NCBI GenBank assembly: GCA_020062745.1
Contig: JAGUVT010000051.1
Coordinates: 21,901-85,900, forward strand
Direction of reading: 5' to 3'
DNA from: Deltaproteobacteria bacterium
GTDB taxonomy: Bacteria; Bacillota; Desulfotomaculia; Desulfotomaculales; JAGUVT01
DNA: 64,000 bases
A program made the translations under genes and the position numbers. This document shows positions 1 through 64,000 of the stretch, in pieces (positions within the stretch are counted from its first letter, which is position 1; each line of letters starts with the position of its first letter). Below the pieces are notes generated by a model. The model was not told the origin of the DNA, made no database searches, and worked only from the letters and a program-made list of their open reading frames with translations.

Positions 1-683
1 TTCGAGCCCCTGCTCCAGGCGCCGGCTGGACATATTAATACGCATTCGCCGCAACCGAGGCAACGTAAATCATCCCTTACCACCCGGTAGTTTTCCGTTC
101 TCAGGGCGCCGGAAGCAGAGCCGGCACAGTTTTTTACACAGGATTCGCAACTGATGCACCTGACGTCGTCATACAGCGGCTCAATCATGCCGATGATCCC
201 GACGTCCTGCAGGTGCACTTTCGCGCAGTCGTTGGCGCATCCCGACACGCCTATCTTCAACACCAGGCTTCCGGGGTAGAAGGAGCGTTCCAATTTAAGA
301 GCCATGTCTGTTGTGTCGATGGCGCCCATGACGCAGTCGCGGCTGCCTATGCAGGCGATAATGTTATGCGGCAGGGGTGCGGGGAAGCCGCCTTCCGTAT
401 CTTTTATATCGACTCCCGAGTTAACTTCCACTCCCTGGATGTAAGGCGCCAGGAGCTTTCTTACGGCAGGAATCTTTTCCTCCGGAATGCCCGGAATGGC
501 CAGGGCCTGGCGGGTGGTGAAATGAACCGTTCCATTGCCGTAGCGGCCGGCGATTTCTTTAATAATATCCAGGTATTTTACTTCCAGGTGACCACCTGGT
601 ACGCGTACCCTGGCCGTTACCCGACCTTTGTTTTTTGAAATAAAAAACGCATTTTTAATGATCATTTTTGTATCTAAACTCAT
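1..683 (-). CDS. Sulfite/nitrite reductase-like Fe-S protein (AsrC-like); C-terminal part runs off the left window edge
   Basis: My own minus-strand translation from ATG (683-681), with GGAGG about 9 nt upstream, gives MSLDTKMIIKNAFF... It carries an SGCANDCAK siroheme/Fe-S type motif and two ferredoxin motifs (CISCESCVKNC, CLGCGECVLICP). It is absent from the ORF track because there is no stop codon inside the window. Confidence 0.7.
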   Translation of the reverse strand, partial: MSLDTKMIIKNAFFISKNKGRVTARVRVPGGHLEVKYLDIIKEIAGRYGNGTVHFTTRQALAIPGIPEEKIPAVRKLLAPYIQGVEVNSGVDIKDTEGGFPAPLPHNIIACIGSRDCVMGAIDTTDMALKLERSFYPGSLVLKIGVSGCANDCAKVHLQDVGIIGMIEPLYDDVRCISCESCVKNCAGSASGALRTENYRVVRDDLRCLGCGECVLICPAGAWSRGS

Positions 684-1048
684 CTTGGCTTACCTCCCCG
701 CTGTTTCGCCGAGCTTATTTATGCATTTACTGAATTGTTCTCCCGGCCGTACTTCCTGAGTACTTTCTGGAAATCGTTGTTTTTAACTGGACATAAAACC
801 TGGCAATTTTCTTTTCTTTATCTCCCCACTTCGCTGATTTAAATAAATTATATTCTTTTTCTAAAGTTGGAATCCTGCTTGTATTATGAACATAGTTTCA
901 AGAAATTTGCCTCTCGCTCTTTAATGGCGGAAGAAAGTGGTGGATTATTTTCTTTTTAGTCAGGTTAGAAAATGTTTCATGGGGACTAAAGCTCTTTTTG
1001 TGGTAAACGAAAATTTATTTGCGGGGGGAAGATTATTTTACCGGCAAA

Positions 1049-1057
1049 TGGTATAAT
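1049..1057 (+). promoter_or_regulatory. Extended -10 element (TGgTATAAT) upstream of the PAC2 gene pair
   Basis: TGGTATAAT lies 33 nt upstream of the ATG at 1090 in a 400-bp AT-rich intergenic region. The -35 element is weak. Confidence 0.35.
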
Positions 1058-1089
1058 TATAAAAAATATTTTTTTGGAGAGAGAAAAAT

Positions 1090-1995
1090 ATGGGAAGGAA
1101 GTATAAGATATTTAAGAAACCGGAAACTCACGATCCGTATTTGATAGCTGCCTGGCCCGGAATCGGGAATATCGGGTTGCTGGCTGTAAATTACTTAAAA
1201 AATGGGTTAGGTGCAGAGGAATTTGGGGAAATAGAGCCGTGGCATTTTTTCTTTCCGAAAACTATTTCGACTGAAAAAGGTATATTGCAGGGGATGGATT
1301 TTCCAGCCAGCAAGTTTTATTATAAGAAAGCAGAAAGGGATTTAATAATTTTCCTGGGTGAAGCGCAGCCGGGAGAAGAAGATGTAATTTATGAAATAGC
1401 TAATAGCGTTTTGGATGTTGCTGAGGAATTTGGTTGCAAGCGGGTTTATACTGCCGGGGCTGCTGTGGCGCCCATTCACCATACAGTGAAGCCGAGAGTA
1501 TGGGCGGTGCCGAATAAGAAGTCCCTCCTTGAAGAAGTCAAGGGATACAGAAATACAATTGTGATGAGCGATCTGGGCGAAAGGGAAGGCAGGGGCAACA
1601 TCACCGGTTTAAATGGCGTGCTCCTGGGGGTTGCCAGAAAGAGGAACCTGGAGGGCATTTGTCTATTAGGTGAGATACCCATGTATATTGCTCATTTTCC
1701 AGGACCGTATACCATCATGTATCCGAAAGCTTCGCAGTCTGTCCTTGAAGCCCTCGGTTATGGCCTGCGTATCCGGATTGATACGGGGGATATTAAAGCC
1801 CTTGCTGATAGTGTGGAGAGGAAGGTCGAAGCACTGTACGGAAGCCTGCCTTCAGAAATAAGGGAGGAACTCGATAAGCTAAAGCATGTCGGTTATGTGC
1901 AACCAACAGAGCCCGGCCCGATAACTGAGGAAGAAAAGGAAAAGATCCTCAAGGAAGTAGAGGAGTTCTTTAAAAAGGGGGAGAAATATGATTGA
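1090..1995 (+). CDS. PAC2 (proteasome assembly chaperone 2-like / COG1938) family protein
   Basis: 301 aa. The N-terminus DPYLIAAWPGIGNIGLLAVNYL is typical of PAC2/PbaA-like proteins. It has an acidic C-terminal tail ending in KYD. GGAGAGAG RBS. Confidence 0.7.
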   Translation: MGRKYKIFKKPETHDPYLIAAWPGIGNIGLLAVNYLKNGLGAEEFGEIEPWHFFFPKTISTEKGILQGMDFPASKFYYKKAERDLIIFLGEAQPGEEDVIYEIANSVLDVAEEFGCKRVYTAGAAVAPIHHTVKPRVWAVPNKKSLLEEVKGYRNTIVMSDLGEREGRGNITGLNGVLLGVARKRNLEGICLLGEIPMYIAHFPGPYTIMYPKASQSVLEALGYGLRIRIDTGDIKALADSVERKVEALYGSLPSEIREELDKLKHVGYVQPTEPGPITEEEKEKILKEVEEFFKKGEKYD

Positions 1996-2776
1996 AGAAG
2001 CTTCCAGACCTGGTTCGCCGTTTTTAATTGTTGGTTGGAGCCCGGATGGAGGTGAGGTTGGCTGGCGGGTGCTTGATTACTTGAACAAACATCTTTCGGC
2101 CAGGGAACTCAACGAAATTGAACCTTTAGGTTTTTTCTCCCTGGGCGGCGTACAGGTTAAGAACAACATCATCCATTTTCCTCAAAGTAAATTTTATTTC
2201 GTCGAGGGGAAAAATCTGATTTTCTTTAAGAGTAGCCAGCCCGGTTCTAAAGGGTATGAATTTTTAAACCGGGTTTTAGATGTGGCCAGACGTTTTAATG
2301 TGCAGGGGGTTTACACAATCGGCGGCCTGGTTTCGATGATGGCCCATACTGAAGAGAGAAGAATGACGGCTGTCTTTAATAATCCCGAGTTGAAAAAGAG
2401 CCTGGCAGCCTATGACCTGGAAATGGACCTGGATTATCAAGGAGCGCCTTCTATGAGCGGTTTTCTTTTGTGGGCGGCAAGAAATAGAAATATTGCGGCA
2501 GTAAGTTGTTGGGTAAATATTCCGTTTTACTTTGCTGAGGGAGTTGATCCAAAAGCAGATAAAACTGTGTTGAGCTTATTAAATCGCCGGTTTGCTTTAA
2601 ACATGGACTTGAGGGAACTTGATCAGGCGATAGAAAAACAGGATGAGGAAATGTTGCGAATAAGAGAAAATAACCTGGAAGTTGATAGGTATATAACTAA
2701 ACTGGAAAGAAATTGGGGCTTGACCCAGGAAGAAGCCGGAAAACTGGTACAGGAGATAAGCAAGTTTGTTACTTGA
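1988..2776 (+). CDS. PAC2 family protein (second, divergent paralog)
   Basis: 262 aa. The N-terminus SPFLIVGWSPDGGEVGWRVLDYL is parallel to the upstream gene. An 8-nt overlap with that gene suggests translational coupling. Confidence 0.7.
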   Translation: MIEEASRPGSPFLIVGWSPDGGEVGWRVLDYLNKHLSARELNEIEPLGFFSLGGVQVKNNIIHFPQSKFYFVEGKNLIFFKSSQPGSKGYEFLNRVLDVARRFNVQGVYTIGGLVSMMAHTEERRMTAVFNNPELKKSLAAYDLEMDLDYQGAPSMSGFLLWAARNRNIAAVSCWVNIPFYFAEGVDPKADKTVLSLLNRRFALNMDLRELDQAIEKQDEEMLRIRENNLEVDRYITKLERNWGLTQEEAGKLVQEISKFVT

Positions 2777-2824
2777 TTGCGAATATTGGCTTTGACAGGT
2801 TAGTTGTTTCATTAATATATTACT

Positions 2825-2995
2825 TCAGTTATTCAATAGAGTTAAGGAATTAATTAATTCTTTTACCGTCCGGTACTGGCTGATGTACTGCAAAAGCAGG
2901 TGCCGGACTTCATTTAGTTTGCCGCAGAAGTAAATACGGTCACTGGATATGAATATCTGCAAGCTAAAACACTCCTTCCTGACGTAAAGTCGCAT
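2825..2995 (-). CDS. Hypothetical small protein (56 aa), candidate sporulation gene
   Basis: Internal ATG of the 89-aa track ORF, preceded by AAGGAG (3001-3006) at 5-nt spacing. A sigma-E-like promoter lies 58 nt upstream. I recognised no family. Confidence 0.4.
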   Translation of the reverse strand: MRLYVRKECFSLQIFISSDRIYFCGKLNEVRHLLLQYISQYRTVKELINSLTLLNN

Positions 2996-3060
2996 TAATA
3001 CTCCTTGAGTAGTTTTAAAACTAAAAAATCGGTAACAATTGAACGTCTGTTGTGTGTCAA

Positions 3061-3089
3061 AGTATATGTAGCCCGCTACGGTTTTATGA
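3061..3089 (-). promoter_or_regulatory. Sigma-E-type (mother-cell) promoter candidate
   Basis: The minus strand reads TCATAAA-N14-CATATACT, against the Bacillus sigma-E consensus ZHATAxx-N14-CATACAHT. It points at the 56-aa ORF. Confidence 0.4.
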
Positions 3090-3153
3090 ATCATAAAATA
3101 CTTTGTCCGGCCATAAAATTAACCAGGGACAGGTTAAAAAGCAGGAGAAGGAG

Positions 3154-3792
3154 ATGGTGGCGGTGGCAAGATCTTTAAAAGATGTCTGTCTTGCCTCCCT
3201 GCGTCATTACTGGCCGGTCTACCTGGTAGTTTTTTTAATTTTTGGCCTGGGAGTAGCAGCCGGGGCAATAGCGGCAGGGAATCTGGAAAGCGAACAGGCC
3301 AATGAGTTGAGCCGTTACCTCGACCGTTTTCTCCAGCAGGTGAATGTGCTGGAAGTAGACCAGCCCGCGGCTGTAAAGGATGCTGTTACCAATAATATCC
3401 TGATCATTTTGGCCATTTACTTTCTTGGTCTGACTGTAATCGGCATCCCGGTGATGCTGGCGCTGGTTTTTACCAGAGGATTCGCTCTCGGTTTTGCCTC
3501 TGGTTTTCTAACCCAGGATCGGGCTTTGATGGGGGTGATTCTGGCGTTTGCGGCTATTTTCCCGCAGAACCTTTTTTTTGTGCCAGCGCTGGTTGTCGGC
3601 GGGGTGGCATCGTTATCTTTTGCCGTCCTGCTGGCCAGGCGGTTCCAAAATTCTTATATAAAAGTCTGGCCCGGCTTTATGGGTTATACCGGCTTGATGT
3701 TACTGGTCCTGGCAGCGGCAGTTTTTGCCGGTCTGATTGAGGTTTACCTGACGCCGTTGCTGGTTAAGATGGCGGCGTCTCTTTACGGTTAA
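3154..3792 (+). CDS. spoIIM: Stage II sporulation protein M
   Basis: Polytopic membrane protein with the typical SpoIIM N-terminus (...YWPVYLVVFLIFGLGVAAGAIAA...ELSRYLDRFL). I placed the start at the ATG with AGGAG 6 nt upstream; the track ORF starts at 3103. The position directly before xerD is as in other Firmicutes. Confidence 0.8.
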   Translation: MVAVARSLKDVCLASLRHYWPVYLVVFLIFGLGVAAGAIAAGNLESEQANELSRYLDRFLQQVNVLEVDQPAAVKDAVTNNILIILAIYFLGLTVIGIPVMLALVFTRGFALGFASGFLTQDRALMGVILAFAAIFPQNLFFVPALVVGGVASLSFAVLLARRFQNSYIKVWPGFMGYTGLMLLVLAAAVFAGLIEVYLTPLLVKMAASLYG

Positions 3793-3831
3793 AGAAGGAA
3801 TTGGCCGTTTTCTTGTGGAAGTAACATTTTT

Positions 3832-4725
3832 ATGAATAAATATCTTAATGAATTCATTTATTACCTGGAAGTGGAACGGGGGCTGGCAAAGAATACGGTT
3901 GCTTCATACCGTCTCGATCTGGAACGGTACCTGGCTTTTTGCCGGGAACAGAGGTCGTTGGCTTCTTTACTGGAGGCTGACAGGGACGTAGTAATGGCTT
4001 ATCTTTTATATCTGCAGTCAGAGGGGAAGGTTTCGTCAACCATTTCACGGCACCTGGCGTCGCTCAAATCTTTTTACCGCTTTCTGGTGACAGAGAATTT
4101 TTTGCTTGAAAATCCTGTGGCCGATCTTGAATCACCCAGGCTGTTACAGAAACTGCCCAGAGTTTTAACTGTTACAGAAGTGGAAATATTGTTGAGCCAG
4201 CCTTCTTCCGGGAACGGGGGGGCTGGATTGCGGGATAAAGCCATGCTGGAATTACTTTACGCTACCGGGATAAGGGTGTCGGAACTGGTTTCCCTTGAAG
4301 TAGAACATGTTAACCTGGAGAATGGCTTTATCCGGTGCTTCGGCAAAGGAGCGAAGGAAAGGATAGTGCCTTTGGGCGGTACGGCGGGCCGCTGTTTGGA
4401 GGAATATCTGCTCTACGGCCGGAGCAGGTTAATTGGAAATAAAGTTACAACGGCCTTGTTTGTCAATTGGCGCGGGCAGAGGCTGACCAGGCAGGGTTTC
4501 TGGAAAATTATTAAAAAGTATGCCCGCCGGGGGGGAATAAAAAAGAAAATTACGCCGCATACTCTGCGTCATTCTTTTGCCACCCACCTGTTGGAAAATG
4601 GGGCCGATTTGCGGTCGGTGCAGGAGATGCTGGGGCATGCCGACATCAGCACCACCCAGATTTATACTCATTTGACAAAGGGGCGGCTGCGGGAGGTTTA
4701 CGACCGCACTCACCCGCGGGCTTAA
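3832..4725 (+). CDS. xerD: Tyrosine recombinase XerD
   Basis: 297 aa. The C-terminal catalytic region is [38 protein letters not shown]. Confidence 0.9.
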   Translation: MNKYLNEFIYYLEVERGLAKNTVASYRLDLERYLAFCREQRSLASLLEADRDVVMAYLLYLQSEGKVSSTISRHLASLKSFYRFLVTENFLLENPVADLESPRLLQKLPRVLTVTEVEILLSQPSSGNGGAGLRDKAMLELLYATGIRVSELVSLEVEHVNLENGFIRCFGKGAKERIVPLGGTAGRCLEEYLLYGRSRLIGNKVTTALFVNWRGQRLTRQGFWKIIKKYARRGGIKKKITPHTLRHSFATHLLENGADLRSVQEMLGHADISTTQIYTHLTKGRLREVYDRTHPRA

Positions 4726-4761
4726 AATCAGGTAAAATTTTTATAAGGGACGTGTTAATAA

Positions 4762-5940
4762 TTGACTGCGGTAGAGCAAGTAACTTTAGTTATTCTGGAT
4801 AGTGTCGGGGTTGGCGCTATGCCTGATGCCGGGCTGTACGACGACGATGGCAGCAATACTCTGGTCAATACAGCTCAGGCGGTGGGAGGGCTGCACATGC
4901 CTAATATGGGCAGGCTGGGTCTGGGCAATATTGTTCCGGTTGAAGGAGTGACGCCGGTTGATAAACCTGCTGCTGCTCGTGGCCGCATGGCCGAGCGGTC
5001 GCCGGGAAAGGATACTACCACCGGCCACTGGGAAATGGCCGGGCTGATCCTGGAGCGGCCTTTTCCGGTTTATCCGGACGGTTTTCCGCCGGAAATCATT
5101 TCTGCTTATGAGGCAAGAATCGGCCGACCGGTGCTTGGCAACAAGGCAGCCTCCGGTACGGTAATTATCGAAGAACTGGGTCGAAAACATATAGAGACCG
5201 GTTACCCGATTGTCTATACTTCAGCCGACAGCGTCTTCCAGGTAGCGGCTCATGAAGAGGTCATCCCGGCGGAGGATCTTTACGAAATGTGCCGTCAGGC
5301 AAGGGAGATGCTGGTCGGTAAACATGCTGTGGGCAGGGTGATTGCCCGTCCTTTTACCGGGCGGCCGGGCAGTTTCCGGCGGACGGAACGGCGGCATGAT
5401 TTTTCGCTTAAACCGCCCCGGCCGACGATTTTAAATGTTTTACACAACAATGGTGTTCCCGTAACGGCGGTGGGAAAGGTCGAGGATATTTTTGCCGGCA
5501 GCGGTATTACCCGCTCCTTTCCGGTAAAAGGTAACAAGTATTGTATGGATGTAACCGTGGAACTTGTGCGTAGAAGAACCAGGGGACTTGTATTTACCAA
5601 CCTGGTGGACTTTGATATGCTTTACGGTCACCGCAATGATCCCCGTGGTTTTGCCGATGCCCTTGAGGAATTCGACAGACGGCTGCCGGAGTTGATCAGT
5701 GTCATGCAAGAGGCCGACGTGCTGATCATTACGGCCGACCACGGCTGCGACCCAACCACCAGCAGCACTGATCACTCTCGTGAATATGTCCCGTTGCTGG
5801 TTTATGGTAAGCAGGTACAAGGTGGAGTAAATCTTGGCGTGCGGGAGACTTTCGCCGACGTGGCTGCCACGCTGGCCGATTTCTTTGCTGTGCCATTTTC
5901 TATTGGCCGAAGCTTTGCTGAAGAGTTGAAACAGGAGTAG
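4762..5940 (+). CDS. deoB: Phosphopentomutase
   Basis: 392 aa with the motifs [17 protein letters not shown] and ADHGCDPT. Confidence 0.9.
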
Positions 5941-5965
5941 ACAACCGGTTGGGGAGAGGGTTTTT

Positions 5966-7285
5966 ATGCGCATGTATGATCTTATCCTGAAAAAACGTAA
6001 CAGGTTGGAGTTGACGGCAGAAGAAATCAATTTTTTTATTAAGGGTTACACAAATGGAGAAATTCCGGATTACCAGGCGTCGGCCCTTTTAATGGCCGTT
6101 TATTTTTGTGGTTTGAGTGCCCGGGAAACAGCCGATCTGACGGAAGCCATGGTTGATTCGGGGGAGCGGGCTGATCTTTCGGCTATTCCCGGCATTAAGG
6201 TGGACAAGCACAGTACCGGTGGAGTGGGAGACAAAACCACGCTGGTGTTGGTACCGCTGGTGGCGGCAGCCGGCGTGCCGGTAGCCAAAATGTCCGGCCG
6301 GGGTCTGGGCCATACCGGCGGGACGGTGGATAAACTGGAGTCCATCCCGGGTTTTAGGACCGACCTGGATAAGACGGCGTTTATTGAGCAGGTACGGCAG
6401 GTAGGAGCGGCAGTGGTGGCGCAGACCGGGCATCTGGCTCCGGCCGACAAAAAGCTGTATGCATTGCGCGATGTTACTGCCACGGTAGATAGCATTCCTT
6501 TGATTGCCAGTAGCATCATGAGCAAGAAGATAGCTTGTGGGGCCGATGCTATTGTGCTTGATGTGAAAACGGGCGGCGGTGCTTTTATGCGGGACCCGGA
6601 TCAGGCTTTCGCCCTGGCGGAAGCTATGGTAGAGATCGGTCGCCGGGCAGACCGTCGTACTGTGGCGCTGGTTACTGACATGAACCAGCCGCTGGGATAT
6701 GCGGTGGGTAACGCTTTGGAAGTAGCCGAGGCCATTGATACGCTGCGGGGGCGGGGACCGGCTGACCTGGTGGAGTTGTGTCTGGCCCTGGGCAGCCAGG
6801 TGCTGCTGCTGGCCGGAGTGGTACAAGGTGTGGCTGAAGGCCGGGAGAAGCTGGCCGGGCTGCTGCAAGAAGGGGCGGCTCTGGATATGTTCGAAAAAAT
6901 TATTGTTGCTCAGGGCGGGGAACAACGGGTGCTCTATGATTCTTCAGTGTTACCTGCGGCAGCTTGTCGGGAGGAAATAATCTCCTCTGCCGGCGGCTAT
7001 GTGCAGGCCATCCGTGCTGAAAAGATTGGACAGGCAGCCATGCTGCTGGGAGCCGGCCGGGAAACCAAAGAGTCGCTTATTGATCCGGCCGTGGGAGTGG
7101 TACTTCGGAAAAAGGCGGGGGAGCGCGTGGAGCGCGGTGAGGTGCTGGCCGTGCTGCATGTGAACGGGCGGGAGAGATTACCCGCAGCGAGAGAATCGAT
7201 CTTCAGTGCTTTCACCGTTAATGATGAACCATTTTCTCCCGCACCTCTGATTTACAGTGTGGTGAGCCGGCAAAAACGGGCTTGA
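5966..7285 (+). CDS. pdp: Pyrimidine-nucleoside phosphorylase
   Basis: 439 aa with KHSTGGVGDKT, and SGRGLGHTGGTVDKLE characteristic of thymidine/pyrimidine nucleoside phosphorylases. Confidence 0.9.
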   Translation: MRMYDLILKKRNRLELTAEEINFFIKGYTNGEIPDYQASALLMAVYFCGLSARETADLTEAMVDSGERADLSAIPGIKVDKHSTGGVGDKTTLVLVPLVAAAGVPVAKMSGRGLGHTGGTVDKLESIPGFRTDLDKTAFIEQVRQVGAAVVAQTGHLAPADKKLYALRDVTATVDSIPLIASSIMSKKIACGADAIVLDVKTGGGAFMRDPDQAFALAEAMVEIGRRADRRTVALVTDMNQPLGYAVGNALEVAEAIDTLRGRGPADLVELCLALGSQVLLLAGVVQGVAEGREKLAGLLQEGAALDMFEKIIVAQGGEQRVLYDSSVLPAAACREEIISSAGGYVQAIRAEKIGQAAMLLGAGRETKESLIDPAVGVVLRKKAGERVERGEVLAVLHVNGRERLPAARESIFSAFTVNDEPFSPAPLIYSVVSRQKRA

Positions 7286-7293
7286 GAATGGGT

Positions 7294-7322
7294 GTATAAG
7301 TTGGTGAAGTTGTTACATAATA
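7294..7322 (+). promoter_or_regulatory. Forespore (sigma-F/sigma-G type) promoter candidate for dacF
   Basis: GTATA-N17-CATAATA matches the GnATR-N17/18-CATnnTA consensus and lies 37 nt upstream of the dacF ATG. Confidence 0.5.
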
Positions 7323-7358
7323 CAAGATGTAGTTTAAAAATACCAGGAGGGGAAGTAA

Positions 7359-8525
7359 ATGTCCGGGAAAGGTATGCTGTCGTTCATGCTGCTTTTTGCT
7401 TTTATTTTTTGCCTGCCGGTTGTTTCTTTTGCTCAGGCGAAACCGGAAAAACTAAAGGTTGTTTCTTCATCTCTGGAGACTACTGCTGAGTCGGCTGTTT
7501 TGATGGAGGCGGGGTCGGGTAAAGTATTGTTTGAAAAGGAACCGCATAAGCAACTGCCGATGGCCAGCGTAACCAAGTTGATGACCCTGCTGCTGGCAGT
7601 GGAAGCGGTTGAGCAGGGTAAGTTTAACCTGGATGACAGGGTTGTTACCAGTGAAAACGCGTGGGAAATGGGCGGTTCCCAGATTTACCTGGAGCCTGGT
7701 GAAGAAATGAGCCTGTGGGATATGCTCCTGGCTGTCGGTGTAGGTTCGGCCAATGATGCCAGCGTGGCGGTGGCGGAACATGTTGCCGGGGCCGAGGACG
7801 TTTTTGTCCAGATGATGAATGAAAAAGCTGCGAGTTTGGGTTTAAAGAATACTCGCTTTGCTAATTCACATGGTTTACCGGCAAAAGACCACTATACCAG
7901 CGCCTGCGACGTGGCGGTGATTTTAAGGGAGGGTTTGAAGTATCCCCTATTCCAGAAAATATCGGCTATTAAAGAGTATGATCTGCGGGGGGGTGCCTTT
8001 AAGCTCTGGAATACGAATAAGCTGCTTTGGTGGTACGACGGCGCAGATGCCGGCAAGACCGGCTGGACGGAAGAAGCGAAGTACTGCCTGGCCTCTTCGG
8101 CGGAAAGAGGCGGCTTGCGCTTGATTGCAGTGGTGCTGGGCACGCCTGAACCAAAAAGTCATTTCCGCGAGTCGGAGAAACTTTTTAACTACGGTTTCGC
8201 CCGCTATAAAGCAGTGAATATGGCAGAAAAGGGGTCTGTGGTGAAGGAATTAAAGGTTGGTAAAGGGCAACTGGATAACGTTGGCGTGCTTGCTGCCGAA
8301 CGGGTTTCGGTAGTGGTACCGAAAGGTGAGGATAAGGATTTTACGCACCGGCTGGAACTGCCGAAGCAGATCGATGCGCCGGTTAAGAAAGGGCAGGTTG
8401 TCGGCTCTTACGTGGTACTGAAGGATGGGCGGGAAATGCGGCGGGTGAACCTGATAGCCGGAGATGATGTTTCAAAGGCAACATTGTTCCGGCAAATAGG
8501 GCGGGTACTGGAACAGGTCTATTAA
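7359..8525 (+). CDS. dacF: D-alanyl-D-alanine carboxypeptidase (sporulation-type PBP5 family)
   Basis: 388 aa with a signal peptide, SVTKLMT (SxxK), SAND (SxN) and KTGWT (KTG). It sits immediately upstream of spoIIAA, as in B. subtilis. Confidence 0.85.
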   Translation: MSGKGMLSFMLLFAFIFCLPVVSFAQAKPEKLKVVSSSLETTAESAVLMEAGSGKVLFEKEPHKQLPMASVTKLMTLLLAVEAVEQGKFNLDDRVVTSENAWEMGGSQIYLEPGEEMSLWDMLLAVGVGSANDASVAVAEHVAGAEDVFVQMMNEKAASLGLKNTRFANSHGLPAKDHYTSACDVAVILREGLKYPLFQKISAIKEYDLRGGAFKLWNTNKLLWWYDGADAGKTGWTEEAKYCLASSAERGGLRLIAVVLGTPEPKSHFRESEKLFNYGFARYKAVNMAEKGSVVKELKVGKGQLDNVGVLAAERVSVVVPKGEDKDFTHRLELPKQIDAPVKKGQVVGSYVVLKDGREMRRVNLIAGDDVSKATLFRQIGRVLEQVY

Positions 8526-8541
8526 GAATTTAAGGAATCGG

Positions 8542-8573
8542 GAGCAGCCGGGAAGGTCTGGCTGCTCTTTTTT
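8542..8573 (+). terminator. Rho-independent terminator after dacF
   Basis: GAGCAGCC / GGCTGCTC stem followed by a T6 run. Confidence 0.65.
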
Positions 8574-8639
8574 CTTGTATTTTGCCTTGATATTTGGTAA
8601 GATTTAGCAAGAAAACATGAATAAGAAGGAGAAAAGGGA

Positions 8640-8978
8640 ATGCAATTAGAACTGAAAATGGAACAGGGTACTCTGGTGGTGCGTCCGGCGGGTGAACTCG
8701 ATCTGGGTATAGCAGAAGATTTTCGCAATGCTTTAGATGAGGTTCTTGACCAGGGGGCGGTGAAAAATCTTATTTTCAACCTGAGCCGGGTAACCTTTAT
8801 TGACAGTTCCGGTTTAGGTGTAATGCTCGGGCGTTATAAGCGCATTACCAGAACCGGCGGGCAGGTGGCTGTGATTGGTCCGCAACCGCAGGTGCGAAGG
8901 ATTTTAGAACTCTCCGGGTTGTTCCAAATAATGAACGAATTCAGGAATGAAGAAGAGGCTCTTGCGAAAATCAGTTGA
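8640..8978 (+). CDS. spoIIAA: Anti-sigma-F factor antagonist SpoIIAA (STAS domain)
   Basis: 112 aa with the DSSGLGV phospho-serine motif. AAGGAG RBS. Confidence 0.9.
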   Translation: MQLELKMEQGTLVVRPAGELDLGIAEDFRNALDEVLDQGAVKNLIFNLSRVTFIDSSGLGVMLGRYKRITRTGGQVAVIGPQPQVRRILELSGLFQIMNEFRNEEEALAKIS

Positions 8979-8991
8979 AGGGGGTTATCGG

Positions 8992-9450
8992 GTGCAGTTA
9001 ATTAATCAAATGAAAGTTGAGTTCTTAAGTATTCCGGCTAATGTTGCCTTTGCCCGGGTGGCGGTGGCATCTTTTGCTTCCCAGTTGGACTATACTTTGT
9101 CCGACATGGAAGAAATAAAGGTGGCAGTGTCGGAAGCGGTGAGTAACGCAATTATCCACGGATATGAAAATGCTTCGGATAAATTTGTCAGGGTTGTTGC
9201 CTCTTTAACAAAAAATGCCTTACAAATCAGCGTGGAGGATGATGGCAGGGGTATTGAAGATATTAAGCAGGCCCTCCAGCCGGCTTTTTCTACAAATCCC
9301 GAGCGGATGGGTCTGGGGTTTGTTTTTATGCAGTCTTTTATGGACAGCTTCCAGGTTGATTCTGCGCCGGGCTGCGGCACCAGGGTGAAGATGGTCAAAA
9401 AGGTCAGTACCCTGGTTGAACAAGGCTCGCAGGTTTCACCTGAGCATTAA
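8992..9450 (+). CDS. spoIIAB: Anti-sigma-F factor / serine kinase SpoIIAB
   Basis: HATPase motifs SNAIIHGY, DDGRGI and GLGF. I placed the start at the GTG with GAAGGGGG 6 nt upstream; the track ORF starts at 8947, inside spoIIAA. Confidence 0.9.
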   Translation: MQLINQMKVEFLSIPANVAFARVAVASFASQLDYTLSDMEEIKVAVSEAVSNAIIHGYENASDKFVRVVASLTKNALQISVEDDGRGIEDIKQALQPAFSTNPERMGLGFVFMQSFMDSFQVDSAPGCGTRVKMVKKVSTLVEQGSQVSPEH

Positions 9451-9464
9451 GCGGGGATGCAAAA

Positions 9465-10256
9465 ATGAGCACTAAGCTGGCTGCAATGAACCTGCCCCGT
9501 TTTCCTCTTCTAAAAGAAGAAGAAATGAAAAAACTGCTCCGATTGGCTCAAAATGGTGATGGTTTGGCCAGGGAAAAGCTGATTAACTGCAACCTTAAAC
9601 TGGTGTTTAATGTAATAAAGCGTTTTCAAAACCGGGGACATGAGCTGGAGGATTTGTTTCAAATCGGTTGCGTTGGCTTAATGAAGGCCATCGATAGATT
9701 TGACTTAAATTTTGAGGTTAAGTTTTCTACTTACGCTGTGCCGATGATTATCGGGGAAATCAGGCGTTTTTTGCGGGACGACAATCCGGTTAAGGTCAGC
9801 CGCACGGTTAAAGAAACGGCCTATAGAGTGCAGCAGACCAGGGACCGCCTGACGGCTGTTTTAGGGCGGGAGCCTTTAATTGGGGAGTTGGCTGAGGAAC
9901 TGGGGCTGTCGAAGGAAGAAGTGATTAACGCCGTTGAAGCGTCACAGGCGGTAACTTCAATTTATGACACCATTCATCAAGACGAAGGAGACCCCGTTTA
10001 TCTGGTGGACCAGCTTGACAGTGGTTTAGACAGTGATTTGCCGTGGCTGGAGAAGCTGGCAGTAAAGGATCTTTTGGACAGGCTTCCGGAGAGAGACCGG
10101 AAAATTATTAACTGGCGCTTTTTTGAGGATCGTACCCAGTCTGACATTGCTTGCCGGCTGGGTATTTCCCAGGTGCAGGTATCCCGTATTGAACGTCAGG
10201 CTTTAAGAAAATTGAGAGAACTTGTTGCTTTGGATTCCAGTGAGGAGAAGATATGA
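9465..10256 (+). CDS. sigF: Sporulation sigma factor SigF
   Basis: 263 aa. Regions 2 to 4 are recognisable (FSTYAVPMIIGEIRRFLRD; QSDIACRLGISQVQVSRIERQAL). Its position after spoIIAB supports the call. Confidence 0.9.
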   Translation: MSTKLAAMNLPRFPLLKEEEMKKLLRLAQNGDGLAREKLINCNLKLVFNVIKRFQNRGHELEDLFQIGCVGLMKAIDRFDLNFEVKFSTYAVPMIIGEIRRFLRDDNPVKVSRTVKETAYRVQQTRDRLTAVLGREPLIGELAEELGLSKEEVINAVEASQAVTSIYDTIHQDEGDPVYLVDQLDSGLDSDLPWLEKLAVKDLLDRLPERDRKIINWRFFEDRTQSDIACRLGISQVQVSRIERQALRKLRELVALDSSEEKI

Positions 10257-10381
10257 TTTTTTTTGGAATAACTTCTGGGAAAATTTTTATTTAAGCAGGA
10301 TTAAACTTTAATTTGTCGAAGCAGTAATAAGTTTTTCCAGGCGGCTCTTTATATGGAAGCAGGTTTTCTGCTTCGGAAGGG

Positions 10382-12085
10382 GTGATCCGGGGTCTTATGG
10401 AAGAAGTGGTCATGTTGTCAGATTATAAGACAAAATATTCTGATATATTGGATCCGCCGATGCTTCAAGAAGTTGTAAACCGTCTGGCGGGAAATATGGG
10501 AATGGCCTTCTTAGTAACAGATGTGGAAGGCGTGCCGGTTACCAGGATGAGCAATCTTTGCCGCTTTTGTACTTTAATCAACCGTTCTGAAGAAGGGCGG
10601 AGGCGCTGTGCCGATGCGCTGGCAGAAGATACCAGCCTGGTGATGAAAACCATGCGGGATGAGCTGTGTACGTGTTATGCCGGCCTGGTCCATATTGTAG
10701 TACCGGTTGAACTGCATGAATCACCGCTGGCGGTATTAATCGGAGGAAATATTATCCTGGAAATGCCGGAAAAGGGAAGGATATATAAACTGGCAGGGGA
10801 ACTGGGAATCGATCCCGGTGAGTTGTGGGCTGCCGCCGGCGAAATACCGGTTTGGGGCAGGGATGAGCTTTATGAAAGAGTGCGTTTGTTTTCAACGGTA
10901 GCTACCGTTATTTCCCGGCTGTTCTACGAAAGGTATCAGTTGCAGCAAATGGTTACCCTTAACAGGCGGATTACCTCTTCCCTCAATGTTGAGGCGGTGT
11001 GCAGCAGGGCTGTTCATGCAGCGGCCGAAATAATCAGGGCGAAGTATTGTATTTTACGGCTTTTCAATGAAGAAAAGCAGGCATTAATCATAAAAGCTTT
11101 ATACGGCCTGACAAAGGAACTCACTGCCGGGGAAGCTGTTTTAAGTTTACCGGGCACTGTTCAGGAACTTGTGCTCCGTACCGGTGAGCCGTTTGTAGCC
11201 AGGGAAACGGCAAGAAACGGCATAACGGGAAATGGCTTTTTAGATGATGGAGGTATCCGTGCCCTGCTTATAGTGCCGCTTTCTATGCAGAGCGAGGCAA
11301 TAGGCACCCTGGAAGCTTATTTCAATACGCCGCGTGATATTACGGGGTGGGATGCCAGTATCGTTTCAACAATTGCCAGGCAGTCTGCGGCAGCTATTGA
11401 GAATGCCCGTAATTTTGAGAACCAGCGCAATTATTACCTGGCGGCCTTACAGGCCCTGGTGGTGGCTACAGAAGCAAAAGATGTTTATACAAGGGGACAT
11501 TCTCTGCGGGTGGCGGAGTATAGTGATTCTATAGCCAGAGCAATGAAACTACCGGTGAAAGAGGCGGAAGAGATATATCTGGCTGGTTTGCTTCATGATA
11601 TAGGTAAAATAGGCGTCCGCGAGGATATTCTTTTAAAGCCGGGCAGTCTGAGCTTGGAAGAAAGAAAAGAGGTAGAGACCCATCCCCTTCTTGGGGCGAA
11701 GATTCTGGAGCCGGCTAACTTTCCGCAGGCTGTTATTTTAGCGGTCCGTCACCACCACGAAAATGTTGCCGGCGATGGTTATCCTGATCGCCTTAGAAAA
11801 AATGAGATCTGTTTAGGCGCACGAATTTTGCGTGTAGCGGATGCTTTTGATACCATTACTTCCAACCGTTCATACCGGCGCAGAATATCCGTTAAGAAAG
11901 CGATAATTGAGATTCAGAAATATGCTGGTTTGCAGTTTGATGAAAGAGTGGTTAGAGCATTCTTGAAGGTACTGAACAAAGATGGAGCAGTAATTAGGGA
12001 AAAAGGTGGTGAAGGACCTTTATTAGACGTTTTGATGAATGCCTTAAGCGCAATTTCAGCTTTAGGAGTTGTAGATAAACAGTAA
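10382..12085 (+). CDS. PocR-GAF-HD-GYP multidomain signalling protein (putative c-di-GMP phosphodiesterase)
   Basis: 567 aa. The N-terminus has a PocR-like Cys pattern (CRFC...RRC...C.C), the middle is GAF-like, and the C-terminus has HDIGKIG and HHHENVAGDGYP (HD-GYP). The start is uncertain (10382, 10397 or 10412). Confidence 0.75.
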   Translation: MIRGLMEEVVMLSDYKTKYSDILDPPMLQEVVNRLAGNMGMAFLVTDVEGVPVTRMSNLCRFCTLINRSEEGRRRCADALAEDTSLVMKTMRDELCTCYAGLVHIVVPVELHESPLAVLIGGNIILEMPEKGRIYKLAGELGIDPGELWAAAGEIPVWGRDELYERVRLFSTVATVISRLFYERYQLQQMVTLNRRITSSLNVEAVCSRAVHAAAEIIRAKYCILRLFNEEKQALIIKALYGLTKELTAGEAVLSLPGTVQELVLRTGEPFVARETARNGITGNGFLDDGGIRALLIVPLSMQSEAIGTLEAYFNTPRDITGWDASIVSTIARQSAAAIENARNFENQRNYYLAALQALVVATEAKDVYTRGHSLRVAEYSDSIARAMKLPVKEAEEIYLAGLLHDIGKIGVREDILLKPGSLSLEERKEVETHPLLGAKILEPANFPQAVILAVRHHHENVAGDGYPDRLRKNEICLGARILRVADAFDTITSNRSYRRRISVKKAIIEIQKYAGLQFDERVVRAFLKVLNKDGAVIREKGGEGPLLDVLMNALSAISALGVVDKQ

Positions 12086-12177
12086 TTTTATTAATGTGTG
12101 CGATCACGCGAGCCCGCATAAAAAACCGGATGGTGTTGTATAATATGTTTAAATTTAAGGTTAAAGGAGGAGTAAAT

Positions 12178-12372
12178 TTGCACGTGAAAGTAATGGAGTT
12201 GGTCGGGGAATCCCCGGATAGCTGGAAAGGCGCAGTGCAATCGGCTGTTGCCGAGGCTTCCCGGACAATGAAAAATATTGTGGGGGTGGAAGTGGTTAAT
12301 TTTACCGCGAACGTTGAAAATGGTAAGCTTGTTGAGTATAAGGCGAATTTAAAAATAGCTCATACGGATTAA
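12178..12372 (+). CDS. Dodecin-family small flavin-binding protein
   Basis: 64 aa from a TTG with AAAGGAGGAG 5 nt upstream. (M)HVKVMELVGESPDSWKGAVQSAV...KLVEYKANLKIAH matches the dodecin pattern. Confidence 0.65.
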   Translation: MHVKVMELVGESPDSWKGAVQSAVAEASRTMKNIVGVEVVNFTANVENGKLVEYKANLKIAHTD

Positions 12373-12373
12373 G

Positions 12374-12402
12374 AAAAAGACACCGGGAGGTGTCTTTTTT
12401 TC
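12374..12402 (+). terminator. Rho-independent terminator
   Basis: AAAGACACC-GGGA-GGTGTCTTT hairpin followed by a T-run, immediately after the dodecin stop codon. Confidence 0.75.
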
Positions 12403-12404
12403 TT

Positions 12405-12435
12405 GTATAATCCTGTGCTTGAAATGAAAATAATA
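12405..12435 (+). promoter_or_regulatory. Forespore-type promoter candidate for spoVA genes
   Basis: GTATA (12405-12409), then an AATAATA / GAAAATAATA -10-like element (12426-12435). The spacing is slightly off consensus. Confidence 0.3.
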
Positions 12436-12450
12436 TGAACTGGTGATTAA

Positions 12451-12906
12451 ATGGACGATTCAATGCCGCTGGAAAAGCAGAAGCAACAGTATAATGACAT
12501 GGTGAACAGGATTAAGCCCAAGCCGCCGGTATTACGCAATGTTTTCTGGGCTTTTATAACAGGCGGATTGATCAGTTTGATCGGTCAGTTGATATTGAGT
12601 TTTTACCGGTCTCAAGGATTGAATATAAATGACGCCGGCGCTGCTACATCGGCCACGCTGGTATTTCTGGCTGCTTTTTTAACCGGCTTGGGCATTTATG
12701 ATGAAATTACCAGGCGCGCCGGGGCGGGTAGTATTGTTCCGATTACCGGCTTTGCCAATTCCATGGTGGCACCGGCCATGGAGTACCGTGCCGAAGGGCT
12801 GGTGTTTGGGGTTGGCGCCAGGCTTTTTACCGTTGCCGGGCCGGTGCTGGTTTTCGGGATGGTGGCTGCCTGGGTAGCCGGTATCTTATATTACTTTTTC
12901 CGGTAG
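12451..12906 (+). CDS. spoVAC: Stage V sporulation protein AC
   Basis: 151 aa membrane protein with ITGGLISLIGQ...IVPITGFANSM, typical of SpoVAC. Confidence 0.9.
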   Translation: MDDSMPLEKQKQQYNDMVNRIKPKPPVLRNVFWAFITGGLISLIGQLILSFYRSQGLNINDAGAATSATLVFLAAFLTGLGIYDEITRRAGAGSIVPITGFANSMVAPAMEYRAEGLVFGVGARLFTVAGPVLVFGMVAAWVAGILYYFFR

Positions 12907-12917
12907 GAGGCAGGCGG

Positions 12918-13930
12918 GTGGCGGCACTGAAAAAAAACGGCAGGCAGACGGTCTGGTTTCAGAATCCGCCGGCAATAATTGCGGCAGCGTCAATAGCGGG
13001 CAGCAAAGAAGGAGATGGCCCGCTGGGCAAGACCTTTGATAAAGTGGTTGAGGACCCGTATTTCGGCGAGAAAACCTGGGAAAAAGCCGAACAGCGTATG
13101 TTACAGGAAGCCATGCAAAAGGTATTGGAGAAGGCCGGCTTAAACTTCCGGGATATTGACTTCATGCTGGCCGGCGACCTATTAAACCAGATTATCTGCG
13201 CCAATTTCACCGCCCGCGGCTTAAGCATTCCTTTTCTCGGTTTGTATGGCGCCTGCTCTACCATGTATGAGGGAATGGCCCTGGCGGCCATAATGATTGA
13301 CGGCGGTTTTGCCGAGCGGGTGCTGGTCGGATCTTCCAGCCACTATTCTACGGCTGAAAAGCAGTACCGTTTTCCTACTGAACTCGGGGTACAGCGGCCG
13401 ATGACCGCCCAGTGGACGGTTACCGGAGCCGGCGCCGTGATCCTGGCCAGGGAGGGAGCCGGCCCGGTGGTTACCCATGCTACCATTGGAAAGGTAATCG
13501 ACCTGGGGCAGGGCGACCCGAACGATATGGGGGCGGCCATGGCCCCGGCGGCGGCCGATACGATAGTCCGGCATCTGCTTGATACTGCCCGGCAACCGGA
13601 TTATTACGACCTTTTTTAACCGGCGACCTGGGAGTTTACGGTGAAAAACTGGCCGAACAGTTAATCCAACAAAAGGGGTTTGATCTTTCCGGGCGGTTTG
13701 CCGACTGCGGCGTTTTGATCTTTGATCAGTCCCGGGACGCACATGCCGGAGGCAGCGGCTGCGCCTGCTCGGCGGTGGTGACGGCCGGTTATGTAATGCA
13801 ACAGTTGGCATCCGGTAACCTGAAAAGGGTGATTGGAGTTGGTACGGGAGCTCTTTTAAGTCCCTGCAGCACTCAGCAAGGTGAAACGGTGCCGGCAATC
13901 AGCCATGCTGTAGTAATTGAAATGAGGTGA
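12918..13930 (+). pseudogene. spoVAD: Stage V sporulation protein AD, interrupted by a 1-nt deletion in a T run
   Basis: Frame 0 (12918-13619) ends ...QPDYYDLF*. The -1 frame continues from 13616 as LTGDLGVYGEKLAEQ...AGGSGCACSAVV...GTGALLSPCSTQQGETVPAISHAVVIEMR, which matches the SpoVAD C-terminus. The break is in T6 at 13612-13617; T7 would restore one 338-codon ORF. Confidence 0.85.
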
Positions 13931-14292
13931 GGATATTGCAGTTATTTTGGGCTTTTGTAATCGGGGGAGCTATTTGTGTGGTCGGCCAGTTATTGATGGA
14001 TTTGACCAACTATAAGGTTACGCCGGCCCATATTCTGGTTGGTTTTGTTACGGCAGGGGCGGTTATTAGCGCATTCGGGCTCTATCAACCCCTTGTTGAT
14101 CTGGCCGGAGCCGGCGCCACAGTGCCGCTGTCCGGCTTCGGGCACTTGCTGGCGCAGGGGGCCATTAACGGGGTAAAACAAAATGGTCTGCTGGGCGCTT
14201 TCGGGGGTGGGATAAGCGCGGCAGCAGTGGGCATTACGGCTGCCGTGGTTTTTGGTTATCTGTCGGCCCTGGCCTTCCGGCCCAAGGGATAG
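13927..14292 (+). CDS. spoVAE: Stage V sporulation protein AE (AEB-type)
   Basis: 121 aa membrane protein. GTGA overlap with the end of spoVAD. Contains GAGATVPLSGFGH. Confidence 0.85.
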   Translation: MRILQLFWAFVIGGAICVVGQLLMDLTNYKVTPAHILVGFVTAGAVISAFGLYQPLVDLAGAGATVPLSGFGHLLAQGAINGVKQNGLLGAFGGGISAAAVGITAAVVFGYLSALAFRPKG

Positions 14293-15297
14293 ATGGTCAT
14301 GCCGGTAAAAGTAGGTATCCCCAGGACTTTACTCTATTACTATTATTACCCGATGTGGAGGGTTTTTTTAAGCGAACTGGGAGCTGCCGTGATGCTGACG
14401 GCGCCTTCCACAAAAAGAGTCCTGGATCAGGGCCTGAAATATGCCATTGATGAGATCTGCCTGCCTATAAAACTGACCTTCGGGCACGTTTTGGAACTGT
14501 CCGGAAAGGTCGATTATATTTTCTTGCCCCGTCTGGTAAGTGTGGCGAACCGTGAGTACGTTTGCCCGAAATTTATGGGCCTGCCGGATATGGTCCGGCA
14601 CAGGCTGGCTGGTTTGCCGCCGCTTATTGATGTTGCCGTCAACCTGCGCCGCAGCGGGATGGATATTTACCCTGCTGTCTGGGCAGTAGGCAGGTTTTTC
14701 AGCGCCAGCCGGATCCATATTTTAAAAGCTTACCGCCGTTCTGTGAAGATCTGGGAACGTTATTCCCGTCTCCTGGAAAGGGGCCTCCTGCCGGAAGATG
14801 CTATGGCTGTAATAGAAGACAGGTTGGAAAAAGTGCCTTTATTTCTGGAAAATAAAGTTTGTGTGGCGCTGATCGGGCACCCTTATAATATCTATGATTC
14901 TCATATCAGCATGAACCTGATCCAGCGCCTGCGGCAGATGAGGGTGACGGTGGTCACCGCTGAGAACCTGTCTGAGAAGATAATTAATCGCAATGCGGCC
15001 CGACTACCCAAGAGAATGTATTGGACTTTAGGCCGGCGCATGATTGGTGCTGCTTTTCATTATCTTGCCCAGAACAGCATAGATGGTATGATTCACGTGG
15101 CGGCCTTTGGATGCGGGCCGGATTCAATGACCGGTGAATTGATTGAGCGCCAGGCCCGTCATTGTGGTGTTCCTTTCTTAAATCTGGTTCTGGATGAGCA
15201 CACCGGTGAGGCCGGAGTGGCCACCAGGCTGGAAGCCTTTCTGGATATGGTGCGCTGGCGTAGAGACAAAGGGGTGGCAGAAGGCGGCTCGCAATGA
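14293..15297 (+). CDS. Acyl-CoA dehydratase activase-related protein (DUF2229 / HgdB-like)
   Basis: 334 aa. GIPRTLLYYYYYPMWRVFLSELGAAVM...EICLPIKLTFGH is the typical DUF2229 N-terminus. Its ATG directly abuts the spoVAE stop codon. Confidence 0.7.
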   Translation: MVMPVKVGIPRTLLYYYYYPMWRVFLSELGAAVMLTAPSTKRVLDQGLKYAIDEICLPIKLTFGHVLELSGKVDYIFLPRLVSVANREYVCPKFMGLPDMVRHRLAGLPPLIDVAVNLRRSGMDIYPAVWAVGRFFSASRIHILKAYRRSVKIWERYSRLLERGLLPEDAMAVIEDRLEKVPLFLENKVCVALIGHPYNIYDSHISMNLIQRLRQMRVTVVTAENLSEKIINRNAARLPKRMYWTLGRRMIGAAFHYLAQNSIDGMIHVAAFGCGPDSMTGELIERQARHCGVPFLNLVLDEHTGEAGVATRLEAFLDMVRWRRDKGVAEGGSQ

Positions 15298-15326
15298 CCA
15301 AGGGATAATTTTCTGGAGAGGAAAAA

Positions 15327-16442
15327 ATGCGTGTTACTTTCCCCCATATGGGCAATCTTTATATATCCGTGCGGGCTATGCTGGAGTATCTGAAAGTAGA
15401 TGTGGTGATACCGCCCGCCTCCAGCAGGCATACGCTTACTCTGGGCGCCAAATACGGTCCGGAGTTTGCCTGCCTGCCGTTGAAACTGAACCTGGGCAAT
15501 TTTATCGAAGCTCATGGTTTGGGTGCCGATACCATTATCATGGCCGGCGGCTGCGGTCCCTGCCGTTTTGGCTATTATGCCCAGGTAGAACATGCCATTT
15601 TACAAGACCTCGGCTATAATTTTCAGCTTTTGATTTTGGAGCCGCCGGAACGTCATATATCCGAACTGCTGGTTAAAATCAGGCGGATTTCCGGCAACCA
15701 GTCCTGGTGGCAGGTCGGGCAGGCGCTTCGGTTCGGCTATTTGAAGGCGCGGGCCGTAGATGAGGTAGAGGCGGCTGCTTTTAAAGCCCGGCCGCGGGAA
15801 ACAGTGCCGGGGAGCAGCGATGTAGCCCGCCGGAAAGCTTTGAATGTTATAGACCGAGCCACTTCGTTTCGGAACCTGGCCGATGCTGCTGATGAGGCTA
15901 GGACCATTATGGCAAATGTGGCAGTGGAGGAAGGCCGGCCGGTAGTAAGAGTAGGAATTGTCGGTGAAATTTATACTCTTCTTGAGCCTTTTGCCAACCT
16001 GAACCTGGAAGTGCATCTCGGCCGGATGGGAGCCGAGGTTGATCGCGCCATATACATGAGCGAGTGGGTAAACGACCACCTTTTTTTGGGGCTGCTAAAA
16101 GGGATGCGCTCCCGGAAAGAGGCATGTGCGGCTGCTCCTCCTTACCTGCGGCATACTGTCGGCGGACACGGGCAGGAGACAGTGGGCAGCGCGGTAAATT
16201 ACGCCCGCGCTGGTTACGACGGTCTGGTTCAGGTTCTTCCCTTTACCTGTATGCCGGAGATTATAGCAGAAAGTATTTTGCCTGTCGTCAGCGCCGATTT
16301 TAATCTGCCGGTGTTGACCCTGGTTATGGACGAACATACCGGTGAAGCCGGGATGAACACCCGCCTGGAGGCTTTTATCGACCTGTTGTGGCGGAGAAAA
16401 AAGCAAAGGGAGTTGGAAAGTGAAAGGGTACCTGGGTATTGA
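15327..16442 (+). CDS. Acyl-CoA dehydratase activase-related protein (second DUF2229/HGD-D-like subunit)
   Basis: 371 aa with FPHMGNLYISVRAMLEYL...EFACLPLKLNLGNF...GGCGPCRFGYY. Both this gene and the previous one end with the DEHTGEAG...RLEAF motif. Confidence 0.7.
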   Translation: MRVTFPHMGNLYISVRAMLEYLKVDVVIPPASSRHTLTLGAKYGPEFACLPLKLNLGNFIEAHGLGADTIIMAGGCGPCRFGYYAQVEHAILQDLGYNFQLLILEPPERHISELLVKIRRISGNQSWWQVGQALRFGYLKARAVDEVEAAAFKARPRETVPGSSDVARRKALNVIDRATSFRNLADAADEARTIMANVAVEEGRPVVRVGIVGEIYTLLEPFANLNLEVHLGRMGAEVDRAIYMSEWVNDHLFLGLLKGMRSRKEACAAAPPYLRHTVGGHGQETVGSAVNYARAGYDGLVQVLPFTCMPEIIAESILPVVSADFNLPVLTLVMDEHTGEAGMNTRLEAFIDLLWRRKKQRELESERVPGY

Positions 16443-17397
16443 TGTCGGGTCGGTCAGCACCAATATCGTTTTTTTGGATGAAGACTTTGTAATCCGGGAG
16501 ACTGTCTACCTGCGGACGCAGGGCCGGCCAATTGAGGCCGTGCAGGGGGGGCTGAAAGAAATAGCCGGCCGCCTGCCGCCGGGTCTAACCGTGAGAGGGG
16601 TGGGAACTACCGGCAGCGGCCGGCATCTGGCCGGCGTCATGGTTGGCGCTGATACCGTTAAAAATGAAATTACCACCCATGCTATGGCATCATCTCAACT
16701 GGTGCCCGGTGTGCAGACCATCCTGGAAATCGGCGGACAGGACTCGAAGATGATCATTTTGCGCAACGGGGTGGTATCTGATTTCGCCATGAATACTGTT
16801 TGCGCAGCCGGTACCGGTTCATTTCTGGATCAGCAGGCGGCCCGTCTGAACATTCCCATCGAGGAGTTCGGGGATATTGCCTTAAATGCCGAAGCGCCGG
16901 TGCGGATTGCCGGGCGGTGTGCGGTTTTTGCCGAGTCCGACATGATTCACAAGCAGCAGATGGGTTGCAGTTTGCCGGATATTCTGGCCGGTTTGTGTGA
17001 AGCCCTGGTGCGCAATTATTTGAATAACGTGGGTAAAGGCAAGGAGATCCTGCCGCCGGCGGTTTTCCAGGGCGGGGTGGCGGCCAACTCCGGTATGCGG
17101 AAGGCTTTTGAAAAGGCGTTGGGGCTGCCCGTGCAGGTGCCGCCGTATTATAACGTGATGGGAGCGGTTGGCGCCGCCTTGCTGGCCGGGGAGGCGGTAT
17201 ACCGTGCTGGTCCGAGCCGCTTTAAAGGTTTCGCGGTGGCCGAAGCCCGGTTTGCCGCGGGCAGCTTTGAGTGTACCGGCTGCGCCAACCAGTGCGAGGT
17301 GGTGCAGGTTACCGAGGAAGGCGTAGTTATTGCCCGTTGGGGCGACCGTTGCGGCAAATGGAGCAGTGCTGTAAACGAGCAGAAGAAAATAGGTTGA
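16420..17397 (+). CDS. BadF/BadG/BcrA/BcrD-type ATPase (CoA-substrate-specific enzyme activase, HgdC-like)
   Basis: 325 aa with GIDVGSVSTN, GGQDSK, CAAGTGSFLD and GRCAVFAESD (cluster-bridging Cys positions). It has a Cys-rich C-terminus (CTGCANQC...C). It overlaps the upstream gene by 23 nt. Confidence 0.8.
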   Translation: MKGYLGIDVGSVSTNIVFLDEDFVIRETVYLRTQGRPIEAVQGGLKEIAGRLPPGLTVRGVGTTGSGRHLAGVMVGADTVKNEITTHAMASSQLVPGVQTILEIGGQDSKMIILRNGVVSDFAMNTVCAAGTGSFLDQQAARLNIPIEEFGDIALNAEAPVRIAGRCAVFAESDMIHKQQMGCSLPDILAGLCEALVRNYLNNVGKGKEILPPAVFQGGVAANSGMRKAFEKALGLPVQVPPYYNVMGAVGAALLAGEAVYRAGPSRFKGFAVAEARFAAGSFECTGCANQCEVVQVTEEGVVIARWGDRCGKWSSAVNEQKKIG

Positions 17398-17434
17398 GAC
17401 ATCTTTCTTTTATCGTACCATAAAACAAAAATTC

Positions 17435-17463
17435 TTGCTTTAAAAAACTGTTTAGGCTACAAT
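17435..17463 (+). promoter_or_regulatory. Sigma-A-type promoter for trpB2-lysA
   Basis: TTGCTT-N17-TACAAT, 40 nt upstream of the trpB2 start. Confidence 0.5.
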
Positions 17464-17502
17464 TAATTTAATATTTTGCGAAAATTTAAGAAGGAAGGAG
17501 CT

Positions 17503-18870
17503 TTGATAAAGAAATTGAGCGAGACAAAAATCTTACTTGCGGAAAAAGAGATACCCACCTGCTGGTACAACATCCAGGCGGACATGCCCAATCTGCCCAA
17601 ACCGCCGCTCCACCCCGGCACCGGGCAGCCCGTCGGTCCGCAGGACCTTTCGCCTATTTTCCCGATGGAGTTGATTAAACAGGAAGCAAGTCAGGAACGC
17701 TGGATTGAAATCCCTGAGGAAGTGCTGGAGATTTACCGTCTTTGGCGGCCGACGCCGCTTTACCGGGCCCGGCGGCTGGAACGGGCGCTGGACACACCGG
17801 CAAAGATTTATTACAAATACGAGGGGGTCAGCCCGGCCGGCAGCCACAAGTTGAATACCGCTGCTCCCCAGGCTTACTATAACAAAAAAGAAGGAGTCAA
17901 GCGGCTGGCCACTGAAACCGGGGCCGGCCAGTGGGGAACCGCCCTTTCTCAGGCCTGCAGTTTCTTTGGCCTGGAATGCACCGTTTATATGGTAAAAGTG
18001 AGCTACCGGCAAAAGCCTTACCGGCGCTCGATAATGGAGATATTCGGCGCTGAAGTGTTTGCCAGCCCCACCAACCGGACCAATTCCGGGCGTCAGGTTC
18101 TGGAAACCGACCCTGATTCGCCGGGCAGCCTGGGCATTGCCATCAGCGAGGCGGTGGAAGACGCCGCCGGCAGGGAGGATACCAATTATGCGCTGGGCAG
18201 CGTTTTAAATCACGTGCTTTTACACCAGACGGTGATCGGCCTGGAGGCGAAGGAGCAGATGGCCAGGGCCGGCGATTACCCGGATGTGGTGATCGGCTGC
18301 TGCGGCGGCGGCAGCAATTTCGGAGGGACGGCCACGCCCTTTGTCCATGATAAAATAAGAAACGGCGCCAAAGTGCGGCTGGTTGCCGCTGAGCCCAGCG
18401 CCTGTCCGACTCTTACCAGAGGCCCTATAGCTTATGATTTTGGTGATGTAGCCGGTCTGACTCCTCTTTTGTGGATGTATACCCTGGGCAAGGATTTTAT
18501 TCCGCCCGGCATCCATGCCGGCGGCTTGCGGTACCACGGAGATGCGCCGCTGCTCAGCCAACTGGTGCATGACGGGCTTGTTGAGGCCCGTGCCTATGGA
18601 CAGACGGCTATTTTCCAGTCGGCCGTGCTTTTTGCTAAAAATGAAGGAATCGTGCCGGCTCCCGAATCGGCTCATGCCATTCACTGTGCCGTGGAGGAAG
18701 CGCTGGCCGCCCGGGAAGCCGGCGAAGCCAGGACCATTCTCTTTAACTTGAGCGGCCACGGCCTGCTCGACCTGGCTGCTTACGACAATTTCTTGAGCGG
18801 TCAACTAGTGGATTACAGTTTGCCGGAAGAAAACTTAAAAGAAGCGCTGGCCCGGTTGCCGAAGGTTTGA
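17503..18870 (+). CDS. TrpB-like PLP enzyme (tryptophan synthase beta chain 2 family)
   Basis: [25 protein letters not shown] and GSHKLN (PLP lysine) are typical of TrpB2. No trpA is adjacent. The start is uncertain (17503 or 17515; the track ORF begins at 17476 and contains the RBS). Confidence 0.8.
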
Positions 18871-18889
18871 GAAGAAAAGGAGAATTTTG

Positions 18890-20227
18890 ATGAAGTTGAG
18901 CGGTACCATGACCGTCAATGAAAAGGGTCATCTGAGCATTGGAGGCTGCGATACGGTTGATCTGGCCCGGCAGTTCGGCACGCCGCTTTATGTCCTGGAC
19001 GAGGAATGTTTCAGAAATAACTGCCGTTTTTATTATCAATCTTTTGTCCAGAAATACGGGGCCGCGGTGACCTACGCCGGGAAGGCTTTGTTGAACCTGG
19101 CCGTATGCCGCCTGGTTTATGAGGAAGGTCTGGGTCTGGACGTCGCTTCCGGGGGAGAGCTTTATACCGCTTTGCAGGCTGGCTTTCCAATGGAAAAGAT
19201 TTATTTTCACGGCAACAACAAGTCGATTGCCGAATTAACCATGGCCCTGGAAGCCGGCATCGGCCGTTTTATGGTTGACAACTTTCATGAACTGGAACTG
19301 CTCAACGACCTGGCCGGGCAGGCGGGTGTGCAGGCCGGGGTGATTTTGCGGGTGGCACCCGGGGTTGAAGCGCATACTCACGAGTATATTAAAACCGGCC
19401 AGATCGATTCCAAGTTCGGTCTGGCCATTGAAACCGGCCAGGCTATAGACGGCGTAAAGCGCATTCTGAAGTTATCCAGCCTTTCTTTTAAGGGTGTGCA
19501 TTGTCATATCGGTTCCCAGATTTTTGAGCTCGATTCTTACGCTCACGCGGCCTCGGTAATGATGGATTTCACCCGTCAGGTATATGAGCAAACCGGCGTT
19601 GCTATAAGTGAGTTGGACCTGGGCGGCGGGCTGGGCATTTATTATGCCGAAGGGGATCAGCCCAAGCCGGTGCAGGAGTATGCTGATGTGATTATGGACG
19701 TAGTGCGGAAACGGGCAAATGAGTATGACTTGCCGCTGCCGCAGGTGATCGTGGAGCCGGGGCGTTCCATCTGCGGCCCGGCTGGAACCACCCTATATAC
19801 CGTGGGAGCGGTTAAAGATATTCCCGGTATCCGTAAGTATGTTACAGTAGACGGCGGCATGAGCGATAATCCCCGTCCCGCCCTCTACCGCTCGCGTTAT
19901 GAGGCTTGCCTGGCCAACAAGCCGGGGCGACCGGCGGATGATCTGGTTTCGGTAGCAGGTAAGTGCTGCGAGTCGGATATCCTGATCTGGGATATCGCCC
20001 TGCCGGAGGCTGAGCCGGGCGACATTCTGGCGGTGTCCTGTACCGGCGCCTATAATTATTCTATGGCGATGAACTACAACCGCCTGCCCAAGCCGGCCAT
20101 GGCGCTGGTAAACGATGGCCGGGCGGATTTGATTGTCCGGCGGGAGAATTATGTTGATTTGCTTAGAAATGACTTGGTTCCCGAACGGCTTGAGAGAAGT
20201 AAGCCAGTTGGATTGGTTTCCGGGTAG
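18890..20227 (+). CDS. lysA: Diaminopimelate decarboxylase
   Basis: Contains HCHIGSQ, EPGRSI and GAYNYSMA. ATG with GGAG 7 nt upstream. lysA follows the spoVA region as in B. subtilis. Confidence 0.9.
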   Translation: MKLSGTMTVNEKGHLSIGGCDTVDLARQFGTPLYVLDEECFRNNCRFYYQSFVQKYGAAVTYAGKALLNLAVCRLVYEEGLGLDVASGGELYTALQAGFPMEKIYFHGNNKSIAELTMALEAGIGRFMVDNFHELELLNDLAGQAGVQAGVILRVAPGVEAHTHEYIKTGQIDSKFGLAIETGQAIDGVKRILKLSSLSFKGVHCHIGSQIFELDSYAHAASVMMDFTRQVYEQTGVAISELDLGGGLGIYYAEGDQPKPVQEYADVIMDVVRKRANEYDLPLPQVIVEPGRSICGPAGTTLYTVGAVKDIPGIRKYVTVDGGMSDNPRPALYRSRYEACLANKPGRPADDLVSVAGKCCESDILIWDIALPEAEPGDILAVSCTGAYNYSMAMNYNRLPKPAMALVNDGRADLIVRRENYVDLLRNDLVPERLERSKPVGLVSG

Positions 20228-20237
20228 ATATAAGGTT

Positions 20238-20262
20238 AAAGCGTCCGCGCGGGCGCTTTTTT
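20238..20262 (+). terminator. Rho-independent terminator after lysA
   Basis: AAAGCGTCC-GCGC-GGGCGCTTT hairpin plus a T-run. Confidence 0.65.
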
Positions 20263-20263
20263 C

Positions 20264-20294
20264 TTGATTGGTGAGTATGATAGTGTGGTATAAT
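20264..20294 (+). promoter_or_regulatory. Sigma-A promoter candidate with extended -10
   Basis: TTGATT (20264-20269) and TGgTATAAT (20286-20294). The 19-nt spacer is long. Confidence 0.4.
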
Positions 20295-20326
20295 GTAGGT
20301 GCATTTTGGGTTATGAGGAACAGACT

Positions 20327-22960
20327 ATGAATGTTATTACCACCCATACCAATACCGATCTGGATGCGCTGGCCTCAATGGTAGCCGCCCAGAAGCTCTA
20401 TCCCGGTGCGGTAATGGTTTTTCCGGGAAAAATGTCACGCAGCGTGGAAGAGTTCATGGCCCTGCACAAGGATACTCTTAGTGTCAGGGCAGTGCGGGAA
20501 ATAAACCCCGAACTGGTGGAACTGCTAGTCCTGGTAGATACCAAATCGCCGGGACGGCTGGCCGGGCTGGCCGACTTGCTGACCAGGTCCACGGTAGAAG
20601 TGCATATTTACGACCACCATCCGCGGGCCGAAGGAGATGCTGTCGGCAGGGTGGAAATTATCGAAGTGGTGGGGGCAACTACTACTTTGCTGGTGGAGAA
20701 GATTCAGGCCAGAGGTCTGGCCTTGACCCCTATGGAGGCCACCATTCTCACGCTGGGTATTTATGAAGATACCGGCTCCCTTATTTTTACCAGTACCACT
20801 GCCAGGGACGTGCAGGCAGTGGCCTATTTATTGGAGCAGGGAGCGAACCTGGCGGTGGTTGCCGATTTCTTGGGGCGGCCTCTTACTGCAGAGCAGCGCT
20901 CTCTGTTGAAGACATTGCTTACTGCGGCTGAGCATCACCAGATTAACGGGATTAAGTTTCTGATTGCTAAAGGGACGGTAGATGAGTTTATCGGTGGTCT
21001 GGCCCTTTTAACCCATAAGTTGGCTGATTTTGCTCTTGTAGATGCAGTTTTCACGGTAGTGGAGATGGATGACCGGGTACACGTGGTGGCTCGCAGCAGT
21101 ATCCCGGAGGTTAATGTTAAAGATATCTTGTCTTTTTTTGGCGGTGGGGGCCATCCGTCGGCGGCCTCGGCTACCGTTAAAAAGGCTGGGGTTAATGAAG
21201 TAACTGAAAGGTTGCTGGAGACAATCAGGGCTAAAGTGAAGCCTCCTTTGACGGCGGCGGATATTATGTCCAGTCCGGTGAAAACAGTAACGCCGGGTAC
21301 CAGGATCGAAGAAGCCGGCCAGGTGATGCTGCGTTATGGCCATACCGGCTTGCCGGTAGTGGAAGGAGCGCAGTTGGTAGGAGTGATTTCCCGCCGTGAT
21401 GTGGAAAAAGCGGCGTGCCACGGCCTGGGGCATGCTCCGGTAAAAGGGTTCATGACCAGTAAGGTACTCACTGTGACACCTGAAGTATCGGCTGCTGTGG
21501 TACGGGAACTGATGGTGGAGCACGATATCGGACGGTTGCCGGTGGTTGAGAATGGCCACCTGGTGGGGATAGTTTCCCGTACCGACGTGTTGAAAACCCT
21601 TCATGGTAATGTTGATTCGAAGCACCGTCTGGTTTATACCGGCCGGTCCGACGTCCATGCTTTAAATATACGGGATTTAATGGAGATGGGACTCCCCCCG
21701 GATGTTCTGTCTGTTTTGGAACGGGCGGGTAAAATAGCAGCGGCCATGGGGTATAAGGTGTATGCCGCCGGCGGCGTGGTGCGGGACTTGCTTTTGGGGA
21801 TGGAGTGTCTGGATGTGGACCTGGTAGTGGAAGGGGATGGGATTGCCCTAGCCCGAGCATTGGCCGATGAATATGGGATACGGGTACGGGTGCACGAGAA
21901 GTTTCGTACGGCTACGGTTTTATTTCCGGCCGGCCGGCAGGTGGATGTGGTTACGGCAAGGGTGGAATATTATGAATACCCGGCAGCCATGCCGCAGGTG
22001 GAGATATCCTCCTTAAAGCAGGACCTTTACCGCCGTGATTTTACTATTAACGCCATGGCCCTGTCTTTAAACGAGAATTGTTTTGGCGAGTTGATAGATT
22101 ATTTTGGCGGCTGCTCGGACCTGGAACAGGATCTGGTACGGGTTATGCACAATCTCAGTTTTGTCGAGGACCCGACCAGAATTTTACGGGCGGTTCGTTT
22201 TGAGAAACGCTACCAGATGACCCTGGAGCCACAAACCCTGAAACTTTTAAAAGAGGCCGTACGCAGTAAAATGCTGGCCAGGGTTTCGTCGGAACGGGTG
22301 TGGGAAGAATTAAGATCTATTTTGCTGGAGCCCCGCCCGGATTTGGCCCTGGCCCGGTTGATGGAATTGCAGATGTGGGAGTTTTTGTTCCCGGGCGTAG
22401 ATTATTTTCCGGCAACCCATGCGCTGGCCGATATCCCGCGTTCTTTAAAAGTGTTGCGTTCCTGGGACCTGGCCGAGCCGGTCGAGCCGTGGATGGTTTA
22501 TTTCCTGGCTATATTGCACCGGGCTGACTGGGATACCGGGAGACAGATATGCGAAAGATATCATTTAAACAAACGGCAAATTGATAAAGTGAAAAATTCC
22601 TTAGGCGGGTGGCGCGTCGTTGTGGAGCAATTAAAGAGTCATAAAGAAATCAGGTTGAGCGAACTGGCCCGCCGGGTAATGGCTGTATCTCCCGAAGCTT
22701 ACCCGTTGATCTTGACTTACTTGAATAACGCTGTTTCCCGTCACCGGTTCCGGCAGGTATTGACGGCTATCTGTTATGATAAGCCTTCTATCGATGGTAA
22801 AGATATTAGGGAACTGGGCTACCGGCCCGGCCCGGTTTTCAGGAAGGCACTGGAAGCGGTATGGCAGGCCCGGCTGGATGGACAGGTACGAACCAGGCAG
22901 GAAGAACTGGCTTTTGTTAAAAAATACCTTGATATGCGTTTGGAGGAAGATTTGGTGTAA
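20327..22960 (+). CDS. DHH/DHHA1 phosphoesterase - CBS pair - poly(A) polymerase/CCA-adding nucleotidyltransferase fusion protein
   Basis: N-terminus has DLDALAS and IYDHHP (DHH). The middle has two CBS repeats (IMSSPVKTV...; FMTSKVLTV...). The C-terminus has GGVVRDLLLG...DVDLVVEG, YRRDFTINA and VEDPTRILRAVRFE (class II nucleotidyltransferase). I placed the start at the ATG with a GAGGA RBS. Confidence 0.8.
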   Translation: MNVITTHTNTDLDALASMVAAQKLYPGAVMVFPGKMSRSVEEFMALHKDTLSVRAVREINPELVELLVLVDTKSPGRLAGLADLLTRSTVEVHIYDHHPRAEGDAVGRVEIIEVVGATTTLLVEKIQARGLALTPMEATILTLGIYEDTGSLIFTSTTARDVQAVAYLLEQGANLAVVADFLGRPLTAEQRSLLKTLLTAAEHHQINGIKFLIAKGTVDEFIGGLALLTHKLADFALVDAVFTVVEMDDRVHVVARSSIPEVNVKDILSFFGGGGHPSAASATVKKAGVNEVTERLLETIRAKVKPPLTAADIMSSPVKTVTPGTRIEEAGQVMLRYGHTGLPVVEGAQLVGVISRRDVEKAACHGLGHAPVKGFMTSKVLTVTPEVSAAVVRELMVEHDIGRLPVVENGHLVGIVSRTDVLKTLHGNVDSKHRLVYTGRSDVHALNIRDLMEMGLPPDVLSVLERAGKIAAAMGYKVYAAGGVVRDLLLGMECLDVDLVVEGDGIALARALADEYGIRVRVHEKFRTATVLFPAGRQVDVVTARVEYYEYPAAMPQVEISSLKQDLYRRDFTINAMALSLNENCFGELIDYFGGCSDLEQDLVRVMHNLSFVEDPTRILRAVRFEKRYQMTLEPQTLKLLKEAVRSKMLARVSSERVWEELRSILLEPRPDLALARLMELQMWEFLFPGVDYFPATHALADIPRSLKVLRSWDLAEPVEPWMVYFLAILHRADWDTGRQICERYHLNKRQIDKVKNSLGGWRVVVEQLKSHKEIRLSELARRVMAVSPEAYPLILTYLNNAVSRHRFRQVLTAICYDKPSIDGKDIRELGYRPGPVFRKALEAVWQARLDGQVRTRQEELAFVKKYLDMRLEEDLV

Positions 22961-23034
22961 GGATGATTATTATCCGATAACGTTTAGTTGAGAAATTTCT
23001 CTAAAACCAGGAGTCCAGTAAAGGAGCGAATTAT

Positions 23035-23664
23035 TTGTTTAATTTACCGGACCTGCATCAGATAGCTTTAATGCTCCCGGCTATCATCATCGGGCTTACT
23101 TTTCATGAGTATGCTCATGGAATGGTTGCCGACCGGCTGGGAGACCATACTGCCCGGCATATGGGCCGGTTAACCTTTAATCCAATGGCTCACATTGACC
23201 CGATCGGGTTTCTGCTTTTGTTTATAGCGGGTTTTGGCTGGGCCAAGCCGGTACCGGTAAACCCAAACAACTTGACTGGTGATGCCAGGCAGGGGATGTT
23301 GCTGGTTTCCCTGGCCGGGCCGGCTACCAATATGCTGCTGGCTGTAGCCTCGGCTATGGCCCTGGGTCTTTTTGGTATGCAGATCCCGTATGGGCGGGAG
23401 ATCTTGGGCTGGATGATTTCCATTAACGTGATTCTGGCGGTATTCAACCTGATTCCCATTCCGCCCCTGGATGGCTCCAAGATTCTGGCCGGCATCCTGC
23501 CGGGGCGGCAGGAGTGGTTTTACCAGATGGAAGCTTATGGTACCATCATTTTATTATTGCTTTTATTCAGTGGTGTGCTGGGCAGCGTATTAAGGCTGGT
23601 TATACGGCCGATTGTACAGTTGTTACTTGCTTTTGCTTATAACTTAAACGGACCATTTATTTGA
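23035..23664 (+). CDS. Site-2 protease family (M50) membrane metalloprotease
   Basis: 209 aa. HEYAHG zinc motif, multiple transmembrane segments and LIPIPPLDGSK. Confidence 0.75.
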   Translation: MFNLPDLHQIALMLPAIIIGLTFHEYAHGMVADRLGDHTARHMGRLTFNPMAHIDPIGFLLLFIAGFGWAKPVPVNPNNLTGDARQGMLLVSLAGPATNMLLAVASAMALGLFGMQIPYGREILGWMISINVILAVFNLIPIPPLDGSKILAGILPGRQEWFYQMEAYGTIILLLLLFSGVLGSVLRLVIRPIVQLLLAFAYNLNGPFI

Positions 23665-23685
23665 CAAACGAAAGGAGTATGGGAA

Positions 23686-24669
23686 TTGGCCAAAGACAGG
23701 ATTGTAAGTGGTATGCGGCCCACCGGGCGGCTGCATTTAGGGCACCTGCATGTACTGGAGAACTGGGCCGGCCTGCAGGAAGAGTATGATTGTTACTTTT
23801 TTGTTGCTGACTGGCATGGCCTAAGTACCACTTTTGAGGATAATTCAGGTATGAGAGAGAATATCAGGCAGATGGTGGCGGACTGGCTGGCGGCCGGCCT
23901 TGACCCGGAAAGAAGCGTACTTTTTGTCCAGTCGCACGTGCCTCAGCATGCCGAACTGCATCTTCTTTTTTCAATGATTACTCCTTTGTCCTGGCTGGAA
24001 AGGGTGCCTACTTTTAAGGATCAGGTGCAGCAACTGGGCATGCAGGGGAAAGACATCAATACTTATGGTTTTTTGGGCTACCCCTTGTTACAGGCTGCTG
24101 ACATCTTGATGTATAAAGCTGATGCGGTACCTGTAGGGGAGGATCAATTGCCTCATCTGGAACTGTGCCGGGAGACGGCCCGCCGGTTTAATTTTCTGTA
24201 CCGGCCGGTTTTTCCGGAGCCGCAGTCTCTGCTATCCAGGGTGCCGCTGCTGCCCGGCGTTGACGGGCGGAAAATGAGCAAGAGCTACAGCAATGACATT
24301 ATGCTGGGAAGCGAAGAGGCCGAGCTAAGATCCAGGGTTAATGATATGATTACCGATCCGGCGCGCATTCGTAAAACCGACCCGGGGCACCCGGAGGTAT
24401 GCGTGGTGCACAAGTACCAGGGCATTTATAATGAAAGCCGGCTGGCCGGTATTGTGGAGGAATGCCGGGCCGGCCGGGTGGGCTGCGTGTCCTGTAAAAA
24501 GGAGCTTGCCGGCATTTTGGAAGCTATAATGTTACCGTTGCGCGAGCGGCGCAGGGAGTTTTTAGCAAGGCCGGGTTGTATAGAAGAAGTTCTCCGGCAC
24601 GGAGCGGAACGGGCTAGGCTGGAAGCGGCTAAAACCGTGGAGCAGGTGCGTGAAGTGGTCGGTATGTAG
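23686..24669 (+). CDS. trpS: Tryptophan--tRNA ligase
   Basis: GRLHLGHL (HIGH-type) and KMSKS motifs. 327 aa. Confidence 0.9.
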   Translation: MAKDRIVSGMRPTGRLHLGHLHVLENWAGLQEEYDCYFFVADWHGLSTTFEDNSGMRENIRQMVADWLAAGLDPERSVLFVQSHVPQHAELHLLFSMITPLSWLERVPTFKDQVQQLGMQGKDINTYGFLGYPLLQAADILMYKADAVPVGEDQLPHLELCRETARRFNFLYRPVFPEPQSLLSRVPLLPGVDGRKMSKSYSNDIMLGSEEAELRSRVNDMITDPARIRKTDPGHPEVCVVHKYQGIYNESRLAGIVEECRAGRVGCVSCKKELAGILEAIMLPLRERRREFLARPGCIEEVLRHGAERARLEAAKTVEQVREVVGM

Positions 24670-24752
24670 CCTTGCCATGACCTTGCGGGTAAATGTCACG
24701 GCGAGGGCAAAGCCTTAAAGCAATCTCTCATGTGCTGATAGCTTGTATTCAT

Positions 24753-25178
24753 TTACTGCACCGGAACGGAAGCTGCCGGCGGTGTTGTTTTCTCCCGGTC
24801 ACGGCCGAACATGGACTGAATCTGTGACAGCACCTGCGGCGCCACGTCGATGAGGCGATCTACCACCATGTTGCCGTCCACCGGCAGCATTCGCACCTGA
24901 CCGTTGCCTACCACCAGGAACCCCACCGGCTTCACTGATACGCCGGCCCCGCTGCCGCCGCCGAAGGCGGGGATTCCTTCTTCCTTGCCGTCATTTTCGC
25001 CGGTCAGGTCGAATTCTCCGCCGCCGGCTGCAAAACCGCAGGCTACCCGCGAAACGGGGATAATCACGGTGCCGTCCGGGGTTTCTACCGGGTCGCCAAT
25101 CACCGTGTTCACGTCCACCATTTCCTTGATGCTTTCCATGGCTGTTTTCATCAACACTTCTATCGGATGTTCAGGCAT
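24753..25178 (-). CDS. ytfJ: Sporulation protein YtfJ (GerW family)
   Basis: 141 aa with VIGDPVETPDGTVIIPVSRV...GGGSGAG...PVGFLVV, the hallmark of YtfJ. Confidence 0.85.
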   Translation of the reverse strand: MPEHPIEVLMKTAMESIKEMVDVNTVIGDPVETPDGTVIIPVSRVACGFAAGGGEFDLTGENDGKEEGIPAFGGGSGAGVSVKPVGFLVVGNGQVRMLPVDGNMVVDRLIDVAPQVLSQIQSMFGRDREKTTPPAASVPVQ

Positions 25179-25240
25179 ATTTTAGTTCACTCCCAAGAGC
25201 AGCATTCGTTTAAACATAATATGACCTGGCATCAGGGTTT

Positions 25241-25936
25241 TTATTCTTGTGGAGAAGGTGAACCGCGGGATTTCTTGAGCCTGAGCCGGAAGATAAAAAA
25301 CCCTGTGACTAAAATATGGCTGGCCCTTACCTCGAAAATGCAATCGAGGGTGGTGTTGATTACCGGCTTTTGAAAAGAAGGGATAATGATAATTTCTGGT
25401 TTGGGACGGCCGGGTGCGAAATGAGGGTAGGCGGCAGAGAGGAAGAAACCCTTCAGACCCCACAATAATCCGAAAGCAACGGCTGTTTGAGCCGGGTTGA
25501 CCAGACCGATGACACTGCGCCAGTAAAACCGGCGGATTAATACCCGGCTGAACAGGTAAATAGCGGCCGGGCGGTACCAGCGGACTTCCCTGAACAGAAG
25601 TAGAAGTTGGCGTAAAGGGGGCAGCGGCATCACCTCTTTTTTTTCAGCCAATAGTCGGTCTTTTCCCCCTGTTAGTTCGGCCTTGATTTTTACTGCCGGC
25701 CGGAGGAATCTTCCTGCCAGGAATTTAATAACCGGCAGTTCCAGACGAAACCGTATTAGACCCCGCAAGATGGAAAAATGCAGCGCCAGTTCATCATCTT
25801 TCCCCTCCCGGAGGTAATGGACCTGCACCCTGATTCTGGTTAGCAAGAGCAGTATGAGCAGGAAAATTAAGCTAAGTATGGCAATTAGCAGCTTCATGCT
25901 TTTATTGTTCGCATGGAAATGACAGGCTATTCTCAA
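25241..25936 (-). CDS. DUF2953-like membrane protein (YtfI-like)
   Basis: N-terminal transmembrane segment (MKLLIAILSLIFLLILLLL). Its position upstream of ytfJ is as in Bacillus. The start is uncertain (25936 TTG or 25897 ATG). Confidence 0.6.
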   Translation of the reverse strand: MRIACHFHANNKSMKLLIAILSLIFLLILLLLTRIRVQVHYLREGKDDELALHFSILRGLIRFRLELPVIKFLAGRFLRPAVKIKAELTGGKDRLLAEKKEVMPLPPLRQLLLLFREVRWYRPAAIYLFSRVLIRRFYWRSVIGLVNPAQTAVAFGLLWGLKGFFLSAAYPHFAPGRPKPEIIIIPSFQKPVINTTLDCIFEVRASHILVTGFFIFRLRLKKSRGSPSPQE

Positions 25937-25967
25937 ACCGGAAACGGACCCTTTCGATACCCCCGTT

Positions 25968-26885
25968 TCAGCATGGTAATGTGCCGGCCCGGTATAGTTC
26001 GGCCAGACCCTGTTTCAGGGAGCGCGGGGTGAAGCCGAAAAATCTTTCCACTGCTTTAACGTCGGTTATGTTATCCAGCGCCAGTTGTTTTAGTTCCACG
26101 GAAGTGACCGGCGGGTCGGCCAGCAGCCGTTCCATCAGGGGCGCCGCCAGGCGCATAAGGGGGATGGGAGCCGGCATTTTAATGCGGCGCAGGCCTTTGC
26201 TTTCCAGCCAGATGTCTACCATCTGGGCGTAAGTAAGGTGCTCCGGCCCGCCGGTTTCGTAAATTTGTCCTGCTGCGTCCGGGTTGCCGAGGGCGATTGT
26301 CACGCAGCGGGCCAGGTCGGCGGCCGCCAGCGGCTGGAAGCGGGAGCGGGCTGCCGGCACAGGGATCAGAAAGGGTGGGCTGAAACGCAGGGACTGGGCC
26401 ATCCGGTTGAAGAAACCGAAACCGCGGCCGTAAAGAACGGACGGCCGGAAAATGGTCCACTCCAGGGCGCTCTGCCGCACCGCTTGTTCCCCCAGCCATT
26501 TGGAGTAGATGTAGCGGTAGGCCGGATCTTCCCGTACTCCCAGGGCGCTCATGTGGATAAAGCGGCGGCAGCCGGCTGCGCCGGCGGCGGCTACGATATG
26601 GCGGGTGCCCTGGACGTTGATCCGCTCGAAGGTGACCGCACTGCCCCGCTCCCGGATTACCGCCACCAGGTGGATTACCGTTTCCACTCCCCGGCAGGCT
26701 GCTTCCAGGGAATTGGGAGATGTGATGTCCCCGGCGCAAAGTTCCGGTTCAGACCCCAGCAGGCGCCGGGCTTTATCCGGGTCGCGTACCAGGCAGCGCA
26801 CCTTGTGGCCGGCTTCCAGCAGGACCGGCAGCAGGTGGCGGCCCGCCAGGCCGGTGGCTCCGGTAACCAGGATCATATCGACCAC
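25968..26885 (-). CDS. NAD(P)-binding SDR-a / NmrA-like (NDUFA9-like) protein
   Basis: The N-terminal Rossmann motif is ILVTGATGLAGRHL. 305 aa. Confidence 0.75.
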   Translation of the reverse strand: MVDMILVTGATGLAGRHLLPVLLEAGHKVRCLVRDPDKARRLLGSEPELCAGDITSPNSLEAACRGVETVIHLVAVIRERGSAVTFERINVQGTRHIVAAAGAAGCRRFIHMSALGVREDPAYRYIYSKWLGEQAVRQSALEWTIFRPSVLYGRGFGFFNRMAQSLRFSPPFLIPVPAARSRFQPLAAADLARCVTIALGNPDAAGQIYETGGPEHLTYAQMVDIWLESKGLRRIKMPAPIPLMRLAAPLMERLLADPPVTSVELKQLALDNITDVKAVERFFGFTPRSLKQGLAELYRAGTLPC

Positions 26886-26930
26886 CTCTCTTAAAGATTT
26901 AGAAAACCCATCTTATTATTGTGTATCAGC

Positions 26931-27131
26931 TTACTTCGGCATGTGTTAAAAATATCCTTTGAAAGAACTTTCCATCCTCAAAAATACTCAAAAGTGTTTT
27001 ATAGACGTACCTGACTACTTTTTGGTTCCTGCCGTCGGCGAAAAAACTTTTTCTATAATAATTTTTTTCTATAAAATAATAAAGAAACAGGTAACTGCAA
27101 AAAGTTATAGAATCCTATTGCTGATGGCTGG
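26931..27131. repeat. Copy 1 of a duplicated divergent intergenic region (~200 bp)
   Basis: Three blocks are shared with 31352-31540. These are TTACTTCGGCAnnTGTTAAAAATATCCTTT (28/30 identical), TATAGACGTA...GTTCC...CGGC.AAAAA and AAACAGGTAACT...GTTRTAGAAT..TATTGC.TGA. Confidence 0.8.
27003..27029 (-). promoter_or_regulatory. ECF-sigma-type promoter (GGAAC-N17-CGTCT), copy 1
   Basis: The minus strand reads GGAAC caaaaagtagtcaggta CGTCTATA and points at the NmrA-like/ytfI/ytfJ genes. The same architecture occurs at 31433-31459. Confidence 0.6.
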
Positions 27132-27149
27132 AAAAGGTGGTGTTTTGCT

Positions 27150-28313
27150 ATGCGGAGGATGGCTGCCATAATCGGTTGCGGCGCCGTGCAGGTGGGAAAG
27201 TATCCGGACCGCCTGGAGAGCGAACTGGCGTTGGATGCTGTAAGAATGGCCCTGCTGGATGCCGGTATTGAAAAAGGACAGGCGGAAGGGATATTTACCA
27301 CACCTGATTTACGGGGCGGCATCGGCCTCCAGGCGAACTTGCTCTGTGAATATTTAAGGATTACGCCTAAATCCATGGCCGAGATGACCTGTGGAGCGGT
27401 AGCTGCGGGTTTGACTGTAAAAACAGCGGTCAATGAAATCATGCTTGGTCAAATTGATGTTGCCGTTTGTTATGGAGCGGAAAGAGAGTGCTCAATTGAA
27501 TGGTTTAAGCATTTCGGCTCCGCCCTGTTTGAACCGGTTGCCCTTCAGCCTTACGCCAGTTACGGCATTATCTGGGCCTACGCCATGTCGGCGCGCCGTT
27601 ATATGCATGAAACGGGAGCGAAAGAAGAACATTTTGCCATGGCTGCAGTCAGGAACAGGAGGAATGCCCGGCATAGTCCTGTTGCCGCTTTTAAAGCTCC
27701 CATTGCTATTGAGGATGTTCTTGAATCGCGAAATCTTTGTTCTCCCATCAAATTGCTGGATTCTTCGGCGTCTCTGGACGGCGCGGCAGCAGTGGTGGTG
27801 GCTTCAGCGGAGTTTGCCCGGCGCGTTTGCCCAAAACCGGTATATATTATGGGATGGGGTCAGTATCATGATAATTCCTGTATTATACCTACCGACCGGT
27901 GTGACAAGTCGATAAGCAGCTTTGTGGCCACCCGGGAAGCGGCTGCAGCAGCTTTCCGGGTAGCCGGTATCAATCCGGAGGATGTTGACGTAGCAGAGGT
28001 TTATGCGCCTTTTAGCCCCCATGAATTGATTATTCCCGAGGATATCGGCTGGTTTGAAAAAGGGGAAATGGTTAAGGCAATAGAGACCGGGGAAACTGAA
28101 ATAGGTGGAAAGATACCGGTGAATACCGATGGCGGTCTCTTATCGAGGGGGCATCCCTGGGCGGTTACCCCCTTTTACCAGACTATTAACGTTGTCAGGC
28201 AGCTCAGAGGGGAAGCCGGAGAAAACCAGGTGCCTGATGCCCGGATCGGCCTGGTGCACTGCGAAGGCGGCATGATGAATAATGTCTTTGTTTTGATCTT
28301 GGGGAGTGAGTGA
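27150..28313 (+). CDS. Thiolase-like protein (SCP-x / DUF35-associated type)
   Basis: 387 aa. The thiolase-fold C-terminus is NTDGGLLSRGHPWAVT...HCEGGMM. It is paired with a DUF35 gene. Confidence 0.8.
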   Translation: MRRMAAIIGCGAVQVGKYPDRLESELALDAVRMALLDAGIEKGQAEGIFTTPDLRGGIGLQANLLCEYLRITPKSMAEMTCGAVAAGLTVKTAVNEIMLGQIDVAVCYGAERECSIEWFKHFGSALFEPVALQPYASYGIIWAYAMSARRYMHETGAKEEHFAMAAVRNRRNARHSPVAAFKAPIAIEDVLESRNLCSPIKLLDSSASLDGAAAVVVASAEFARRVCPKPVYIMGWGQYHDNSCIIPTDRCDKSISSFVATREAAAAAFRVAGINPEDVDVAEVYAPFSPHELIIPEDIGWFEKGEMVKAIETGETEIGGKIPVNTDGGLLSRGHPWAVTPFYQTINVVRQLRGEAGENQVPDARIGLVHCEGGMMNNVFVLILGSE

Positions 28314-28732
28314 TTGAAATGAGTAAAGTTGATTTTGCGTGGCCTGCCAGCCGGCACACTCCTTCCGGCAGGGAGTTCTGGGCAGGGCTTAAGAAAAGGA
28401 AGTTGCTGGCCAATAAGTGCCAGTTGTGTGGAGAGATGTTCTTTCCTCCCAGACTTTGTTGTCCGGCGTGCCTGGGGGATAGGCTGGAATGGTTTGAACT
28501 GAGCGGGAAGGGAACATTATATTCCTGGACGGAAGTATTCTTTGCCGGGCCGGAGTTCAAAACGCCTTTCCTGCTGGGATTGGTTGACCTGGCGGAAGGT
28601 GTGGGCAGAATAGCGTCCCGGATAGCGGGGGCAGAGGCCGGGGAGCTTAAAATCGGGATGCCGGTAAGGTTTACATTTGTTGATGCGGGGGAAGACTTTA
28701 CTATTTATTGTGTAACACCGGATACTGGCTAA
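28310..28732 (+). CDS. Zn-ribbon + OB-fold protein (DUF35 family)
   Basis: 140 aa with a CQLCGEMFFPPRLCCPAC zinc ribbon followed by an OB-fold-like segment. 4-nt overlap with the thiolase gene. Confidence 0.8.
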   Translation: MIEMSKVDFAWPASRHTPSGREFWAGLKKRKLLANKCQLCGEMFFPPRLCCPACLGDRLEWFELSGKGTLYSWTEVFFAGPEFKTPFLLGLVDLAEGVGRIASRIAGAEAGELKIGMPVRFTFVDAGEDFTIYCVTPDTG

Positions 28733-28916
28733 TTGCAATAAAGGACATTATCCCATGCCGGATTTGAACATAAAAACGCAGGCGGCGATGAGAAAATAAC
28801 CTTACATGTTTTGTTGTTTGAAGTTACTGGAAATTTGACGCAAATTGAATTGAGGTAGACTGATCATAATAAAAAGAATTAAAGATAAAATAAGAAACGG
28901 AGAATATTGCTTATAG

Positions 28917-28952
28917 GAGAAGGAGCGGCCGGGCACCGGCCGCTCCTTCTCA
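28917..28952. terminator. Strong 16-bp GC-rich hairpin between convergent genes
   Basis: GAGAAGGAGCGGCCGG-GCAC-CCGGCCGCTCCTTCTC. There is no clear U-tract on either strand, so its function as a terminator is inferred. Confidence 0.5.
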
Positions 28953-28978
28953 GTAAATCATCAATAAATGTTTCTCTT

Positions 28979-31315
28979 TTACTTCGACACTCCCCGCAAC
29001 AGGCGGACCAGGGCCGAGGCAGCCTGGCCGCGGGTGACCGGCCCGGCGGGGTGGAAGCTTTCGTCTTCCGGCGGCACCAGGCGCAGGGCTGCGGCCAGGG
29101 CGGCGTAACCGCGGTCGGCGTCGCCGATTGATTCAGCGTCCCGGACGTCCAGGTTAAAAATCCGGCCCAGGACAGCTACGTCCTTGAGTCCCCTGGCGTT
29201 GACCAGCAGGCGGGCCAGTTCCAGCCGGGTGACGGCGGAATCCGGCTTGATTTCTGCGGCGGTGAGCAGTTCCAGGCGCAGGGCGGCGTCGTAATAGCGG
29301 CGGTGCCAGGGTTGTTCCTTGCTGCCGGCGGCTGTTTTTAACGGCCGGATACCTTCATCAGACGGTTCACAGAGCAAAACCAGCCATTTTACCAGGTGCG
29401 CTTGCGACACTTCTTCCTCCGGGCGGAATTGTTCCCCTTCTCCGGCCAGGATGCCGGCTTGGGCCAGCAGGTCGATGTCGGCTGCCGACGGGTGGCCGGC
29501 GGTGTCGTTAAACTGCAGTTTGCCCGGCGGCTTTACCGGGTTTCCCTCATAATCCAGCAGCTCGCCGGTAAAGGCGTCCAGATAAGACCCCCGGCGTTTT
29601 TCGAGCAGATCGTAAACCAGATATATTTTGCTTTCTGAAGAGGGGGTCCAGGGCGGGATCTTTTGAAAATGCAGGATTAAATCTTCTTTCTCAAGAAATT
29701 TTACGGCTGCTTCTTCTTTGTCCATGATCCCTGCCGGGGACGGGAAATCCAGCTTCCACCAGTCCATCCGGTAGCCGGTAACTTTGCCGGTCAGAGCGTT
29801 TACGGTTACTCCGAAACCGTTTGCAGGAAACTTTATTTCGTTAACCAGCCGGATGTAACTGAAGTGGTAGGAACGGGGCTTGTCCGGTTTTGGCCCGTAG
29901 GGGCGCGGCTCCGGGTTTGATTGCAGGAAAAGAACCTGGCGGTGCCGCTCCGGCTGCAGCTTTTCCATAAAGTCTTCCGCTGTCCGGCGGGCCTGGTCTT
30001 CCGTCAGTTGCTTTTCGGTCGCCGCCTGGTCGATGGGCGACCAGTCCTGTTCGCTGGAATGTTGAAAAGTGAGGAATTCGCCGGTGGCGGCGTCCACGGA
30101 GGCGTTCAGGTAGCCTTTTTGTTCTTCTTCCTGCCAGGAGAAGTGCCAGACTTTTTGCTCCGGAAATTGCCAGTTCTGCCTCAGTTCCGCCTGCTGCAGG
30201 CGGTAGCCGGCAGGTACCTCGATCACTTTTTTAACGGCTGCCAGGGCTTTCTCCCGGGTCAGCAGGTTGCCGATATTCTCGATTGCTTCCAGTTCCACTG
30301 GGGTGAACCGGTCTGCCGGCAATGTTGTTAGTTCATGGTCCATGCGTTTCTTGGCATTTTCGGCGCCGCCTGCGCCGTCGAAGTAAAAGAGCTCGTCCAG
30401 ATGCAGGAGTTTGCCGGTCAGGGCATCGATGTACACCGGTTTGAGATTGGCTGTCCGGTAAAGCAGTTTTACCGGCGCCTTTTCGCTGCCGCGGCGCTCC
30501 GGACGCCAGAAGTAAAAGGGTTCCATGCCGATGTCGCGGCGGAATATTTCACCGGCCCGGCCGGGTGAGATGCGGCCGGAGGCGTCCGGGAAGGAAAGTT
30601 CGTCGTTCCAGTTCAGGTAGATGCCGGTTACTTGCAGGGTGTCGGCGTTTACCTGCACGCTGATGTGGTTTTCCGGGTATTCAATGTCCTGTGCCACTCG
30701 CCGGTAAAGGAAATAATATTCAACTGCGCCGCGCGGCCCGATGGTTACGGGAAACAAACGGTTTTCCTCCTCGACCGGAGTGGTTTGCGGAAAACGGCCG
30801 GGATATATTCTGGCCGCCAGTTCGGCTGCGGTTTTTTGCGCTTCCGCCCGGCTGTGCGCGGGCAGGCCGCGGTAGCGCCGGCGTTGCTCGGCCGGGTCGT
30901 AGATGTGCATGTTTAAGATTTCGCCGTTGGCGGCGTTTACATTTACGGAAAGTTCGCCGCCGTCTTCGGCAGAACGGTACCAGCGCAGCGACCAGTAAGC
31001 GCGGTCCTGCTCCTGGTAATAATTGGACTCGAACTTATCGAAACCGGCGGGTGCGGGAAAGAACTTTTTAGCTATGGCGACGGCTTCTTTTAAAGAGACG
31101 GCTGCGTTTTTACCCGGCGGAGCGGGCTCGTCTTTCCGGCTGACAACTGTTGTCCGGCCTTCCGCTTCCGGCGCCGGTTCCTGGATTACCTCCGGTTTGC
31201 TCTGAGGAGCGGCCGTCGCGTCTGCCGCTGCCGGTTCCGGCTGGAACAGGAGCGCCGTTCCGGCCAGCAGGCAGGCTGCCAGCAGACGGATTATTGTTTT
31301 TTTGCTGTCGGACAA
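28979..31315 (-). CDS. Secreted cell-envelope protein with repeated PepSY/YcdB-like modules and C-terminal SLH domains
   Basis: I placed the start at the TTG (31315) with GGAGGTGA upstream. Signal peptide KKTIIRLLAACLLAGTALLFQPEPAAADA. Contains several modules of the form ...YWSLRW...L.V.V.A..GE.L. The C-terminus has about three SLH-like repeats (FNDTAGHPSAADIDLLAQAGIL...). Confidence 0.7.
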   Translation of the reverse strand: MSDSKKTIIRLLAACLLAGTALLFQPEPAAADATAAPQSKPEVIQEPAPEAEGRTTVVSRKDEPAPPGKNAAVSLKEAVAIAKKFFPAPAGFDKFESNYYQEQDRAYWSLRWYRSAEDGGELSVNVNAANGEILNMHIYDPAEQRRRYRGLPAHSRAEAQKTAAELAARIYPGRFPQTTPVEEENRLFPVTIGPRGAVEYYFLYRRVAQDIEYPENHISVQVNADTLQVTGIYLNWNDELSFPDASGRISPGRAGEIFRRDIGMEPFYFWRPERRGSEKAPVKLLYRTANLKPVYIDALTGKLLHLDELFYFDGAGGAENAKKRMDHELTTLPADRFTPVELEAIENIGNLLTREKALAAVKKVIEVPAGYRLQQAELRQNWQFPEQKVWHFSWQEEEQKGYLNASVDAATGEFLTFQHSSEQDWSPIDQAATEKQLTEDQARRTAEDFMEKLQPERHRQVLFLQSNPEPRPYGPKPDKPRSYHFSYIRLVNEIKFPANGFGVTVNALTGKVTGYRMDWWKLDFPSPAGIMDKEEAAVKFLEKEDLILHFQKIPPWTPSSESKIYLVYDLLEKRRGSYLDAFTGELLDYEGNPVKPPGKLQFNDTAGHPSAADIDLLAQAGILAGEGEQFRPEEEVSQAHLVKWLVLLCEPSDEGIRPLKTAAGSKEQPWHRRYYDAALRLELLTAAEIKPDSAVTRLELARLLVNARGLKDVAVLGRIFNLDVRDAESIGDADRGYAALAAALRLVPPEDESFHPAGPVTRGQAASALVRLLRGVSK

Positions 31316-31351
31316 AAAACTCACCTCCATGGATTTTAACAATTACAGGCT

Positions 31352-31540
31352 TTACTTCGGCAGATGTTAAAAATATCCTTTAATGTTTTTCAAGCACCTC
31401 CTTTGGAGAAAATTAAATGTTCCTGCATATATAGACGTATCTGATCCTCTTTTAGTTCCCTCAGGCGGCAAAAAATTTTTTTTGGGCAGAAAAACAGGTA
31501 ACTTCGGAATGTTGTAGAATTTTATTGCCTGAGAGGCCGG
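31352..31540. repeat. Copy 2 of the duplicated divergent intergenic region
   Basis: See 26931-27131. It has the same orientation and the same flanking layout: the start of a minus-strand gene on the left and the start of a plus-strand gene on the right. Confidence 0.8.
31433..31459 (-). promoter_or_regulatory. ECF-sigma-type promoter (GGAAC-N17-CGTCT), copy 2
   Basis: The minus strand reads GGAAC taaaagaggatcagata CGTCTATA and points at the SLH/PepSY gene. Confidence 0.6.
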
Positions 31541-31632
31541 AGAGATTGAGAAAGCAGCCGTTGCCCGGGTCGAAATGAGCTTGCGGCGCGGCGGCTGCCG
31601 GATAACTGGTTGATTAAAGGTGTGATGACGGA

Positions 31633-32958
31633 GTGGATCTTTTTGATCGTGCGCTGGACAGGCAACTGGCTGAGAACGGGCCGCTGGCGTATCGTATGCG
31701 CCCGCGCCGCCTGGACGAATTCGAGGAGCAAACCGCTGTGGCCGGTCCGGGCACTCCTCTCCGGCGGGCCATTGAAACCGATCAGCTTGGCTCCATGCTT
31801 TTTTTTGGCCCGCCGGGCTCGGGCAAAACCGCCCTGGCCGGTATCGTGGCCGGGATGACCGGCGCCCATTTTACGGTAATCAACGCCGTCATGGCGGGGG
31901 TGGCCGATATCCGGCGGGTGGTGGGAGAGGCCCGGGAAAGGCGGAAATACAGCGGCACGAAGACAGTTCTTTTTATCGATGAAATTCACCGTTTTAACAA
32001 GGCACAGCAGGACGCCCTGCTGCCGTTTGTGGAAAACGGGCTGATTATTTTGATTGGATCAACCACGGAAAACCCCATGTTTGCTGTGAACCGGCCCCTG
32101 CTTTCCCGCCTACGCCTGTATCGTTTTGAGCCACTGTCCGGGGAAGCGGTGCGGCGCATTTTGGAAAGGGCGCTTAAGAATACGGAACGCGGGCTGGGCG
32201 GTTACCGGCCGGAAGTAGCGCCGGAGGCGCTTGACCACCTGGCGCAGGTGGCCAACGGCGATGTCCGGACGGCTTTGAATGCGCTGGAACTGGCCGTTCT
32301 TACGGCACAGCCGGGCCCGGACGGGGTGCGGCGGGTGGATTTGGCTGCTGCCGAACAGGCCGTCCAGCGGCGGGTATTGCAGTACGACCGGGAAGACGAG
32401 CATTACGATGTGGTATCGGCCTGGATCAAGAGCATGCGGGGTTCCGACCCCCAGGCCGCCCTCTACTGGCTGGCCCGGCTGCTTTACGCCGGGGACGCGC
32501 CGGAGTTTATCTGCCGGCGGCTGATGATCCACGCCGCGGAAGACGTGGGTCTGGCCGACCCCCAGGCGCTGGTGCTGGCTTCCGCCGCGGCGCAGGCGGT
32601 GGAGCGGGTTGGTATGCCCGAAGCCAGAATCATTCTGGCCGAAGCTGTCCTGTACATAGCACTGGCGCCGAAGAGCAACTCGGCCTATAAAGGAATCGAA
32701 GCGGCCATGGAGGCGGTGGAAAAGGAGAAAGCGGAGGCGGTGCCGGTGCACTTGCGTGACGCCGGCTACCGGGGGGCGGCGGCTTTGGGACACGGCCGGG
32801 GCTACCGCTACCCGCATGATTACCCCGGTCACTACGTGTTGCAGGAGTACCTGCCGCCGTCGGTAAAAGACAAGGCATTTTATGAGCCTTCTGACCAGGG
32901 TAAGGAAAAATTGCTCTATAAACAATGGTTGCAGAAAAAATCCCTGTTTAAAGATTAA
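31633..32958 (+). CDS. rarA: Replication-associated recombination protein A (MgsA/RarA AAA+ ATPase)
   Basis: Contains GPPGSGKT, LFIDEIHRFNKAQQD and YDVVSAWIKSMRGSD. 441 aa. Confidence 0.9.
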   Translation: MDLFDRALDRQLAENGPLAYRMRPRRLDEFEEQTAVAGPGTPLRRAIETDQLGSMLFFGPPGSGKTALAGIVAGMTGAHFTVINAVMAGVADIRRVVGEARERRKYSGTKTVLFIDEIHRFNKAQQDALLPFVENGLIILIGSTTENPMFAVNRPLLSRLRLYRFEPLSGEAVRRILERALKNTERGLGGYRPEVAPEALDHLAQVANGDVRTALNALELAVLTAQPGPDGVRRVDLAAAEQAVQRRVLQYDREDEHYDVVSAWIKSMRGSDPQAALYWLARLLYAGDAPEFICRRLMIHAAEDVGLADPQALVLASAAAQAVERVGMPEARIILAEAVLYIALAPKSNSAYKGIEAAMEAVEKEKAEAVPVHLRDAGYRGAAALGHGRGYRYPHDYPGHYVLQEYLPPSVKDKAFYEPSDQGKEKLLYKQWLQKKSLFKD

Positions 32959-33065
32959 TCCGCATCTGCGAATGTTTTTTATGGAAAATTTTTGTCAGCA
33001 GGCAGGAAGATGTTGCTTTTGTCCCGAATTGAGGGATTCAAGAAATAAATAGGGGAAGAAATTAA

Positions 33066-34160
33066 TTGGATGATCGAATATACTGGTTGGGATGGCAATA
33101 TTTGCTGCCCGGCGCCGGTAAGAAGGTTCGGTTGATAGCAGGGCGCTTTGGTTCGCCGCGGACGGCCTGGGAGGCTTCGCCGGAGGCTTTGCAAAGGGTG
33201 TCGGGAATTGCCGAAGATGTGGTTGCCGACCTGGTGCGCCGGCGGGCAGAAATTGATCTTGACCGAGAGTTAAGAAAACTCGATTTAATGGGGGTATCGT
33301 TTGTTTGTTGTGGCGACCCAGGTTATCCGGAAAATTTACGGACCATTTTTGACCCGCCGCCAGCCCTTTTTGTGCGGGGAGATTTGATTGCTCAGGATGC
33401 TCTGGCTGTAGCGGTGGTGGGAACGCGCCGGCCTTCTTACTATGGGCAGGCGGTAGCTGAAAGAATAGGGAAGGACCTGGCTATGGCTGGTGTGACGGTT
33501 GTCAGCGGCATGGCCAGGGGGATTGATACTGCTGCTCACCGGGGGGCTTTAAAAGCAGGAGGACGGACTGTTGCCGTGTTGGGTTGCGGCCCTGATGTGG
33601 TATATCCCAGGGAAAACCGCAAACTAATGGAACAGATTATGGCAACTGGTGCGGTGGTCAGTGAATTTCCTCCCGGCACAGCGCCGGATGCCTGGCACTT
33701 TCCGGTCCGTAACAGGGTCATCAGCGGCCTGGCCAAAGGGGTGGTGGTGGTTGAGGCAGCGGAAAAAAGCGGCGCTTTGATTACTGCTGATTTTGCTCTG
33801 GAACAGGGGCGAGAAGTAATGGCTGTTCCGGGAAATGTTACCAGCCCGTCAAGCAGGGGACCGCACTGGTTAATCAAGCAGGGGGCGGCGTTGGTAGAAA
33901 GTGCTGAAGATGTGCTGGATGAGTTGGGGGTAGAAGATCTTTTTCCGGTGAAGGAAGCCGGTGTGAGTAGTACCGTAAAGCTCAGTAACGAAGAAGAGGT
34001 TGTTTACCGGATGCTTTCATTGGAACCGGTTTCCATGGACTTTCTAATTCAGCAGTCCGGCATTTCTCCCCAAGAAGTGGCAGCGGCCCTGATGTTTTTG
34101 GAAGTAAAGGGAATGGTCAAACAATTGGCGGGGAAATTTTATGTTGTTGCCGGGTTATAA
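33066..34160 (+). CDS. dprA: DNA processing protein DprA (Smf)
   Basis: Contains VVSGMARGIDTAAHRGAL and RNRVISGL. Its position upstream of topA supports the call. Confidence 0.9.
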   Translation: MDDRIYWLGWQYLLPGAGKKVRLIAGRFGSPRTAWEASPEALQRVSGIAEDVVADLVRRRAEIDLDRELRKLDLMGVSFVCCGDPGYPENLRTIFDPPPALFVRGDLIAQDALAVAVVGTRRPSYYGQAVAERIGKDLAMAGVTVVSGMARGIDTAAHRGALKAGGRTVAVLGCGPDVVYPRENRKLMEQIMATGAVVSEFPPGTAPDAWHFPVRNRVISGLAKGVVVVEAAEKSGALITADFALEQGREVMAVPGNVTSPSSRGPHWLIKQGAALVESAEDVLDELGVEDLFPVKEAGVSSTVKLSNEEEVVYRMLSLEPVSMDFLIQQSGISPQEVAAALMFLEVKGMVKQLAGKFYVVAGL

Positions 34161-34244
34161 AGGGGAGGTTTGGTGGGTAAGATTTCATTATGAAGCAGAA
34201 ACGCAGCTTATAAATCAGTACCGGGAGAACGGAGTGAAACTTAA

Positions 34245-36403
34245 TTGTCCAAAACACTGGTGATAGTAGAATCACCTGCCAAGGCTAAAACTATCAGCAA
34301 GTTTTTAGGAAAAAAATATACGGTGAAGTCTTCTGTAGGGCATGTACGTGATTTGCCTAAAAGCCAGCTTGGCGTGAATGTTGAAAAGGATTTGAACCAA
34401 AATATATTACCATAAGAGGAAAAGGCGGCCATATAAAAGAGCTTAAAAATATAGTAAAAAAGGTTAAACAGGTATTGCTGGCCTCTGATCCGGACCGGGA
34501 AGGTGAAGCGATTGCCTGGCATTTACAGGAATTGTTAAATATTTGTGCGGATCGGCCTTGCCGCATTGAGTTTAATGAAATTACAAAGGAGGCTATCCAT
34601 AATGCGGTAAATCATCCCCGCCCGATTGATTTTAATCTGGTAAATGCCCAGCAGGCCAGACGCATACTGGATCGCCTGGTTGGCTATAACTTGAGCCCGT
34701 TGTTATGGCGCAAGGTGAAAAAGGGACTCTCCGCCGGCCGGGTGCAGTCGGTGGCGGTAAGATTGGTTTGCGACCGGGAAGAAGAGATTCAAGGTTTTGT
34801 GCCGGAGGAATATTGGACTATTACCGGTAGTTTCAGTAAAATCGGAGGGGAGATTTTTCAGGCAAGGCTTTATAAGCATAGAGAACGCAAGGTTGAGGTG
34901 CATAGTCAGGCTGAAGCGGAGAAAGTCATTAATGAGCTTCAACGCGCCAATTATGTAGTGACGAAAGTTTCCCGTCAGGAGAAAAAGCGCCACTCTGCGC
35001 CGCCGTTTATTACCAGCAGCCTGCAGCAGGAAGCCTACCGGAAGTTAAATTTTACCGCTCGCAAAACAATGATGGTAGCCCAGCAATTGTACGAGGGTCT
35101 GGAACTGGGAAAAGAGGGGACATCAGGACTCATTACTTATATCCGCACTGACTCTACCCGGGTGTCGACCGGGGCCAGGGAAGAGGCAGCGGCTTTTGTC
35201 AGTGAGCGTTTTGGCGTGCAATACTGGCCCAAAAAGGTCAGAACAGTTGCTGAAAAAGGCAGAATTCAGGATGCTCATGAAGCCATCCGGCCGACCTCTA
35301 TTTATCGTGAGCCGGAGTTGATTAAACAGTATCTGACTCCTGATCAGTATAAGCTCTACAGGCTGGTCTGGGCTCGTTTTTTAGCAAGCCAGATGGGACC
35401 GGCAGTCTTCGACGTAACTACCGTTGATATTAAAGGTGGGAATTATCTGTTTCGGGCTACCGGTTCGGTTATGAGATTTCCAGGGTTTACGAAGGTTTAT
35501 ATTGAGGGACGGGATAATAATGAAGAGAAAGAGGAGAACGGGTTGCTTCCGGAGCTGCAGCAGGGAGATGCCCTGGAAATGCATTCCTTAAACCCGGCGC
35601 AACATTTTACCCAACCACCGCCCCGGTATACTGAGGCTAGCTTAATCAGGGTCATGGAGGAAAAAGGCATCGGAAGGCCCAGTACCTATGCGCCGGTTTT
35701 AGAAACAGTAATCAAAAGAGGTTATGTAGTAAGAGAGAAGAAGCAGCTTTATCCTACCGAACTCGGTATTATCGTAATTGATTTATTAAAGAAATATTTT
35801 CCGGATATAATTAATGTAGAATTTACAGCCGGTATGGAAGAACAACTGGATAATATTGAAGAGGGAGTATTGAACTGGGTACAGGTTTTGGAGGATTTTT
35901 ATTATCCTTTTGATTTAACCTTGAAAAAAGCCGAGGAGGAGATCAGTCAGGTTCAGCTAACTGATGAAGTAACCGAAGAAGTATGTGAGCTATGCGGGCG
36001 TAAAATGGTAGTTAAAGTTGGCCGGTATGGAAAATTTTTAGCCTGTCCGGGGTTTCCCGAGTGCCGCAATGCCAGGCCGCTGGTGGAATCGATAGGTGTA
36101 CCCTGCCCGCGGTGTGACGGTGATTTAGTGGCCCGGCGCAGTAAAAAAGGGAGAAAATTTTACGGTTGCAGCCGGTACCCCAATTGCAATTTTATGAGCT
36201 GGGATCAGCCTTCTCCGGCAAAGTGCCCGGACTGCGGCGGCTTGATGGTGGAGAAGAAAGGCAAGGCGCATACCGGTTTGCTGTACTGCATTAATAAAAG
36301 TTGTAAAAGCCGTCAGCCTGCGCGGAAGAAAAAAACGGCCGGTAAGCATTCGGTTCGTGAGGGGAAGGTTGATCATCCGGTAGAAATGACGGCAAGGAGT
36401 TGA
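34245..36403 (+). pseudogene. topA: DNA topoisomerase I, interrupted by a 1-nt deletion
   Basis: A TTG at 34245 gives (M)[48 protein letters not shown], then a stop at 34413. The -1 frame continues [19 protein letters not shown]...LLASDPDREGEAIAWH... to 36403. That frame carries the active-site TYIRTDS and C-terminal zinc ribbons. The break is at TTT 34391-34393, where TTTT is expected. Confidence 0.9.
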
Positions 36404-36556
36404 GCTTTTAACACCAGTGCTGTAATTTAAAAGTGTCCCATGCTTTTTTTTGGCCGGGCAGGCAACTGGTGCGGAAAGTTATGGGGAGAAGGATCGTAAC
36501 TCCCGTTTTACCGGCGCCGGCGCTGGAATTGCTGGAGACCTGGGAGGAGAAACTGG

Positions 36557-37465
36557 ATGTATAGTTTTATTGATAATTTTCTTATTTTTTTACAGGTGGA
36601 AAAAAATGCTTCAACCTGTACGGTGGAGGGTTATCAAAAAGATTTGTTTCACGGCCTTGACTTTTTTGCCGGAGAGTTAAAAAAGGAAGATGCTGAGCTG
36701 CACCCGGCGGAGATAGATCGCTCTTTATTCCGCCATTACCTGGCCTATTTACAAAACATGGGATTGAAGCGTACTACCATCGCCCGCCGACTGGCGGCAT
36801 GGCGTTCGTTTTACCGTTATCTTTGCCGGGAGAAGATAGTAAAAGATAATTTTTTAAATATGGTAGCTACCCCTAAAATAGAGAAAAAGCTGCCCCGTTT
36901 CTTGTATGAGGATGAAGTAAAGTTACTGCTGGAATCTTCCGGGCGGGAACATTGCCTTGATCAGCGTAACAGGGCTATTTTGGAAACTCTTTACGGAGGA
37001 GGAATCAGGGTGAGTGAGATGGTCGGTCTTGACGTGGGGGATTTGGACCTTGCCTCCGGCTACATTCGGGTGCTGGGCAAAAGGGGCCGGGAACGCCTGG
37101 TACCTCTGGGCGCCTGTGCAGTTGAGGCATTACAGAAGTACCTTCGTGAAGGCAGGCTGTTCATTCTTAACCAACGAAAAAAATTTGGATCTGCTGTCTT
37201 TTTAAACTGGTGGGGCGACCGGCTTACCGGGCGCGGGGTGAACAAGATAATTGCCAGGTACGTGCGGCAGACTGGCCTGGGAAAGGGGATTAGCCCTCAT
37301 ACCCTGCGTCATTCTTTTGCCACTCATATGCTGAATGCCGGTGCAGATCTCCGGTCGGTACAGGAACTGCTGGGTCATAAACGCCTTTCAACAACCCAAA
37401 TTTATACTCATATTACCGGCGAGCGTTTAAAACGGGTTTACCAAAAGGCTCATCCCAGAGCATAG
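36557..37465 (+). CDS. xerC: Tyrosine recombinase XerC (CodV)
   Basis: Contains [38 protein letters not shown]. Its position before hslVU-codY supports the call. Confidence 0.9.
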
Positions 37466-37484
37466 AATCGAGAGGAGAAGCAAG

Positions 37485-38015
37485 ATGTTTTATGCGACTA
37501 CGATTGTGGCGGTGAAGAGAAATGGGAAGGTGGCTATGGCTGGAGACGGGCAAGTGACCTTCAGTGAGCATACTATTATTAAACAGAATGCCAGAAAGAT
37601 CCGGCGGCTCCATAATAATAGGGTATTGGCCGGGTTTGCCGGTTCAGTAGCCGATGCTTTTACTCTGTTCGAAAAGTTTGAGGGGAAGCTGGATCAATAC
37701 CATGGTAATTTGCCAAAGGCAGCAGTAGAGTTGGCGAAAGACTGGCGTACCGACAGGATTTTGCGCCGTCTGGAAGCTCTTTTGGTGGTAGCTGATAGAA
37801 CCGATCTTCTGATTATCTCCGGCGGGGGGGAGGTAATCGAGCCGGATGGCGGGGTTACTGCTGTTGGTTCAGGCGGTCCTTATGCTCTTGCGGCAGCCCG
37901 GGCTCTGGTGAAACATACCGCTCTGGAGGCCGGGGAAGTAGCGCATGAGGCCCTGTCTATAGCTGCGGATATTTGTGTCTATACTAATGCCAACATTATT
38001 GTAGAGGAAATATAG
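37485..38015 (+). CDS. hslV: ATP-dependent protease subunit HslV (ClpQ)
   Basis: 176 aa. N-terminus ...[21 protein letters not shown], plus [14 protein letters not shown]. Confidence 0.9.
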
Positions 38016-38026
38016 GAGGGTATGGT

Positions 38027-39424
38027 ATGGAAGACCTGACGCCACGCCAGACTGTAGCCGAACTGGATAAATATATAGTTGGTCAGCAGCAGGCTAAAAA
38101 AGCGGTGGCCATTGCTTTGCGGAACCGGTACCGGCGCAAGAAATTACCTGCTGATTTCCGGGATGAGGTAATGCCGAAGAATATTTTGATGATTGGTCCT
38201 ACCGGTGTGGGTAAAACTGAGATTGCCCGCCGGCTGGCTAGGCTGGTCAAGGCTCCTTTTATAAAGGTAGAGGCTACTAAGTTCACCGAAGTGGGCTATG
38301 TTGGACGGGACGTAGAAGCGATGGTCAGAGATCTGGTGGAAACTTCCATCCGCATGGTGCGTCAGGAAAGGATTGCCCAGGTAGAGGAGAGGGCTAGAGA
38401 AATGGCTGCTGAAAGGATTGTAGAACTGCTTGCTCCTTATCCGGCAAGAGATGTTTTACCACGTAATCCGCTTGAGGTAATTTTTGGCGGCGCAAAGCAA
38501 GCGGAGCCAGTTGACAAAAGTCAGGAACAACTGACAAAAAGGGTGGAATTCGAGCGGGAAATCTTACGGGAAAAGCTGGCTAAAGGTGAATTGGAAAATG
38601 AGTATCTTGAGATCGAGGTAGAAGATAGTACTCCGCCGATGCTGGAGGTGTTCTCCGGTTCAGGCGTGGAAGAGATGGGTATAAATTTGCAAGATATGCT
38701 GGGCGGGTTGCTTCCTAAAAAGAAAAAGAAACGCAAGGTGACGGTTGCCGAAGCCAGGAAAATTCTTACCCAGCAGGAAGCTCAGAAACTTATTGATATG
38801 GATGAGGTAACTTCTCAGGCCATCAACAGGGCCGAAGAAGACGGCATTATATTTTTAGATGAAATCGATAAGATTGCCGGGCGTGATGCCGGCGGCACGC
38901 CGGATGTCTCCAGGGGCGGGGTGCAACGGGACATCCTTCCTATTGTCGAAGGTTCTACTGTGGTTACCAAGTACGGGCCGGTCAAGACCGATCATATTCT
39001 TTTTATCGCGGCCGGGGCTTTTCATACGACTAAACCGTCCGATCTCATTCCGGAGTTGCAGGGGCGGTTTCCGATCCGGGTTGAACTGATGAGTCTTACG
39101 ATGGCGGATTTTCAGCAAATTTTGACTGAACCAAGAAATGCCCTGATTAAGCAATATACCGAATTACTGGCCACAGAGGATGTCTTAATTAAATTTTCAC
39201 AAAATTCACTTGTGGAAATTGCGAAAATCGCTTATACTGTTAACGAACGGACTGAAAATATCGGTGCCCGGCGTTTGCATACAATCTTGGAAAAGCTTTT
39301 AGAAGATTTATTATTCGAAGCGCCTGAGTTGAAAGGTAAAAACATTGTTATTAACCGGGAGTATGTGCTGGAAAAGCTCGAAGAAGTGGCCAGGAATGAA
39401 GACTTAAGCCGTTATATTCTGTGA
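38027..39424 (+). CDS. hslU: ATP-dependent protease ATPase subunit HslU (ClpY)
   Basis: Contains [31 protein letters not shown] and IFLDEIDKI. 465 aa. Confidence 0.95.
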
Positions 39425-39442
39425 ATGGAAAGAAGGGATAAA

Positions 39443-40246
39443 ATGCGTGCTTTATTGGAAAAAACTCGTTCAATTAATAAATTGTTGCAAAAATCGGCGG
39501 GTTATACGGTAAATTTTAATGAAGTAGCGGCTGTACTCAGTGAAAATATCGGCTCCAGTATTTATATTCTCGATCAGGAAGGTAAAGTGCTTGGTTTTAC
39601 CTATATGAAGGGACTGACCTGTGATATCATGAAAGATATAGTGGAAGGCAGGGGTAGTTTTCCTGAGGAATATAATGAGAATTTGATGAAGATTGACGAA
39701 ACTTATGCTAATTTCTGTCAGATTGCCAATGCATGTGTTTTTTATGGTGAAAAACAGTGCCGTTTTACGGGTAAAGTTTCTACTATGGTGCCGATAATGG
39801 GAGCCGGTCAGCGCCTGGGCACTTTGGTTTTAGCAAAGTTTGACAAGCAATTTACCTGTGAGGATCTGATTTTAGCCGAGTACGGCGCTACGGTGGTGGG
39901 TATGGAAATTCTCAGGGTGCAGGCCGATAAGATGGAAGAAGAGGCTCGGAAGCGGGCGGCAGTACAAATTGCTCTGGAGACACTTTCTTACTCTGAGATG
40001 GATGCTGTACAGCGTATTTTTGAACAGTTGGATGGTGAAGAAGGTTTGCTTGTAGCCAGTAAAATTGCCGATCGGGCTGGAATTACCAGGTCGGTTATTG
40101 TAAACGCCCTGCGCAAGTTTGGTAGCGCCGGCGTTATCGAGTCCAAGTCTTTGGGTATGAAAGGGACTTACATCCGGGTACTTAATAATTACTTGATGGA
40201 AGAGTTAAATAAAAGGAAATCGCAAAGAAAAAGGACCACGGGTTAA
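39443..40246 (+). CDS. codY: GTP-sensing pleiotropic repressor CodY
   Basis: MRALLEKTRSINKLLQ aligns with the B. subtilis CodY N-terminus. The HTH is ASKIADRAGITRSVIVNALRK. The track ORF begins 18 nt earlier. Confidence 0.9.
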   Translation: MRALLEKTRSINKLLQKSAGYTVNFNEVAAVLSENIGSSIYILDQEGKVLGFTYMKGLTCDIMKDIVEGRGSFPEEYNENLMKIDETYANFCQIANACVFYGEKQCRFTGKVSTMVPIMGAGQRLGTLVLAKFDKQFTCEDLILAEYGATVVGMEILRVQADKMEEEARKRAAVQIALETLSYSEMDAVQRIFEQLDGEEGLLVASKIADRAGITRSVIVNALRKFGSAGVIESKSLGMKGTYIRVLNNYLMEELNKRKSQRKRTTG

Positions 40247-40261
40247 GGCCCGTGGTTTTTT
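40235..40261 (+). terminator. Rho-independent terminator after codY
   Basis: ACCACGGG-N6-CCCGTGGT hairpin, with the stop codon in the loop, followed by a T-run. Confidence 0.7.
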
Positions 40262-40286
40262 ATGTCGGGAGGATTTTGCAAAAAAA

Positions 40287-40314
40287 TTGCGAAATAATTA
40301 AATCATTAGATAAT
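40287..40314 (+). promoter_or_regulatory. Sigma-A promoter candidate
   Basis: TTGCGA-N16-GATAAT upstream of the enoate-reductase-like gene. Confidence 0.4.
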
Positions 40315-40352
40315 ATTTTTTTTAGAAAAAATTGAATTAGAGGTGGTTATTC

Positions 40353-42341
40353 TTGCGGGAATTTGTAAAATTATTTGAGCCTGTTAAAATTAAGGGGGTA
40401 GAGATTAAGAACAGAATAGTAATGCCTCCCATGCGTACAGACCTTGCTTCGGTAGATGATGATATGGTTACCGAACGCCTTATTGATTATTATGTGGAAC
40501 GGGCAAAAGGCGGCGCAGGCTTAATAATAGTCGAACATGCCGAGGTTCTTCCTTTGGTTTCCCGGGCTGGGGCCTGGAAACCGTTATACATTGGTGAGGA
40601 TAGAAGAATACCGCAACTTAAGAGATTGGTCGAGGCTGTTCATGAACATGGCGCGAAGGTTGCCATCCAGCTTCTCCATTGGGGGAGGATATTTTCGAAG
40701 GAAATTACGGGGCATGAGTCAGTTGCGCCTTCGAGTATCCCTGCGGGTGTATTTTATCAGGCCGACACTCCGATATCAAATTACAAGCCGAAGGAACTGA
40801 GCATTAAAGAAATAAAAGAGCTTGCCGGAAAGTTTGCGGATGGGGCAGAAAGGGCTAAAGAGGCTGGTTTTGATCTGGTGGAGATGCACTTCGGCCACGG
40901 GTATCTGGTTCATCTGTTTTTCTCTCCTTATACAAACAAGCGGACTGATGAGTACGGCGGGAACGTAGAGGGAAGAGCGCGATTTGCCTGCGAGATTTTA
41001 CAACGGGCGAGAGAAAAAGTTGGCGGGGATTATCCGATCAGCGTCAGAATTAGCGGTGATGAGTTTTTAGATGGCGGGTTGACCCTGGATGAGACGAAGA
41101 TTATAGCACGGATGCTGGAAAATGCGGGTGCAGATGTCATTCATGTATCGGCTGGCGCTTATCCGTCGAGTGGGGATAATTCCCTGCTGCGGGCGACTTC
41201 TACCCCGCCGATGGCATTTCCGCGTGGCTGTTTTGCGCACCTTGCCGGAGGCATTAAAGAAGTTGTCAGCGTGCCTGTTATTGCCGTGGGGAGGATTAAC
41301 GACCCTGAACTGGCGGAGAGTATTCTGGCGGAGGGAAAGGCTGATTTAGTGTCAATGGGAAGAGCTTTGTATGCTGACCCCGAACTGCCGAAAAAGGCGG
41401 CTGAAGGGAGATTGGATGATATCCGGAAATGCATAGCATGTAACCGTTGTATAGATTCCCTGATGATATTTGTCGATCCCGCCTCTTATGTCAGATGTTC
41501 GGTAAATGCTGCGTCCGGGAAGGAAAAAGAATACAGGATAACGCCGGCTGAGAACCCCAAAAAGGTTCTTGTTGTCGGCGGTGGACCGGCGGGCATGGAG
41601 GCTGCCAGGGTAGCAGCATTAAGAGGTCATAAAGTGTTGCTTCATGATAAAAGTGATAGACTTGGCGGGGTTTTGAATTTAGCTATTGTGCCGCCGCATA
41701 AAGATGAGATAAAAAATTTAATTGATTACCTCTCCAGACAAATTGCCGGGTTAGAAGTAGAAGTTGTACTGAAAAGTAACGTGACGCCTGAGCTTGTGGA
41801 GCAGATACAGCCGGATGTGGTAATTATCGCGGCAGGATCAATTCCTGTTATTCCGGTGATTCCAGGTGTTGATCGGGACAACGTAGTTACTGCTGTTGAT
41901 GTATTGGCTGGCCGGAAAGAGATGAAAGGGAAAGTTGTTATTATAGGCGGAGGCCTGATTGGCTGTGAGACAGCTGAGTTTTTGGCTGAAAAAGGTGAAA
42001 ATGTGTGCATTGTTGAGATGCTTAAAAGTATAGCTGGTGACGTGGGGCAGAATGTCAGGCCGTTTCTAATCCAGCGGCTTTACAAACAGGGAGTTAAGGT
42101 ATTAACCAGGACACAGGTTGAAGAGATAACGGAAGAAGGTGTGTGGGTTAATAAAGAAGGTAAAAAACAAATTGTTGAAGCCGGTACAGTAGTGCTCGCC
42201 GTTGGAATGACGCCGGACAGAGAGCTTTTTAACAGGTTGGATAACAGGTCTTTCGAGCTTTATGCTGCCGGAGATTGTATCAAACCGCGCCGGATACTGG
42301 AGGCGGTGCATGAGGGTTTCAATTTGGGACGCAAGGTTTAA
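40353..42341 (+). CDS. Old-yellow-enzyme family flavin oxidoreductase fused to an FAD/NAD(P)-binding domain (2-enoate / 2,4-dienoyl-CoA reductase-like)
   Basis: 662 aa. OYE N-terminal domain (NRIVMPPM, HFGHGYL), a Cys cluster CIACNRC, then VVGGGPAGMEAA and IIGGGLIGCE dinucleotide motifs. Confidence 0.85.
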   Translation: MREFVKLFEPVKIKGVEIKNRIVMPPMRTDLASVDDDMVTERLIDYYVERAKGGAGLIIVEHAEVLPLVSRAGAWKPLYIGEDRRIPQLKRLVEAVHEHGAKVAIQLLHWGRIFSKEITGHESVAPSSIPAGVFYQADTPISNYKPKELSIKEIKELAGKFADGAERAKEAGFDLVEMHFGHGYLVHLFFSPYTNKRTDEYGGNVEGRARFACEILQRAREKVGGDYPISVRISGDEFLDGGLTLDETKIIARMLENAGADVIHVSAGAYPSSGDNSLLRATSTPPMAFPRGCFAHLAGGIKEVVSVPVIAVGRINDPELAESILAEGKADLVSMGRALYADPELPKKAAEGRLDDIRKCIACNRCIDSLMIFVDPASYVRCSVNAASGKEKEYRITPAENPKKVLVVGGGPAGMEAARVAALRGHKVLLHDKSDRLGGVLNLAIVPPHKDEIKNLIDYLSRQIAGLEVEVVLKSNVTPELVEQIQPDVVIIAAGSIPVIPVIPGVDRDNVVTAVDVLAGRKEMKGKVVIIGGGLIGCETAEFLAEKGENVCIVEMLKSIAGDVGQNVRPFLIQRLYKQGVKVLTRTQVEEITEEGVWVNKEGKKQIVEAGTVVLAVGMTPDRELFNRLDNRSFELYAAGDCIKPRRILEAVHEGFNLGRKV

Positions 42342-42514
42342 ATTGAGTTGCGTGCTTGTTTTTATTATGTTAGAATAGTGTAGTTTGGTGTGAAATAAGC
42401 ACGTTGCTGGATTTTTGCAAGGGTGCCTTTGGGAGACTTCCTGGATAAAGGTCTTGTTGAAATGATGAAGGCAACGGAGGTTAAAAACCGTGGGGGAGGG
42501 GGTGGATAGTAGGA

Positions 42515-43219
42515 TTGGCTATTATTTCAATGAAACAACTCCTGGAAGCAGGAGTTCATTTTGGTCATCAGACCCGCCGGTGGAATCCTAAAATGGCTCC
42601 GTATATTTTTACAGCCCGAAACGGCATTTACATCATTGATCTGCAAAAAACAGTTAAGAAAGTAGAAGATGCGTACAACTTTATCAAGCAGGCGGTAGCA
42701 GAAGGCGAGACCATTCTTTTTGTCGGAACTAAAAAGCAGGCTCAGGAGGCTGTCCGGGAAGAAGCGGAAAAATGTAATATGTTTTATGTCAGCCAGCGAT
42801 GGCTGGGTGGGATGTTAACAAACTTTCAGACAATCAGGCGGCGTGTTGATCGACTGTATGAGTTAGAGAAGATGGAAGCTGAAGGCACGTTTGCCCTGTT
42901 GCCCAAGAAGGAAGTGGCAGAACTTTTGCATGAAAAAGAGAGACTGCAGAAGTTCCTGGGCGGTATAAAGGAAATGAAGCGCCTGCCTGGAGCTTTGTTC
43001 GTGATCGATCCGCGAAAAGAGCGTATTGCTGTAGCCGAGGCACGCAAGCTGGGGATTCCGATTGTGGCCATAGTAGATACCAATTGTGACCCGGATGAAG
43101 TTGATTATATTGTTCCGGGTAACGATGACGCTATCCGGGCGGTCCGGCTTCTGACGAGTAAAATGGCGGAAGCCGTACTGGAAGGAAAACAGGGAGAGCA
43201 ACTTTCCGAAGAAGGTTGA
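42515..43219 (+). CDS. rpsB: 30S ribosomal protein S2
   Basis: [27 protein letters not shown]. Confidence 0.95.
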
Positions 43220-43339
43220 GATGACTGGCGGGGTGGCAGGCAGTAATACAGGCAACCCTGCTTTTTTTCTGTGATTTTCAGGTTTGGTTATGACTGAGAT
43301 CGGATATAATATAAATCAGGAAAAGATGGGGGAACGGTT

Positions 43340-44005
43340 ATGAACGTATCGGCAAGCCTGGTAAAGGAGTTGAGAGAGCGTACCGGAGCGGGTATGATGG
43401 ACTGCAAGAAGGCTCTCTCCGAAACTGGCGGAAATCTGGAAAAAGCAGTGGACTACCTGAGAGAGAAAGGACTGGCGGCAGCGGCCAAAAAGGCCGGGCG
43501 TATTGCTGCAGAGGGAATGGTAGAATCATATATTCATGGTGGTGGAAGAATCGGGGTTCTGGTAGAGATTAACTGTGAGACTGACTTTGTAGCTAAAACT
43601 GAAGAATTTAAGGTTTTTGTCAGGGATATTGCTATGCAGATTGCGGCATCCAAGCCGGAGTATGTGCGACGGGAAGAAGTACCGGCAGAAATAATAGAAA
43701 AGGAAAAGGAGATTTTAAGAGTTCAGGCTTTAAACGAAGGGAAACCAGCTAAAATTGTAGATAAAATGGTAGAAGGACGAATCGAGAAGTTCTTTAAAGA
43801 AATGTGCCTTTTAGAGCAGCCTTATATTAAAAACCCTGATATTATTGTACAGCAGTTGCTGACCGAGAAAATAGCCAGGATTGGCGAGAATATAAGTATC
43901 AGGCGCTTTGTCCGTTATGAATTAGGTGAGGGAATCCAGAAAAAGCAGTGCGACCTGGCTGCAGAGGTAGAAGCCGTCAGGCGTAGAGAATGTGAAAAAG
44001 ATTAG
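43340..44005 (+). CDS. tsf: Elongation factor Ts (short form)
   Basis: [20 protein letters not shown] and [17 protein letters not shown]. Confidence 0.9.
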
Positions 44006-44047
44006 AGGAATTTGCGGGGGAGTGGTAGAATAATCTGGAGAAGTTAG

Positions 44048-44788
<741 letters not shown>

Positions 44789-45346
44789 GTGACTGATGAG
44801 TTTGCTAAGGGTCTAGAGGACAGTATGAAAAAAACTATTGAAGTGGTGAAAAAGGAGTTCTCTTCCCTCCGGGCTGGGCGGGCAACGCCGGCTATCCTGG
44901 AAAAGATAATGGTTCAGTATTATGGTACACCTACACCGATTAATCAGCTTGCCAATATTTCTGTACCGGAAGCCAGGCTTTTATTAATTCAGCCGTGGGA
45001 TAAAAATTTGTTGCCGGATATTGAAAAGGCTATTTTAAAGTCTGATTTGGGTATTAATCCGGCCAGCGATGGAACTGTGATTCGTTTGGTTGTACCACAG
45101 CTTACACAGGAGAGGCGCTCAGAACTGATGAAGTTGATCAGGAAAAAAGCTGAAGAAGGCAGGGTAGCCGTACGGAATATCCGGCGGGATGCCAACGATC
45201 AGTTAAAGATCCAGCAAAAAGAAGGTAAAATGTCTGAGGATGAACTAAAACGCAGCCAGGACAAAGTACAAAAGCTGACTGACCGGTATATTAAAGAAAT
45301 TGACGAATTATTATCTATTAAAGAGAAGGAAGTTATGCAGGTTTGA
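44789..45346 (+). CDS. frr: Ribosome recycling factor
   Basis: 185 aa with LRAGRATPAILEKIMVQYYG and VAVRNIRRDAND. Confidence 0.95.
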   Translation: MTDEFAKGLEDSMKKTIEVVKKEFSSLRAGRATPAILEKIMVQYYGTPTPINQLANISVPEARLLLIQPWDKNLLPDIEKAILKSDLGINPASDGTVIRLVVPQLTQERRSELMKLIRKKAEEGRVAVRNIRRDANDQLKIQQKEGKMSEDELKRSQDKVQKLTDRYIKEIDELLSIKEKEVMQV

Positions 45347-45582
45347 GAGAGGAACCGGATATTGTCGGCCTTACCCTGGAAGATGCTGTTACTGAATTAG
45401 AGGCGTGTGGCTGGGAATTTGAAATAGTGGTTACCAGACCTGACCGGCGTATGCCGGATGGAAGGAAGAGAGTAGTTTGTTTTACTCCCTCAGACGGGAA
45501 AAAGGGGTTGCTTATTGTGGCTTGTGAGGTGTGTCCGGCAGGAGATTTATCATTGAGGAGTAAAGGATCGACCCCCTCGTAG
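45343..45582 (+). CDS. Hypothetical small protein with a PASTA-like N-terminal segment
   Basis: 79 aa. TTGA overlap with the frr stop codon. PDIVGLTLEDAVTELEACGW resembles a PASTA-type fold signature. It is followed by a terminator. Confidence 0.45.
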   Translation: MREEPDIVGLTLEDAVTELEACGWEFEIVVTRPDRRMPDGRKRVVCFTPSDGKKGLLIVACEVCPAGDLSLRSKGSTPS

Positions 45583-45598
45583 TCGAGGGGGTTGTTTA
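45571..45598 (+). terminator. Rho-independent terminator
   Basis: ACCCCCTCG-TAGT-CGAGGGGGT hairpin followed by a T-rich tail. Confidence 0.65.
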
Positions 45599-45624
45599 TA
45601 TAAACCAAATTGCGGGGAATTCTT

Positions 45625-46404
45625 ATGTTTAAATTATGGCATAGTAGAAAATTTAAGCATGATCAGAAGGAACAGAATCTATTGGAAATCCTGGATAAAG
45701 AGAATTTGCCCGGACATGTGGCCATTATTATGGATGGTAACGGACGTTGGGCAAAACACCGGGGTCTGCCGAGAGTTGTTGGACACCGGTCTGGAATGGA
45801 GTCGGTGCGGGAAATTGTGAAGCTATGTGCCGAGCTTAAAATAAAGGTATTGACGCTATATGCCTTTTCTACTGAGAATTGGAAGAGACCGCAGGAAGAA
45901 GTAGATGCTCTTATGAATTTACTGGTGGAGTACCTGCACCGGGAAATCGAAGAACTTGTTCAAAATGATGTGCAAATCAGACATATCGGGCGGGCAACAG
46001 AATTGCCTGCACCGGCATTGGAGGCCATGACTGTTGCTACGGAAAGGACGTGTAAGAACAAGGGACTGGTTTTAAATCTGGCTCTGAATTACGGGGGACG
46101 TACGGAGATTGTTGATGCGATGCGGGAAATTGCAGTAAAAGTAAAAGAGGGAGAATTGACGGTTTCTTCTATTGATGAAGGCACGATCGACAAATACTTA
46201 TATACTGCCGGTTTGCCTGACCCCGACCTGTTAATCCGCACCTCCGGAGACTGCCGGATCAGTAATTTTTTATTATGGCAGTTGGCTTATACTGAATTCT
46301 GGCTTACACCAGTAATGTGGCCTGATTTTCGGCGTCGTCATCTCTTAACGGCACTGATTGAATTTCAGCAGAGGGAACGCCGGTATGGCGAAATAAAGGG
46401 TTGA
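45625..46404 (+). CDS. uppS: Isoprenyl transferase (undecaprenyl-diphosphate synthase)
   Basis: HVAIIMDGNGRWA, FSTENWKRP and RTSGDCRISNFLLWQ. Confidence 0.9.
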   Translation: MFKLWHSRKFKHDQKEQNLLEILDKENLPGHVAIIMDGNGRWAKHRGLPRVVGHRSGMESVREIVKLCAELKIKVLTLYAFSTENWKRPQEEVDALMNLLVEYLHREIEELVQNDVQIRHIGRATELPAPALEAMTVATERTCKNKGLVLNLALNYGGRTEIVDAMREIAVKVKEGELTVSSIDEGTIDKYLYTAGLPDPDLLIRTSGDCRISNFLLWQLAYTEFWLTPVMWPDFRRRHLLTALIEFQQRERRYGEIKG

Positions 46405-47306
46405 TAATTTGGGAAAAAGGGCGGCTCGCAATGACAAGGAGGGCGGCTCGCAATGACACAGTAAGAGGTGATTTTCGGGATAGGTTGGTGGGTGTTTTGT
46501 TTTGGCTGCGAATCTTAAGCGCTCTGGTTGGAATGCCTTTAATTATACTGGCAGTGTGGTATGCGGGTACTCCAGTGTGGTACGCGGGTATACCGTTGCT
46601 TTTGCTGATAGCTTTGATTATTATTGTTGGCCTGGTTGAAATGATGAGAATGCTCTCCTGCCTGGGTCTGCGGCCGTCGCTTGGCCTGGCGGTGGCAGGT
46701 GGCTTAATTCTCCTGGGCGGCGCATATCTTTATGGTGGCGGCTACCCGGGGCCGACGATCATTGTGGTTCTTTTTATGCACCTGGTAGCGGCAGTAGTTT
46801 TCTATCCCCGTTATTCTTTAATGGATGGCGCTGCTACTCTTTTGGGCACTCTCTATGTGGGGTTGTTGTCTTATTTTTACCTTTTGCGCAATTTATCCGA
46901 TGGCTGGATATGGCTTATTTTTATGCTGGCCGGTACCTGGGCCAGCGATACTATGGCCTATTTCGTAGGTAAAACATTGGGGCGAAAACGTATCGCACCG
47001 GCTGTGAGTCCAAGAAAAACAGTGGAAGGGGCGCTGGGCGGGGTATTCGGCAGTATTGTCAGCGCATATGTGTTTGCGCTGGTTTATCCTTTTATTTCGC
47101 TGACCCATGTTTTATTGTTGGGGTTGCTGGTGGGGATTGCTGCCGAGCTTGGGGACCTGGTAGAGTCGGCTTTCAAGAGGCAGGCCGACCTGAAAGACGC
47201 CGGGAATTTAATTCCCGGCCACGGTGGTGTACTGGACCGGTTTGACAGTATGCTTTTTACAGCTCCGTTAGTCTATTATTATGTTCGTTTGTTTTTGGTG
47301 AAGTGA
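46401..47306 (+). CDS. cdsA: Phosphatidate cytidylyltransferase
   Basis: C-terminus has SAFKRQADLKDAGNLIPGHGGVLDRFDS. The real start is probably downstream (around 46489) because the first about 90 nt contain the non-triplet repeat. Confidence 0.85.
   Translation: MIIWEKGRLAMTRRAARNDTVRGDFRDRLVGVLFWLRILSALVGMPLIILAVWYAGTPVWYAGIPLLLLIALIIIVGLVEMMRMLSCLGLRPSLGLAVAGGLILLGGAYLYGGGYPGPTIIVVLFMHLVAAVVFYPRYSLMDGAATLLGTLYVGLLSYFYLLRNLSDGWIWLIFMLAGTWASDTMAYFVGKTLGRKRIAPAVSPRKTVEGALGGVFGSIVSAYVFALVYPFISLTHVLLLGLLVGIAAELGDLVESAFKRQADLKDAGNLIPGHGGVLDRFDSMLFTAPLVYYYVRLFLVK
46418..46458 (+). repeat. Perfect 19-nt direct repeat (22-bp period) at the uppS/cdsA junction
   Basis: AGGGCGGCTCGCAATGACA occurs at 46418-46436 and 46440-46458. 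A 16-nt core, GGCGGCTCGCAATGAC, also occurs at 15283-15298. Confidence 0.8.
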
Positions 47307-47316
47307 GGTGGGAACG

Positions 47317-48342
47317 ATGAAGCCCGTCCTTTATATATTAGGAGCAATATTAGCACTTTTTTTAGCGGCAAAGTACCTTTTGCCCCTGTTGGTTCCTTTT
47401 ATCCTGGCTTTAATATTCAGCATTTTAATGGAGCCGGTAGTCCGGTTTTTGCAAGCGAGAGTCAGGTTGTCCCGCAGTCTGTCGGTTATTGTAGCCATGC
47501 TGCTGGTTTTTGGCGGGGTTGGCCTGGCGGTAACTTTAATGATTCTCCAGCTGGTGGCCGAACTTATTCAGTTGTCGGGCGCCTTGTCGGCACAGGCTGA
47601 TGTTGTTAAATACTTTTATGAGGATTTGATTAATCGCGTAACAACGTTTTACGGTACCTTGCCCCCATCTGTAACAGCTTCACTGGAAAACTCGGTTACT
47701 TCCCTGACAACTGCGTTGCAGGGGCTGGTCAGCAGGGCGGCAAATTCCATCTTGCAGGTTATTTCCCTTGTCCCGGGCACGATATTAGTTATTGTAGTCA
47801 GTGCTCTGGCCACTTATTTTATCAGCCGGGACCGGTATCTCATAGGGAAGTTTTTTATTCTTTATCTACCGGAGTCGTGGGGCGAAAAATCTGTTTTGGT
47901 AATGCGGGAGATTGCCGGTGCCTTTGTGGGTTACCTGCGGGCACAGGCTATTCTGGTATCTCTGACAACTGTTCTCAGTATTGCCGGGCTTTATTTAATC
48001 GGGGCCAAGTATGCCCTGACTCTCGGTTTGTTGATTGGCTTCTTCGATCTGATTCCAGTGCTCGGCCCGGCTACCATTTATCTTCCGTGGATTGTTTTCT
48101 CTTTTTCTACCGGGGCTACAGTCTTTGGGATAAAGTTATCTGTCCTGTATCTGCTGGTTATGCTGGTGCGGCAGGTTTTGGAAGCAAAGGTTGTATCAGC
48201 CAGCCTTGGCTTGCATCCTTTGGCTACGCTGGTAGCCATGTATATCGGCTTAAAAACTTTAGGGTTTGTGGGATTGGTATTGGGTCCTATTTTTCTGATT
48301 GCTTTACAGGCAATACTGAAGGCAGGATTCTTAAAATCTTAA
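47317..48342 (+). CDS. AI-2E family transporter (sporulation membrane protein YtvI-like)
   Basis: About 8 transmembrane segments, with the FDLIPVLGP motif. ATG with GTGAGGTGG upstream. Confidence 0.7.
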   Translation: MKPVLYILGAILALFLAAKYLLPLLVPFILALIFSILMEPVVRFLQARVRLSRSLSVIVAMLLVFGGVGLAVTLMILQLVAELIQLSGALSAQADVVKYFYEDLINRVTTFYGTLPPSVTASLENSVTSLTTALQGLVSRAANSILQVISLVPGTILVIVVSALATYFISRDRYLIGKFFILYLPESWGEKSVLVMREIAGAFVGYLRAQAILVSLTTVLSIAGLYLIGAKYALTLGLLIGFFDLIPVLGPATIYLPWIVFSFSTGATVFGIKLSVLYLLVMLVRQVLEAKVVSASLGLHPLATLVAMYIGLKTLGFVGLVLGPIFLIALQAILKAGFLKS

Positions 48343-48389
48343 ATAGAAGGTAATAAAGGCTATCAGCAATCAATAGGGAGAGATAAGTA

Positions 48390-49580
48390 TTGTGTCCCCA
48401 TAATTACCGTAATCGCAGGAGAATAGTCGTTTTAGGCAGTACCGGTTCAATTGGCCGGCAGACCCTGGAAGTTGTCCGGCGGTTTCCGGAGAGATTTGAA
48501 ATTATTGGCCTGGCGGCGGGGAGCAACTGGCAGTTGCTGGCCGGGCAGGTGGAGGCTTTCCGGCCCCTGGCGGTTTCCTTAAATGATGAGAAATTTTTGC
48601 CGGATTTAAGACGGGCCTTGCCCTATATGGGAGGCAAAGGCCCGGATTTTAGCTGGGGGCAGGCCGGCCTGACCGGGCTGGCTACTTTGCCGGAGGCCGA
48701 CCTGGTGGTAGTGGCTGTAACCGGTACTGCCGGCCTGGCTCCTACCCTGGCTGCTTTACAGGCCGGTAAAGATGTTGCTCTGGCCAATAAGGAAACCTTG
48801 GTTATAGCCGGCAAGCTGGTGATGGACCAGGTTTCTCAAACGGGCGCCGCTCTTTTGCCGCTGGATAGTGAACACTCGGCTATATGGCAGTGCTTGAACG
48901 GTGAAAACCGGGCTGGTGTGACTGGAGTCATCCTCACTGCTTCCGGTGGTCCTTTTTTGCGCCTGGATCGGGACGAACTGGCTGCAGTCACCGTGGAAAT
49001 GGCTTTAAAGCATCCGAACTGGCAAATGGGCAAGAAGATTACCATAGATTCCGCCACAATGATGAATAAGGGGCTGGAGGTTATTGAAGCCAGATGGCTT
49101 TTTGGGTTAAACTATGATCAAATCAAGGTAGTGGTGCACCCCGAGAGCATCATCCACTCAATGGTGGAATTTTGTGACGGGGCGGTTATAGCCCAACTCG
49201 GCGTGCCGGATATGTGTATTCCGATTCAGTATGCCCTTACTTATCCGGAACGGCTCACCGGTAATTATGCAAAGTTGAATCTGTTGGAATGCCGGCAGCT
49301 TACCTTTGAACCCCCTGATGAGGAGCGGTTTCCTTGTTTGAAGCTGGCTTTTGCCGCCGGTCTGGCCGGGGGAACAATGCCGGCGGTTTTAAATGCGGCC
49401 AATGAGGCAGCAGTAGATGCCTTCTTGCGGCGGCAAATAAAATTTACGGCTATTCCAGCCGTGATAGAACAGGTAATGAGCCGGCATCAGGTAACTGGCC
49501 GGCCGGAACTGGCAGAAATAATGAATGCCGACAACTGGGCGAGAAATACTGCCCGGCGCCTTATAGAGACTGCTGTTTGA
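48390..49580 (+). CDS. dxr: 1-deoxy-D-xylulose 5-phosphate reductoisomerase
   Basis: VLGSTGSIGRQTL, LANKE, PLDSEHSAIWQC and HPNWQMGKKITIDSATMMNKG. Confidence 0.95.
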   Translation: MCPHNYRNRRRIVVLGSTGSIGRQTLEVVRRFPERFEIIGLAAGSNWQLLAGQVEAFRPLAVSLNDEKFLPDLRRALPYMGGKGPDFSWGQAGLTGLATLPEADLVVVAVTGTAGLAPTLAALQAGKDVALANKETLVIAGKLVMDQVSQTGAALLPLDSEHSAIWQCLNGENRAGVTGVILTASGGPFLRLDRDELAAVTVEMALKHPNWQMGKKITIDSATMMNKGLEVIEARWLFGLNYDQIKVVVHPESIIHSMVEFCDGAVIAQLGVPDMCIPIQYALTYPERLTGNYAKLNLLECRQLTFEPPDEERFPCLKLAFAAGLAGGTMPAVLNAANEAAVDAFLRRQIKFTAIPAVIEQVMSRHQVTGRPELAEIMNADNWARNTARRLIETAV

Positions 49581-50665
49581 GCGTCATTATAACTATTTTC
49601 AGAACAGGTGGTTTTATGTTGACTTTTGCAGCTTCGGTTTTTGTCTTCGGTCTGCTTGTTTTTTTTCATGAATTGGGCCATTTTGTTATTGCCAAGATGG
49701 CGGGGGTAAAAGTATATGAGTTCAGTCTCGGTTTCGGCCCGAAGCTTTTTAGTATTCCCAGGGGAGAAACAGCATATAATGTCCGTTTGTTTCCACTGGG
49801 CGGATTTGTGCGTATGGCCGGTATGGATCCCCAGGAGGGGGAGGAAGTAGCCGACGAACGTAACTTTAATAAAAAGACGGTTAGCTGGCGAATGGCGATC
49901 ATTATGGCCGGTCCCTTAATGAACTTTGTTCTGGCGGCGCTGCTGTTGACGATTATTTTTATGTTTCAGGGTCACCCCGTGGTTATCACCCGGATCGAGC
50001 AGGTTCTACCAGGCCAGCCTGCCCAGTTGGCCGGTATCCAGCCCGGCGATAAAATTATCGCTATTAACGGGGAGCCGGTAGAAAGTTGGGAGCGTCTGGT
50101 AGATATTATAAACCAGCATCCGGAAGAACAGATTACCCTGAACGTCCAGCGTGACAGCATAAGTATTGTTGTTCCCGTAATGACGGTTAAAGACGAGCAG
50201 GGACGGGGCAAAATAGGCATCATCCCGTCTTATGTCTTGCAAAAAGCCGGCCTGTTTCCGGCCCTGGCTCTGGGGTCGGAATATACCGTGCGGGCCACTG
50301 TTTTGATTTTGGATTATATTGCCAGGATGATTTTTGGTCAGGTACCGGCTGATTTGGGAGGACCGGTACGGGTGGTTACCGAAATTGGTAAGGCGGCTGA
50401 ATTGGGCTTCTTTTATCTGCTGCAATTGGCTACCTTTTTGAGTATAAACCTCGGGTTGTTTAATTTGTTTCCTATTCCCGCCCTGGACGGCAGCCGGGTC
50501 CTTTTCCTGGCCTGGGAGAAAGTAAGGGGGAGGCCGGTGGATCCGGCGAAGGAGAATTTCATCCACCTGGTCGGATTCGGTTTATTGATTCTTTTAATGG
50601 TAGTGATTACTTATAATGATATTTTGCAGTTGTTTTTAACTGAAAAAGTGCCGGGCCAGCGCTAA
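49577..50665 (+). CDS. rseP: RIP metalloprotease RseP/RasP (M50 with PDZ)
   Basis: HELGHF, a PDZ segment (GIQPGDKIIAINGE) and NLFPIPALDGS. The start is uncertain (49577 or 49616). Confidence 0.85.
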   Translation: MSVIITIFRTGGFMLTFAASVFVFGLLVFFHELGHFVIAKMAGVKVYEFSLGFGPKLFSIPRGETAYNVRLFPLGGFVRMAGMDPQEGEEVADERNFNKKTVSWRMAIIMAGPLMNFVLAALLLTIIFMFQGHPVVITRIEQVLPGQPAQLAGIQPGDKIIAINGEPVESWERLVDIINQHPEEQITLNVQRDSISIVVPVMTVKDEQGRGKIGIIPSYVLQKAGLFPALALGSEYTVRATVLILDYIARMIFGQVPADLGGPVRVVTEIGKAAELGFFYLLQLATFLSINLGLFNLFPIPALDGSRVLFLAWEKVRGRPVDPAKENFIHLVGFGLLILLMVVITYNDILQLFLTEKVPGQR

Positions 50666-50677
50666 AGGAGTTAAACT

Positions 50678-51742
50678 ATGAATAGGAGAACCACGCAGCC
50701 GGTCCATATCGGCTCAGTACAGGTGGGCGGTGATTCCCCGGTCAGCGTGCAGTCCATGACTAAGACCGATACCAGGGATACGGCGGCAACAGTACGGCAA
50801 ATTAATGAACTGGCGGCTTCAGGATGTGAAATTGTCAGGCTGGCGGTACCTGATTATGAAGCAGCGGCGGCACTGAAAGCTATCCGGCGGGAAGTGAGCC
50901 TGCCCCTGGTAGCCGACATCCACTTTGACTATCGTCTGGCGCTGGAAGCGCTGGCTGCCGGGGTGGACGGGTTGAGAATCAATCCGGGCAATATTGGAAG
51001 CCGCAGAAAGGTGGCGGCCGTGGTGGCTGCGGCCGGGGACCGGGGTGTACCCATCCGTATCGGGGTGAACGCCGGATCGTTGGAGAAGGGACTGCTGGAA
51101 CGCTATGGCGGCATTACGGCTGAAGCCATGGTAGAAAGCGCTTTGCGCCACGTCGGGCTGCTGGAAGGAATGAACTTTAACGCCATAAAAATTTCCTTGA
51201 AGTCGTCGGATTTGCCGGTAATGCTGGAGGCCTACCGCTTGCTGGCCGGACGGGTGGATTATCCTTTTCATATTGGAGTGACCGAAGCCGGGACCGTCCG
51301 TTCCGGCGCTGTCAAATCGGCAATCGGCATTGGGATTTTGTTATCCGAAGGAATCGGTGATACCATCCGGGTTTCGCTTACCGGGCACCCGACCCATGAG
51401 GTACGGGTGGGTTACGAAATTTTGCGGTCGCTGGGTTTGCGCCGGCGGGGGGTGGAGTTAATTTCTTGTCCGACCTGTGGTCGCTGCCGGCTCGACCTGG
51501 TTCGCATTGCCGAAACGGTGGAAGAACGGCTGCGTCATGTAGACAGGCCCTTAAAGGTAGCGGTTATGGGCTGCGCCGTGAACGGCCCCGGCGAAGCAAG
51601 GGAAGCCGATGTGGGAATTGCCGGCGGCAGGGGAGAAGCCCTCATCTTTTGTAAAGGGGTAGTTAAGCGAAAGGTACCGGAAGAAAAAATCGTAGACGAA
51701 CTGTTTAAAGAAATTGAAAAAATGACTGCTGAAAATCTTTAA
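50678..51742 (+). CDS. ispG: 4-hydroxy-3-methylbut-2-enyl-diphosphate synthase
   Basis: [17 protein letters not shown] and SCPTCGRC. Confidence 0.95.
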
Positions 51743-51756
51743 CGGAGAGTGTGGAA

Positions 51757-53463
51757 ATGCGTGCTTCTGAATTACTTATGCCTACTTTGCGGGAAGTGCC
51801 GGCCGAGGCCGAGGTGATCAGCCACCAGTTGTTGCTGCGAGCGGGTTTTATCCGCAAATCGGCAGCCGGCGTTTATACCTTTTTGCCTTTGGGCATGCGG
51901 GTTTTACATAAGATTGTGCGGATCATCAGGGAGGAAATGGATCGCGAGGGCGGGCAGGAACTGCTGATGCCCATTATCCAGCCGGCAGAACTATGGCAGG
52001 AATCCGGCCGCTGGGATGTTTACGGGCCGGAGCTTTTCCGGTTGAAAGACCGGCATGGGAGAGACTTTTGTCTGGGGCCGACCCATGAAGAAATGATTAC
52101 CGCCCTGGTGCGGGGTGAGGTCAGTTCTTATAAACAACTGCCGCTTTATTTATACCAGATTCAAAATAAATATCGGGACGAGCGCCGTCCCCGCTTTGGA
52201 TTGATGCGGGGACGTGAATTTATCATGAAAGACCTTTACTCTTTTGACCGGGATGAAGAGGGGGTGGCAGTTGCCTACCGGAAAATGTTTGACGCTTACT
52301 GCCGTATTTTTCAGAGATGCGGCCTGACTTTCCGGCCGGTGGAAGCCGATGCCGGCGCCATTGGCGGCAGCGATACCCATGAGTTTATGGTGCTGGCCGA
52401 GTCCGGTGAAGCTGCGTTGCTTTTTTGTTCGGCTTGCGACTATGCTTCTAATGTGGAGAAGGCGGCGCTGCCTCCTGCTGCCCAGCCTGAAGAAAACCCG
52501 GCGCAGCCCATCCGCAAAGTCGAGACCCCCGGCCGGCGCACCGTTCAGGAAGTGGTTGATTTTTTAGGTATCCGGCCGCAGAATTTGATCAAAACCTTGC
52601 TGTACCGGACCGATCAAGGGGTGATCGCGGCTCTGGTGAGAGGTGACCGGGATGTTAACGAGGTAAAATTGCAAAACGTGCTTGGCTGCCTGCGGCTGGA
52701 ACTGGCAGATGCTGCTGCCGTCCGGGCAGTTACCGGGGCGGATGTGGGTTATGCCGGGCCGGTCGGTCTTGGAGAAACCAGAATTGTGGCCGACCTTGAG
52801 GTGGCTTCTATGGCCAACGGAGTGGCCGGGGCAAACGAGGACGGCCACCATTACCTTAATGTCAACCCGGGCCGTGATTTTACTGCAGGTTTCATTGCCG
52901 ATATCCGGACGGTTCGGGCCGGTGAGCCCTGCCCATGCTGCGGCGCCGCTCTGGAGGAGGCTAAAGGTATTGAGGTGGGCCAGGTTTTTAAACTGGGGGC
53001 AAAGTACAGTCAGAAGCTGGGATGTACCTATCTGGATGAAAATGGGCAAAGCCGGCCGGTTGTTATGGGCTGCTATGGGATTGGGGTGACCCGGACAATG
53101 GCGGCAACTGTTGAGCAGAATCACGACGCCGACGGGATTATCTGGCCGGCGGCGGTTGCGCCCTTTCAGGTAGTTGTTGTTCCCGTAAATACAAAAGATA
53201 GTGAACAGGTGTCCCTGGCGGAGGATGTTTACAAAAGGTTTTTGACGGAAGGGATTGAGACAGTGTTGGACGACCGTCCGGAGCGGGCCGGAGTAAAATT
53301 TAAGGATGCCGACTTGATTGGCTATCCGGTGCGTGTTGTGGTCGGAGCAAAAGCCGTAACGGATAAGCAAGTGGAAGTACGCCTGCGCAGGAACGGAGAG
53401 GTTACTGTAATTCCGTTGGAGCAAATAACCGGTACAGTAAAGATGTTGCTGAAGGAGGCTTGA
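51757..53463 (+). CDS. proS: Proline--tRNA ligase (bacterial type with editing domain)
   Basis: [31 protein letters not shown] and the C-terminal anticodon-binding domain. ATG with GGAGAG upstream. Confidence 0.95.
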
Positions 53464-53470
53464 TATAAAG

Positions 53471-54622
53471 ATGAAAAGTAAACTTGAGCGGGTTTTGATC
53501 TTGTCTGTTACGGTAGGAGCCGGTCATATGCGGGCTGCCGAGGCAATCGGAAAGACAGTCAGGCAAGTTTACCCTGCGGCGGAAGTAGCGGTGCTGGATA
53601 CTTTTCGTTATGCCAGTCCCCTGGTGAATAAGTTGGTTCTTGGGACATATATAAAAATGTTAAAGTTCAGCCCGTTTGTTTATGGATTTCTATATCGCCA
53701 GTCCGAGCAGGATCATTCCATGTCTGATTTTTCCAAACAGAAACTGGGTGGTTTAATAAACAAGCTGGCTACTCCTAAACTGGCGGAGTTTATAAACAGA
53801 ATAAACCCCCAGTTAATTTTATGTACCCACCCTTTTCCGCTGGGGGTGGCTATTGCTATGAAGGAGAAAGGAGATATAGATCTGCCGCTTTTTGCTGCTA
53901 TAACCGACTTTACCGTTCATTCTTTTTGGATTTATCCGGGGGTTAGTTGCTATTTTATCGGCGCCGAGGATTTGCGCCAGCAATTCCAGGGATACGGCAT
54001 AGAAGACAGCCGGGTGCGGGTTACCGGTATTCCGATTGATCCGGCGTTTGCTCTGCCTTATGACCGGACTGCTTTGCGCAAAAACCTGGGGCTGGAAGTA
54101 GATGTGCCGACCGTCCTGATCCTGGGCGGCGGCTTGGGAATGGGTCCGCTGGATGCGGCAGTAGAATTGCTGGGCAACTGTTCTACCAGGTGCCAGTTGC
54201 TGGTGGTAGCCGGGACGAATCGTTCGCTGCAGAGCCGTCTGGAAAAACGGGTATCGCACCTGGCCAACCGGGTGAAGGTTTTCGGTTATGTTGGAAACAT
54301 CCACGAACTGACGGCGGCGGCAGATTTGATGGTAGGTAAGGCCGGCGGGTTGACCTGTGCCGAGGCCATGGCTATGGGTTTGCCGATTTTTATTACCAGC
54401 CCTTTGCCGGGGCAGGAGGAACGCAATGCAGATTTCCTGGAGTCTACCAGGGTGGCTAAAAAGGTAAGCAATATTGAGGAACTTCCCGCTATAATCCAGT
54501 CTCACCTGGCTGAACCCGCCCGTTTGGAAGAAATGGCGCAGGCTGCGGTTAAATTCAGCAAGCCTGATGCTTCACGGGCAGTGGTTGAGGCGTTGGATGA
54601 GATCTTGGCCGTAGCCGGGTAA
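53471..54622 (+). CDS. Diacylglycerol glycosyltransferase (MGDG synthase / UgtP-like, GT28)
   Basis: 383 aa. N-terminus ILSVTVGAGHMRAAEAI, and C-terminus GKAGGLTCAEAMAMGLP. Confidence 0.8.
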   Translation: MKSKLERVLILSVTVGAGHMRAAEAIGKTVRQVYPAAEVAVLDTFRYASPLVNKLVLGTYIKMLKFSPFVYGFLYRQSEQDHSMSDFSKQKLGGLINKLATPKLAEFINRINPQLILCTHPFPLGVAIAMKEKGDIDLPLFAAITDFTVHSFWIYPGVSCYFIGAEDLRQQFQGYGIEDSRVRVTGIPIDPAFALPYDRTALRKNLGLEVDVPTVLILGGGLGMGPLDAAVELLGNCSTRCQLLVVAGTNRSLQSRLEKRVSHLANRVKVFGYVGNIHELTAAADLMVGKAGGLTCAEAMAMGLPIFITSPLPGQEERNADFLESTRVAKKVSNIEELPAIIQSHLAEPARLEEMAQAAVKFSKPDASRAVVEALDEILAVAG

Positions 54623-54640
54623 TTTGGGGAGGGGCCAGTT

Positions 54641-55300
54641 TTGACAGAACAAGAAATCATTATCAGGCTGGTGCTGGCAGTTGCCCTGGGCGGCTTTATC
54701 GGCCTGGAGCGGGAGCGGCTGCATGTTGGAGCAGGTACTTATTCAGCCGGGTTCCGCACGCACATTTTGGTGTGTGTGGGGGCAGCGGTCAGCATGCTGG
54801 TTTCCGAGTGGCTGCATTATGAATTTAAAAGTGATGCGGCGAGGGTTGCCGCCCAGGTGATCAGCGGTATCGGGTTTCTGGGCGCCGGCGCCATCATGCG
54901 TGAGGGCCTGCTAATCCGCGGGCTAACTACCGCTGCCAGTTTATGGGTTGTTGCGGCGGTGGGACTGGCGGCCGGCAGCGGTTTGTACCTGGTGGCTACT
55001 TTCAGTACTCTCCTGGTTTTATTTGCGCTGATAGTTCTGGGGACCCTGGAGGGCTTCGTGCGCGACCGGCGCAAATTCGATATAATCGGCATCGTGGTGG
55101 AAAACCAGCCGAGTCAAATCGGCTTAATCGGGTCGGTGCTGGGAGTGTCAAATGTTAAAAAAATTGAGGTAAGCAATATGGATGAAGGCGGCAAGTTGTT
55201 CGTGGAGGTCTGCCTTAAGCTGTCTCCCGAGCTGAATGTGGTTGAACTTGTCCAGAGACTGGCTGCCCTGCCGGGAGTGCAGCGGGTGGAGCAAAAGTAA
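54641..55300 (+). CDS. MgtC/SapB family membrane protein
   Basis: IIRLVLAVALGGFIGLERE, AAQVISGIGFLGAG and a soluble ACT-like C-terminus. Confidence 0.8.
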   Translation: MTEQEIIIRLVLAVALGGFIGLERERLHVGAGTYSAGFRTHILVCVGAAVSMLVSEWLHYEFKSDAARVAAQVISGIGFLGAGAIMREGLLIRGLTTAASLWVVAAVGLAAGSGLYLVATFSTLLVLFALIVLGTLEGFVRDRRKFDIIGIVVENQPSQIGLIGSVLGVSNVKKIEVSNMDEGGKLFVEVCLKLSPELNVVELVQRLAALPGVQRVEQK

Positions 55301-55418
55301 ATGGTACCCCTTTTTTAGAAGTAACAGCGTCGATTTGCTCCTCGTATTACCGGCTGTTTTCCGGGGCTCGTTTTTGGCGGCCGGTGTTTACAAAAAATTA
55401 AATATTGTTTTATGTTTA

Positions 55419-55465
55419 TAAACGGCAGGGACTCCCAACCCGGGGCCTTTGCCGTTTTTTGCTTT
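55419..55465 (+). terminator. Rho-independent terminator
   Basis: AAACGGCAGGG...CCTTTGCCGTTT stem followed by TTTTTTGCTTTTT. Confidence 0.55.
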
Positions 55466-55536
55466 TTACGGCGGGCCGTATGAATTTTTACTGATAAATT
55501 TTTTTGGTTGGTGCAATAAAAAATCACCAAATGTTA

Positions 55537-55564
55537 TTGACATATGCTCATATTTAAGTATAAT
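55537..55564 (+). promoter_or_regulatory. Near-consensus sigma-A promoter of the orp-like operon
   Basis: TTGACA-N16-TATAAT, 65 nt upstream of the DUF134 ATG. Flanked and overlapped by TATGCTCAT repeats. Confidence 0.65.
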
Positions 55565-55628
55565 TAATATGAACGTATGCTCATTATCTTTAGAGAAGTT
55601 TTTATGCTGATATTGAGAGGGTGAAAAA

Positions 55629-56093
55629 ATGCCGAGACCTCCAAAATACAGAAGAGTGGAATTTATGCCGCAGGAGACTTACTTTAAACCGGTCGGTGTA
55701 CCCCTGTCTTGCCTGGAAGAGATAGTTCTGACTGCAGAAGAACTGGAGAGTTTGCGCTTAAAGAATCTGGAAGGACTGGAACAGGAAGAGTGTGCAGCGA
55801 GAATGGGCATATCCCGGCCTACTTTCCAGCGCATCTTGACGAGTGCCGGGTTCAAGGTTACGGAGGCACTGGTAAAGGGCAAAGCTATCCGGATTGAGGG
55901 AGGAAACTTTCAGTTGGCGCCAATTCAATATTGCTGTGCGGATTGTCGCTGTGAATGGGAGGCTGTTCCGGCAAAAGGAGAGAATATTCTTTGTCCCTCC
56001 TGTGCCGGACGGAACATATTTTGCAAAGACTGTTTGCGTGGCCCCGGTGCTCGTGGCTGGGGCCGGTGCGGGCGGGGCAGGTGCAATCGCTGA
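55629..56093 (+). CDS. DUF134 (UPF0251) putative DNA-binding protein with Cys-rich C-terminal extension
   Basis: MPRPPKYRRVEFMPQETYFKP...LE.LRL..LEGL.QEE.A..MGISRPTFQRIL is the DUF134 signature. The C-terminal 54 aa contain 10 Cys. Confidence 0.8.
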   Translation: MPRPPKYRRVEFMPQETYFKPVGVPLSCLEEIVLTAEELESLRLKNLEGLEQEECAARMGISRPTFQRILTSAGFKVTEALVKGKAIRIEGGNFQLAPIQYCCADCRCEWEAVPAKGENILCPSCAGRNIFCKDCLRGPGARGWGRCGRGRCNR

Positions 56094-56126
56094 AGAATCA
56101 TAAAACTACGAAGGGAGAGAAAAAGG

Positions 56127-56969
56127 ATGTCGTCTTCTGAAGAGAAGGGAGAAGAAAACATTTCATGTGCGAAAGAACAATTTGAAAGGTTAAATCCCGG
56201 CGGTTCCAGTTGCATTGATAATGTAATCGCTGTTCTAAGCGGCAAGGGCGGGGTTGGAAAATCGGCTGTGACGGGTATTACGGCGGTTGCTCTGGCAAAA
56301 TGCGGGTATAGAGTAGGTGTTCTGGATGCTGATATTACAGGCCCGAGTATTCCTAAAATGTTTGGTTTGAACATGAGGCCGGAAACTGATACCCTGAGCG
56401 GGATTGTCGCGCCGGTAGAGACATCTCTCGGAATCAAGGTAATGTCCTTAAACCTGCTTCTTCCTGAAGAGACAGATCCTGTTATCTGGCGCGGCCCGAT
56501 AATTTCAAACGCCGTAAAACAATTCTGGACGGAAGTGAGTTGGGGGAACCTGGACTATTTGCTGATAGATCTACCACCGGGGACGGGTGATGTTCCTTTG
56601 ACGGTAATGCAGTCTTTGCCTCTTGACGGACTGGTTGTTGTGTTGTCTCCGCAGAAACTTGCCGTAATGGTGGTCAGGAAGGCGATAAAAATGGCGGATT
56701 TACTTGGGATTCGAATTCTGGGTCTGGTTGAAAATATGAGTTATATAGTTTGCCCGCAATGCGACGAAAAAATCGAGTTGTTCGGTCCAAGCTCTGGTGC
56801 GAAAGTATCGCAGATTACCGGTATTCCTTTAATGGCGGTTCTTCCGGTTGATTTACGACTGGCAGACCTTTGTGATAAAGGCCAGGTTGAACTTTATGAT
56901 AACAACTTGCTAAGCGGTATTATTGAAAAATTGTTTTATGAAAATGTTGCCGGAGGAGGTGAAGCTTAA
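56127..56969 (+). CDS. Mrp/NBP35 (ApbC) family P-loop Fe-S cluster carrier ATPase
   Basis: VLSGKGGVGKS deviant Walker A, DLPPGTGD and a CPQC cluster-ligand motif. Confidence 0.85.
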   Translation: MSSSEEKGEENISCAKEQFERLNPGGSSCIDNVIAVLSGKGGVGKSAVTGITAVALAKCGYRVGVLDADITGPSIPKMFGLNMRPETDTLSGIVAPVETSLGIKVMSLNLLLPEETDPVIWRGPIISNAVKQFWTEVSWGNLDYLLIDLPPGTGDVPLTVMQSLPLDGLVVVLSPQKLAVMVVRKAIKMADLLGIRILGLVENMSYIVCPQCDEKIELFGPSSGAKVSQITGIPLMAVLPVDLRLADLCDKGQVELYDNNLLSGIIEKLFYENVAGGGEA

Positions 56970-57286
56970 TGTACCGCAGGGGAGGTTTTGGGTTGGCGGC
57001 AGGTGGCAGAGCCGGCAGTCGCGGCTGGAACCAGTGGGGTTCCGGCAGGCAAGGCCGGGCGTTTGCGCAGCCGGCAGCAGCGGGCGGCTATACTTATGCA
57101 GGGCCGTGCCGGTGCGGCTTCGGGCCGCATGCGTTTTACCGGAATTCCAGCGGGGGGCTGGTTCATTCTAGAAGAATTTGGAATAACCCGGCTTGTGTTG
57201 CAAAAAATCCGGTCGAGCAGTTGAAGGCGGAGAAAGAGGAACTGGAGAGACGGCTGGCGGAATTGAACGAAAAAATAAAGGAGTAA
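56969..57286 (+). CDS. DUF5320-like protein (Gly/Arg-rich N-terminus, C-terminal coiled coil)
   Basis: 105 aa. TAATG overlap with the Mrp stop codon. The Gly-rich N-terminus contains PCRCGFGP, and the C-terminus is EQLKAEKEELERRLAELNEKIKE. Confidence 0.6.
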   Translation: MYRRGGFGLAAGGRAGSRGWNQWGSGRQGRAFAQPAAAGGYTYAGPCRCGFGPHAFYRNSSGGLVHSRRIWNNPACVAKNPVEQLKAEKEELERRLAELNEKIKE

Positions 57287-57344
57287 GCGGACCTTTCCGG
57301 GAACGGAGAAAATCCGTTCCCGGCCTCAGGGGAGGTGCATGTCT

Positions 57345-57545
57345 ATGCCGGTGTTGAAACTGGTTAGATTTATATGCGTTGCCTGCGGTAAGGAATTTGA
57401 GGCGTTGTGCGATGCCAGGCGGAGTGAAAAACCGGTGAGATGTCCGGAATGTGGCGGAGCGGTTCAACGGAGCCGGGTATATGTACTTGTTCCGGGTTTG
57501 AAGATGGCAAAAAGAAGAGCCGGAACTGTTGGTAAGGGCAAGTGA
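57345..57545 (+). CDS. FmdB-type CxxC zinc-ribbon protein
   Basis: MPVLKLVRFICVACGKEFE...RCPECGG. GGGGAGGTG RBS 7 nt upstream of this ATG. Confidence 0.6.
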   Translation: MPVLKLVRFICVACGKEFEALCDARRSEKPVRCPECGGAVQRSRVYVLVPGLKMAKRRAGTVGKGK

Positions 57546-57602
57546 GGGACGGAAGATGAGTAAGGTAAGACGCAAATCTACGGAGAAAGGAGGGAGTTGT
57601 AA

Positions 57603-57923
57603 TTGAAAATAGCAGTATCAGCAAGAGAAAATAATCTTGATGCGCTTGTGGATCCACGATTTGGAAGATGTCGTTATTTTATTCTGGCCGATCCGGAAAC
57701 CATGTCTTTTGAGACGTGTCCGAATCCGGGGGCGGATGCTGCCGGGGGCGCCGGGATAAAAGCGGCGCAGTTTGTGGTTTCTAAAAAGGCTGACGCTGTA
57801 ATTGCCGGTGAGGTTGGACCCCACGCGCTTCAGGCGTTGGAAGCCGGCAGGGTGAAAGTTTATACTGTTTCTTCCGGTACGGTAAGAGAAGTACTGGACA
57901 ATTACAAAAACGGCAAGCTTTAA
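57603..57923 (+). CDS. NifX/NafY/MTH1175-type (dinitrogenase FeMo-cofactor-binding domain) protein
   Basis: 106 aa with MKIAVSA...DPRFGRCRYFIL...GAGIKAAQFV...AVIAGEVGPHA. Confidence 0.8.
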   Translation: MKIAVSARENNLDALVDPRFGRCRYFILADPETMSFETCPNPGADAAGGAGIKAAQFVVSKKADAVIAGEVGPHALQALEAGRVKVYTVSSGTVREVLDNYKNGKL

Positions 57924-57933
57924 AGGAGGAATT

Positions 57934-58317
57934 TTGATGAAAATCGCGGTTGCTACGGACGGAAACGAAGTATCTGCCCATTTCGGGCATTGTCCGGAAT
58001 TTACTATTGCCGAAATCAGGGATGGAAAATTGTTTTCAAAAGAAGTGGTTGCCAGCCCGGGCCATGTTCCCGGTTTTTTACCGAAGCATATGGCCGCTCT
58101 TGGCGTCGAATGTGTTATTGCGGGAGGTATGGGACCCAGGGCCCAGGAGCTTCTGGCGGAAGCAGGAATTAAAACTATTGTAGGAGTATCCGGCCCGGTG
58201 AGCAGGGTTATTGATGATTTTGTGGCCGGGTGTCTGATTGGCGGGGAGAGTTCCTGCGATCACCATAAAGACGGTCACATATCGCACGAAGGGTGCGGAC
58301 ACGGGTGTCATGAATAA
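57934..58317 (+). CDS. NifX/NafY/MTH1175-type protein (second copy, His/Cys-rich tail)
   Basis: 127 aa with MKIAVATDGNEVSAHFGHCPEF...CVIAGGMGPRA. The tail is CDHHKDGHISHEGCGHGCHE. Confidence 0.8.
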   Translation: MMKIAVATDGNEVSAHFGHCPEFTIAEIRDGKLFSKEVVASPGHVPGFLPKHMAALGVECVIAGGMGPRAQELLAEAGIKTIVGVSGPVSRVIDDFVAGCLIGGESSCDHHKDGHISHEGCGHGCHE

Positions 58318-58331
58318 GGGGTGAGATATAA

Positions 58332-59198
58332 ATGATTATAGCCGTGGCAAGCGGAAAAGGAGGGACAGGCAAGACTACCGTAGCCGCCGGTCTGGCCATT
58401 TCAATGTCTGCTGAAAGAAAAATCCAGTTTTTGGACTGTGACGTGGAAGAGCCCGACGCGCATCTTTTCCTGCGGCCATCCCTTCTTGAAAAGGAACCTG
58501 TTTTTGTGCCTGAGCCGGTTGTAGATCAGTCTCTATGTGATTATTGCGGGCGGTGTATGGAAGTGTGCGCTTATAATGCGATTGCCGTCTTTGAGCGGAA
58601 CGTGCTGGTTTTTCCCCAGCTTTGCCACGGCTGCGGCGGTTGTTCTTATTTTTGCCCGTGCCGAGCCATCGCGGAAAAGGGTAGAATTATCGGCGTGCTT
58701 GAAGCCGGCCGGAGCGGCAACATGGATTTTGTACACGCCGTTTTGAATATCGGTGAGGCTCAGCCGGTTCCCCTGGTAAAGGCGGTAAAAAAGCGTTTAA
58801 ACCCGGAGTGCCTCGTTATTGTTGACGCTTCTCCGGGAACGTCCTGCCCGGTTGTGGAAGCTGTCCGGGGCTCCGGTTTTTGTCTCCTGGTTACGGAGCC
58901 CACACCCTTCGGCCTGCATGACCTTGCTATGGCGGTAGAAATGACTGAAGCGCTGAAGATTCCTCGTGGAGTTGTTATCAACAGATCCGATTTGAAGTAT
59001 GATGACATTATAGAAAATTTTTGTCTGTCCCGGGGCATTCCCTTGCTCTTAAAAATTCCTTTCAGCCGTGAAGTGGCGGGTTTTTATGCCCGTGGCGTTA
59101 ATATGGCCGAGGGAATTCCGGAGTGGCGGGAAACTTTCCGGGAACTCTATCAAAAGGTGATGGTTTTTAGTGAAACAGTTGCTCGTTATAAGCGGTAA
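58332..59198 (+). CDS. MinD/ParA-type P-loop ATPase with inserted 2x[4Fe-4S] ferredoxin domain
   Basis: ASGKGGTGKTT, then CDYCGRCMEVC and CHGCGGCSYFCP. Confidence 0.8.
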   Translation: MIIAVASGKGGTGKTTVAAGLAISMSAERKIQFLDCDVEEPDAHLFLRPSLLEKEPVFVPEPVVDQSLCDYCGRCMEVCAYNAIAVFERNVLVFPQLCHGCGGCSYFCPCRAIAEKGRIIGVLEAGRSGNMDFVHAVLNIGEAQPVPLVKAVKKRLNPECLVIVDASPGTSCPVVEAVRGSGFCLLVTEPTPFGLHDLAMAVEMTEALKIPRGVVINRSDLKYDDIIENFCLSRGIPLLLKIPFSREVAGFYARGVNMAEGIPEWRETFRELYQKVMVFSETVARYKR

Positions 59199-60027
59199 GG
59201 GTGGGACAGGCAAAACTACAATCGTCGGTTCGTTTGCCGTGCTGGCGAAAAAGAAGGTGCTGGCCGACTGCGACGTAGACGCGCCCAACCTGCACCTTCT
59301 TTTGAAACCGGAAGTAAAAACGAGCGGAGATTTTTACGGCGGTAAAAAAGCGCTTATTGATGCGGAAGAATGCCGGCAATGCGGCAAATGCATAGAATTA
59401 TGCCGCTTTGAGGCAATCAGTGGTGATTTCCAGGTGAACCCCCTCCTTTGCGAGGGGTGCGGGGTGTGTTTTCATGCCTGCCCGTATGAGGCAGTGAGTT
59501 TAATCGACGATTTATCCGGTAATTGGTGCATTTCCGAAACGGTATACGGGCCTTTTGTCCATGCCCGGCTGGGAGTGGCGGCGGAAAATTCCGGCAAGCT
59601 GGTGGCGAAGGTACGGGAGAAGGCAGGCGAACTAGCCGAAGAAAAGGGTAAGGACCTGATCATAATCGACGGTCCGCCGGGAATAGGCTGCCCCGTGGTA
59701 GCTTCATTGAGCGGTGTCGATCTGGCCCTGGTAGTTACCGAGCCGACGGTTGCGGGAATCCATGATCTGACGAGGATTCTCGGTGTGGCCGATTATTTCG
59801 GCGTGCGGAAAGCCGTTTGCATTAACAAATATGACCTGGATCAGGAAAAGAGCAAAGAGATAGAAGGTTATTGTGCCGAAAATGGGGTTGCAGTTGCAGG
59901 TAAAATATATTATGACCCGGCGGTAGGCAAGTCGCTGGCGGCAGCTACTCCTCTGATAAATTATGCCGGCAACAAAATGGCGCGACAGATAATAAAGCTC
60001 TGGCAGTCGGTGGAAGAGTTGCTATGA
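59170..60027 (+). CDS. MinD/ParA-type P-loop ATPase with inserted 2x[4Fe-4S] ferredoxin domain (paralog)
   Basis: ISGKGGTGKTT, then CRQCGKCIELC and CEGCGVCFHACP. Overlaps the upstream gene by 29 nt. Confidence 0.8.
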   Translation: MKQLLVISGKGGTGKTTIVGSFAVLAKKKVLADCDVDAPNLHLLLKPEVKTSGDFYGGKKALIDAEECRQCGKCIELCRFEAISGDFQVNPLLCEGCGVCFHACPYEAVSLIDDLSGNWCISETVYGPFVHARLGVAAENSGKLVAKVREKAGELAEEKGKDLIIIDGPPGIGCPVVASLSGVDLALVVTEPTVAGIHDLTRILGVADYFGVRKAVCINKYDLDQEKSKEIEGYCAENGVAVAGKIYYDPAVGKSLAAATPLINYAGNKMARQIIKLWQSVEELL

Positions 60028-60102
60028 ATGAGTGGCGGCCGCTTAAGCAAAGCAGGAAAACGGCTGCTGGTGCGGGGCTGGAGGTGCGTATTGCAGCCAG
60101 AC

Positions 60103-61422
60103 TTAACTGCCGGAGCCCAATAGTCCGTACCGTTTCATTTTTCGCCATAAGGTGGTTTTATTGATGCCGAGTTCGCGGGCCGAAGCTTTTTTATGCCAGT
60201 TGTTACGCATCAGCGAGTCGTAGATGGCCCGGGCTTCTACTTCAGCCAGAGTAACTCCTGTGGAAGGGGCCTGAATGGGTGAACTGTTATACAGGTAATC
60301 GGGCAGATGTTCGGGCGCGATTAACCCGCCCTTGCACATTATGAAAGCGTGTTCGATGATGTTTTCCAGTTCGCGGATGTTTCCCGCGTAATTATGGTGG
60401 GTCAGGATGGATTGCGCCTCTTTCGTAATGCCGATAATGGATTTTCCATGCATGATGTTGAACCGGTTGATAAAATGTTCCGTTAAAAGGGGGATGTCTT
60501 CACGGCGCTGGGATAAAGGCGGCAGGCTGATTTTAATTACATTGAGACGGTAATACAGGTCTTCCCGGAACAAACCTTCTTCAGTCAGCCGGGCCAGGTT
60601 TCTATTGGTTGCTGCCACGATACGCACGTTTGCCTTTTTCACCCTGGTGGCTCCGAGAGGCTCGTATTCTTTTTCCTGCAGGACGCGGAGCATTTTGGCC
60701 TGCAGTTTGGGTGAAAAGTCCCCGATTTCGTCCAGAAAGAGGGTGCCTTTTTCGGCCCGGGCAAAACGTCCCGGCTTGCTTTTGTGAGCGCCGGTAAAGG
60801 CTCCCGTTTCATAGCCGAACAGCTCCGACTCCAAAAGGGTATCGGGGATGGCGGCGCAGTTGACTGTTACCAGCGGCTTTGCCTGGCGGGAACTCAAATT
60901 ATGAATGGCCCGGGCCAGCAGTTCCTTGCCGGAACCGGTAGGACCTTCAATTAAGACAGTGCTTTCGCTCTTGGCGATGTCCGGCAGGATCTTGAAAACC
61001 TGGTGGAGCTGGTAGTTTTTGCTGATCATGTCAGCAAAAGTATACTGGCGGTAAAGTGTTTTTCGCAGTTCTTCTACCAGGGTCAGGTCACGAAAAGTTT
61101 CCGCCCCGCCGACTACTTGATTTTGCTCGTTTTTGAGAGCGGCCGTGCTGATACTGATGTGTACCTTCTTGCCAGCCGCGTTCACAATATAAATAGGTTT
61201 GTTTACTGTAGTACAATTTTTTTCAATGGCGGTTTTCAGGGCGCATTCTGTTTCGCAAATGCTGGCCCGGAAAACTTCCCGGCAGAAGCTGCCCAGGGCC
61301 TTTTCCCGCGCCACGCCGGTGATATTTTCGGCGGCCCGGTTGAAGTAAGTAATGCGCCAGTTGCGGTCGACGGTAAAAACCCCATCGGCAATACTGTCCA
61401 GGATGATGTTCTTGATACTCAT
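60103..61422 (-). CDS. PAS - sigma-54-interacting AAA+ - HTH transcriptional activator (EBP 1)
   Basis: GPTGSGKELLARAIH, ESELFGYETGAFTGA (GAFTGA), a C-terminal Fis-type HTH (LGINKTTLWRKMKRY) and a PAS-like N-terminus with 4 Cys. Confidence 0.9.
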   Translation of the reverse strand: MSIKNIILDSIADGVFTVDRNWRITYFNRAAENITGVAREKALGSFCREVFRASICETECALKTAIEKNCTTVNKPIYIVNAAGKKVHISISTAALKNEQNQVVGGAETFRDLTLVEELRKTLYRQYTFADMISKNYQLHQVFKILPDIAKSESTVLIEGPTGSGKELLARAIHNLSSRQAKPLVTVNCAAIPDTLLESELFGYETGAFTGAHKSKPGRFARAEKGTLFLDEIGDFSPKLQAKMLRVLQEKEYEPLGATRVKKANVRIVAATNRNLARLTEEGLFREDLYYRLNVIKISLPPLSQRREDIPLLTEHFINRFNIMHGKSIIGITKEAQSILTHHNYAGNIRELENIIEHAFIMCKGGLIAPEHLPDYLYNSSPIQAPSTGVTLAEVEARAIYDSLMRNNWHKKASARELGINKTTLWRKMKRYGLLGSGS

Positions 61423-61691
61423 GAATGATCAGCAACCTTTGGAATGATATTTCAATCTTTGCTAGGTGATAAAAATGCAAAATATATACCAAAGGGTGCA
61501 ATCTGCATTTTGTGGCATATTCACTCTTTTAGGAAATCATTTTTTAAGGAGAGTGGTGTTGCCTTCAGGGCAGTGCCGGCCTGCTGGGCGGGAGAGTCGT
61601 CGTCTTTTTCCAGCCTTCCCGGCGGAATATTGTGGCAGTGTTGCTGGAAAGCATAAACGCAAGGATGTTTTGGTGCATTTTGCAACCCGCT

Positions 61692-63041
61692 CTAGGTGGC
61701 GGGTTCATTTATGTTGTAACGTTTCATCTTTCTCCATAAAGTGGTTTTATTTATGCCCAGTTCTTGTGCCGTAGCCAGCCGGCGCCAGTTGTTCCGTGCC
61801 AGCGCGTCATAAATAGCGCTGGCTTCTATTTCAGTCAGGGCGGTTCCGGCCGGGGGCGCCTTTTGAGATGAGCCGGGCTGCAGACAGGAAGCAGGGAGGT
61901 GCTCGGTAGCAATCAGGCTGTTTTTACACATGATGAAGGCGTGTTCAATAATGTTTTCCAGTTCTCGAATATTGCCCGGGAAGTCATGTTGGAGTATGAG
62001 CGAATAAGCTTCTTTTGTAAGCCCGATAATGGATTTTCCCTGCAGGTTGTTGAAACGGTTGATAAAGTGTTCGATTAAAAGGGGGATGTCTTCACGGCGC
62101 TGGGATAAAGGCGGCAGGCTGATTTTAATTACATTGAGGCGGTAGTACAAATCTTTCCGGAAGGAGCCTTCTTCAATCATCCGGGCCAGGTTTTTATTGG
62201 TTGCCGCGATGATGCGCACGTCCGCCTTTTCCACCTTGGTGGCGCCAAGGGGTTCGTATTCTTTCTCCTGCAAAACGCGGAGAAGTTTAACCTGCAGAGC
62301 GGGTGAGACATCACCGATTTCGTCCAGAAAGAGGGTGCCTTTTTCCGCTCGGGCAAAACGTCCCGGTTTGCTTTTGCGGGCGCCGGTGAAGGCGCCCGCT
62401 TCGTAACCGAACAGTTCCGATTCCAGAAGGGTGTCGGGGAAGGCGGCGCAGTTAACTGTCACCAGGGGCTTTGTCTTACGGGAACTCAAATTGTGAATGG
62501 CCCGGGCCAGCAGTTCCTTGCCGGAACCGGTAGGACCTTCAATCAAGACGGTGCTTTCGCTGTTGGCGATGTCCGGCAGAATTTCGAAAATATGATGTAA
62601 CTGGTGATTTTTGCTGATAATATCGGCAAAGGTGTGCTGCTGGTAAATAACTTTGCGCAGTTCCTCCACCAGGGTCAGGTCACGGAAAGTTTCCGCCCCG
62701 CCGATTATCTGATCCTGCTCGTTTTTGAGGATGGCAGTGCTGATGCTGATGGGGATCTTTTTGCCGGAGGCATTTACGATATAAACGGCTTTGTTGACTA
62801 TGGGGCATTGCGTTTCAATGGTGGTGTTCAGGGCGCATTCCGTTTCGCAAATGTTGGCCTGAAAAACTTCCCGGCAGAGTCTGCCCAGGGCTTTTTCCCG
62901 CGCCACACCGGTGATGTTTTCGGCGGCCCGGTTGAAGTAAGTAATACGCCAGTTGCGGTCGACGGTAAAAACCCCGTCCGCGATGCTGTCCAGGATGATA
63001 TTTTTAGCAGGCATAATTATCGGCATTCCTTCTTTGTTCAC
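61692..63041 (-). CDS. PAS - sigma-54-interacting AAA+ - HTH transcriptional activator (EBP 2, paralog)
   Basis: Roughly 80% amino-acid identity to EBP 1 by eye, with the same motifs. The start is uncertain (63041 GTG or 63014 ATG, the latter aligning with the EBP 1 start). Confidence 0.9.
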   Translation of the reverse strand: MNKEGMPIIMPAKNIILDSIADGVFTVDRNWRITYFNRAAENITGVAREKALGRLCREVFQANICETECALNTTIETQCPIVNKAVYIVNASGKKIPISISTAILKNEQDQIIGGAETFRDLTLVEELRKVIYQQHTFADIISKNHQLHHIFEILPDIANSESTVLIEGPTGSGKELLARAIHNLSSRKTKPLVTVNCAAFPDTLLESELFGYEAGAFTGARKSKPGRFARAEKGTLFLDEIGDVSPALQVKLLRVLQEKEYEPLGATKVEKADVRIIAATNKNLARMIEEGSFRKDLYYRLNVIKISLPPLSQRREDIPLLIEHFINRFNNLQGKSIIGLTKEAYSLILQHDFPGNIRELENIIEHAFIMCKNSLIATEHLPASCLQPGSSQKAPPAGTALTEIEASAIYDALARNNWRRLATAQELGINKTTLWRKMKRYNINEPAT

Positions 63042-63070
63042 CTTTCACCGGCAATTATAACTGCTATGGC

Positions 63071-63103
63071 GGCAAAATGCAACCGTCGGAAGTGCATTTT
63101 GCA
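63071..63103. promoter_or_regulatory. Candidate EBP upstream activating sequence (paired TGCA-N3-TGCA palindromes)
   Basis: GGCAAAATGCA (63071-63081) and TGCATTTTGCA (63093-63103) in inverted orientation, 56 to 88 bp upstream of the -24/-12 promoter. The same motif occurs at 61497-61507 and 61674-61684. Confidence 0.45.
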
Positions 63104-63158
63104 CCCTTTAATTTTATTAATTTGCGGCCTGCCTGGCTTGAATGAGTGTTTCTTTGCC

Positions 63159-63174
63159 TGGTACGGGATTTGCA
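63159..63174 (+). promoter_or_regulatory. Sigma-54 (-24/-12) promoter
   Basis: TGGTAC-GGGAT-TTGCA, against the consensus TGGCAC-N5-TTGCW. It lies 48 nt upstream of the ATG at 63222 and divergent from a sigma-54 EBP gene. Confidence 0.7.
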
Positions 63175-63221
63175 CTTTCTCCTCTTAACTCGAAAATTAA
63201 ATTTGATTTGGAGGAGGAGCA

Positions 63222-64000
63222 ATGGAAGTAATTCACGCTAGCAGGCTGGATAGCACTTTTCGCAGTGAAGTAGCGGCAAAGTTTAGAACGGAGAAGGACC
63301 CGGAGGACTTTTTAAACTGTCTTGTCTGTGGAATGTGTGTCGCTGGCTGTCCTTATTATGATCTTCATGAACATGCGGACCCGCGCCGGTTTATTCGCAA
63401 GGTGGCTTTAGGTATGCGGGAAGATGTCTTAATGGATACGTTTATCTGGGCGTGTACCATGTGCGGCCGGTGCACCATGAACTGTCCGATGAATGTGGAC
63501 ATAGCCGGCGTGGTAAGGACAATCAGAGGAAATTTCGGTCTCAGGGCGCCGGGCTTTTTGCAGGATGTGGTGGAAAGTCAGATTAAGACGGGCAACCAGA
63601 TGGATATTACCACGGAGGAGTATCTGGAAACCCTGGAGTGGATGGAAGAAGAGCTGCAGGCGGAGGTAGGGGATCCGGAGGCAAAAATACCGGTTGATAA
63701 AGAGGGCGCCGACTTCTTGTTTTTGTGGGACCCGCGGGAAATAAAGTATTACCCGCAGGACGTGCAGAATATCGCCAAGATATTCTGGGCGGCCGGGGCG
63801 AACTGGACTTGTAGCAGCAGGTGGTGGGATTGTACTCATTATGCTCTGTTCAATGGTAATGACGAAGAGTCTCAGGTTTTGATTAAACGTTATGCGGAAG
63901 AGTACAAGCGCCTGAAAGTAAAGGAACTGGTTGTCACTGAATGCGGCCACGCTACTCGGGCGCAGCGCTGGGGACGGAAAGTATGGCTAAATGGGGCGGA
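63222..64000 (+). CDS. HdrD/DsrK-like Fe-S (CCG-domain family) protein, 3' end beyond window
   Basis: My own translation from the ATG, with GGAGGAGGAG upstream, gives MEVIHASRLDSTF...CLVCGMCVAGCP...CTMCGRCTMNCP (two 4Fe-4S motifs), then ...VVTECGHA. There is no stop codon before the window end. Confidence 0.7.
   Translation, partial: MEVIHASRLDSTFRSEVAAKFRTEKDPEDFLNCLVCGMCVAGCPYYDLHEHADPRRFIRKVALGMREDVLMDTFIWACTMCGRCTMNCPMNVDIAGVVRTIRGNFGLRAPGFLQDVVESQIKTGNQMDITTEEYLETLEWMEEELQAEVGDPEAKIPVDKEGADFLFLWDPREIKYYPQDVQNIAKIFWAAGANWTCSSRWWDCTHYALFNGNDEESQVLIKRYAEEYKRLKVKELVVTECGHATRAQRWGRKVWLNGA

What the first reader, a model, noticed from the sequence alone, without database searches (positions are those of the whole stretch)
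55537..60027. Eight-gene 'orp-like' metallocluster operon (DUF134 - Mrp - DUF5320 - Zn-ribbon - 2x NifX-like - 2x MinD-ferredoxin ATPase)
**What the sequence shows.** Eight same-strand genes follow one near-consensus sigma-A promoter. Gaps between them are 0 to 57 nt, or they overlap. The products are:
- a DUF134 DNA-binding protein;
- an Mrp/NBP35 Fe-S carrier (GKGGVGKS, CPQC);
- a Gly/Arg-rich DUF5320-like coiled-coil protein;
- an FmdB-type zinc ribbon;
- two small NifX/NafY/MTH1175-type cofactor-binding proteins, the second ending in a His/Cys-rich tail;
- two MinD/ParA ATPases, each with a 2x[4Fe-4S] ferredoxin insert.

There are no nitrogenase structural genes in the window.

**Established knowledge, from memory.** The combination of MTH1175-like proteins, Mrp and MinD-ferredoxin ATPases is the gene content of the Desulfovibrio vulgaris orange-protein (ORP, Mo/Cu-sulfide cluster) complex. 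As I recall, this is DVU2103-DVU2109. It was linked to cell division and morphology and is controlled by sigma-54 and a PAS-containing EBP. Its biochemical function is still unresolved.

**Inference.** This Firmicute version is arranged as a single operon. It has a dedicated DUF134 regulator plus DUF5320 and zinc-ribbon members, and it sits tail-to-tail with two PAS/sigma-54 EBPs. It is the best candidate in the window for an under-described system for assembling or trafficking a complex metal-sulfur cofactor.
Basis: partly seen in the sequence, partly recalled or inferred. Interest (0 to 1): 0.72.

Follow-up and report, generated by a model that had tools for sequence, protein, structure and literature searches.

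The report
DUF134-controlled orange-protein-type metal-sulfur operon
This is a real eight-gene operon of the poorly understood "orange protein" (ORP) type found in many anaerobes, which probably builds, holds or hands over iron-sulfur clusters; comparison with other genomes shows that its first gene, from a family with no known function (DUF134), is its DNA-binding regulator.

Summary
Eight same-strand genes (55629-60027) follow a perfect TTGACA-16-TATAAT promoter. Profile searches place them in:
- DUF134;
- Mrp/NBP35 (best model MrpORP);
- a DUF5320-related family (below threshold for this copy);
- an FmdB-type zinc ribbon;
- two Nitro_FeMo-Co proteins (the first is closest to the Desulfovibrio gigas orange protein, PDB 2WFB);
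- two MinD-type ATPases, each with two [4Fe-4S] motifs.

The ATPase pair plus NifX-like genes form a neighbourhood conserved across bacterial and archaeal phyla. Mrp occurs in about half of the loci, DUF134 in about a third, and glycine/arginine-rich small proteins and IscU-like genes in many.

New here: a 20-bp palindrome, TTATGAGCATATGCTCATAA, sits upstream of these clusters in many phyla. It occurs twice in the window, only at this promoter. A search with the palindrome alone recovered DUF134 genes in 66 of 80 metagenome loci. DUF134 is therefore the cluster's regulator, probably an autorepressor.

The two neighbouring sigma-54 activators are OrpR-like, with the same cysteine triad and a similar operator. 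[quoted passage not shown]

Verdict: a sigma-A/DUF134-controlled variant of the ORP system with the MrpORP domains split. Its biochemical function is still unproven.

The parts
55537..55564 (+). Sigma-A (sigma-70 type) promoter: -35 TTGACA at 55537-55542, 16-nt spacer, -10 TATAAT at 55559-55564.
   Evidence: Matches 12 of 12 positions and is the only perfect match in 55000-63500. The sequence was read directly.
55534..55553 (.). DUF134 operator site A, TTATTGACATATGCTCATAT. It overlaps the -35 hexamer and the spacer.
   Evidence: It has 2 mismatches to TTATGRRCATATGYYCATAA. It is one of only two matches in the 64-kb window, where 0.00 are expected by chance. The same palindrome lies upstream of DUF134/orp-like clusters in many phyla.
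55567..55586 (.). DUF134 operator site B, ATATGAACGTATGCTCATTA. It lies directly after the -10 hexamer and covers the expected transcription start.
   Evidence: It has 3 mismatches to the consensus. The same two-site layout (one site on the -35, one after the -10) occurs in L005, L024, L065 and L086.
55629..56093 (+). g1: DUF134/UPF0251 regulator. It has an HTH resembling sigma-70 region 4, a C-terminal Cys4 zinc ribbon (C103..C106, C122-P-x-C125) and a disordered Arg/Gly-rich tail.
   Evidence: Pfam DUF134 scores 70.9 bits. Alignment A4 shows the conserved cysteines. The AF2 model has three helices at 36-83, and Foldseek's top hits are the -35-binding domains of ECF sigma factors and DeoR.
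56127..56969 (+). g2: Mrp/NBP35-type Fe-S cluster carrier ATPase, with a deviant Walker A (GKGGVGKS) and a CPQC motif. It corresponds to the N-terminal half of MrpORP.
   Evidence: Pfam ParA/NUBPL scores 296 bits. NCBIfam MrpORP NF041136 scores 314.5 bits over model positions 3-233 of 365, below the 450-bit cut-off because the C-terminal domain is missing.
56969..57286 (+). g3: small DUF5320-related protein. It has a Gly/Arg/aromatic-rich N-terminus, a conserved core GYxY[VI]GPCRCGxGPHAFY and a C-terminal coiled coil.
   Evidence: Pfam DUF5320 scores only 15 bits. It does have real homologues, some named or scored as DUF5320 (E down to 4e-17). The conserved core is seen in A2. All 14 family members hit PF17253 at E<=0.1.
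57339..57545 (+). g4: FmdB-type CxxC...CxxC zinc-ribbon protein. The source annotation uses an alternative start at 57345.
   Evidence: TIGR02605 scores 32.1 against 31.3; Pfam Zn_ribbon_8 scores 33.2 against 34.4. Small zinc-ribbon genes recur inside the clusters.
57603..57923 (+). g5: single-domain NifX/MTH1175-type (Nitro_FeMo-Co) protein of the orange-protein (Orp8) type.
   Evidence: Pfam scores 81 bits. The best PDB match is 2WFB, the D. gigas ORP (E 2.2e-17), followed by TM1290 and MTH1175.
57934..58317 (+). g6: second Nitro_FeMo-Co protein, with a Cys/His-rich tail. It corresponds to the C-terminal domain of MrpORP.
   Evidence: Pfam scores 76 bits. NF041136 positions 264-363 score 95.7 bits. 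The best PDB match is TM1816. Cys/His-rich tails occur in 36 of 64 proteins of this subtype against 5 of 51 of the other subtype.
58332..59198 (+). g7: MinD-type ATPase with a 2x[4Fe-4S] ferredoxin insert (Orp3/Orp4 type).
   Evidence: Hits CbiA, ParA and Fer4. At least 8000 homologues. The AF2 model has pLDDT 89.9, and its nearest folds are MinD, ApbC, HypB-ATPase, Cfd1, CooC and NifH. The DCD and PGxxCP cysteines are conserved.
59170..60027 (+). g8: paralogous MinD-ferredoxin ATPase. It overlaps g7 by 29 nt.
   Evidence: 31% identical to g7 over the full length. The tandem pair is present in 79 of 80 related loci.
60103..63041 (-). Two OrpR-like PAS/sigma-54 activator genes (60103-61422 and 61692-63041). 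They are neighbours, and they are not shown to control the operon.
   Evidence: Hits Sigma54_activat, PAS and HTH_8. The C-x8-C-x3-C triad is shared with activators next to orp clusters in Desulfobacterota loci and with OrpR C52/C61/C65 (PMC8359166).
63072..63174 (+). Activator binding palindrome GCAAAATGCA-N11-TGCATTTTGC (63072-63102) and a sigma-54 -24/-12 element TGGTACGGGATTTGCA (63159-63174). Both lie in front of a CCG/HdrD-like gene starting at 63222. A second set lies in front of the first activator gene: an activator site at about 61672-61688 (its exact 10-mer at 61674-61683) and a -24/-12 element at 61476-61491, - strand.
   Evidence: The site resembles the published OrpR site GGGCGYRTTTTGCGCCC (PMC8359166). 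The exact 10-mer occurs only three times in the window, all in this region.

Best explanation
This is a sigma-A-transcribed, DUF134-autoregulated operon of the ORP ('orange protein') type, an anaerobe-wide module for handling labile iron-sulfur (or metal-sulfide) clusters.

**Shown here**
- The eight genes form one tightly packed unit behind a consensus promoter.
- Two copies of a palindrome that marks DUF134/orp-like clusters across phyla cover the -35 hexamer and the transcription start.
- The gene set corresponds to Orp3/Orp4 (g7, g8), Orp8 (g5) and a split Orp9/MrpORP (g2 plus g6).

**Inferred**
1. g1 binds the two operators as a dimer and represses the operon. It releases the DNA in response to a signal read by its Cys4/Arg-Gly tail, plausibly Fe-S or redox status.
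2. The Mrp dimer holds a bridging [4Fe-4S] cluster on its CPQC motif and passes it to the ferredoxin-insert ATPases and the NifX-like proteins. This transfer was shown for D. vulgaris MrpORP.
3. g7 and g8 form an ATP-sandwich heterodimer. Their four [4Fe-4S] clusters and extra conserved cysteines couple ATP hydrolysis to electron or cluster transfer.
4. g5 and g6 carry the cluster species. The cationic g3 protein and the g4 zinc ribbon act as accessory partners of the NifX-like carriers.
For: **Operon structure and promoter:**

**Family assignments:**

**Conserved neighbourhood** (80 loci from many bacterial and archaeal phyla, with counts for the 33 loci of at least 14 kb in brackets):

| Family | Loci with it |
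|---|---|
| ATPase pair | 79/80 |
| NifX-like | 76/80 |
| Mrp | 41/80 (22/33) |
| DUF134 | 28/80 (14/33) |
| IscU-like NifU_N | 32/80 |

**Operator**
- Only two matches in the window, both at this promoter, where 0.00 are expected.
- 18/28/43 matches at <=2/3/4 mismatches in about 1 Mb of related loci, against 0.07/0.5/4.4 in shuffles. The matches sit 11-120 nt upstream of DUF134 or of the first cluster gene.
- The exact 20-mer alone retrieved at least 120 metagenome stretches. In the 80 fetched, DUF134 was the adjacent gene in 66, and another cluster family in 8 more.

**g1 fold:** its HTH superposes on sigma-70 region 4 and the DeoR DNA-binding domain.

**Domain fusions elsewhere:** NifX + Gly/Arg linker + coiled coil; NifX + Gly/Arg + zinc ribbon; DUF134 + NifX; DUF134 + Gly/Arg zinc ribbon.

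**Literature**
- MrpORP binds Fe-S clusters on both domains and transfers them to apo-Orp proteins and to aconitase (PMC6345978).
- The five Orp proteins form a complex (cited in PMC6345978).
- The NifX-family protein IssA stores Fe-S and rebuilds a [4Fe-4S] ferredoxin (PMC5524996).
Against: - No experiment exists on this operon or on any DUF134 protein. Repression rather than activation is inferred only from the position of the sites.
- The function of the ORP complex is unresolved even in D. vulgaris, where a role in cell division has been proposed (PMC8359166).
- The orange protein itself was isolated with a Mo/Cu-sulfide cluster, not an Fe-S cluster.
- g3's DUF5320 membership is below threshold.
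- Co-occurrence counts are conditional on the ATPase that was used as the anchor. They rest on simple ORF calling and on profiles built from the window's own proteins.
- A single transcript is inferred, not measured. No clear intrinsic terminator follows g8.
Confidence: 0.65

Rival explanations
1. The operon builds, carries or detoxifies a heterometallic Mo(W)/Cu-sulfide cluster, like the [S2MoS2CuS2MoS2] cluster found in the orange protein, rather than ordinary Fe-S clusters.
For: g5's closest solved relative is the D. gigas orange protein 2WFB. Orp8 homologues harbour the Mo/Cu cluster (PMC6345978). The Nitro_FeMo-Co family includes carriers of Mo-containing cofactors.
Against: There are no Mo/W or Cu transport, molybdopterin or Moco-riboswitch features next to the operon. 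Related clusters often include IscU-like Fe-S scaffold genes, in 32 of 80 loci. Mrp and the ATPases are Fe-S proteins. The module is far more widespread than any known Mo/Cu-cluster requirement.
Confidence: 0.1
2. The NifX-like proteins, together with the cationic Gly/Arg-rich partners (g3 and the tails on g1), form a split IssA-like system. It stores iron and sulfide as an anionic polymer (thioferrate) and releases it as clusters, powered and reduced by the ferredoxin-MinD ATPases.
For: IssA is the same domain plus a cationic Gly/Arg/aromatic tail that binds thioferrate, and an uncharacterised glycine-tailed 'IssX' clade was noted (PMC5524996). Many cluster-encoded NifX-like proteins carry (GMGR)n tails plus a coiled coil. 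g3 has the same composition and coiled coil as a separate protein. A g3-type gene paired with a NifX-like gene sits behind a perfect operator in L085.
Against: g3's similarity to the tails is no better than that of composition-matched shuffles. g3 has its own conserved CxC...H core, which points to a discrete metal site. g5 and g6 in the window have no cationic tail. No particle or thioferrate data exist outside Pyrococcus.
Confidence: 0.15
3. The module acts mainly in cell division or positioning. The MinD-like ATPases would place a structure in the cell, as first proposed for the D. vulgaris Orp proteins.
For: The nearest folds of g7 are MinD, FleN/FlhG, Soj and McdA. Inactivation of OrpR in D. 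vulgaris causes morphological defects (PMC8359166).
Against: The same fold class includes the metal-centre ATPases ApbC, Cfd1, HypB, CooC and NifH. All partners are metal or cluster binders. No division genes are linked in the 80 loci. The ferredoxin inserts and conserved cysteines have no role in known MinD positioning.
Confidence: 0.07
4. As in D. vulgaris, the operon is driven by sigma-54 and by the adjacent OrpR-like activators. The sigma-A promoter would then be secondary.
For: The activators are adjacent and OrpR-like in their cysteine triad and operator sequence (PMC8359166). A weak -24/-12-like sequence, cGGaAC-N5-TTGCA, lies at 56010-56025 inside the 3' end of g1.
Against: No -24/-12 element lies upstream of g1. 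The 56010 match has 2 mismatches, and such matches occur at the chance rate (33 observed, 32 expected). It has no activator site nearby, and all three exact sites are in the activator region. Activators were found next to only 8 of the 80 related loci scanned, none of them assigned to Bacillota.
Confidence: 0.08

Closest known systems
ORP (orange protein) complex and orp operons of Desulfovibrio vulgaris Hildenborough (DVU2103-DVU2109; Orp3, Orp4, Orp5, Orp8, Orp9)
   Same: The protein families match: two paralogous MinD-like ATPases with two [4Fe-4S] motifs each, two small Nitro_FeMo-Co proteins (one of the orange-protein type), and an Mrp/NBP35 carrier. OrpR-like activator genes lie next door (PMC6345978, PMC8359166).
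   Different: This is one operon instead of two divergent ones. It has a sigma-A promoter with DUF134 operators instead of sigma-54/OrpR/IHF control. The Mrp and its Nitro_FeMo-Co domain are separate genes. It has extra DUF134, DUF5320-related and zinc-ribbon genes.
MrpORP (NCBIfam NF041136; Orp9/DVU2109 and Dde_3202)
   Same: g2 is best matched by this model (314.5 bits) and has the deviant Walker A and CxxC motifs. g6 matches the model's C-terminal domain (95.7 bits).
   Different: It is not a two-domain protein. g2 falls below the 450-bit equivalog cut-off, and the two halves are separated by three genes. Unfused Mrp (about 270-340 aa) is the more common form in related clusters.
OrpR (DVU2106), a sigma-54 activator with a [4Fe-4S]-binding PAS domain
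   Same: The two neighbouring activators share the domain order and the C-x8-C-x3-C triad with an acidic residue at +2. Their operator, GTGCATTTTGCACCC, resembles GGGCGYRTTTTGCGCCC (PMC8359166).
   Different: Their sites and sigma-54 promoters precede one of the activator genes and a CCG/HdrD-like gene, not the orp-like operon.
IssA of Pyrococcus furiosus (thioferrate Fe-S storage) and the NifX/NafY/NifB-C-terminal domain family (IPR003731, PF02579)
   Same: g5 and g6 have the same globular domain. Cationic Gly/Arg/aromatic-rich sequences accompany it in these clusters, either fused or as the separate g3-type protein (PMC5524996).
   Different: The window's two proteins have no cationic tail (g6 has a Cys/His tail). 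No storage particles have been shown. No nitrogenase genes are present.
SIMIBI-class metal-centre ATPases (ApbC/Nbp35/Cfd1, HypB-ATPase type, CooC, NifH/BchL) and MinD
   Same: g7 and g8 share the fold and the deviant Walker A lysine that marks ATP-sandwich dimers.
   Different: About 60 residues carrying two [4Fe-4S] motifs are inserted after switch I, and there are two further conserved cysteines (DCD and PGxxCP). No solved structure has this arrangement.

Membership tests
ORP/orp gene cluster (D. vulgaris type) | A pair of paralogous MinD-like ATPases, each with two [4Fe-4S] ferredoxin motifs (Orp3/Orp4). | tested here: met
   g7 and g8 hit CbiA/ParA plus Fer4 and each has two CxxCxxCxxxC motifs. 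They are 31% identical.
ORP/orp gene cluster (D. vulgaris type) | An orange-protein-type single-domain Nitro_FeMo-Co protein (Orp8) plus a second one (Orp5). | tested here: met
   g5's best PDB match is ORP 2WFB (E 2.2e-17). g6 scores 76 bits on PF02579.
ORP/orp gene cluster (D. vulgaris type) | Sigma-54 promoters activated by OrpR. | tested here: not met
   The promoter is a perfect sigma-70-type match. There is no -24/-12 element or activator site upstream of g1. OrpR-like genes are adjacent, but their sites lie elsewhere.
ORP/orp gene cluster (D. vulgaris type) | The proteins form a physical complex and carry metal-sulfide clusters. | not testable with these tools
   This needs pull-downs and metal analysis.
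MrpORP (NF041136 equivalog) | A two-domain protein (Mrp/NBP35 plus Nitro_FeMo-Co) scoring at least 450 bits. | tested here: not met
   g2 scores 314.5 bits and covers model positions 3-233 of 365. The C-terminal domain is encoded separately by g6 (95.7 bits, positions 264-363).
Mrp/NBP35/ApbC Fe-S carrier ATPases (PF10609) | A deviant Walker A GKGGhGK[ST], a CxxC motif and the Pfam gathering score. | tested here: met
   Scores 296 bits against 27.1. GKGGVGKS and CPQC are present.
DUF134 / UPF0251 (PF02001) | The Pfam gathering score over the full domain. | tested here: met
   Scores 70.9 bits against 27, over profile positions 6-96 of 98. 1160 homologues have E<1e-5.
DUF5320 (PF17253) | The Pfam gathering score (27 bits). 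| tested here: inconclusive
   g3 scores 15 bits, E 0.057. All 14 members of its homologue family hit PF17253 at E<=0.1 (best 2.7e-6), and one is named DUF5320 by UniRef. hhalign against bona fide members gives 97% probability, but only over the 29-column coiled coil. A profile of the tails scores g3 no better than shuffles.
FmdB-type zinc ribbon (TIGR02605 / PF09723) | Two CxxC pairs and the curated score. | tested here: met
   TIGR02605 scores 32.1 against 31.3 (met). PF09723 scores 33.2 against 34.4 (just missed). CVAC...CPEC is present.
Nitro_FeMo-Co / NifX-NafY-MTH1175 domain (PF02579) | The Pfam gathering score. | tested here: met
   g5 scores 81 bits and g6 scores 76.3 bits against 26.3.
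IssA-type thioferrate storage protein | An IPR003731 domain with a cationic Gly/Arg/aromatic tail on the same polypeptide, and particle formation. | tested here: not met
   g5 has no tail and g6 has a Cys/His tail. A cationic partner, g3, is encoded separately. Fused tails occur in relatives. Particle formation cannot be tested here.
OrpR-type PAS [4Fe-4S] sigma-54 activator (the two neighbouring genes) | PAS, AAA+ and HTH_8 domains with three conserved PAS cysteines spaced 9 and 4 residues apart (C-x8-C-x3-C). | tested here: met
   Domains were found. The cysteines are C47/C56/C60 and C56/C65/C69, the same spacing as in activators next to orp clusters in L047, L063, L073 and L074. The published residues are C52/C61/C65 (PMC8359166). 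Cluster binding itself was not tested.

The most novel reading that the evidence does not exclude
The operon is a split, ATP- and electron-driven counterpart of the IssA system. Cationic Arg/Gly-rich segments recur on its parts: the stand-alone DUF5320-type protein g3, the tails of NifX-like proteins in other lineages, the small Gly/Arg-rich zinc-ribbon proteins of related clusters (the window's own g4 is not of this type), and the tail of the DUF134 regulator. On this reading they all bind one anionic iron-sulfide species. The same molecule would then be stored, passed to Mrp and the ferredoxin-MinD ATPases, and sensed by the repressor. That would be a previously unrecognised, anaerobe-wide route from inorganic Fe and sulfide to Fe-S clusters, with its own dedicated regulator family.
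Probability: 0.15. Interest if true: 0.8.

Novelty: new variant of a known kind. Interest (0 to 1): 0.55.

Why it matters
The ORP system was defined in Desulfovibrio in 2011 and is confined to anaerobes. What it does is still unknown. This window shows what looks like the commoner form of the system, which I could not find described: one sigma-A operon with a split MrpORP and DUF134, DUF5320 and zinc-ribbon members.

The comparison also gives DUF134 a concrete, testable role. DUF134 is one of Pfam's oldest families without a function, and a full-text search found nothing on it. The proposed role is regulator of these clusters, acting through a 20-bp palindrome conserved from Bacillota to Chloroflexota, with a related motif in Archaea.

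If this holds, several things follow:
- DUF134 genes could be annotated as regulators.
- Their regulon could be predicted from sequence.
- The signal that switches the system on could be sought directly, which is the shortest route to its function.
- The domain fusions give clear hypotheses about which proteins work together.

Tried and rejected
1. **Internal sigma-54 promoter at 56010-56025.** It has 2 mismatches, such matches occur at the chance rate (33 observed, 32 expected), and there is no activator site nearby. I rejected it as probably chance.
2. **g3 homology to the Gly/Arg + coiled-coil tails.** A profile built from them gave 11.1 bits, no better than shuffles of g3 (maxima 11.8 and 20.8). 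This is similarity of composition and architecture only.
3. **Rfam scan of the whole window** for a riboswitch such as Moco. Nothing was found.
4. **PDB sequence search with g1.** No relative was found. The fold search gave only the small HTH core, with weak E-values.
5. **Intrinsic terminator after g8.** The hairpins are not significant (z = -1.4).
6. **What the OrpR-like activators control beyond the CCG/HdrD-like gene.** Every contig that carries them ends about 114 nt after that gene.
7. **Literature.** Full-text searches for DUF134, DUF5320 and UPF0251 found nothing functional. The founding 2011 ORP paper is not held, so its comparative-genomics claims could not be read.
8. **The window's lineage among reference genomes.** It was not found at high identity. 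The nearest named relatives are Peptococcaceae MAG proteins.

Full report
**1. The observation**

The table gives coordinates and family scores.

| Gene | Coordinates | Assignment |
|---|---|---|
| g1 | 55629-56093 | DUF134, 70.9 bits (cut-off 27) |
| g2 | 56127-56969 | Mrp/NUBPL ParA, 296 bits; GKGGVGKS and CPQC motifs |
| g3 | 56969-57286 | DUF5320, only 15 bits (cut-off 27, E 0.057) |
| g4 | 57339-57545 | FmdB zinc ribbon: TIGR02605 32.1 vs 31.3; Pfam 33.2 vs 34.4 |
| g5 | 57603-57923 | Nitro_FeMo-Co, 81 bits |
| g6 | 57934-58317 | Nitro_FeMo-Co, 76 bits; Cys/His-rich tail |
| g7 | 58332-59198 | CbiA/MinD plus two CxxCxxCxxxC motifs |
| g8 | 59170-60027 | CbiA/MinD plus two CxxCxxCxxxC motifs |

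- Spacings between successive genes are 33, -1, 52, 57, 10, 14 and -29 nt.
- The same genes were called on the source record, an 86-kb JGI metagenome contig.
- The closest named relatives of its proteins are from Peptococcaceae MAGs.
- TTGACA-16-TATAAT at 55537-55564 is a 12/12 match and the only perfect one in 55000-63500.

**2. Relation to the ORP system**

- g5's best solved relative is the D. gigas orange protein 2WFB (E 2.2e-17), ahead of TM1290 and MTH1175. g6's best solved relative is TM1816.
- NCBIfam's best model for g2 is MrpORP (314.5 bits). The match covers only the N-terminal 233 of 365 model positions and stays below the 450-bit cut-off.
- g6 matches the missing C-terminal domain (95.7 bits). 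So g2 and g6 together make a split MrpORP.
- According to PMC6345978, the D. vulgaris complex consists of Orp3 and Orp4 (ferredoxin-motif ATPases), Orp5 and Orp8 (small cofactor-binding proteins) and Orp9 (MrpORP). MrpORP transfers Fe-S clusters to apo-Orp proteins.

**3. The neighbouring activators**

- Both PAS/sigma-54 activators carry C-x8-C-x3-C in the PAS domain. Activators next to orp clusters in Desulfobacterota-type loci have the same triad. The spacing matches the three cysteines that bind the redox-sensing [4Fe-4S] cluster of OrpR (PMC8359166).
- Their likely binding site, GTGCATTTTGCACCC, is part of the palindrome GCAAAATGCA-N11-TGCATTTTGC at 63072-63102. It resembles the published OrpR site GGGCGYRTTTTGCGCCC.
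- The three exact copies of the 10-mer in the window all lie in the activator region.
- The good sigma-54 elements precede the first activator gene (61476-61491, - strand) and a CCG/HdrD-like gene (63159-63174, + strand).
- Upstream of g1 there is neither a sigma-54 element nor an activator site.
- A 2-mismatch candidate inside g1 (56010) is at the chance level and has no site near it.
- So OrpR-like genes are linked to the operon, but there is no evidence that they drive it.

**4. Conservation**

- g7 has at least 8000 homologues at E<1e-10. The nearest non-self sequences are 77% and about 60% identical.
- A scan of one genome per species found 547 relatives, and 80 loci were kept. They span Chloroflexota, Omnitrophota, Planctomycetota, Desulfobacterota, Bacillota, Ignavibacteria, Zixibacteria, Bathyarchaeia, Methanophagales, Thermoplasmata and others.
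- I scored these loci with profiles built from the window's proteins. Counts for the 33 loci of at least 14 kb are in brackets.

| Family | Loci with it (of 80) |
|---|---|
| Tandem ATPase pair | 79 |
| NifX-like genes | 76 |
| Mrp | 41 (22 of 33) |
| DUF134 | 28 (14 of 33) |
| Gly/Arg-rich zinc-ribbon proteins | 34 |
| IscU-like NifU_N | 32 |
| Sigma-54 activators | 8 |

- The window's gene order (DUF134, Mrp, NifX-like genes, ATPase pair) recurs in Zixibacteria and Ignavibacteria (L015, L032, L034).
- A Tepidanaerobacter contig has DUF5320-NifX-ATPase-ATPase-DUF134-Mrp-NifX.
- Genes in the gaps between recognised members include bona fide DUF5320 (48-63 bits), NifU_N, DUF364, DUF169 and metallo-beta-lactamase-fold proteins.
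- The neighbourhood is therefore conserved, but only part of it is constant.

**5. g3 and the Gly/Arg-rich theme**

- g3 has real homologues (E down to 4e-17 against 5.8 billion sequences). One is named DUF5320 by UniRef and one has a precomputed PF17253 hit.
- The family has an invariant core GYxY[VI]GPCRCGxGPHAFY and a C-terminal coiled coil.
- All 14 members touch PF17253 at E<=0.1. Profile-profile similarity to bona fide DUF5320 is limited to the coiled coil. A profile of the tails does not beat shuffles. Membership is therefore inconclusive.
- g3-type genes pair with NifX-like genes elsewhere.
- Many cluster-encoded NifX-like proteins of 170-200 aa consist of the NifX domain, a (GMGR)n linker and a coiled coil ending ...ELEKK. 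That is a fusion of a g5-like part and a g3-like part.
- Other fusions join NifX to a Gly/Arg zinc ribbon, DUF134 to NifX, and DUF134 to a Gly/Arg zinc ribbon.
- This echoes IssA, where the same domain plus a cationic Gly/Arg/aromatic tail stores Fe-S as thioferrate (PMC5524996).

**6. DUF134 is the regulator**

- Upstream regions of DUF134 genes from different phyla share a 20-bp palindrome, consensus TTATGAGCATATGCTCATAA.
- In the window the pattern occurs only twice in 64 kb on both strands, where 0.00 are expected: at 55534-55553 (over the -35) and at 55567-55586 (just after the -10).
- In about 1 Mb of related loci there are 18/28/43 matches at <=2/3/4 mismatches, against 0.07/0.5/4.4 in shuffles.
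- These matches lie 11-120 nt upstream of DUF134, or of the first NifX-like, ATPase or zinc-ribbon gene when DUF134 sits elsewhere in the cluster.
- The same two-site promoter layout recurs in L005, L024, L065 and L086.
- As an independent test I searched metagenome contigs with the exact 20-mer alone. At least 120 stretches matched. In the 80 fetched, the gene next to the site is DUF134 in 66, DUF5320 or NifX-like in 5, and NifU_N or MBL in 3.
- Full operons such as DUF134-DUF364-DUF5320-NifX-GRG zinc ribbon-ATPase-ATPase-zinc ribbon-NifX-Mrp-NifU_N-MBL follow the site.
- g1's model has a three-helix HTH that superposes on sigma-70 region 4 and the DeoR DNA-binding domain. This is followed by a Cys4 zinc ribbon (C103, C122-P-x-C125 invariant) and a disordered Arg/Gly tail.
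- The position of the sites argues for repression. That step is inferred.

**7. The ATPases**

- g7 and g8 are 31% identical.
- The g7 model is confident (pLDDT 89.9). Its nearest folds are MinD, ApbC, FleN, ATPase-type HypB, Cfd1, CooC and NifH. None of these has the ferredoxin insert.
- Across relatives, the deviant Walker A, both ferredoxin motifs and two further cysteines (DCD and PGxxCP) are nearly invariant.
- From memory, the PGxxCP cysteine lies 7 residues after the Walker B aspartate, the same spacing as the cluster ligand in switch II of NifH. This is a lead, not a test.

**8. Most likely mechanism**

- *Shown:* one compact unit, a consensus promoter, two operators, ORP-type gene content, and conserved linkage.
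- *Inferred:* g1 represses until a cluster or redox signal is read. Mrp carries [4Fe-4S] clusters. The g7/g8 heterodimer couples ATP hydrolysis to electron or cluster transfer. g5 and g6 carry the cluster species, with g3 and g4 as partners.
- *Rivals:* Mo/Cu-cluster handling, IssA-like storage, a role in cell division, and sigma-54 control. Each is listed with its evidence in the Rival explanations section.

**9. Novelty and score**

- The kind of system is known (ORP) and this is a new instance of it. The form seen here has sigma-A/DUF134 control, a split MrpORP and DUF5320/zinc-ribbon members. It is widespread, and I could not find it described.
- Full-text searches found nothing functional on DUF134 or DUF5320.
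- I rate it a new variant of a known kind, with interest 0.55. It would not astonish a specialist, but it turns two open questions into direct experiments: what DUF134 does, and what switches ORP systems on.

**10. Limits**

- ORFs in the loci were called naively. The profiles derive from the window's own proteins.
- Counts of Gly/Arg-rich ORFs may include spurious frames.
- Co-occurrence is conditional on the ATPase anchor and on the best 80 of 547 hits.
- The founding 2011 ORP paper could not be read.

Noticed in passing
window 60103-64000: Two paralogous OrpR-like activator genes sit in tandem. They come with their own sigma-54 elements (61476-61491 on the - strand, 63159-63174 on the + strand) and shared upstream motifs (TTGCACCCTTT and GCAAAATGCA). 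One set points at a CCG/HdrD-like Fe-S oxidoreductase gene starting at 63222. This looks like a small OrpR-type regulon separate from the orp-like operon.
   Followed up: partly
window 61521-61685 (- strand): A 54-codon ORF lies between the two activator genes and is called as a gene in the source annotation. It has no family hit.
   Followed up: no
L089, L090 and L091 (the window's right end): The contigs from three different samples that extend through the CCG/HdrD-like gene all stop about 114 nt after it. This suggests a repeat or a strain-variable junction there.
   Followed up: no
L087 7850-9347; L088 7850-9385: In a Desulfotomaculum contig and a Bacillota MAG, DUF134 and Mrp form a two-gene module next to folate genes, without the NifX-like or ATPase genes. 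Instead of the usual palindrome, a different motif (ACACGCGTC / ACATACGCGTCC) follows the -10 hexamer.
   Followed up: partly
L054 246; L064 3102; L079 5864; L084 6799; also L037, L045 and L070 upstream regions: Archaeal loci carry variant palindromes (TGAATATATATTCA, or TATGCACA...TGTGCATA) at the corresponding positions. This suggests the DUF134-operator pairing extends to Archaea with a shifted specificity.
   Followed up: partly
L067 665-1462; L079 9690-10124; L041 7428-8000; L035, L039, L046, L052 and L079 long NifX-like ORFs: Several domain fusions occur: DUF134+NifX, DUF134+Gly/Arg zinc ribbon, NifX+Gly/Arg zinc ribbon, and tandem fusions of the two NifX-like subtypes.
   Followed up: partly
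contig (no DNA held), genes at 746-1878: A MerR-family HTH fused to a Nitro_FeMo-Co domain lies beside another Nitro_FeMo-Co gene and near the g3 homologue P0136, whose source name is Thermosulfidibacter takaii. This would be a second type of regulator linked to this domain.
   Followed up: no
window 1-55300: Upstream of the operon, nearly all large ORFs are on the + strand and GC skew is positive throughout. The immediate neighbours are housekeeping genes (dxr, rseP, ispG, proS, an MGDG-synthase-like glycosyltransferase, MgtC). The operon therefore sits in a core, leading-strand region rather than on a mobile element.
   Followed up: partly
L018, L020, L026, L027, L044, L049 and L055 (Omnitrophota loci), just upstream of the ATPase pair: A SAM-methyltransferase-like gene of about 200 aa is inserted in the cluster in this phylum only (14 of 80 loci overall).
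   Followed up: no
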